Origin: Vibrio alginolyticus NBRC 15630 = ATCC 17749
GTDB taxonomy: Bacteria > Pseudomonadota > Gammaproteobacteria > Enterobacterales > Vibrionaceae
Direction of reading: 5' to 3'
Length of the DNA: 32,000 bases
NCBI RefSeq assembly: GCF_000354175.2
Contig: NC_022349.1
Coordinates: 2,880,001 to 2,912,000 of the forward strand
Made by a program: the position numbers and the translations under genes. This document shows, piece after piece, positions 1 through 32,000 of this stretch. The notes under the pieces are model-generated. The model was not told where the DNA came from. It did no database searches and worked only from the letters and a program-made list of their open reading frames with translations. Numbering within the stretch: position 1 is the first letter of the stretch; each line of letters opens with the position of its first letter.

Positions 1-1
1 G

Positions 2-652
2 CACCAAGGTGTGATTGGTATTTTGGCTTCGCGCATTAAAGAGAAGTTTCATCGTCCAGTCATTGCATTTGCTGATGGTGGAGAAGGGACGATTAAAGGC
101 TCGTGTCGTTCTATTCCGGGGCTACACATGCGCGATGCGTTGGATTTCATCGACACGCAAAACCCGGGTTTGATCATCAAGTTTGGTGGACACGCCATGG
201 CAGCAGGCTTAACGATTAAAGAGCAGGATTTTGAGCGTTTCAGTCGTTTGTTTGATGAAGTGGTAAAAAAGGAACTCGATGAAGCGGCGCTAAAAGGCGT
301 GATCATGTCAGATGGCGAACTTAAGCCGGAAGAGTTCTCTATGCATGTTGCTGAACAGCTGCGATCGGGTGGCCCTTTTGGACAAGCTTTCCCAGAGCCA
401 ATCTTTGATGGTGAGTTTAAAGTACTGCATCAAAAGCTGGTGGGTGAGAAGCATCTTAAATTGATGTTAGAGCCGCTTTATAAAGGTCACCCTACCAATG
501 TGATGATCGACGGTATCGCATTCAATGTTGATCTACGTCGATGGCCAGATGCATCGGTTAAAACAGTACGTCTCGCGTATAAGCTGGATGTGAATGAATT
601 TCGTGGTAATCAATCATTGCAATTGATGATCGACCATATCGAAGCTAAGTAA
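2..652 (+). CDS. recJ: RecJ single-stranded-DNA-specific exonuclease, C-terminal fragment (5' end lies outside the window)
   Basis: The frame is open from the window edge. The translation HQGVIGILASRIKEKFHRPVIAFA... matches my memory of the E. coli RecJ C-terminal region, and the recJ-prfB-lysS order is as in enterobacteria. Confidence 0.9.
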   Translation, partial: HQGVIGILASRIKEKFHRPVIAFADGGEGTIKGSCRSIPGLHMRDALDFIDTQNPGLIIKFGGHAMAAGLTIKEQDFERFSRLFDEVVKKELDEAALKGVIMSDGELKPEEFSMHVAEQLRSGGPFGQAFPEPIFDGEFKVLHQKLVGEKHLKLMLEPLYKGHPTNVMIDGIAFNVDLRRWPDASVKTVRLAYKLDVNEFRGNQSLQLMIDHIEAK

Positions 653-825
653 TACCTAGATTAACCTTTCTTATAGAGTACGGTTGCCCCTAAGTGGGTG
701 TAAAATTTTATGACCGTGCTCTCTCTCACCGCAATCTGATTTCTCATCCGAAATTTTCCTGTATCTCGGTCACATTTTTCAGTAGAATTTCTCGGTTAAA
801 TTCTATTCTAAAATGTTGAGTAAAC

Positions 826-1924
826 ATGTTTGAAATCAATCCAATTAAAAACCGTCTGCAGGACGTGTCTCAGCGCACAAATGTCCTGAGGGGGTATCTT
901 TGACTATGACGCGAAGAAAGAGCGTCTAGAAGAAGTCAACGCAGAACTTGAACAACCAGATGTATGGAACGAACCTGAGCGTGCGCAAGCACTGGGTAAA
1001 GAGCGTGCATCACTAGAAGCGGTTGTTGAAACCATTGATCTACTAGAGCAAGGTGTGGAAGATGTAGAAGGTCTTCTTGAGCTGGCTGTAGAAGAAGAAG
1101 ATCAAGAAACATTTGACGAAATTGAACCAGAACTTGCTGAGTTGGAAGAGAAGCTAGAAAAGCTTGAATTCCGTCGTATGTTCTCTGGCGACCACGATAG
1201 CTCTGATTGTTACATCGATTTGCAAGCTGGCTCTGGTGGTACAGAAGCACAAGACTGGACTAACATGCTGCTGCGTATGTACCTACGTTGGGCAGAAGCG
1301 AAGGGCTTCAAAGCTGAAGTGATTGAAGTCTCTGAAGGTGAAGTCGCGGGTCTTAAGTCGGCAACAGTTCGCATCTCTGGTGAATATGCGTACGGTTGGT
1401 TACGTACTGAAACGGGCGTTCATCGTCTTGTTCGTAAATCTCCGTTCGATTCAGGCGGTCGTCGCCATACGTCATTTGCTTCTGCGTTCATCTATCCAGA
1501 GATTGATGAAAACATCGACATCGACATTAATCCTTCCGACCTACGTATTGACGTTTACCGTGCGTCAGGCGCAGGTGGTCAGCACGTAAACACCACAGAA
1601 TCTGCGGTACGTATTACGCACGTACCTACGAACACAGTGGTTCAGTGTCAGAATGACCGTTCTCAACATAAGAACAAAGATCAGGCAATGAAACAGCTTC
1701 GAGCGAAGCTATTTGAGCTTGAATTGCAAAAGCAAAATGCGGAAAAACAAGCTAATGAAGACGCTAAGTCTGACATTGGCTGGGGTAGCCAGATCCGTTC
1801 TTACGTATTGGATGACTCACGTATTAAGGACCTCCGTACGGGCATTGAAAACCGTAATACTCAAGCGGTTCTTGATGGCGATCTGGACAAATTTATTGAA
1901 GCTAGCCTGAAATCAGGTCTATAA
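826..1924 (+). CDS. prfB: Peptide chain release factor 2, made by a programmed +1 frameshift (frame 1 for 826-900, then frame 2 from 902)
   Basis: ATG at 826 gives [25 protein letters not shown], followed by an in-frame TGA at 901-903. Frame 2 from 902 continues [34 protein letters not shown]... without a stop into the listed ORF 1055-1924. SPF and GGQ motifs are present ([16 protein letters not shown]). Confidence 0.95.
889..904 (+). promoter_or_regulatory. RF2 autoregulatory +1 frameshift site: AGGGGG (internal SD-like) TAT CTT TGA C
   Basis: The sequence agggggtatctttgac is identical to the E. coli prfB recoding signal as I remember it. The UGA is followed by C. Confidence 0.9.
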
Positions 1925-1958
1925 AGCTTTTCACCGACAAAAACAGGATACATCGAAA

Positions 1959-3491
1959 ATGACTGATGCTGTTCAAAACGAAACTGTACAAGAAGCCTCT
2001 GCACAAGAAGAGAACAAGCTAATTGCTGAACGCCGCGCTAAACTGGATGCAATCCGAAAGAGCTGCAAAGCGAACGGCCATCCAAACGACTTCCGTCGTG
2101 ACGCACTAGCGGGCGACCTTCAGAAAGAGTTCGGTGAAAAGACGAAGGAAGAGCTAGAAGAGCTTAACCACGTAGTAGCAATCGCTGGCCGTATCATGGC
2201 TAAACGTGGTCCATTCTTGGTAATCCAAGAAACTTCTGGCCGTATCCAAGCTTACGCTGACAAAGCGGTTCAAAAAGTACTTAAAGAAAAATACCAAGGT
2301 CTAGATATCGGTGACATCATCGGTGTTAAAGGTGCACTTCATAAGTCTGGTAAAGGTGACCTATACGTGAACATGGAAGAGTACGAGTTGCTAACCAAAG
2401 CACTACGTCCACTTCCAGAAAAGTTCCACGGTCTAACTGACCAAGAGATGCGTTACCGCCAACGTTACGTTGATCTGATCGTTAACGAAGACTCTCGTCA
2501 AGCGTTCGTAGTACGTTCTAAAGTAATGTCTGCAATCCGCAACTTCATGATCTCTAAGCAGTTCATGGAAGTTGAAACGCCAATGATGCACGTTATCCCT
2601 GGCGGTGCGAGTGCGCGTCCATTCATCACGCACCACAACGCACTAGACATGCCAATGTACCTACGTATCGCGCCAGAGCTATACCTGAAGCGTCTAGTTG
2701 TTGGTGGTTTTGATCGCGTATTCGAAATCAACCGTAACTTCCGTAACGAAGGCCTTTCTCCACGCCACAACCCAGAATTCACAATGATGGAATTCTACAT
2801 GGCGTACGCAGACTACAAAGATCTGATGGACCTAACTGAAGAACTACTAAGCTCAGTGGCGCAAGAAGTTCTAGGTTCAACGTCAATGCCTTACGGTGAT
2901 GAAACGGTTGAGTTTGGTGGTACTTACACTCGTATGAGCATGTTCGAAGCAATCAAGCACTACAACCCAGACCACGCGCAAATCCAAGCGCTAACAGAAG
3001 AAGACCTACAAAACCGTGATCTAATGGTTTCTATCGCGAAATCTGTTCACGTTGAAGTAGAACCTTTCTGGACATGTGGTCAGCTTCTTGAAGAGATCTT
3101 TGGTGAAACAGCAGAACCTAAGCTAATGCAGCCTACGTTCATCACTGGCTACCCAGCAGATATCTCTCCACTAGCTCGTCGTAGCGATGACAACCCGTTC
3201 TTTACAGACCGCTTTGAGTTCTTTATCGGTGGCCGTGAAGTAGCGAACGGTTTCTCAGAGCTTAACGATGCTGAAGACCAAGATGCACGCTTTAAAGCAC
3301 AGGTTGAAGCGAAAGAGTCTGGTGACGACGAAGCAATGTTCTACGATGCAGACTACATCACTGCTCTAGAGCACGGCCTACCGCCAACAGCAGGCCAAGG
3401 TATCGGTATCGACCGTTTGGTTATGCTACTGACTAACACGCACACTATCCGTGACGTGATCTTATTCCCTGCAATGCGCCCGCAAGCGTAA
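1959..3491 (+). CDS. lysS: Lysine--tRNA ligase (class II)
   Basis: 510-aa ORF with class II aaRS motifs ([15 protein letters not shown]). It lies immediately downstream of prfB, as in the E. coli prfB-lysS operon. Confidence 0.97.
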
Positions 3492-3506
3492 TTCGATAGG
3501 ATGAGT

Positions 3507-3534
3507 AAAAAACCACCTTCGGGTGGTTTTTTTT
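3507..3534 (+). terminator. Rho-independent terminator after lysS
   Basis: The stem aaccacc / ggtggtt has a ttcg loop and is followed by a run of 8 T. Confidence 0.8.
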
Positions 3535-3733
3535 GCCTTTTAGTTAAGCTGATTCAAGTTGTTGCATTTGCCTTTTAATGGGATATGCAAATAAACATTC
3601 GCCAAATCTCAATCTATTGCATAGTCTTAATACTGAGACAGACGTGAGGGGGCGGAGTCTCGATAATGTTACCCGCTCGCAAAGATAAGTTTGTGGCACA
3701 AAATTTCTATTAACAATGAAAAAGGGTTAGAGA

Positions 3734-5068
3734 ATGGCTGGGCAGTTTAAGATGGATTCCATCCCGGGATCGCTTGTGGTAGTTGGCGGTACTTATGAGC
3801 CTTGGTTATCGGTACTGGAGCAAGTGGGCTGGAAGTGTCACCAAGTAGGTGACTTACGCAAAGCTAATACGCTGTTAGAAGATATTGGTCCATGTATCGG
3901 TATTGTTGATCTCAGCCATGACGAGTTCAGCTTGAATGGTTTGGCGAACTTAGTCAGCTCTCACAAACACGTACGTTGGTTAGCGTTTATTCGTGAATCT
4001 CAGCTTGGCACTGACACCATATGCCAGTTCATTGTTAACTTTTGTATCGATTTTTTCACAGCGCCGATCCCAGATGCACAGTTATTAAGCACAATAGGTC
4101 ACCAGCTTGGCATGCTTAAGTTGGAGAAAAAAGTTTGGCCTAGTTTTGGTAGCAGTTTAGATATGGGTTTGATCGGTGAATCTATCCCGATGAAACGTTT
4201 ACGCGATCAAGTGAAGCGCATTGGTCCAACGGACGTCAGTATTCTGATTTCTGGGGAAAGTGGGACTGGTAAAGAGGCGGTTGCTAGGGCCATCCATAAA
4301 GTCTCTTCACGCTCTCATAAACCGTTTATGGCAATTAACTGTCGCGCACTCAATGAACAACGTTTCCAAGCTGAAGTATTTGGTATTAACGCCGATGAAG
4401 ATATGGAAGCATGCCTGCTTGAACAAGCAGATGGCGGCACCGTGTTGTTTAACGACATTCTTACCATTTCAAAAGAGCAGCAAATGAATCTGCTGAGATT
4501 CTTGCAAGAAGGCACCATTGATACCAAAGATGGCGTAAAAGCGGTTAACGTGCGTATTCTTGCTGCTAACTCGTCAGATGTTGAAAAAGCTTTGATTGAC
4601 GGTGACTTCAATGAAGAGCTTTACCATTACATCAACGTTTTGCGCATCAATGTCCCTAGCTTGAAAGAACGTGCGAGTGACATCGCATTGCTGGCTCGTT
4701 TCTACTTACAAGAGTTCTCAAAAGAGTACAACTCGCAAGCAAAAAGCTTTTCTGAGGATGCATTCAAGGCACTGACACGTTATTTCTGGCCTGGAAATGT
4801 GCGTGAGCTGATGAACCAAGTGAAGCGAGCGGTATTAATGTCCGACAGCGTAATGATTGAAGAGCATCACTTAGATTTACCTCAACGTAATGACTCAAAG
4901 CGCAGCTTGAAATCAATCCGTGAGAAGAGTGAACGTGATGCGTTGCTAGTTGTTTTGGAATCTCATTCTGGTCAAGTTTCAAATGCGGCGAAAGAGCTAG
5001 GAGTTTCGCGTGCAACCATGTATCGACTACTTAATAAACATAATTTGATTTCCGAACAAGCCATGTAG
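3734..5068 (+). CDS. vpsR: VpsR/CpsR-type atypical bacterial enhancer-binding protein (receiver-like N-terminus, AAA+ domain, C-terminal Fis-type HTH)
   Basis: 444 aa with Walker A GESGTGKE and C-terminal HTH AAKELGVSRATMYRLLNK. The GAFTGA loop is replaced by FGINADEDMEA. The gene follows lysS, as V. cholerae vpsR (VC0665) does from memory. Confidence 0.8.
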   Translation: MAGQFKMDSIPGSLVVVGGTYEPWLSVLEQVGWKCHQVGDLRKANTLLEDIGPCIGIVDLSHDEFSLNGLANLVSSHKHVRWLAFIRESQLGTDTICQFIVNFCIDFFTAPIPDAQLLSTIGHQLGMLKLEKKVWPSFGSSLDMGLIGESIPMKRLRDQVKRIGPTDVSILISGESGTGKEAVARAIHKVSSRSHKPFMAINCRALNEQRFQAEVFGINADEDMEACLLEQADGGTVLFNDILTISKEQQMNLLRFLQEGTIDTKDGVKAVNVRILAANSSDVEKALIDGDFNEELYHYINVLRINVPSLKERASDIALLARFYLQEFSKEYNSQAKSFSEDAFKALTRYFWPGNVRELMNQVKRAVLMSDSVMIEEHHLDLPQRNDSKRSLKSIREKSERDALLVVLESHSGQVSNAAKELGVSRATMYRLLNKHNLISEQAM

Positions 5069-5107
5069 TTGGCCTTTCCCTGTGTCAAATAGGCGAATAA
5101 ATACAAT

Positions 5108-5145
5108 AAAAGAGTGGCCACAGAGCCGCTCTTTTTATTTTTTGT
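5108..5145 (+). terminator. Rho-independent terminator after vpsR
   Basis: The stem aaagagtggc / gccgctcttt contains one G-U pair and is followed by a ttttatttttt tract. Confidence 0.6.
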
Positions 5146-5359
5146 TTGGTTTGATTTATAAAATCCGCAAATTTATATATTCCTCAGGTGAATATGTTAT
5201 ACATAAAAGTATATGAAACTAAATTGAGGTGTATTGATTTGTTTTTAATCAAAAAGGCAAAAAATGTTTGATATATATTCATCAAAGCTTACAATTTAAC
5301 CGTAACTCAGTGAGTTATACCTTTCATAAACGGATTAATTTTTAGCTAGGAGGCGCAAG

Positions 5360-5470
5360 ATGAAACATTACGTTGTTAACACCACTGCTTGCGCTGATCG
5401 TATGCCTATCGCTCCGATAACCCTTAAATCGGATGATACCAATACCACTGGCTCACAAGATAAAAATTAA
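5360..5470 (+). CDS. Unlisted 36-codon small ORF (MKHYVVNTTACADRMPIAPITLKSDDTNTTGSQDKN), hypothetical
   Basis: ATG at 5360 is preceded by a canonical SD, AGGAGG (5349-5354). The ORF is below the 60-aa cutoff of the ORF track. It is bracketed by a perfect 15-nt inverted repeat (5330-5344 and 5461-5475). I recognise no homology. Confidence 0.4.
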   Translation: MKHYVVNTTACADRMPIAPITLKSDDTNTTGSQDKN

Positions 5471-5595
5471 TCCGTAACCTATCATATTTATTACTAGGCT
5501 GCGGAAAAGTAGCGGCTTAGTATCAACAGAATATTTCTGTTCATTTTACGCACTATTTTTCCCAGTCGAATACATCGATAATCGGAGAAAATATT

Positions 5596-5847
5596 ATGCG
5601 TCACTCTATTTACCTACAATTGGCCACTTTGCTATTGAAAGCAGACCTTAAACGCGAAGAAAAGCAATGGCAGCGCACCATACGTCGAACTGCTCATGAT
5701 ATTCCATGGACGAATGTTCATCTATTGAGAGATATTGGTTTAGATCGCGATGGTCGTTCTACACGTGCCAATGTTCCGGATGCAGTAAAAGTTGAACGTC
5801 GAGTTCGTCACCTTCGTCGAGTCTTAACGTCGCGAATAATGACGTAA
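5596..5847 (+). CDS. DUF1127 domain-containing small protein
   Basis: 83 aa. The segment W..VHLLRDIGLDRDG resembles the DUF1127 (YjiS-like) signature L.DIGL.R. An SD (ggag) lies 9 nt upstream of the ATG. Confidence 0.7.
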   Translation: MRHSIYLQLATLLLKADLKREEKQWQRTIRRTAHDIPWTNVHLLRDIGLDRDGRSTRANVPDAVKVERRVRHLRRVLTSRIMT

Positions 5848-5852
5848 TCGTT

Positions 5853-5906
5853 AGCGTGTTGGGCTGACTGAGTTGCTAACGAGTCATTCAACACGCTTAA
5901 CTTTTT
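5853..5906 (+). terminator. Hairpin plus T-run downstream of the DUF1127 gene
   Basis: agcgtgttg (5853-5861) pairs with caacacgct (5889-5897), with an inner gact/agtc stem. A T5 run follows at 5902-5906. Confidence 0.45.
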
Positions 5907-5930
5907 ATATGAAGTATGACTTCATTGGAT

Positions 5931-5960
5931 AAACAGCTGATCTTGAAGATCAGCTGTTTT
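5931..5960. terminator. Bidirectional terminator between the convergent DUF1127 gene and tas
   Basis: Near-perfect 13-bp palindrome aaacagctgatct-tga-agatcagctgttt, flanked by an A-run on one side and a T-run on the other. Confidence 0.7.
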
Positions 5961-5978
5961 CGTTTGAAGGTGGTACTG

Positions 5979-7013
5979 TTAAGGGCAAGGATTCGAGTAA
6001 GTTGTACCTATTGCTTGAATTTCAGTAAGTAGTTCGTCGCTAAGTTGCAAATCAATACTGTCGATATTGGCTTTTAATTGGTCTAGGTTTGTTGCTCCGA
6101 TAATGTTAGAAGCAACAAATGGACGCTGATTGACAAACGCGAGCGCCATTTGTGCAGGGTTTAGACCATGCTCTTGAGCTAAATTGACGTAAGCTTCGGT
6201 CGCTTTAACACCTTGCGGAGTGAAGTAGCGCGCAAAACGCTCCCACTTAGTGCATCGAGCGCCTTCAGGTTTTGCCCCGTTTAGGTATTTACCACTCAGG
6301 CAGCCAAATGCCAAAGGAGAGTAGGCAAGTAACTGAACGCCTTCGTAATGGCTGATTTCAGACAAGCCAACTTCGAAGCTGCGGTTCAATAAGTTATATG
6401 GGTTTTGAATGGAGACAATTCTTGGCAAATCGTGTTTTTCTGCCAAACGCAGTAGCGACATCACACCCCACGGCGTCTCGTTGGATACGCCGATATAGCG
6501 CACTTTACCTGCATTCACTAATTCAGTAAGCGCTTCCAACGTTTCAATTAACGTGACTTCTTCTTGTTTGTCAGGGTATGGGTAGTTGAGTTGACCAAAG
6601 CAGTTGGTTTGACGCTGCGGCCAATGTAGTTGGTACAAATCGACATAATCGGTTTGTAGACGATTAAGGCTGTCATCAATCGCTGTATGGATGTGGCGAC
6701 GATTAAGGCTCATGTTGTCTCTAATGTGAGGAACATTGCGAGGGCCTGCCACTTTTGTTGCCAGTACTACTTTTTCTCTTTTGCCGCTTTTTGCTAACCA
6801 ATTACCGATGTATTGCTCGGTAAGCCCTTGTGTTTCCGATCTTGGCGGTACAGGGTACATCTCTGCGGTATCGATGAAGTTCACCCCATGATCGAGGGCA
6901 AAGTCGAGCTGTTCAAAGGCGTCCTTTTCTGTGTTTTGCTCGCCAAACGTCATAGTGCCGAGGCAGATTTTACTGATCTCAAGTGATGAGTGCGGTAGTT
7001 TTGTGTATTGCAT
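5979..7013 (-). CDS. tas: NADP(H)-dependent aldo-keto reductase, Tas family
   Basis: The 344-aa translation (MQYTKLPHSSLEISKICLGTMTFGEQN...YPVPPRSETQGLTEQYIGNWLA) is close to E. coli Tas along its full length as I remember it. Confidence 0.9.
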   Translation of the reverse strand: MQYTKLPHSSLEISKICLGTMTFGEQNTEKDAFEQLDFALDHGVNFIDTAEMYPVPPRSETQGLTEQYIGNWLAKSGKREKVVLATKVAGPRNVPHIRDNMSLNRRHIHTAIDDSLNRLQTDYVDLYQLHWPQRQTNCFGQLNYPYPDKQEEVTLIETLEALTELVNAGKVRYIGVSNETPWGVMSLLRLAEKHDLPRIVSIQNPYNLLNRSFEVGLSEISHYEGVQLLAYSPLAFGCLSGKYLNGAKPEGARCTKWERFARYFTPQGVKATEAYVNLAQEHGLNPAQMALAFVNQRPFVASNIIGATNLDQLKANIDSIDLQLSDELLTEIQAIGTTYSNPCP

Positions 7014-7167
7014 ATCACGTCCTTGAAGAGTTACCGACTAAATAAGTGACTCCAATATAGGGGATTTTTAGCCGCAATCGCAAATGATTTACGTATAAAG
7101 GGAGAGCAAACTCGAAAGCTACAGTTAGCCTAACTACACTTAAATAATCGTGTGAAGGAGGTATGTT

Positions 7168-7479
7168 ATGCAGAAGCATCAATTGGACATGTGGCTACAT
7201 GGTCCACATAAAGATACTTATAAAACTCCCAAAGTATTTGTGATTGGGTGTTCTGATGTCTCTGACTATCTTTTAGCTGTGGAGTACAAGCATCAACTTG
7301 AGCCGATTAAAGACGGTGAAGACCCGATACATTTTGGCTCTCTAGACTTAGTAAAAGAAGAACTATTGAGGCTAGGGGTCGATAAAGCGTATTTAAGGCT
7401 GCGCAATGCGTATGACGAATGTGGCACTGAAGAGGCAGCCTCATACTGCGATATTGAGTTATCGCTCGTGACGCACTAA
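7168..7479 (+). CDS. Hypothetical 103-aa acidic cytoplasmic protein
   Basis: A strong SD (gaaggagg) lies 6-7 nt upstream of the ATG and the ORF is clean. I recognise no motif. Confidence 0.6.
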   Translation: MQKHQLDMWLHGPHKDTYKTPKVFVIGCSDVSDYLLAVEYKHQLEPIKDGEDPIHFGSLDLVKEELLRLGVDKAYLRLRNAYDECGTEEAASYCDIELSLVTH

Positions 7480-7494
7480 ATAGCTGATATGGTT

Positions 7495-8175
7495 TTATTC
7501 TGGTTGAGTGTTAATGTAGTGCTTGAGTAAGATCTGTTCAGTAAACTGTGTTCTAAGGTAAAAGCCTCGGGGCAGAGTTTTCATCGGCTTACCATTTGAG
7601 TTGTATGCTTCGGTGAGCGCTTTTGCATTTGCGGCTTTAGGGCGAAGATGCAGCGCTTCTCCGTGTCTGGCGGAAATTTGATCAAATCTTCCCAAGACGA
7701 TCATCTCCATTAACTCTTCCCAGTCATTTCGCAAAATCCGTTCTTCTTCTTCATCTGGTGACCAAATGAGTGGACTGCCCACACGTCTTTCAGCGAGTGG
7801 GATTTCTCGTTCTCCTTCTACGGGTACCCAAAGCACGCGAGATAGCTTGTTTCGAACATGACTTGTTTCCCATGTAAGACCATGAACACCAGTGAGGGGA
7901 GCCACAGAAACAAAGGTTGTTTCTAAAGGTTTGCCAGAATAACTGATCGGAATACTTTTCAACTCGATCCCTAGTTTTGCGAAATCTTGTTGAGGTTTAC
8001 TGCCAGCTGGAGCGCCCAAGTGCCATTCGAGTAATTGACCCACCCAACCTTTATCACGTTTTAAGTTTTCAGGAACAATCATATTCGCCTCGGCGGCCAA
8101 CTCAGCAAAACTGAGTCCTGCCATATCATGCGCTCGTTCCAATAGCTCTGCTTCTGTTTGTGGTTCTGGTTTCAT
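7495..8175 (-). CDS. mutH: DNA mismatch repair endonuclease MutH
   Basis: 226 aa. [21 protein letters not shown]...[13 protein letters not shown]...[10 protein letters not shown]...[14 protein letters not shown] is colinear with E. coli MutH. Confidence 0.95.
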
Positions 8176-8276
8176 AGTTACAAGGTGGTATTACAAAAAA
8201 TATAGTTTATCAAACTCCGACCAAATCTACTGTTTAAGATTTCACCGAGGCGGTGTAAGAACGATCAATTCATAAC

Positions 8277-8285
8277 TTATCCACA
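8277..8285 (+). promoter_or_regulatory. Perfect DnaA box TTATCCACA
   Basis: Exact 9/9 match to the high-affinity DnaA box. Confidence 0.6.
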
Positions 8286-8396
8286 GGTGGAGGAGGTATT
8301 GATAAGATCCTGGCGGGGTCTGTATGAATAAACAGGGGTTAAAATGCATTTTTGGGGTTGATTTTGTTGTAATCATCTAAACGAATAGCAGGTGAG

Positions 8397-8405
8397 TGTG
8401 GATAA
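8397..8405 (-). promoter_or_regulatory. Perfect DnaA box (TGTGGATAA on the + strand)
   Basis: Exact reverse complement of TTATCCACA, 112 bp from the first box and in the opposite orientation. Confidence 0.6.
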
Positions 8406-8505
8406 ATAGCCTGTTGGTGGATCTTTGACCGATCTGAGTTTGGTGAAAAGATCATCAAGAAACTGAAGATCGAATTATCGTTGTTTTTAAAAATAAATAC
8501 TTTTT

Positions 8506-8518
8506 TATCAATGTTTTA
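8506..8518 (+). promoter_or_regulatory. Candidate IHF site TATCAATGTTTTA
   Basis: Fits the WATCAANNNNTTR consensus exactly and is preceded by a long A/T tract (8480-8505). Confidence 0.4.
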
Positions 8519-8588
8519 TGTTTATTTTTTGTTTCTTCATCTGTTTTGCTTTTGATGGGATTGAACTGAATTACTCATTTGAATTGAA

Positions 8589-8609
8589 TTCTTCACAAAG
8601 TTATTCACA
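8589..8609 (+). promoter_or_regulatory. Tandem DnaA-box-like sites TTCTTCACA (8/9) and TTATTCACA (fits TTATNCACA)
   Basis: Two same-orientation boxes at 8589-8597 and 8601-8609, starting 12 bp apart. Confidence 0.4.
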
Positions 8610-8793
8610 GAAAAGGTGAATAAATGTGGGCAATGTCTCACTCTTGTGTTGATAAGGTATGGTTTGATTAAAAGATATCCAAAAATGCTGAAAAGGTAAT
8701 AAATCTTGCTCATATCACATCAGTAAGTTTGCTAGTAATGGGGATATGTGGAAAAATCACGGTAATAAAAAATTTATTCATAGAGGTTAGCCA

Positions 8794-9315
8794 GTGATAG
8801 ATGGCGATGGTTACCGACTTAATGTTGGTATTGTGATATGTAATAACCATGGTCAGGTCTTCTGGGCTAAACGATACGGGCAACACTCATGGCAATTTCC
8901 ACAAGGTGGGATTGACGAAGGTGAAACCCCTGAACAAGCCATGTTCAGGGAGTTATACGAAGAAGTCGGTTTAACGAAAAAAGACGTTAAGATCATTGCA
9001 ACAAGTCGTCATTGGTTAAGATATAAGCTACCAAAGCGATTGGTGCGTTGGGACTCCAAGCCTGTTTGTATCGGCCAAAAACAGAAATGGTTTCTGCTGA
9101 GATTAGAATGCGATGAGTCTCGCATTAATATGCAACGCGGAAAATCCCCTGAATTTGATGGTTGGCGCTGGGTAAGTTACTGGTATCCAGTTAGGCAAGT
9201 TGTTTCTTTCAAGCGAGATGTTTATCGACGAGCGATGAAAGAATTTGCATCCTTAGCCATGCCTTTTCGAGAGAGAAAAGCGAAAGGGAAAAGAAAAAAG
9301 CAACGTAGAGGATAA
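8794..9315 (+). CDS. rppH: RNA pyrophosphohydrolase RppH (NudH), GTG start
   Basis: [17 protein letters not shown]...[29 protein letters not shown] contains the Nudix box and is colinear with E. coli RppH. An SD (agagg) lies upstream of the GTG. Confidence 0.95.
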
Positions 9316-9317
9316 TC

Positions 9318-11564
9318 ATGCTCAGTCAGCTAAGGGAAATAGTTGAGAAAGTCTCCAGGGTCGATGATGTGCATCTGGCACTCGATATATTGGTGAAAGA
9401 GACTTGTGCTGCCCTTAGTACTGAGTGCTGTACTATCTATCTTGCTAATGAAGAAATGCAGCGCCTTGAGTTAATGGCAACTCAAGGCCTTATTTTTGAA
9501 GGTGATAGTATTCATATCAACTTCAATGAAGGCTTGGTTGGGTTGGTAAAACGAAGCGCTGAACCCCTTAACCTTGCCGAAGCCTCAAAACACCCCGAGT
9601 TCAAATTCTTTCCTCAACTCGGCGAACAGATTTACCACTCTTTTTTAGCTACTCCAATCATTCATCGTAAACAAGTTTTAGGTGTGTTGGTGATCCAACA
9701 AAAAACGCCGCGCTTGTTTAGTGAAATGGAAGAATCGTTTCTTGTTACCTTATCCGCTCAGTTAGCGGTGCTCATTGCACATGCGCAGAATCTTGGGCAT
9801 TGGCAGTTAGCATCTAAACCCACGGTATTAAAAGGTTTGCCTGCGTCTACTGGTGTCGCGATTGGAGAGTTTTGGTTCGACAATACCCAGCCGAGTTTAT
9901 CGGATGTTTTCCCTTCGTCCACGTTAGATAAGGAACGCGAGCACGAGACATTACTGGTGGCCATAGAGCGAGCGTTAAATGACTTTCGCCGTATGCGGAA
10001 AAAGCTGGACAGTGAAATCAACAAAGATGCGCTGGCGATCTTCGATCTGTTTACTCACTTACTGAATGATCCGATGCTTCGCGGTGATTTGAAGAAGCAG
10101 ATTGAAAAAGGAGACAGGGCAGACTGGGCGTTACGCCAAGTTGTAGAGTCATACTCGAATCGATTTGCCAGAATGTCGGATGTATACATGCGTGAAAGAG
10201 CGCAAGATATCCGAGAGTTAGGGCAAAGGCTGCTCTATTTTCTGCACAACAGTGAGCAAGAAAATTCTGCAATTGATCGTCCCATTATTTTGGTGGCGAA
10301 CGAACTCACTGCCACCTTGCTCGCTTCTGTACCTAAAGAGTTTTTGTTAGCCGTCGTATCATTAGAGGGAGGCGCAAACTCTCACGCTGCCATTTTATCT
10401 CGAGCTCTTGGGGTCCCTGCAGTCATGGGCGCCAACATTAATCTGGATGTGGTGAATGGCAAACTCGGGATAGTCGACGGCTATACGGGTGAGATCTTCT
10501 TAGAGCCAAACCGTCAGTTGTTGCGAGAGTATCGCAGCTTAGTAAGCGAAGAGTCTGAATTGTTTGCCATGGTAAACAAGGACCTCGCACTCCCTGCGGT
10601 TACGCAAGATAATCACCATATCGAAATTATGCTGAATGCGGGACTCAGTGCAGACAGTAACATTGCCATCAACACAGGTGTTGATGGTGTTGGGTTGTAC
10701 CGAACTGAGATTGCATTTTTACTTCAGCATCACTTTCCTTCGGAAGATGAGCAGTATCATCAATACCAAGCAATACTTAACAGCTATCCGAATCAACGAG
10801 TAGTGATGCGTACTTTGGATATTGGTGGTGACAAACCTTTGCCGTATTTGCCCATCGAAGAAGATAATCCGTTTCTAGGCTGGCGTGGCATTCGTTTTAC
10901 ATTGGATCATCCAGACATTTTCTTGATCCAGCTGCGTGCAATGTTAAGAGCGAGTGCAGAAAGCGGAAACTTAAGTATCTTATTGCCAATGGTGTCAGGG
11001 GTAAAAGAGCTAGACGATGCCATTAGCTTGATTAATCAAGCTCACAGCGAAGCCGTTTTGCTTGATGATAGTATTCAATTCCCACAAATTGGGGTCATGA
11101 TTGAAGTACCATCGATGGTGTATCTGTTGCCAACGATCGCTCACCGTGTTGATTTTGTTTCTGTCGGGACAAACGATTTAACTCAGTATTTATTAGCGGT
11201 AGATAGGAACAATTCGCGCGTCGCGGATGTCTATGAATCTATGCATCCTGCGGTACTGTTAGCGCTTAAGCAAATCCATGAGGTGTGTGATAAATATCAG
11301 GTGCCCGTGTGTATTTGTGGTGAGCTAGCGGGTGATCCATTTGGCGCTCTTCTCTTACTTGGGTTAGGGTATACCAGTTTGAGTATGAACACCTCCAACG
11401 TGGCTAAGGTGAAATATTTGATTCGTCATAGCCAACAAGAAGAATTAGAAAAATTAGCGGAGCAAGCAATGACAAAGTCCTACGGGGAGGACATTCATCA
11501 AATGATGCATGACTTCTTCATCCAACAGGGTTTTGCGGGCTTTATCCGTGCAGGTAAAAAGTAG
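9318..11564 (+). CDS. ptsP: Phosphoenolpyruvate--protein phosphotransferase PtsP (EI-Ntr) with an N-terminal GAF domain
   Basis: 748 aa with PEP-utilising enzyme motifs (GGANSHAAILSRALGVPAV, FVSVGTNDLTQY). The ATG lies 2 nt after the rppH stop, matching the E. coli rppH-ptsP arrangement. Confidence 0.95.
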   Translation: MLSQLREIVEKVSRVDDVHLALDILVKETCAALSTECCTIYLANEEMQRLELMATQGLIFEGDSIHINFNEGLVGLVKRSAEPLNLAEASKHPEFKFFPQLGEQIYHSFLATPIIHRKQVLGVLVIQQKTPRLFSEMEESFLVTLSAQLAVLIAHAQNLGHWQLASKPTVLKGLPASTGVAIGEFWFDNTQPSLSDVFPSSTLDKEREHETLLVAIERALNDFRRMRKKLDSEINKDALAIFDLFTHLLNDPMLRGDLKKQIEKGDRADWALRQVVESYSNRFARMSDVYMRERAQDIRELGQRLLYFLHNSEQENSAIDRPIILVANELTATLLASVPKEFLLAVVSLEGGANSHAAILSRALGVPAVMGANINLDVVNGKLGIVDGYTGEIFLEPNRQLLREYRSLVSEESELFAMVNKDLALPAVTQDNHHIEIMLNAGLSADSNIAINTGVDGVGLYRTEIAFLLQHHFPSEDEQYHQYQAILNSYPNQRVVMRTLDIGGDKPLPYLPIEEDNPFLGWRGIRFTLDHPDIFLIQLRAMLRASAESGNLSILLPMVSGVKELDDAISLINQAHSEAVLLDDSIQFPQIGVMIEVPSMVYLLPTIAHRVDFVSVGTNDLTQYLLAVDRNNSRVADVYESMHPAVLLALKQIHEVCDKYQVPVCICGELAGDPFGALLLLGLGYTSLSMNTSNVAKVKYLIRHSQQEELEKLAEQAMTKSYGEDIHQMMHDFFIQQGFAGFIRAGKK

Positions 11565-11570
11565 GAAATC

Positions 11571-12362
11571 GTGACCGTCTCTTTATTTTTGTTATTGTTG
11601 GCGCTAGGCGCTTTTGTGGGTGTGATGGCGGGGTTACTCGGTATCGGTGGTGGTTTGATTGTTGTTCCTGCCTTGTTGTATTTGCTTCCTCTTGCTGGGA
11701 TCTCTCCAGAAATGAGTATGCACATGGCCTTAGCCACTTCGTTAGCGAGTATTATTGTCACGTCTGGCTCATCGGCGATGAATCACCTTAAGCTCGGCAA
11801 TGTCGATATGTTTGTCGTAAAATGGTTGATGCCTGGTGTGGTCATTGGTGGCTTTGTTGGTGCCAATATTGCTGAGTGGATCCCTACACACTATTTGCCG
11901 AAAGTGTTTGGTGTCATTGTTCTTTGCCTGTCAGTACAAATGTTTCGTTCCATTAAAGTTACGAGCAGTAAACCTATGCCGAGCAGCCCTGTGACTGTAG
12001 TTTACGGCACGGGAATTGGTGTCGTATCAAGCCTTGCTGGTATTGGTGGTGGCTCACTGTCGGTACCATTTTTAAATAAACATGGGATAGAGATGCGTAA
12101 AGCGGTGGGCTCATCCTCCGTTTGTGGTTGCGTGATTGCTATTTCTGGTATGATCGGCTTCATCTTACATGGCTATAAAGTGGAAGGCTTACCTTCATAC
12201 AGTATTGGCTATGTTTATCTTCCCGCTTTATTAGCGATTGCTATGGCCTCGATGCTCACAACAAAAGTGGGTGCGAAGCTCGCAACTAACCTTCCAACTG
12301 CGGTATTAAAAAAGATATTCGCGGTGTTCTTAATGTTTGTTGCAGCGACCATGCTGCTCTAA
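11571..12362 (+). CDS. TSUP-family (TauE/SafE-like) anion-exporter membrane protein, GTG start
   Basis: 263 aa, polytopic and Gly-rich, with internally repeated halves (GIGGGLIVVP and GIGGGSLSVP). An SD (agga) lies upstream. Confidence 0.8.
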   Translation: MTVSLFLLLLALGAFVGVMAGLLGIGGGLIVVPALLYLLPLAGISPEMSMHMALATSLASIIVTSGSSAMNHLKLGNVDMFVVKWLMPGVVIGGFVGANIAEWIPTHYLPKVFGVIVLCLSVQMFRSIKVTSSKPMPSSPVTVVYGTGIGVVSSLAGIGGGSLSVPFLNKHGIEMRKAVGSSSVCGCVIAISGMIGFILHGYKVEGLPSYSIGYVYLPALLAIAMASMLTTKVGAKLATNLPTAVLKKIFAVFLMFVAATMLL

Positions 12363-12366
12363 GTTT

Positions 12367-12416
12367 GTACCCAAGTCATTCTCGCTGAACCAAGCATCTA
12401 GAGGTTACTTGGGTAT
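12367..12416 (+). repeat. Intergenic palindromic repeat, short copy (tacccaagt...acttgggta)
   Basis: The 9-bp terminal inverted repeat pairs 12368-12376 with 12407-12415. The reverse complement matches 30044-30075 at 29/32 positions and 30127-30137 at 11/11. Confidence 0.55.
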
Positions 12417-12449
12417 ATTTATTTTGTTGTGATAAGAAGAGAATGATTT

Positions 12450-13271
12450 ATGTCTCAGGGATATATTGAATTTCCCAATATTGATCCGGTTTTAATCTCT
12501 ATTGGTCCTGTTTCGGTTCGTTGGTACGGTTTGATGTACCTTGTGGGCTTTATGTTTGCTCTATGGTTAGCGAACCGACGTGCAGATAAGCCTGGAAGTG
12601 GTTGGACACGAGAGCAGGTTTCTGATTTGTTGTTCGCAGGCTTCCTTGGCGTGGTGATTGGTGGCCGTGTAGGCTACGTGCTTTTCTACAATTTTGAGCT
12701 CTTCCTGGCTGACCCTTTGTATCTATTTAAAGTGTGGACCGGTGGTATGTCTTTCCACGGGGGCTTACTGGGTGTGATTACTGCGATGTTCTGGTATGCA
12801 CACAAAAACGGGCGAACTTTCTTCGGTGTTGCTGACTTTATCGCGCCGCTTGTGCCATTTGGTTTGGGTATGGGGCGTTTAGGTAACTTCATGAACAGCG
12901 AGTTGTGGGGCCGAGTAACGGATGTGCCTTGGGCGATCGTTTTCCCAAATGGCGGTCCACTGCCACGTCATCCATCGCAGCTTTATGAAATGGCGCTTGA
13001 AGGTATCGTACTTTTCTTCATCTTGAATTGGTTCATCAAGAAACCTCGTCCTCTAGGTTCTGTTTCAGGGCTATTTTTAGCTGGATATGGTACATTCCGC
13101 TTCTTAGTTGAGTACGTGCGCGAACCAGACGCTCATTTGGGTTTATTCGGTGGCTTTATTTCCATGGGACAGATTTTATCCCTGCCTATGGTGGTTATCG
13201 GTGTCCTCATGATGGTTTGGGCATACAAACGTGGTCATTACAAAGACGAATTACCACAAAAGACGAAGTAA
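12450..13271 (+). CDS. lgt: Phosphatidylglycerol--prolipoprotein diacylglyceryl transferase
   Basis: [27 protein letters not shown]...[10 protein letters not shown]...RHPSQLYE is colinear with E. coli Lgt. Confidence 0.95.
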
Positions 13272-13280
13272 GGTATTGGT

Positions 13281-14132
13281 GTGAAACAGTATTTAGATTT
13301 GTGTCAACGCATCGTTGACCAAGGTGTTTGGGTTGAAAATGAGCGTACAGGCAAGCGCTGCCTGACCGTAATCAACGCGGATTTAACCTACGATGTTGCG
13401 AACAATCAATTTCCGTTGGTCACCACACGTAAAAGTTTTTGGAAAGCAGCCGTTGCAGAGCTACTAGGGTACATTCGTGGTTACGATAATGCGGAAGATT
13501 TTCGTAAGCTGGGCACGAAAACCTGGGATGCCAATGCCAACCTAAATGATGCCTGGTTGAATAACCCATACCGTAAAGGCGAAGACGACATGGGCCGTGT
13601 CTATGGGGTTCAAGGGCGCGCCTGGGCGAAACCTGATGGTGGTCATGTTGACCAGCTACGTAAGATAGTGGATGACTTAACGCGTGGCGTTGATGACCGC
13701 GGTGAAATCTTGAACTTCTACAACCCGGGTGAGTTCCACATGGGGTGCTTGCGTCCTTGTATGTACAGTCACCATTTTTCATTGCTGGATGATACGCTTT
13801 ACCTGAATAGTACTCAGCGTTCGTGTGATGTACCGCTTGGCTTAAACTTCAATATGGTTCAAGTTTACGTGTTCTTGGCGATTATTGCGCAAATTACGGG
13901 CAAGAAACCTGGTCAGGCATTTCATAAGATTGTGAATGCTCACATTTATGAAGACCAGCTTGAACTGATGCGCGATGTTCAGTTGAAACGTGAGCCATTA
14001 AAAGCGCCGACGTTCCATATCAACCCAGAGATTAAATCTCTAGAAGATTTGGAAACATGGGTCACACTGGATGACTTTTGGGTTGAAGGGTACGAGCATC
14101 ACGATCCTATTCGTTACCCATTCTCAGTGTAA
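13281..14132 (+). CDS. thyA: Thymidylate synthase (283-aa form), GTG start
   Basis: [12 protein letters not shown]..., FPLVTTRK, and the active-site region [10 protein letters not shown]...[13 protein letters not shown]. The lgt-thyA order matches E. coli. Confidence 0.95.
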
Positions 14133-14156
14133 CGAGTATCGTTCTTCAAGATATAG

Positions 14157-14182
14157 AAAAAGCTCCGAATGGAGCTTTTTTC
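14157..14182. terminator. Bidirectional terminator between thyA and the convergent DUF1704 gene
   Basis: aaaaagctcc-gaat-ggagcttttttc, a GC-containing stem flanked by an A-run and a T-run. Confidence 0.8.
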
Positions 14183-14202
14183 TTTTTTGTACTTAGAAGG
14201 TA

Positions 14203-15345
14203 TTATTTTAGTGCACTGACAATATAACGGTGAATTGGGTTGGTCTGCATCGGTTTGGACAGTGCCGGGCTAATAAACTTAGGTTGAGTGAATATTTCTT
14301 TACTCACTAATGAACGGATAAGCTCAAAGTACTTCAGCTCCGTTTTCCCGCACAACAATAGTGAAAAGTCATCGCCCAATTTATCATAGGCATTGAGCAC
14401 CTCTCGGAATCCTCTAAGATACAAGTAATCCTTCGTTAAACCTCCACCTCGATACACTCGGGCAGTCGTTGTAAATGCTTGAAGATCAGAAGCTTTATAC
14501 TGTTCTTTTAATAGCATGAACGTATGGCGGAAATCGCGATCCTTGATCATCGACTCTACTGCCAGAACTCGTAAGGCTAAGGTTCTTAGGCGCTTGATAC
14601 TGAAATGTCCTGACAGATACTCACATAATATAGCCAGCCCTTCTTGAGTGTTGGTATTGGCAGGACAACCTAAGCTCAGGACTTTTAGCGGTTGTTGACG
14701 ACCGTTAAGCGTAGTCAGGAGATGTACTCCCATTTCATGATGTGCAAGAGCCTCCAGCTCATCAGTGGTGATGTACGCCGCGTGGTTAATTTTGACTCGA
14801 GACCCTGAAACTAGTGCGTTTGCTAACATCCCGTCTAACACCTGTATTTCACATTCATACCCATTGCGTTGAGCAAAATTTTGCATGAAACGTGCTATTG
14901 CACGGCTATCGTGCTGAGGTTCTTTTTCTTCTTCTGTAGGAAGGTGCAATATGAAATGGGCGTTGGCAATATCTTTGGCGCTCGGTTCCCCATAATAGCG
15001 TAAGGAGTTATAAAGAAACTCTTGCGTGCCGATGGTATTCACTTGATCCAGTTTATCTGCATAAGACTGAATTACATCCGCGTATAGCCTCTGCAGTTGG
15101 GTGTCTTGAATGTTTTCTAGAGGTAGCTCATATAGGCGTCGCTTTGCGCTGTGGGTATCTACGTTAGTAATTGAATATTGAAAATTAGGCTCTTGAGAAT
15201 ATTTGTTTTTAATGAAACGTTCTCTTTCTTGAGCATAATTAAGAGGATTCACGCTACTGAGGATATCAATATCAGCAACCAGTTGGGTTAGGTTTTCGTC
15301 TATTGCGAGTAGCTGATCAGAAATAGCGTCATTAAGCTGCGTCAT
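14203..15345 (-). CDS. DUF1704 'QEGLA motif' protein (putative metallo-carboxypeptidase; tyrosine/phenylalanine carboxypeptidase-like family)
   Basis: 380 aa containing TQEGLAILCEY and an HExxxH motif (HEMGVH, nt 14739-14722). An SD (ggag) lies upstream. Confidence 0.8.
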   Translation of the reverse strand: MTQLNDAISDQLLAIDENLTQLVADIDILSSVNPLNYAQERERFIKNKYSQEPNFQYSITNVDTHSAKRRLYELPLENIQDTQLQRLYADVIQSYADKLDQVNTIGTQEFLYNSLRYYGEPSAKDIANAHFILHLPTEEEKEPQHDSRAIARFMQNFAQRNGYECEIQVLDGMLANALVSGSRVKINHAAYITTDELEALAHHEMGVHLLTTLNGRQQPLKVLSLGCPANTNTQEGLAILCEYLSGHFSIKRLRTLALRVLAVESMIKDRDFRHTFMLLKEQYKASDLQAFTTTARVYRGGGLTKDYLYLRGFREVLNAYDKLGDDFSLLLCGKTELKYFELIRSLVSKEIFTQPKFISPALSKPMQTNPIHRYIVSALK

Positions 15346-15436
15346 GTTGTCGACTCCAAATGAGATAGCTCAGCATAAGCATGCTGATGTGGCTCAAATT
15401 ATCACCGGACAATCGATTTGAACAGTTTAATTATCA

Positions 15437-15462
15437 TAAAAAAGGCTCCACGATGTGGAGCC
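15437..15462 (-). terminator. Rho-independent terminator after nptA
   Basis: On the minus strand: ggctccac-atc-gtggagcc followed by tttttt. Confidence 0.8.
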
Positions 15463-15492
15463 TAAACAATAAGCGATGGTATGTCGTTGTTG

Positions 15493-16641
15493 TTACGTTG
15501 TTAGGGCTAGAATTGCACCTGGTAGAATAACGAATACTGACATTAGGTAACCACCAACAACAGCTTTATTCTTAATAGCCATTTCAGAAATCATCTCAGC
15601 GCCTTTAACCGGAATCTCACGTAGGAATGGAATTCCAAAGATAAACAGCGTCGCCATGATGTTAAACACTAAGTGGACTAGAGCGATTTGTAGTGCGAAT
15701 ACTGCGAACTCTCCAGATACCGCTGTCGCTGCTAGTAGTGCCGTAATACAAGTACCAATGTTAGCACCCAGAGTGAAAGGGTAGATATCTCGTACTTTCA
15801 ACACGCCAGTACCAACCAACGGAACCATTAAACTTGTCGTGGTTGAGGAAGATTGTACTAGAACGGTCACGATTGAGCCTGATACGATGCCGTGAATAGG
15901 ACCACGACCGATGGCGTTTTTCAAAATTTCACGTGCGCGACCAACCATTAGGCTCTTCATCAATTTACCCATCACTGTGATTGCAACGAAGATAGTCGCA
16001 ATACCCAAAGCAATAAGCATGACGCCGCCAACAGTATCACCGAAGGTAGAAAGTGGCTCTTTAATTGCGCCTACGACTGGCTTTGTAATTGGTTTAATAA
16101 AGTTGAAGCCCTTAATGCTCATATCACCAGTAGCAAGCAGTGGAGAAACAAGCCAGTGAGAAACTTTCTCTAAAATGCCGAACATCATTTCCAACGGAAG
16201 GAAAATAGCGACAGCAAGCAAGTTGAAGAAGTCGTGAATGGTTGCACTTGCAAATGCACGTTTGAACTCTTCTTTACAGCGCACGTGGCCAAGAGACACA
16301 AGCGTATTGGTCACTGTGGTACCAATGTTAGCACCCATCACCATAGGGATAGCGGTTTCTACAGGTAAGCCACCTGCAACCAAGCCTACAATAATAGACG
16401 TTACAGTACTTGAAGACTGAATTAAGGCTGTTGCCACCAAGCCGATCATGAGACCTGCAACTGGGTGTGCGGCAAATTCAAATAGCACCTTAGCTTGATC
16501 GCCAGTTGCCCATTTAAAGCCACTACCAACCATAGATACTGCTAGAAGAAGCAGATATAACATGAATGCCAAGTTAGCCCAGCGTAACCAACGAGCTGTG
16601 CTCGAAATTGGTGCCACTGTTGAAGTAGCTTGGTTCATCAT
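15493..16641 (-). CDS. nptA: Na+/phosphate cotransporter family protein (NptA-like)
   Basis: 382 aa, polytopic, with the duplicated Na/Pi-cotransporter signature (QSSSTVTSIIVGLV and QSSSTTTSLMVPLV). Same position as V. cholerae nptA from memory. Confidence 0.85.
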   Translation of the reverse strand: MMNQATSTVAPISSTARWLRWANLAFMLYLLLLAVSMVGSGFKWATGDQAKVLFEFAAHPVAGLMIGLVATALIQSSSTVTSIIVGLVAGGLPVETAIPMVMGANIGTTVTNTLVSLGHVRCKEEFKRAFASATIHDFFNLLAVAIFLPLEMMFGILEKVSHWLVSPLLATGDMSIKGFNFIKPITKPVVGAIKEPLSTFGDTVGGVMLIALGIATIFVAITVMGKLMKSLMVGRAREILKNAIGRGPIHGIVSGSIVTVLVQSSSTTTSLMVPLVGTGVLKVRDIYPFTLGANIGTCITALLAATAVSGEFAVFALQIALVHLVFNIMATLFIFGIPFLREIPVKGAEMISEMAIKNKAVVGGYLMSVFVILPGAILALTT

Positions 16642-16714
16642 AATTTTCTCCGTTGACCTTTCAGTTCATTTTTCGGTCTGTAGTTGAATCTGCGGGCGAT
16701 GTTAGAGAACAAAT

Positions 16715-16732
16715 ATTTCAGTAATATTACAG
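16715..16732 (-). promoter_or_regulatory. Candidate Pho box upstream of nptA (CTGTAAT-ATTA-CTGAAAT on the gene strand)
   Basis: Two 7-bp repeats with an 11-bp period match CTGTCAT at 6/7 and 5/7. A TAACAT -10-like hexamer lies 10 nt downstream. The site is 74-91 bp upstream of the ATG. Confidence 0.3.
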
Positions 16733-17024
16733 ATTTCTTGCTGTGAGAGATTTTTATTGTTCTTTTTGATAATGGCGTAAAAGAGGAAGAAAATTAATTT
16801 TTAACCTGTTGATTTTAATGATTAAATTTTGATTTCGTTTTGTTTGGTTTTTGCGTTTTTTTTGTAGAGAAAATGCGCATCAGTTCAACTTTTATGACAG
16901 TATTGACTTTATACTTTCGGTAAAACTTATGCTTTTGTAAGGTATTGTATGGTTTTGTCGAGTTTATTGTTTGTCTCTGTCACATTTGGTATAAAAAGTA
17001 TCACTTTCTTTTCGGGACTCGATC

Positions 17025-17915
17025 ATGTCACATCTAAACTACAACCATCTCTATTATTTCTGGATGGTGTGCAAACAGGGCTCTGTAACTAAGGCGGCTG
17101 ACGCGCTCTTCCTGACACCGCAAACCGTGACAGGACAGATTAAAGCGCTTGAAGAGCGCATGAAAGGAAAGTTAACCAAGCGTAATGGTCGTACAGTTGA
17201 GCCCACTGAGTTAGGTCAGCTTGTGTTTAAGTACGCCGACCGGATGTTCGGTTTGAGCTATGAGATGTTAGATATCGTCAATTACAGCCAGCACTCGAAC
17301 ATTCTATTTGAAGTTGGTGTAGCCGATGCATTATCTAAACGCTTGGTCAGTAAAATACTGATGACGACCGTCCCGGAAGATAACAGTATTCATTTACGCT
17401 GTTATGAATCGACCCACGAACTGCTACTTGAACGCCTTTCTCAGCACAAGCTAGATATGATCCTTTCGGATTGTCCCGTTGATTCTACTCAAAGTCCTGG
17501 CCTTTATAGCAAAAAGTTGGGTGAAAGTAGCATGAGCTTTTTTGCTTCTTCTGAAATTGAAAATGTGCGATTCCCTGAGATCTTGGAACAAAAAAAACTT
17601 CTGATTCCCGCGAGCCGAACGGCTATGGGGCGTAAAGTTATTCAATGGTTTGATCGTCAAGGCCTTCAACCCAATGTGCTAGGGGAGTTTGATGATGTTG
17701 CGTTGATGAAAGCTTTTGCTCGGTACCACGATGATGTGATTTTCTTGGCACCGACCGTATACATGTCGGAGATTGAAGACGACCGAAATTTACAGCTAAT
17801 TGGCCATGTCGATGGGCTAAAAGAAGAGTACTACGTGATTTTTGCGGAACGAATGATCCAACACCCCGCGGTAAAAAATGTTTGTGATGCTGATTTCAGT
17901 CAAATGTTTGAGTAA
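17025..17915 (+). CDS. nhaR: LysR-family transcriptional activator NhaR
   Basis: [46 protein letters not shown]...[12 protein letters not shown] is colinear with E. coli NhaR. Confidence 0.85.
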
Positions 17916-18203
17916 ACCCGTATCGTTGCGTAAATAAATAGATTACTATCAATAAAAATATAATTCTAAATAATATCTAAGTAAGCAAGATACTTGTTTT
18001 AGTGAGCAAAACTATTAATTATTGATGGCGCACCAATTAAAATCCTTGGTGGATAATATTGGTGTATCACTAACAACTAAATTAGAGATTCTAATAATGA
18101 AGACTCTGGAAGTGTATCTTGATTTTCTTAGATATATAAATCAGTGCAACACAACAAGCTGGCCAGGGTTGGAATAAGTAAGTTGTAGCTAGAGGTCCAA
18201 CAC

Positions 18204-18512
18204 ATGAATCTACAAGAAATGGAGCAGAACTCCGCAAAAGCCGTCGTGTTGCTCAAAGCGATGGCAAACGAGAGACGCCTACAAATCCTTTGTATGCTGC
18301 ATAACCAAGAGCTGTCCGTGGGAGAGCTGTGTGCAAAGTTAGAGCTAAGCCAGTCGGCATTATCTCAGCATCTTGCTTGGCTTCGCCGTGATGAGTTAGT
18401 CACGACAAGGAAAGAAGCACAGACGGTGTACTACACATTAAAGAGTGATGAAGTGAAAGCGTTAATAAAAACACTGCATAGTCTTTATTGTGCTGAGAGT
18501 GCTCAACATTAA
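18204..18512 (+). CDS. hlyU: ArsR/SmtB-family winged-helix regulator HlyU
   Basis: The 102-aa translation MNLQEMEQNSAKAVVLLKAMANERRLQILCMLHNQELSVGELC...LSQHLAWLRRDELV is close to Vibrio HlyU as I remember it. Same position as V. cholerae hlyU (VC0678). Confidence 0.85.
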   Translation: MNLQEMEQNSAKAVVLLKAMANERRLQILCMLHNQELSVGELCAKLELSQSALSQHLAWLRRDELVTTRKEAQTVYYTLKSDEVKALIKTLHSLYCAESAQH

Positions 18513-18716
18513 TTAAATAGTCCTAATATACTGCTCATCTTAGAGTGTGAATCTAACTTGTTGGAATATTTGAGAGTGGCGTTAAACCTTTGATGATAGG
18601 GTACTACTCATCGACCAATTTGCTTTGTTCTCAAGTGTTTTATTAGTGCTTTCTAGTTTGAGCGTTATATGGGTAATGAATAAGCTGATATCTTTAAATG
18701 GGACATTCAGAAAAAG

Positions 18717-18742
18717 AAAAGCTGGCATTGCCAGCTTTTTTT
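18717..18742. terminator. Rho-independent terminator (first of two in tandem), probably for hlyU or its 3' region
   Basis: aaaagctggca-tt-tgccagcttttttt. Confidence 0.7.
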
Positions 18743-18764
18743 ATTAAGAAAACTTTGTAGATAT

Positions 18765-18792
18765 AAAAAAACCGACACAAGGTCGGTTTTTT
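18765..18792. terminator. Rho-independent terminator, probably for rpsT (minus strand); A/T runs on both sides
   Basis: aaaaaaaccgac-acaag-gtcggtttttt, 25 nt downstream of the rpsT stop codon. Confidence 0.8.
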
Positions 18793-18816
18793 CTTCACTG
18801 TAAAATCAGGACTCTA

Positions 18817-19077
18817 TTAAAGAGCTTTGATTTGTGCAGCGAAACGAGACTTATGGCGAGCTGCTTTATTCTTGTGAATAAGGCCTTTAGTTGCCATGCG
18901 GTCTAGGATAGGTGTAACTACGGCGAATGCAGCAGTTGCAGCTTCTTTGTCGCCTGCTTCGATAGCAGCAACAGTTTTCTTCATGTAAGTACGCATCATT
19001 GAGCGACGGCTAGCATTGTGCTGACGACGTTTCTCAGCTTGGATAGCGCGCTTCTTAGCAGATTTACTATTTGCCAA
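18817..19077 (-). CDS. rpsT: 30S ribosomal protein S20, probable TTG start
   Basis: (L/M)[33 protein letters not shown]... is colinear with E. coli S20, which also starts at UUG. An SD (gggag) lies 7 nt upstream of TTG at 19077. The ATG at 19092 in the ORF track would add 5 non-conserved residues. Confidence 0.93.
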
Positions 19078-19124
19078 GGGTCTAACTCCCAAAAACTTAG
19101 TTCTGTGACAATTTAAGGGCGAGG

Positions 19125-19153
19125 AATATCCCTCATTTGCGCTTAAATGTCAA
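19125..19153 (-). promoter_or_regulatory. Candidate rpsT proximal promoter (TTGACA-17 nt-GATATT)
   Basis: On the minus strand the -35 TTGACA is at 19153-19148 and the -10 GATATT is at 19130-19125. Confidence 0.35.
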
Positions 19154-19227
19154 ATGATTTGTGCAAAAACCGATCTAAGCCAAAACAAATTTTGGTAAGA
19201 GAGGTTATCGCGGTTAAGATGGCGGGG

Positions 19228-19257
19228 ATTCTAACAGCATTTTTATACCAATGCTAA
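19228..19257 (-). promoter_or_regulatory. Candidate rpsT distal promoter (TTAGCA-18 nt-TAGAAT) with a GC-rich discriminator
   Basis: On the minus strand the -10 TAGAAT is followed immediately by ccccgcc, typical of stringently controlled ribosomal promoters. E. coli rpsT has two promoters. Confidence 0.35.
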
Positions 19258-19382
19258 TAATTATCCGCGAAAGGCACACTTATTCCTTACAACCCGCGGA
19301 TAGATTTTTGACGTCTATTTGCAGCACCTGTCAGAGAAACAGTATAGGGTTAGCTGTCTTATGGTGATATTCCGAGGTTACA

Positions 19383-20945
19383 GTGAGTAAACGACTACTC
19401 AAGTCTGGCATGATCGTCAGTGCTATGACATTTATTTCCCGCGTTCTTGGCCTAGTTCGTGATGTTGTAGTGGCAAATTTAATGGGGGCAGGAGCAAGCG
19501 CAGACGTTTTTTTCTTCGCCAATAAAATTCCTAATTTTTTACGACGTTTGTTTGCTGAAGGTGCTTTTTCCCAAGCGTTTGTACCTGTTTTAACGGAAAG
19601 CCATGCTCAAGGCGACATGGATAAAACTCGGGAGCTCATTGCTCGTGCAGCGGGCACATTGGGGGTGATAGTCTCAATTGTTACCATCTTAGGTGTTCTA
19701 GGTTCCGGTGTGGTGACTGCACTGTTTGGTTTTGGTTGGTTCCTAGACTGGATGCATGGTGGTCCCGCGGCTGAGAAGTTCGAACTTGCTAGCGTGATGC
19801 TCAAGATTACCTTTCCTTATTTATGGTTCATCACTTTTGTTGCCCTATCGGGAGCCATTCTCAATACACTAGGTAAGTTTGCGGTTTCTTCGTTTACTCC
19901 CGTCTTCCTCAACGTAATGATCATTTTGGCAGCATGGTTTATCTCGCCGCAGATGTCACAGCCAGAGATTGGTCTTGCCATCGGTGTTTTCCTTGGTGGT
20001 TTGGTTCAGTTCTTATTTCAAATCCCTTTCCTTATTAAAGCGGGGGTTATGGTTAAGCCGAAATGGGGCTGGCGCGATCCGGGCGTGGTGAAGATCCGAA
20101 CCTTAATGATTCCTGCTTTGTTCGGTGTGTCGGTAAGCCAAATCAACTTGTTGTTTGATACTTTTATTGCCAGCTTTCTGCAAACCGGTTCGATCAGTTG
20201 GTTGTACTATTCAGATCGCTTGTTGGAATTCCCGTTAGGTCTGTTTGGTATTGCTATTGCAACGGTGATTTTACCAGCATTATCACGCAAACATGTTGAC
20301 GCACAAAATGAAGGATTCGCACAAACCATGGACTGGGGGGTGCGCATGGTGATCTTACTTGGCCTTCCTGCAATGCTTGGTTTGATGGTACTGGCAAAAC
20401 CTATGTTGATGGTGTTATTCATGCGAGGTGAGTTTTCGCCACAAGACGTACATCAAGCATCATTGTCACTCTTTGCTTACGCTTCAGGCTTGTTGAACTT
20501 TATGCTGATTAAAGTGCTCGCTCCGGGTTATTACTCGCGTCAAGACACTAAAACGCCAGTGAAATACGGCATCATTGCGATGGTGACCAACATGGTATTT
20601 AATGCAATTTTTGCGTACTTCTATGGCTACGTTGGCTTGGCTATCGCGACGGCACTATCGGCATTTGTGAATATGGCACTGCTGTATCGTGGCCTGCACA
20701 TCGCAGAGGTATACCAAATCACTAAGCGAACCGTCTTCTTTATTATACGTTTAGCTATTGCTGGCGCGGCGATGGTGGCGGCAATCTTATGGCAACTGGA
20801 AGATATGTCAGTATGGCTGGGCTGGAGCTTTGCTCACCGAAGCGCGGTGCTAGGGATGTTGATCGGTTTAGGAGCCGTGGTTTACCTAGTGGTTCTATTT
20901 TTAACTGGTGCGCGTTTAAAAGACCTAAAAGCTGGGACAGACTGA
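19383..20945 (+). CDS. murJ: Lipid II flippase MurJ (MviN), GTG start
   Basis: 520 aa, polytopic. SRVLGLVRDVVVANLMGAG..ADVFFFANKIPNFLRRLFAEGAFSQAFVPVL is colinear with E. coli MurJ. Confidence 0.95.
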   Translation: MSKRLLKSGMIVSAMTFISRVLGLVRDVVVANLMGAGASADVFFFANKIPNFLRRLFAEGAFSQAFVPVLTESHAQGDMDKTRELIARAAGTLGVIVSIVTILGVLGSGVVTALFGFGWFLDWMHGGPAAEKFELASVMLKITFPYLWFITFVALSGAILNTLGKFAVSSFTPVFLNVMIILAAWFISPQMSQPEIGLAIGVFLGGLVQFLFQIPFLIKAGVMVKPKWGWRDPGVVKIRTLMIPALFGVSVSQINLLFDTFIASFLQTGSISWLYYSDRLLEFPLGLFGIAIATVILPALSRKHVDAQNEGFAQTMDWGVRMVILLGLPAMLGLMVLAKPMLMVLFMRGEFSPQDVHQASLSLFAYASGLLNFMLIKVLAPGYYSRQDTKTPVKYGIIAMVTNMVFNAIFAYFYGYVGLAIATALSAFVNMALLYRGLHIAEVYQITKRTVFFIIRLAIAGAAMVAAILWQLEDMSVWLGWSFAHRSAVLGMLIGLGAVVYLVVLFLTGARLKDLKAGTD

Positions 20946-21014
20946 GGGTGATTAGTATATAATCCGTCAGTTTCACACAGTGTAAAGTAAAACAGAGGCA
21001 GAAAGCAGTATCCA

Positions 21015-21950
21015 ATGGAACTGATTAGAGGCATTCACAATATCAACCCGCGACATCATGGTTGTGTGCTGACTATTGGCAATTTCGATGGTGTCCATAA
21101 AGGCCATCAACAAGTATTGCAGCAAGTGTCTGAGCAAGCGGACAGGCTATCCTTGCCTTCTGTTGTGATGACCTTTGAACCTCAGCCGATGGAGCTGTTT
21201 GCCAAAGACAAGGCACCTGCAAGGTTGACGCGATTACGCGATAAGTTCGTGCAATTGAGTAAGCTCGATATTGACCGCTTACTGTGTGTCAATTTCAATC
21301 GCCATTTTGCAAGTTTAACCGCGGAAGAGTTTATCCGTGACTTGTTGGTCGAGCGTTTGGGTGTTAAGTTTCTTGTCGTTGGTGATGATTTCTGCTTTGG
21401 CAAAGGCCGTACAGGTAACTTTGCAATGCTGCAGGAAGCAGGGGAAAAATACGGCTTTGATGTCGTAAGTACCCAGAGCTTTTGTTTACAACAATTACGT
21501 GTCAGCAGTACGGCTATCCGTCAAGCGCTGGCGCGTGACGATTTGCATTCCGCGCAAGAGATGCTGGGAAGAAACTACAGCATCAGCGGTCGTGTTTCTC
21601 ATGGAAGAAAGCTAGGTCGAACCATTGGGTTCCCTACTGCAAATATTCCTTTGAAACGCTGTGTTTCTCCGGTTTCCGGAGTCTATGTTGTTCAAGCGCT
21701 TGGCTTAGGAAATAAGCCAGTTGGTGGTGTTGCTAATATTGGTCAAAGACCAACCGTCAATGGTGTTCGCCAACAGTTAGAAGTGCACTTATTCGACTTT
21801 CATGCCAATTTATATGGCAAGCAACTAGAAGTGGAACTTTTGCATAAACTTCGAGATGAGCAAAAGTTTGAGTCGTTTGAAGCACTTAAACAACAAATCG
21901 AATTGGATGCTGAAGCAGCAAGGGTGTGGCTGCGTCAGCTTAAGCGTTGA
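21015..21950 (+). CDS. ribF: Bifunctional riboflavin kinase / FMN adenylyltransferase
   Basis: 311 aa. TIGNFDGVHKGHQ, GDDFCFGKGR and GFPTANI motifs. Confidence 0.95.
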   Translation: MELIRGIHNINPRHHGCVLTIGNFDGVHKGHQQVLQQVSEQADRLSLPSVVMTFEPQPMELFAKDKAPARLTRLRDKFVQLSKLDIDRLLCVNFNRHFASLTAEEFIRDLLVERLGVKFLVVGDDFCFGKGRTGNFAMLQEAGEKYGFDVVSTQSFCLQQLRVSSTAIRQALARDDLHSAQEMLGRNYSISGRVSHGRKLGRTIGFPTANIPLKRCVSPVSGVYVVQALGLGNKPVGGVANIGQRPTVNGVRQQLEVHLFDFHANLYGKQLEVELLHKLRDEQKFESFEALKQQIELDAEAARVWLRQLKR

Positions 21951-22014
21951 GCGGTTTATTCCACCGTTCAACATAATGTCTAATTTTCGCCCAATATAAC
22001 GGAATTAAGAATCG

Positions 22015-24843
22015 ATGAGTGAGTATAAAGATACCCTGAACTTACCTGAAACAGGGTTTCCAATGCGCGGCAACCTGGCCAATCGTGAGCCAGAAATGCT
22101 TAAGCGTTGGTACAAAGAAGATCTTTACGGTGAAATCCGTAAAGCTAAGAAAGGCAAAAAGTCATTCGTATTGCACGATGGCCCTCCTTACGCAAATGGT
22201 GACATTCATATTGGTCACGCACTAAACAAGATTCTTAAAGACATTATTATTAAATCCAAAACACTTTCAGGTTTTGACGCACCTTACATCCCAGGCTGGG
22301 ACTGCCACGGTCTACCAATCGAATTAATGGTAGAGAAGAAAGTAGGTAAGCCAGGCCAAAAAGTGACAGCAGCGGAATTCCGCGAGAAATGTCGTGAATA
22401 CGCAGCTGGTCAGGTTGAAGGTCAGAAAGAGAGCTTCAAACGCCTTGGTATCATGGGTGAGTGGGACAAGCCATACCGCACTATGGATTTCGCAACTGAA
22501 GCGAACATTATTCGTGCTCTTGGTAAGATCGCAAGCAATGGTCACCTGCTAAAAGGTTTCAAACCTGTTCACTGGTGTACAGACTGTGGTTCTGCTCTTG
22601 CTGAAGCGGAAGTAGAATACAAAGATAAAGTATCGCCATCTATCGACGTTCGTTTTAAAGCGGCTGACGAAGCGGCACTGCTATCTAAATTTGAACTGAC
22701 AGAAGGTCATGAAGGTCACGGTGACGTATCTATCGTTATCTGGACAACAACACCTTGGACACTGCCAGCAAACCGCGCAGTATGTCTACGTGATGATCTA
22801 GAGTACGTGCTTATCCAAACAGAAGGCGACAACGCTGAGCGTATTATCGTTGCTGCTGAGCTGGCGAAAGACGTAATGGACCGTGCGGGTATCGAGCACT
22901 TCCACAACCTTGGCTTTGCTAAAGGTGCGGATCTAGAGCTGTCTCAATTCCAACACCCATTCTACGATTTCACTGTACCGGCGATCCTTGGTGATCACGT
23001 TACGACTGATTCAGGTACTGGTGTTGTTCACACTGCTCCTGGTCACGGTCAAGAAGACTTCGCGGTTGGTAACAAGTACAACCTAGAAGTAGCAAACCCA
23101 GTTGGCTCAAACGGTGTTTACCTACCAGATACAGAGCTATTTGCTGGTCAGCACGTATTTAAAGCGAACGATGCAGTAGTAGAAGTACTAAAAGAAAAAG
23201 GTGCACTACTACACCACCACGCTTACGAGCACAGCTACCCACACTGTTGGCGTCATAAGACCCCAATCATCTTCCGTGCTACACCTCAATGGTTCGTTTC
23301 TATGGACCAAGCTGGCCTACGTGCTAAAGCATTAGAGTCAATCAAGAATGTAGAGTGGATGCCTGAGTGGGGTCAAAGCCGCATCGAAGGTATGATCGAA
23401 GGTCGCCCTGAGTGGTGTATCTCTCGTCAACGTACTTGGGGTGTGCCAATTGCTCTGTTTGTTCATAAAGAAACAGCAGAACTTCATCCAAACACGCTAG
23501 AGCTGATCGAGAAAGTCGCTAAGCTGGTTGAAGAGAAAGGCATCCAAGCATGGTGGGATGTAGATGCCGCTGAACTACTAGGTGCTGACGCTGACCAATA
23601 CGAAAAAGTGCTAGATACGCTAGACGTATGGTTCGATTCAGGTGTCACTCACTTCTCTGTTGTTGATGCTCGTGAAGAGTACAACGGCAACAGTGCAGAC
23701 CTATACCTAGAAGGTTCTGACCAACACCGCGGTTGGTTCCAATCTTCTTTAATTTCATCTATTGCGATGAAAGACGAAGCACCTTACAAACAAGTACTGA
23801 CACACGGTTTCGTGGTTGACGGTCAGGGTCGTAAGATGTCTAAATCTATCGGTAACGTGGTTGCGCCAAAAGACGTAACCAACAAGCTAGGTGCTGACAT
23901 TCTTCGTCTATGGGTTGCTTCTACAGACTACACTGGTGAAGTTGCGGTTTCTGATGAAATCCTAAAACGCAGCGCAGATGCGTACCGTCGTATCCGTAAC
24001 ACAGCGCGTTTCTTCCTAGCTAACTTGAGCGGCTTCAACCCTGAAACAGACATCGTTCCTGTTGAAGAGATGGTTGCGCTAGATCGCTGGGCGGTTGGTC
24101 GTGCACTAGCAGCACAAGAAGAGATTGTTAAAGCATACGAAGAGTACAACACACACGGTGTAACTCAGCGTCTAATGCAATTCTGTTCAATCGAAATGGG
24201 CTCTTTCTACTTAGACGTAATTAAAGACCGTCAGTACACAGCAAAACGTGGCGGCAACGCTCAACGTAGCTGTCAGACTGCACTTTACTACATCGTAGAA
24301 GCGCTAGTTCGTTGGATGGCGCCAATCATGTCGTTCACTGCAGATGAAATCTGGAACGAAATGCCAGGTCAACGCGACAAGTTCGTATTCACTGGTGAGT
24401 GGTTCGACGGTCTATTCGGTCTTGCTGAAGGTGAAGAGCTGAACAACGAATTCTGGTCTGAGATCCAAGCGGTTCGTGGTGCGGTAAACAAACTTCTAGA
24501 AGATGCGCGTAAAGAGAAAACCATTGGTGGTGCACTACAAGCTGAAGTGACTCTATTTGCTGATGACGCACTAGCGGCGAAGATCAACAAACTTGAAGAT
24601 GAACTGCGCTTTGTTCTACTAACCTCTGCGGCGAAAGTTAAGCCTCTAGGTGAGAAGACGGATGCAGCACAAGCCACAGATATCGAAGGCTTATTTGTTG
24701 AAGTAGCAGCAGCTGAAGGCGAGAAGTGTGATCGTTGTTGGCACCACACGCCAGACGTAGGCACAATTGAAGGTCACGAGAAAATCTGTGGTCGTTGTGT
24801 GTCTAACGTAGACGGCGAAGGTGAAGTACGTAAATTCGCGTAA
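22015..24843 (+). CDS. ileS: Isoleucine--tRNA ligase
   Basis: 942 aa with HIGH (HIGHALNK), KMSKS and a C-terminal Zn-finger (CDRCWHH...CGRC). Confidence 0.98.
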
Positions 24844-24876
24844 TTGCCTAGAACGACTGAACTTTTTTTAAATTAA

Positions 24877-24905
24877 CAGCCCCAGTATTTACTGGGGCTG
24901 TTTGT
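24877..24905 (+). terminator. Intra-operon hairpin / weak terminator between ileS and lspA
   Basis: cagccccag-tatttA-ctggggctg followed by tttgt, a short and interrupted T-run. Confidence 0.45.
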
Positions 24906-24915
24906 AGGTAAAGTA

Positions 24916-25422
24916 ATGAGTGAAAAAGCACTGACGTTAAAGCAATCTGGAGTTCGCTGGCTGTGGTTAGCAATTCTGGTATTTATTGCAGATATTGGCA
25001 TCAAATTGGTGGTGATGGACAACATGGGCTACGGATGGGCAAACCGAATTGAGGTGTTGCCATTCTTCAACCTACTTTACGTTCATAACTACGGTGCCGC
25101 TTTCAGCTTCTTGAGCGATCAAGCTGGTTGGCAGCGCTGGTTATTTACAGGTATCGCGTTTGTTGTTACGGGTCTTTTGACCTACTGGATGAGTAAGCTT
25201 CCAGCAAAAGAAAAATGGAACAACATTGCTTATGCACTGATTATTGGTGGTGCAGTGGGCAACGTGTTTGACCGCGTCGTTCATGGCTTTGTTGTTGATT
25301 ACCTAGACTTCTTCTGGGGTAACTACCACTGGCCAGCATTCAACCTTGCTGACATGGCGATCTGTATTGGTGCGGCAATGATTATTCTGGATGGCTTCCG
25401 TAAAAAAGACGCTGACAAGTAA
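24916..25422 (+). CDS. lspA: Lipoprotein signal peptidase (signal peptidase II)
   Basis: 168 aa. NYGAAFSFL and VVDYLDF...FNLADMAI motifs. Confidence 0.95.
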
Positions 25423-25448
25423 TCTTTTGCGGTATATCGAATAACCCT

Positions 25449-25481
25449 AAGCGTCGTCCGTTGATTCGAGCGACGCTTTTT
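25449..25481 (+). terminator. Hairpin plus T-run between lspA and fkpB
   Basis: aagcgtcg (25449-25456) pairs with cgacgctt (25471-25478) and is followed by tttatt. Confidence 0.5.
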
Positions 25482-25566
25482 ATTATGTTGGAGCGCCAAT
25501 CAGCATATCAATGTATAAAAAGACCAAGCTGACAGCGTAATAACCCAAGAACAAGGAAGCATTAAC

Positions 25567-25998
25567 GTGACAACAATAACCAATGAATCGGTAGTAACCC
25601 TTCACTTTACGATTAAAATGAAAGACGGATCGGTTGCAGATAGTACTCATAACATGGGTAAACCAGCGAAGTTTGTTATGGGTGATGGCAGCTTGAGTGA
25701 AAACTTTGAGCAATGCTTGATCGGCCTCGAAACAGGCGCACAAAAAGCGATTGAGCTAAAGGCAGAAGACGCGTTTGGTATGCCAAACCCTGATCATATT
25801 CACTATATGGATCGCACTAAATTTGTAGGTGATGCAGAAGTGGAAGTTGGTACAATCATGGCCTTCAGTGGCCCTGATGGCATGGAAATCCCGGGCATTA
25901 TTACAGAGATTGCAGGCGATTCAGTCACTGTGGACTTCAACCATCCTCTAGCGGGACAAGACGTGACTTTCGAAGTTGAAATTTTGTCAGTAGAATAG
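25567..25998 (+). CDS. fkpB: FKBP-type peptidyl-prolyl cis-trans isomerase FkpB (SlpA), GTG start
   Basis: [19 protein letters not shown]...[24 protein letters not shown] is colinear with E. coli FkpB. An SD (aagga) lies upstream of the GTG. Confidence 0.9.
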
Positions 25999-26033
25999 CG
26001 AACCCAATAAAGATAATTTCCATGAGCAATGAA

Positions 26034-26987
26034 ATGAAAATCCTGTTAGCTAACCCACGTGGTTTCTGTGCTGGTGTTGACCGCGCGATTAGCATCGTAG
26101 AGCGTGCGCTAGAGATGTATCAGCCACCTATCTATGTTCGACATGAAGTGGTGCATAACCGTTTTGTGGTTGAAGGTCTAAAACAGCGTGGTGCTATCTT
26201 CGTTGAAGAGCTGCATGAAGTGCCAGACAACAACATTGTGATTTTTTCTGCTCATGGTGTATCGCAGGCGGTTCGTCAGGAAGCCAAGCAGCGTGATTTG
26301 ACCGTATTTGACGCAACGTGTCCTTTAGTAACCAAAGTGCATATGGAAGTGGCGCGTGCGAGCCGTCGTAATATGGAAGTGGTTCTGATTGGTCACGCAG
26401 GTCACCCTGAAGTCGAAGGTACGATGGGGCAATACGCCAGTGAAACCGGTGGTATGTACTTGGTTGAAACTCCAGCCGATGTTGAGAAACTGAAGGCGAT
26501 TGTGAAAGATCCATCCGATCTTCATTACGTAAGCCAAACGACGCTTTCTGTCGATGAAACTGCCGATGTTATCGAAGAGCTACGCCGCGTGTTCCCAGAT
26601 ATCCAAGGTCCACGTAAAGACGATATCTGTTATGCGACACAAAACCGCCAAGATGCCGTACGTGAATTAGCTGGTGACGTAGATGTGATGGTTGTGGTGG
26701 GTTCTAAAAACTCATCAAACTCTACACGTCTTAAAGAGCTAGCTGAAAAGCTAGGGACACCTGGCTACTTAACCGACTGTCCGGAAGATATCAAACCCGA
26801 GTGGTTCGAAGGCAAAACAAAGGTCGGCGTGACTGCGGGAGCATCTGCTCCGGAAGAGCTCGTTAATCAGATTCTAGAGCGAATCAAAGAACTCGTGGGT
26901 GCCGAAGCGGTTGATGAAGTACTTGGCCGTGAAGAGAATATGTTCTTTGAAGTACCTAAAGAACTGCAAATCAAGCAAGTGGATTAG
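26034..26987 (+). CDS. ispH: 4-hydroxy-3-methylbut-2-enyl diphosphate reductase
   Basis: [23 protein letters not shown]... aligns with the E. coli IspH N-terminus ([14 protein letters not shown]). The ORF track's ATG at 26022 would add 4 residues, so the start is ambiguous. Confidence 0.93.
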
Positions 26988-27007
26988 TCTCCATTTATCG
27001 AATATTC

Positions 27008-27035
27008 AAAAGGCGACCTGTGGGTCGCCTTTTTT
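27008..27035. terminator. Bidirectional terminator shared by ispH and the convergent LMW-PTP-like gene
   Basis: aaaggcgacc-tgtg-ggtcgccttttt. The T-run overlaps the stop codon of the minus-strand gene at 27034-27036. Confidence 0.8.
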
Positions 27036-27504
27036 ACATCTCTCTTAACTCATTTAGGTAATCACGAATTTGGTCTTTTCCTAAACCATCGATAATCATA
27101 TCAGACATCTTCGTGATTCTTCGCTCAAGCGACTGAGCAACCTTTTCGCAATGTGCGTACATGTCTTCATCAGAACCATCGGTCGGAAAAGCATCAACTT
27201 GCCAGTTTACTCGAACACCACCTGCAAGCCACTGAGGAGCGGTTTCTTGATGTAAAGAATCACAGAGAATAATAACGATGTCGGGAAGAAACTGAGTTCG
27301 CTCCTCCCATGAATGCGTGTGGATATGCGGAATGGGGAGTTGGTGGTCATCTAAGTATTTTTGCACCAATGGGTGCACCTTGCCTGTGGGATGTGAGCCT
27401 CCACTGGTGACACTAAAATCTGCTGGCAGGATATTGGTTGCGATTGACTCCGCGAGGACGCTTCGTCCAGCGTTGTGCTTACATATGAATAATACTTTAT
27501 ACAT
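27034..27504 (-). CDS. Low-molecular-weight phosphotyrosine phosphatase / ArsC(Trx)-family protein
   Basis: 156 aa with an N-terminal P-loop C-X5-R-S (CKHNAGRS) and the later VDAFP Asp loop. An SD (gagg) lies upstream. Confidence 0.75.
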   Translation of the reverse strand: MYKVLFICKHNAGRSVLAESIATNILPADFSVTSGGSHPTGKVHPLVQKYLDDHQLPIPHIHTHSWEERTQFLPDIVIILCDSLHQETAPQWLAGGVRVNWQVDAFPTDGSDEDMYAHCEKVAQSLERRITKMSDMIIDGLGKDQIRDYLNELREM

Positions 27505-27578
27505 CGTCGCCTCGTCTTTTCAGAGCGTCCTATTTATACGCTAGCGGAAACTCAGCGATGATGTGTGAAGTTTTTGTG

Positions 27579-28307
27579 TTAGTGGCTAATGCCGAGCATC
27601 TCTTTGAGCACCTTTAAGTAGCGGCGGCTTACTGGTATCTCAAAGCCTGTTTTGGTGATGATTTCCGCTAACCCATTTTCCAGTAACTTGATTTCGCTAA
27701 TCGCTTTAATACTGACTAAGTATTGACGATGGCAGCGGACTAGAGGGGTTTTCTCTTCCAACGTTTTTAATGTCAGTTGGGTGCTCGCGGTTTGGCTGGT
27801 GGAGCGTACATGCACGCCGCTGATATCACTGTAAGCACATTCCACCGTGTCGGTGGCCATGATAACGATGCGGTTGTGTCCGATGCACGGTATCTGATCC
27901 AACGTGTCAGGTGTAATAGCAGACAGTTGTTGCGTTAGGGCGGATTGGCTAATGACTTTGTTTAGTCGTTTGACCGTTTTAGTTAACCGGCATGGGTCGA
28001 CAGGTTTGAGCAAGTAATCAAAGGCATTGTCTTCAAATGCTTGAATCGCATACTGATCATAAGCCGTGACAAAAACCACATAAGGCATGGTTTCTGGATC
28101 AAGCATCCCAAGTAGTTCAATCCCCGTGACTTGAGGCATTTGGATATCGAGAAACACCACATCAGGCTTAAGTTCATTGATTTTTTTTAGGCCAAGGATT
28201 GCGTTTGAGGCATCGCCCACGACCTCAACTTGGCCTGTTTCATCCAGTAACTCTGCTAGCTCTTCACGAGCAAACTGTTCATCATCAATGACGAGTGCGG
28301 TTAACAT
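27579..28307 (-). CDS. btsR: LytTR-family response regulator BtsR (YehT-like)
   Basis: 242 aa. ...KPDVVFLDIQMPQVTGIELLGMLDPETMPYVVFVTAYDQYAIQAFEDNAFDYLLKP...RCHRQYLV...PVSRRYLK is colinear with E. coli YehT/BtsR. Confidence 0.85.
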   Translation of the reverse strand: MLTALVIDDEQFAREELAELLDETGQVEVVGDASNAILGLKKINELKPDVVFLDIQMPQVTGIELLGMLDPETMPYVVFVTAYDQYAIQAFEDNAFDYLLKPVDPCRLTKTVKRLNKVISQSALTQQLSAITPDTLDQIPCIGHNRIVIMATDTVECAYSDISGVHVRSTSQTASTQLTLKTLEEKTPLVRCHRQYLVSIKAISEIKLLENGLAEIITKTGFEIPVSRRYLKVLKEMLGISH

Positions 28308-28338
28308 CCAACATTACCTTTATTGCTTCAGCGTGCTT

Positions 28339-30009
28339 TTATGATTTTGGGGGAATGATAAAGCTCATTTTAGTAAATTGATGTGGCTCGCACGTAATTT
28401 TTAGCGCTGCATCACGTCCAAATTGATTAGTGAGACGTTTGTCGACAATTTCTAAACCTAGCCCTGAGTGGTTTTCTTTTGGCGGTTCAAAACTGCCTGC
28501 GTTGTCTTCGACGGTAATCAAGTGACCTTGTGGGTGTGCTTCGCTGTATATATGAACTTTACCACCTTCAAGCATGTTTGAAATGCCATGCTTAATGGCA
28601 TTCTCAACCAAAGGCTGGAGTGTAAAGCTTGGTAATTTGATGTCCAGCAATTCAGGTTGAATATCGATTTCAACCTCTAAGCGGTCCGTAAAACGCGCTT
28701 TTTCGATGCTCAAGTACGAGTTCACATGTGCAAGCTCTTCCTTTAGCGTCACGGTATTAATGTTCTGCTTTAAATTGCTGCGGAAGAAGTGCGATAAATT
28801 TTGGATTAGCTCGCGCGCTTTGTCAGGGTCACGACGAGTAATCGCACTAATAGTATTGAGTGCATTAAACAAAAAGTGTGGATTCACCTGAGCGTGAAGC
28901 AATTTTATTTCTGCTTGGGCGAGTAAGGCTTGTTGTTGTTGGTAATCGCCATAAAGGATTTGGCTAGATAGAAGCTGGGCTATTCCTTCCGCCATCGACA
29001 TGTTGGCCGTCGAGAACAATTTACGCTTCGGTTCATACAGCTTTATGGTACCAATGACCTCTTTCCCTGCACGCAGTGGGATGATCAGCGCAGATCCGAG
29101 CTTGCAATCTTTTGCAATGGAGCATTGGTATGGACGCTCCGCACCATCAAGATAAATGATGTCGTTTTTCTCCATGGAGTCTAATGTGCTTTGCGATGAA
29201 ATCGGCGTGTTTGGTTTATGGTGATCATCGCCAATGCCCACAAACGCTAAGATTTTTTCTTGGTCAGTAATCGCGACAGCGCCCACTTTGGTTTCTTCGT
29301 AAATAATACGCGCGATTTTCTCTGCGTTTTCGGTGTTGAAGCCGTTGCTTAGAATTCCCACTGAGCGATCTGCAATGGTGAGCGCTCGACGCGAAAACGT
29401 CGCAGAAAACTTTTCAAAGATTGCTTTTCTGTCTTGCAGGATACTCATGAACAACGCCGCACCAAATGAATTCGCGATGATCATAGGCGCTGCAATAGCG
29501 GACACCAGTTCATAGGCTTGATCAAAAGGTTTCGCGACGGCGAGCAGCAAAATCATTTGCACCACTTCTGCAACAAACGTAACGCTGAATACGACGCTTG
29601 GATTAAACAGCAATGCGCCTTTATTTCGCTTGATAAGGTAAACGTGGAGCAAGCCACCAATTACGCCCTCGGCGGTGGTTGAAATTGCACAGGCTAGGTC
29701 AGTAAAGCCACCAAGAGAGTATCGATGAATGCCACCAGTAAATCCGACGGCGAAACCTACAACAGGTCCACCAAACAGCCCGCCCATAACTGCGCCGATC
29801 GCACGAGTATTGGCAATAGCATCGTTGATGTGCAGACCGAAATAGGTGCCGAGAATACAAAAGCCAGAGAAGAGTACGTAACAAATTAGGCGGTGGCTTA
29901 AGCGCGAAGAAATACTCAGCAAAGGTAAGATGATTGGCGTTTTACTTAGCATGTAAGCCAAAACTAAGTACACACACATCTGTTGTAAAAGGGAGATGAC
30001 CAGTTCCAT
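28339..30009 (-). CDS. btsS: LytS-family sensor histidine kinase BtsS (YehU-like): 5TM-Lyt, GAF and HK domains
   Basis: 556 aa with an N-terminal polytopic domain, then AQVNPHFLFNALNTI (His-kinase H-box of the LytS type) and an ATPase domain. It lies directly upstream of btsR. Confidence 0.85.
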   Translation of the reverse strand: MELVISLLQQMCVYLVLAYMLSKTPIILPLLSISSRLSHRLICYVLFSGFCILGTYFGLHINDAIANTRAIGAVMGGLFGGPVVGFAVGFTGGIHRYSLGGFTDLACAISTTAEGVIGGLLHVYLIKRNKGALLFNPSVVFSVTFVAEVVQMILLLAVAKPFDQAYELVSAIAAPMIIANSFGAALFMSILQDRKAIFEKFSATFSRRALTIADRSVGILSNGFNTENAEKIARIIYEETKVGAVAITDQEKILAFVGIGDDHHKPNTPISSQSTLDSMEKNDIIYLDGAERPYQCSIAKDCKLGSALIIPLRAGKEVIGTIKLYEPKRKLFSTANMSMAEGIAQLLSSQILYGDYQQQQALLAQAEIKLLHAQVNPHFLFNALNTISAITRRDPDKARELIQNLSHFFRSNLKQNINTVTLKEELAHVNSYLSIEKARFTDRLEVEIDIQPELLDIKLPSFTLQPLVENAIKHGISNMLEGGKVHIYSEAHPQGHLITVEDNAGSFEPPKENHSGLGLEIVDKRLTNQFGRDAALKITCEPHQFTKMSFIIPPKS

Positions 30010-30043
30010 AGTGAACCTAACCTAGAATCAATGTTGTTATTGT

Positions 30044-30137
30044 ATACCTAAGTAACCTCAAGATGCTTGGCTCAGATAGATAAGAACAGCTAAGTAAATG
30101 ATGCTGTGCTTTCTGAGTCTTAAAGTGACTTGGGTAT
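30044..30137 (-). repeat. Intergenic palindromic repeat, long copy (same family as 12367-12416)
   Basis: atacctaagtaacctcaagatgcttggctcag...tgacttgggtat. The ends match the reverse complement of the copy at 12367. About 50 extra internal nt carry their own inverted repeat (ctcaga 30071-30076 and tctgag 30112-30117). Confidence 0.55.
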
Positions 30138-30140
30138 AAA

Positions 30141-30168
30141 ACAAAAAGAGCCTGCAATTGGCAGGCTC
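30141..30168 (-). terminator. Rho-independent terminator after the CstA-family gene
   Basis: On the minus strand: gagcctgc-caatt-gcaggctc followed by tttttgt. Confidence 0.75.
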
Positions 30169-30201
30169 CTATCTTAGTCACTCAGATGTGACGAGTATTT
30201 A

Positions 30202-31686
30202 TTACGCTGTTTCTGATACGGCTTGTGGTTTCTCTTCGTCAGCCAGTTCAGTTTCACCTTTACCCTTAGAGGTTTTGATAACGTAACCTGTCACAGCTAG
30301 GGCAAACACAATACCTACGATAGTTGATAGTTGCATTGGCAGACCAAAACCTAGCGAGCTGTTGTTTAAGATGAACGTGACACATACCGTGGTCATGAAG
30401 ATAGCTGGGATAGTGGTAATCCAGTGCAGCTTGTTGTGACGCAGTAGGTAAGCGGACGCAGTCCAAAGCATCATTACCGCTGTTGTTTGGTTTGCAAAAC
30501 CGAAGTAGCGCCAGATAATGCCGAAGTCTACTTGAGTTAAGATACCGCCGATAACGAACAGTGGAAGTGCCATCAGTAGACGGTTACGTAGCGTTTTTTG
30601 TTCCATGTTGAAGTATTCAGCAAGGATCAAGCGGCTTGAACGGAACGCTGTATCGCCAGACGTAATTGGTAGGATAACCACACCCAGGAACGCAAGGATA
30701 CCACCGAACACACCTAGCAGACCAAATGATGCGCTGTATACCACGTTACCAGGACCACCGTTTTTCACAGCTTCGGATAGAGCGTCTAGAGAGCCGAAGA
30801 AAGACAGAGCGATAGCACACCAAATTAGCGCGATAACACCTTCACCAATCATTGCACCGTAGAATACGAAGCGACCGTTTTTCTCATTTTCCATACAACG
30901 CGCCATCAGTGGAGACTGAGTTGCGTGGAAGCCAGAGATAGCGCCACATGCGATAGTGATGAACAATGCAGGCCATAACGGCATGTCATTTGGGTTGAGG
31001 TTAGAGAACATGTCCGAAACTTGGAAGTCACCCATTACTGTGTGTTCGCTAGAGAAAGCAACGGCTGTCATTAGGCCAACAGACATAAAGATAAGTAGGG
31101 CGCCAAACAGTGGGTAGAAACGACCAATGATTTTATCGACGGGAACAATCGTCGCAATGATGTAGTAAGCAAATATAGCAATAACCATTGTAGTCATGCT
31201 TACGCTCAAGCTTGTTTGATCATTGATGAGGTTAGTAATCATGCCAGCAGGGGCTGAAACGAACACTACGCCAACTAGAAGTAATAGGACAATGGCAAAA
31301 ATATTCATAAAGTGTTTTGCGCCATTACCTAGGTAGCGACCTGTAATGGTAGGTACAGATGCACCGCCGTTACGCACTGAAAGCATGCCTGAGAAGTAAT
31401 CGTGTACTGCACCAGCAAAAATACAACCGACTACAATCCAAAGCATCGCCGCAGGACCGTATAGTGCCCCCATGATCGGGCCAAAAATTGGACCAACACC
31501 TGCGATGTTAAGTAGTTGAACTAGGTAAACTTTCTTTGTTGACATTGGAACGAAGTCAACACCGTCCGATTTGGTGTGAGCTGGCGTTTGGCGTTTTTCA
31601 TTGATGCCGAAAATCTTCTCGACGAAAGCGCCGTAGATGAAGTATCCGCCGATTAGGGCTGCGACACAGGTTAGAAACCACATCAT
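30202..31686 (-). CDS. btsU: CstA-family transporter, probable BtsSR-controlled pyruvate transporter
   Basis: 494 aa, polytopic, with a CstA-type N-terminus (...VPMSTKKVYLVQLLNIAGVGPIFGPIMGALYGP). It is adjacent to btsSR and has BtsR-type boxes upstream. The symbol comes from my memory of V. campbellii work. The family call is more certain than the name. Confidence 0.8.
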   Translation of the reverse strand: MMWFLTCVAALIGGYFIYGAFVEKIFGINEKRQTPAHTKSDGVDFVPMSTKKVYLVQLLNIAGVGPIFGPIMGALYGPAAMLWIVVGCIFAGAVHDYFSGMLSVRNGGASVPTITGRYLGNGAKHFMNIFAIVLLLLVGVVFVSAPAGMITNLINDQTSLSVSMTTMVIAIFAYYIIATIVPVDKIIGRFYPLFGALLIFMSVGLMTAVAFSSEHTVMGDFQVSDMFSNLNPNDMPLWPALFITIACGAISGFHATQSPLMARCMENEKNGRFVFYGAMIGEGVIALIWCAIALSFFGSLDALSEAVKNGGPGNVVYSASFGLLGVFGGILAFLGVVILPITSGDTAFRSSRLILAEYFNMEQKTLRNRLLMALPLFVIGGILTQVDFGIIWRYFGFANQTTAVMMLWTASAYLLRHNKLHWITTIPAIFMTTVCVTFILNNSSLGFGLPMQLSTIVGIVFALAVTGYVIKTSKGKGETELADEEKPQAVSETA

Positions 31687-31780
31687 AGCAATTGTCCTTG
31701 GTCTTAGTTGGGTAGGGTAATTTTTTAATCTCAGGATGCATGTTATGCGTCACTTGTGTTAAATGCATTCGGTTAGTAGA

Positions 31781-31870
31781 TGAGTGGTCGAATAGAGCAC
31801 TGAGTGGTCGATATGCTGCTTGAGCGGTTTTTAAAAATGGCGAAAGGTTGATGACAGTCTTGAGCGGCTG
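31781..31870 (-). promoter_or_regulatory. Array of four BtsR (YehT)-type boxes upstream of the CstA-family gene
   Basis: On the + strand TGAGTGGT starts at 31781 and 31801, TGAGCGGT at 31821 and TGAGCGGC at 31861. On the gene strand these read ACCACTCA, ACCACTCA, ACCGCTCA and GCCGCTCA. The E. coli YehT motif is ACC[G/T]CT[C/T]A. Confidence 0.55.
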
Positions 31871-31966
31871 ATTTGAGTCATCAGTGGTTAAATCTGCAAG
31901 CTCAGCGGCAAGCGCCAATAATTAGTGGTAAGCTTATTTTTGAAAACAATTACTTAAGGAAGAACC

Positions 31967-32000
31967 ATGAAAAAGGTAACGGTAGGTCTGGCACTGGCTT
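31967..32000 (+). CDS. 5' end of an ORF (MKKVTVGLALA...), possibly with a signal peptide; truncated by the window edge
   Basis: The ATG is preceded by aaggaag 5 nt upstream. Only 11 codons are visible. Confidence 0.3.
   Translation, partial: MKKVTVGLALA

Follow-up and report, generated by a model that had tools for sequence, protein, structure and literature searches.

A likely DARS2 ortholog between mutH and rppH of a Vibrio chromosome, with regulatory DNA of both neighbors

In E. coli, the replication initiator DnaA is recharged with ATP at a non-coding site, DARS2, the main device by which active ATP-DnaA is restored ahead of each replication round. Is there such a site in Vibrio, and how much of the device has been kept? 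The question is raised by 618 bp of non-coding DNA between mutH and rppH (8176–8793 of the window, by which we mean the whole stretch of 32,000 nucleotides analyzed here), a gap whose coordinates, as given in an initial annotation, check out. That annotation described the window as otherwise tightly packed, which is roughly true, save for a second gap of about 900 bp at 5069–5978. The two flanking genes are these:

7495–8175, minus strand: mutH, DNA mismatch repair endonuclease, left flank (NCBIfam equivalog NF003458, 375 bits)
8794–9315, plus strand: rppH, RNA pyrophosphohydrolase, right flank (NCBIfam NF001934, 339 bits)

On the 3′ side of rppH come ptsP, a TauE-family gene, lgt, and thyA; mutH diverges from this rppH-ptsP-...-lgt-thyA series just as it does in E. 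coli, and the mutH–rppH arrangement is retained in 70 of 80 related loci. RppH of the window is 99% and MutH 92% identical to the proteins of V. jasicida, and the DNA presumably comes from chromosome 1 of a Vibrio in the Harveyi clade. In two complete chromosome 1 records of Vibrionaceae, the distance from the locus to the end of the record is 557 kb and 619 kb.

We argue that the gap is, very probably, the Vibrio ortholog of E. coli DARS2 and that it also holds regulatory DNA of both flanking genes. The initial annotation, too, took it for a DARS2 equivalent, a claim that synteny, core, spacing, and conservation support; the identification is one of direct homology, beyond the counting of motifs. 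The annotation was aware of no functional characterization in Vibrio, and the literature that we searched agrees, holding no functional test of DARS2 for any Vibrio; a V. cholerae copy had, however, already been reported at the level of sequence, so the identification is correct but already known.

The triple box and the E. coli map

What, then, does a DARS2 look like? The mechanism of the E. coli site has been dissected biochemically (PMC4245941, PMC8682772, PMC11724364), and we derived a functional map of the E. coli mutH–rppH (ygdP) region (L001) from published oligonucleotides, the IBS1-2 block being defined by published translocation primers. In the coordinates of L001, the map reads:

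1913–2367: E. coli DARS2, with the minimal element at 2136–2367
2005–2013: E. coli box VI
2124–2132: E. coli box V
2222–2250: E. coli IBS1-2

The E. coli region and the gap have three islands in common, in equal order and at nearly equal spacing, and the primers and oligonucleotides of the Kasho 2014 supplement identify these islands as box VI, box V with the 21-mer that holds FBS2-3, and the DARS2 core. At these same places, DnaA ChIP-seq of E. coli gives three strong peaks over DARS2: one on box VI, one in the box V region, and one on the core (PMC11317965). The initial annotation had proposed an alignment with E. coli DARS2 and with the same gap across Vibrionaceae; that alignment finds boxes and spacing conserved in 26 Vibrionaceae, and in the whole set compared for order and spacing—all 26 of these loci and about 45 from Enterobacterales—the order and spacing of the elements are maintained. 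Identity among the 26 Vibrionaceae is 0.87–0.98 in the boxes and the Fis block vs. 0.43 in the rest of the gap. All of this—homology, element order, spacing, and conservation—is observed in the gap itself. The core and the block that follows it are composed as follows:

8589–8597, plus strand: DnaA box III, TTCTTCACA, identical to E. coli box III
8601–8609, plus strand: DnaA box II, TTATTCACA, 3 bp past box III (by comparison with the E. coli core)
8615–8623, minus strand: DnaA box I, GGTGAATAA on the plus strand, facing box II head-to-head with GAAAA as the 5-bp spacer, identical to E. coli
8624–8655: a conserved block that follows the core and has TGTTGATAA at its end; identity 0.76 across Vibrionaceae, aligned with E. 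coli

The core (8589–8623) reads TTCTTCACA-aag-TTATTCACA-gaaaa-GGTGAATAA, that is, boxes III, II, and I, with spacers of 3 and 5 bp whose lengths equal those of E. coli; over 8589–8624, there are 0 mismatches to the E. coli core pattern TTCTTCACAAnnnTATnCACAGAAAAGGTGAATAAA at 32 specified positions, and window and E. coli differ at 4 spacer or N positions. The head-to-head pair of boxes II and I occurs only once in the window (0.01 expected). Core identity among the 26 Vibrionaceae is 0.91, and the distance from the start of the core to rppH is 203–206 bp in Vibrionaceae and 187–199 bp in almost all Enterobacterales (192 in E. coli). Beyond these groups, Pseudoalteromonas and Rheinheimera also have a III-II-I core in the mutH–rppH gap. 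Boxes III and II are arranged as a “double DnaA box,” a layout at which E. coli ChIP-seq shows DnaA bound (PMC11317965), and by analogy, the triple box at 8589–8623 is the predicted catalytic core of the locus. In the adjoining block, E. coli has TGTTTATAA where the window has TGTTGATAA (8647–8655).

The boxes had been ranked differently before. The initial annotation put two perfect DnaA boxes of opposite orientation (8277–8285 and 8397–8405) at the heart of the locus, and they are present as it said; they correspond, however, to boxes VI and V of E. coli, members of a right half (boxes IV–VI) that is dispensable for basic DARS2 activity and in which box V serves negative feedback. Its list of “further boxes”—TTATTCACA, TTCTTCACA, TGTTGATAA, and TGTGGAAAA (8747–8755)—likewise names sequences that are all there, two of them being boxes of the core; box I (8615–8623) it missed.

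Box V, box VI, and the putative Fis and IHF sites

If the core is the part that would do the chemistry, what is the rest for? Upstream of it lie the elements that make up the regulatory part of DARS2 in E. coli, or their homologs:

8277–8285, plus strand: DnaA box VI homolog, perfect consensus TTATCCACA (E. coli box VI is defined by primers Ksh-34/35)
8397–8405, minus strand: DnaA box V homolog, perfect, TGTGGATAA on the plus strand (E. coli box V by oligo F45 and primers Ksh-32/33)
8407–8427: homolog of the essential E. coli 21-mer holding Fis sites FBS2-3, TAGCCTGTTGGTGGATCTTTG (the E. coli 21-mer is defined by primers MutH-11/MutH-17)
8494–8518: IHF-site region by sequence match, a degenerate IBS1-like TAAATACTTTTTT at 8494–8506 (2 mismatches) and TATCAATGTTTTA at 8506–8518

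The perfect box TTATCCACA occurs in the 32 kb at these two places only. Its expectation is 0.30 per window, and two or more copies turned up anywhere in 5 of 100 shuffles; two inside one 618-bp stretch are far rarer than two anywhere. Box VI has an identity of 0.98 and box V of 0.94 among the 26 Vibrionaceae, and the distance between them is 118–120 bp in Vibrionaceae and Enterobacterales alike (about 70 loci). Weaker boxes are crowded around them: TTATNCACA, with at most one mismatch, has nine sites in the gap, or 14.6 per kb vs. 1.2 per kb in the whole window. One of the weaker sequences, AGATCCACC, lies beside box V on the minus strand, over the Fis block, and by eye, it has 6 of the 9 consensus bases vs. 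5 of 9 in E. coli. Two marks of DARS2 can be read from the sequence here: a perfect box V flanked by low-affinity boxes over the Fis sites and an IHF site that stands between these sites and the core at a set distance.

The Fis block is the less certain part. A TTGGTnGATCTTT block is present in nearly all loci compared, the identity of the FBS block is 0.87 among the 26 Vibrionaceae, and box V together with the block reads TGTGGATAAATA-n5-TTGGTgGATCTTT in the window vs. TGTGGATAAATA-n5-TTGGTtGATCTTT in E. coli. The 21-mer matches the E. coli TACGGCATTGGTTGATCTTTC at 14 of 21 bases, and the Fis consensus GnnYAnnnnnTRnnC can be fitted to it, by eye, only with 2 mismatches (E. coli has 1). Because a consensus scan near box V gave no Fis site with one mismatch or fewer, the proposed binding of Fis at 8407–8427 is an argument from homology. 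From the FBS block to the core, the distance is 161–165 bp in Vibrionaceae and 153–157 bp in Enterobacterales.

As for IHF, TATCAATGTTTTA is an exact match to WATCAANNNNTTR, as had been noticed before, and it lies where E. coli has IBS1-2: it starts 83 bp before the core, and IBS1 and IBS2 of E. coli start 87 and 71 bp before theirs. The motif is not significant alone (3 matches in the window vs. 1.96 expected). In the window and its closest relative, the site is at −83/−84 in one orientation; in 12 of the 25 other Vibrionaceae loci, a site (at most one mismatch) stands at −96 to −98 and is oriented the opposite way; and in several, nothing matches the IHF consensus with one mismatch or fewer. 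Aligned identity at the site is just 0.57 in Vibrionaceae. Position and orientation of the IHF site are not fixed within the family.

How might these parts work together? For Vibrio, we infer nucleotide exchange and every protein–DNA contact from the workings of the E. coli site, and on that model, ADP-DnaA would bind core boxes I, II, and III (8589–8623), with the molecules at boxes I and II meeting head-to-head. IHF near 8494–8518 would bend the DNA and so allow Fis, at the FBS2-3 homolog (8407–8427), to reach the core complex. ADP would be released, and the free DnaA could take ATP and become active for initiation at ori1. At high levels, ATP-DnaA might spread from box V (8397–8405) across the Fis site and turn the locus off. 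Against such a function speak the poorer fit of the FBS2-3 homolog to the Fis consensus (2 vs. 1 mismatches), the shifting place of the IHF site within Vibrionaceae, and a distance from FBS to core that is ∼7 bp longer than in E. coli, where moving the IHF or Fis sites by 5 bp lowered activity.

The whole device—core, IHF site, Fis block, and boxes V and VI—appears to have been kept in Vibrionaceae in a near-fixed geometry, and its retention supports the view that initiation at Vibrio chromosome 1 runs on the same DnaA cycle. The coordinates given here are exact enough for deleting DARS2 in a Vibrio or transplanting it.

LexA, Dam sites, and competing readings

Could the gap be something else, or something more? 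The following features bear on the question:

8320–8335: LexA (SOS) box CTGTATGAATAAACAG, CTGT-N8-ACAG, probable mutH operator, between boxes VI and V
8420–8471: four clustered Dam (GATC) sites, starting at 8420, 8431, 8450, and 8468; that at 8420 falls within the FBS2-3 homolog
8729–8757, plus strand: putative rppH promoter, −35 TTGCTA (8729–8734), 17-bp spacer, extended −10 TGgAAAAAT (8749–8757), our own reading of a conserved block

The LexA box, which the initial annotation lacks, lies 145 bp upstream of the mutH start and has the full CTGT-N8-ACAG form of the operator, the only one in the window. A LexA position weight matrix ranks it first in the window at 13.9 bits (the next scores 9.9), comparable to the weakest of the V. 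cholerae training sites at 14.1–14.5, and a box is found at the matching position in Vibrionaceae and Enterobacterales. A V. parahaemolyticus mutH probe with a near-identical site was bound by LexA in EMSA (Sanchez-Alberola et al. 2012, PMC3323433), and Salmonella mutH, with a LexA box 228 bp upstream, shows 3.6-fold induction (Merida-Floriano et al. 2021, PMC8072944). Most probably, then, the box belongs to mutH regulation, and so, most probably, does box VI (8277–8285). No convincing mutH promoter could be placed around the LexA box on either strand.

On the other side of the gap, 8729–8757 is most probably the promoter of rppH. This segment falls on a conserved block (8722–8760), and the aligned place in E. 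coli reads TGaAACAAT. The 8/9 box TGTGGAAAA that had been listed as a DnaA box is thus present but more probably part of this promoter, in its extended −10. A promoter consensus scan of the gap did not report the putative rppH promoter; the scan for promoters and terminators gave a weak promoter-like sequence at 8177–8206 and a weak hairpin at 8626–8641, no more than in shuffles.

How far does regulation of the neighboring genes carry us? The strongest competitor of DARS2 is the claim that the gap is only a divergent promoter region of mutH and rppH, controlled by DnaA, LexA, and Dam, or a site that titrates DnaA, in either case without nucleotide exchange in Vibrio. In its narrower form, as a regulated divergent promoter region, it was offered by the initial annotation, and it is partly true: a probable mutH LexA operator, whose V. 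parahaemolyticus homolog is bound experimentally, has boxes VI and V on either side; an 8/9 DnaA box overlaps with the likely promoter of rppH; and gene regulation accounts better than DnaA reactivation for the conservation of box VI, the LexA box, and 8722–8760. One may add that the E. coli right half can be spared, that the Fis consensus is weak in the window, and that uvrB, the neighbor of DARS1, is reported to have a promoter co-regulated by DnaA and LexA. But conservation is highest, and the internal spacers are exact, in the III-II-I core, which stands ∼170 bp from the rppH start and >400 bp from mutH, and a strict distance between FBS and core over ∼165 bp of otherwise unconserved DNA suits a looped nucleoprotein machine better than a promoter. 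As an account of the whole gap, we consider regulation or titration alone unlikely. The two readings are not exclusive, and most probably, the gap does both, serving as DARS2 and as the control region of its neighbors.

Quite improbable is a small protein or small RNA gene, whose sequence the conserved blocks would reflect. The E. coli annotation does place an ORF of 48 codons, ygdT, in just the interval from box VI to box V, and the gap has minus-strand ORFs of 44 and 58 codons; in tblastn comparisons over 81 loci, however, the window ORFs show stops or fast decay in close relatives, stops interrupt ygdT in most other Enterobacteriaceae, and the conservation takes the form of short blocks between unalignable DNA and is not codon-like. 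Rfam had nothing in the whole window at the gathering threshold or in 8100–8900 at E-values up to 1, a null result on which we dropped the small-RNA reading, and a tRNA scan of the DNA found nothing. Least credible of all is a chance build-up of motifs in AT-rich spacer DNA, already refuted by the comparative data: single motifs are indeed weak (the IHF matches given above, relaxed DnaA boxes 8 vs. 4.8 expected), but the head-to-head pair is hardly expected once, both perfect boxes of the window fall in the gap, and the same elements recur in order and spacing in about 70 loci of two orders.

The Dam sites deserve a separate word. GATC starts at 8263, 8306, 8420, 8431, 8450, and 8468 in the gap, six sites with four of them within 52 bp, as had been pointed out; no other such group exists in the window, and random placement put a group of this kind inside the gap in 7 of 5,000 trials. 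The offsets 0 and +11 are common in Vibrionaceae, those at +30 and +48 are shared only with the closest relatives (L002 and L003), and L004 has +30 and +51. GATC density beside the Fis site is 22–26 per kb vs. 3–6 per kb elsewhere in the gap, and a cluster adjoining the Fis site recurs in both orders, E. coli K-12 not included.

An SOS operator inside DARS2 and a recurrent GATC cluster beside its Fis site are cheap, testable leads. They suggest a speculation to which we give little credence for now: outside E. coli K-12, DARS2 might be wired to two extra inputs, LexA and Dam/SeqA, that the E. coli model lacks. The SOS state could change the assembly of DnaA or Fis on DARS2, or, in the reverse direction, DnaA could gate the induction of mutH; SeqA, for its part, could sequester the Fis site for a time after fork passage. 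If true, such wiring would tie the regeneration of ATP-DnaA to replication progress and DNA damage in the two-chromosome Vibrio. In the passages of the literature available to us that cover both terms, no link between DARS2 and LexA is drawn.

Comparison with known systems

For mutH itself, the window's GGTCTGTATGAATAAACAGGGG is, by position, the homolog of GGGCTGGATGAATAAACAGGGG, the V. parahaemolyticus site validated by EMSA, and the Salmonella box, 228 bp upstream, agrees with the Enterobacterales position; the papers on these two species treat a mutH operator only and leave its placement inside DARS2, between boxes V and VI, unmentioned. Sanchez-Alberola 2012 lists no LexA motif for V. cholerae mutH (VC0668), whereas the window has the full CTGT-N8-ACAG.

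Three other non-coding sites resemble the gap in part. E. coli DARS1 (bioD-uvrB) shares a three-box core and adjoins a LexA-regulated repair gene, uvrB, but it is at another locus and lacks the IHF/Fis regulatory part, whereas the window has a DARS2-type part and DARS2 synteny; with mutH and rppH as flanks and an IHF/Fis-type regulatory region present, we rejected a DARS1 identity. E. coli datA also groups DnaA boxes with an IHF site and alters the nucleotide state of DnaA, but it promotes ATP hydrolysis, has another box arrangement and no Fis requirement, and lies elsewhere, whereas the window has a DARS core. V. cholerae crtS is, likewise, a chromosome 1 site that works in trans on an initiator, but its target is RctB, for chromosome 2, and it lacks a DARS core. 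Both datA and crtS were rejected on architecture and location.

A close relative, from a different species of the genus, is the DARS2 homolog of V. cholerae N16961, a sequence credited to Fujimitsu 2009 by a 2018 review and identified by sequence comparison in Kasho 2014 (Fig. S10A) and Miyoshi 2021 (Fig. 8); so far as the available parts of these sources go, it shares with the window its genus, locus, core, IBS1-2, FBS2-3, and box V cluster. With E. coli DARS2, the window shares the flanking genes and their orientation; the core of box III, 3 bp, box II, 5 bp, and an inverted box I; perfect boxes V and VI 119–120 bp apart; a TTGGTnGATCTTT block that abuts box V; and an IHF consensus between the Fis block and the core. 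It differs in a spacer from FBS to core of 162 bp vs. 155 bp, in one exact and one degenerate IHF site where E. coli has the IBS1-2 pair, in a weaker Fis consensus match, in having no counterpart of box IV, of an exact-consensus FBS1, or of the ygdT ORF, and in four GATC sites beside the Fis block vs. one.

The mutH-rppH gap and E. coli DARS2

What is a gap of 618 bp doing between mutH and rppH? The motifs that the initial annotation had reported in it are all in place. The 32-kb window has just two copies of the perfect DnaA box TTATCCACA (8277-8285 on the plus strand and 8397-8405 on the minus strand; 0.30 expected per window), and DnaA boxes with at most one mismatch to TTATNCACA number nine in the gap, which is 14.6 per kb versus 1.2 per kb for the whole window. 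Four of the six GATC sites fall in a 52-bp stretch, a grouping seen nowhere else in the window, and random placement produced one like it inside the gap in 7 of 5000 trials. At 8506-8518, the IHF consensus is matched exactly; with three matches to the pattern in the window versus 1.96 expected, this proves nothing alone.

The window has a second large gap (5069-5978, ~910 bp) between a sigma-54 activator gene and a tas-like aldo-keto reductase, where we found only an 83-codon ORF without a family match. A DUF6482 protein of 103 aa (7168-7479) adjoins mutH, and prfB (826-1924) carries the classical programmed +1 frameshift site AGGGGGTATCTTTGAC at 889-904, its first frame of 25 codons ending at an in-frame TGA and the remaining RF2 lying in the +1 frame.

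When the E. coli mutH-rppH region (L001) was aligned with the gap, three islands of identity stood out in otherwise unalignable DNA. Because the published E. coli elements, located through the oligonucleotides and primers that Kasho et al. 2014 list in their supplement (PMC4245941), map there on L001, the islands can be named: box VI, box V with the Fis-binding sites FBS2-3, and the core of DARS2, the non-coding site that in E. coli recharges the initiator DnaA with ATP.

Features of the window
7495-8175, minus strand: mutH, left flank of the gap
8277: island 1, box VI, TTATCCACAG
8320-8335: LexA (SOS) box, CTGTATGAATAAACAG, the only CTGT-N8-ACAG in the window
8397-8426: island 2, box V and FBS2-3, TGTGGATAAATA-n5-TTGGTnGATCTTT
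8589-8624: island 3, DARS2 core, TTCTTCACAAnnnTATnCACAGAAAAGGTGAATAAA (E. coli core boxes III, II, I: L001 2309-2343)
8589-8597: core box III, TTCTTCACA, then spacer aag
8601-8609: core box II, TTATTCACA, then spacer gaaaa
8615-8623: core box I, GGTGAATAA
8729-8757: putative rppH promoter (-35 TTGCTA, 17-bp spacer, extended -10 TGgAAAAAT)
8794-9315, plus strand: rppH, right flank of the gap

E. coli DARS2 elements on L001 (PMC4245941 oligonucleotides)
1913-2367: DARS2, 455 bp
2136-2367: minimal element
2005-2013: box VI
2124-2132: box V
Essential 21-mer with Fis sites FBS2-3: TACGGCATTGGTTGATCTTTC
2222-2250: IHF-binding sites IBS1-2, TAATGCATTGACT-gat-AATGAATATTTTA
2270-2278: box IV

The core spacers have exactly the lengths of those in E. 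coli DARS2, and the head-to-head box pair of the core is unique in the window (0.01 expected). With the E. coli elements aligned and their order and spacing kept across related loci, the reading of the gap as a DARS2 equivalent is supported, with corrections as to which boxes form the core: two of the three had been listed as "further boxes," the third had been missed, and the main weight had been laid on boxes V and VI, which in E. coli fall in the half dispensable for basic activity. Box V of E. coli nucleates the ATP-DnaA oligomer that evicts Fis (PMC8682772, PMC11724364). Just after core box I, at 8624-8655, lies a block conserved in Vibrionaceae, ATGTGGGCAATGTCTCAC...TGTTGATAA, whose terminal TGTTnATAA is common to the window and E. 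coli; there is a weak hairpin at 8626-8641.

The locus in related genomes

An RppH scan, with one genome per species, gave 80 loci spanning Vibrio, Photobacterium, Enterovibrio, Aliivibrio, many Enterobacterales, Pseudoalteromonas and Rheinheimera, the closest being that of V. jasicida (RppH 99% and MutH 92% identical), which places the window in a Vibrio of the Harveyi clade; mutH is divergent and upstream of rppH in 70. Where the genes are so arranged, the core, the box V/FBS block and box VI recur in all Vibrionaceae loci bar the MAG L030 and in essentially all Enterobacterales. The core lies 203-206 bp before rppH in Vibrionaceae and, with few exceptions, 187-199 bp before it in Enterobacterales; the FBS block is 161-165 and 153-157 bp, respectively, from the core; and boxes VI and V are 118-120 bp apart in both. 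When 26 Vibrionaceae sequences were aligned, box VI matched the window with an identity of 0.98, box V with 0.94, the FBS block with 0.87 and the core with 0.91; the remainder of the gap reached 0.43. The comparison that the initial annotation had proposed, with E. coli DARS2 and across Vibrionaceae, thus finds boxes and spacing conserved, and the gap has homology to DARS2 in sequence, element order and spacing and is under purifying selection.

Of these elements, the IHF site is the most variable. It is exact at -83/-84 from the core in the window and L002, a related locus; roughly half the remaining Vibrionaceae loci carry one with no more than one mismatch at -96 to -98, inverted relative to the window's and comparable to E. 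coli IBS1 at -87, and several Vibrionaceae loci showed none at this threshold.

A purely transcriptional or titration role may apply to the left part of the region (box VI and the LexA box), but for the gap as a whole we consider it improbable because it explains neither the core nor the fixed long-range spacing. That the gap is a coding or small RNA locus is effectively excluded, since Rfam scans found no small RNA family and comparison across related loci found no conserved ORF in it. Chance accumulation of the motifs, the least credible alternative, is likewise effectively excluded.

E. coli ygdT, annotated as 48 codons (L001 2002-2148), has its start codon at box VI (ATG-TTATCCACAG) and runs as far as the Fis block. 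In most other Enterobacteriaceae, stop codons interrupt the frame, and the ATG is not conserved; ygdT resembles an annotation superimposed on DARS2 more than a conserved gene. All Enterobacterales compared (L001 2005-2028 in E. coli) and some Photobacterium/Parasalinivibrio (L016, L017, L025) continue box VI with GAAAnn-TGGGATAA / TTGGATAA, a degenerate repeat of the core arrangement of box II, spacer and inverted box I, which Vibrio proper, the window included, has lost.

Loci that lack DARS2 beside rppH, or have a decayed form, are L030; L033, L036, L047, L072; and L040, L065, L075. The L030 gap measures 257 bp and is devoid of DARS2 elements; in Providencia, Xenorhabdus, Photorhabdus and Arsenophonus, mutH is absent from the 2 kb around rppH, as is the core; and in symbiont lineages (Sodalis, Symbiopectobacterium), both the core (5-6 mismatches) and the Fis block are decaying. 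Pseudoalteromonas and Rheinheimera keep only a III-II-I type core between mutH and rppH (e.g., TATAAACAtaaTTATCCACAgaataTGTGGAAAA), in shorter gaps of 376-577 bp without the box V/Fis block (L044, L046, L055, L059-L061, L064, L074); this looks like a simpler form of the locus and is possibly ancestral.

A LexA box, a GATC cluster and a putative promoter

With a PWM built on the LexA sites that Sanchez-Alberola et al. 2012 give for V. cholerae, the LexA box is the best match in the window (13.9 bits vs 9.9 for the next). In most DARS2-bearing loci, the best match of the whole intergenic region falls at the same position; the box lies at L001 2052-2067 in E. coli, at the same offset in L002-L081, and so has a fixed place between boxes VI and V in Vibrionaceae and Enterobacterales. 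A V. parahaemolyticus mutH probe was bound by LexA in EMSA (Sanchez-Alberola et al. 2012, PMC3323433), and its site, GGGCTGGATGAATAAACAGGGG, is the positional homolog of the window's; in Salmonella, nalidixic acid induces mutH 3.6-fold, and a LexA box lies 228 bp upstream of the gene (PMC8072944). From this position and these data, we place the mutH SOS operator inside DARS2, between boxes VI and V.

Nearly all the loci compared have the GATC inside the Fis block. A second, at +11 from it, is common in Vibrionaceae, and many Enterobacterales have extra sites at +18/19 and +34/35; E. coli does not, and in K-12 the GATC inside the Fis site is the sole one there, whereas the window has a cluster at 8420-8471. 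With kinship ignored, the 60 bp that follow the Fis-block GATC hold 26 GATC sites per kb in Vibrionaceae and 22 in Enterobacterales, versus 3-6 per kb elsewhere in the gap, a 4-6-fold enrichment in both orders. The cluster may point to SeqA/Dam control.

The putative rppH promoter is proposed from a conserved block (8722-8760), downstream of which come a GAGG ribosome-binding site and a GTG start. The 8/9 DnaA box noted earlier at 8747-8755 is present, but it overlaps this element and would be promoter DNA rather than a DnaA box.

A probable mechanism and known systems

How would such a locus most likely work? On the model of E. coli DARS2 (PMC4245941, PMC8682772, PMC11724364), ADP-DnaA would occupy boxes I-III, with the protomers on boxes I and II meeting head-to-head; by bending the ~165-bp arm, IHF would bring Fis at the FBS2-3 homolog to the core complex; ADP would leave, and apo-DnaA would rebind ATP. 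Later, ATP-DnaA would oligomerize from box V across the Fis site and shut the locus down. Each of these binding events, like the DnaA-reactivating activity itself, is predicted by homology, and the prediction has weak points: the Fis consensus is poorly matched at the FBS2-3 homolog, the IHF site is mobile among Vibrionaceae, and the FBS-core spacer is ~7 bp longer than in E. coli DARS2, where 5-bp shifts of the IHF/Fis sites reduce activity (PMC4245941).

The finding is correct but a rediscovery: both the kind of locus and its occurrence in the genus were known, because the V. cholerae homolog is published. In the accessible parts of these sources, DARS-like sequences at that locus are credited to Fujimitsu et al. 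2009 (as cited in PMC6090056), the core, IBS1-2 and FBS2-3 are compared in V. cholerae N16961 (Kasho et al. 2014, PMC4245941, Fig. S10A), and so is the box V cluster (Miyoshi et al. 2021, PMC8682772, Fig. 8). The initial annotation had known of no functional work in Vibrio, and literature searches likewise found no functional study in any Vibrio. What may be new, as leads rather than results, are the recurrent GATC cluster beside the Fis site and the constant position of the LexA operator within DARS2 across two orders; no link of the LexA box to DARS2 was found in the accessible parts of papers mentioning both. A LexA box within DARS2 parallels E. coli DARS1, which lies beside the LexA- and DnaA-regulated uvrB.
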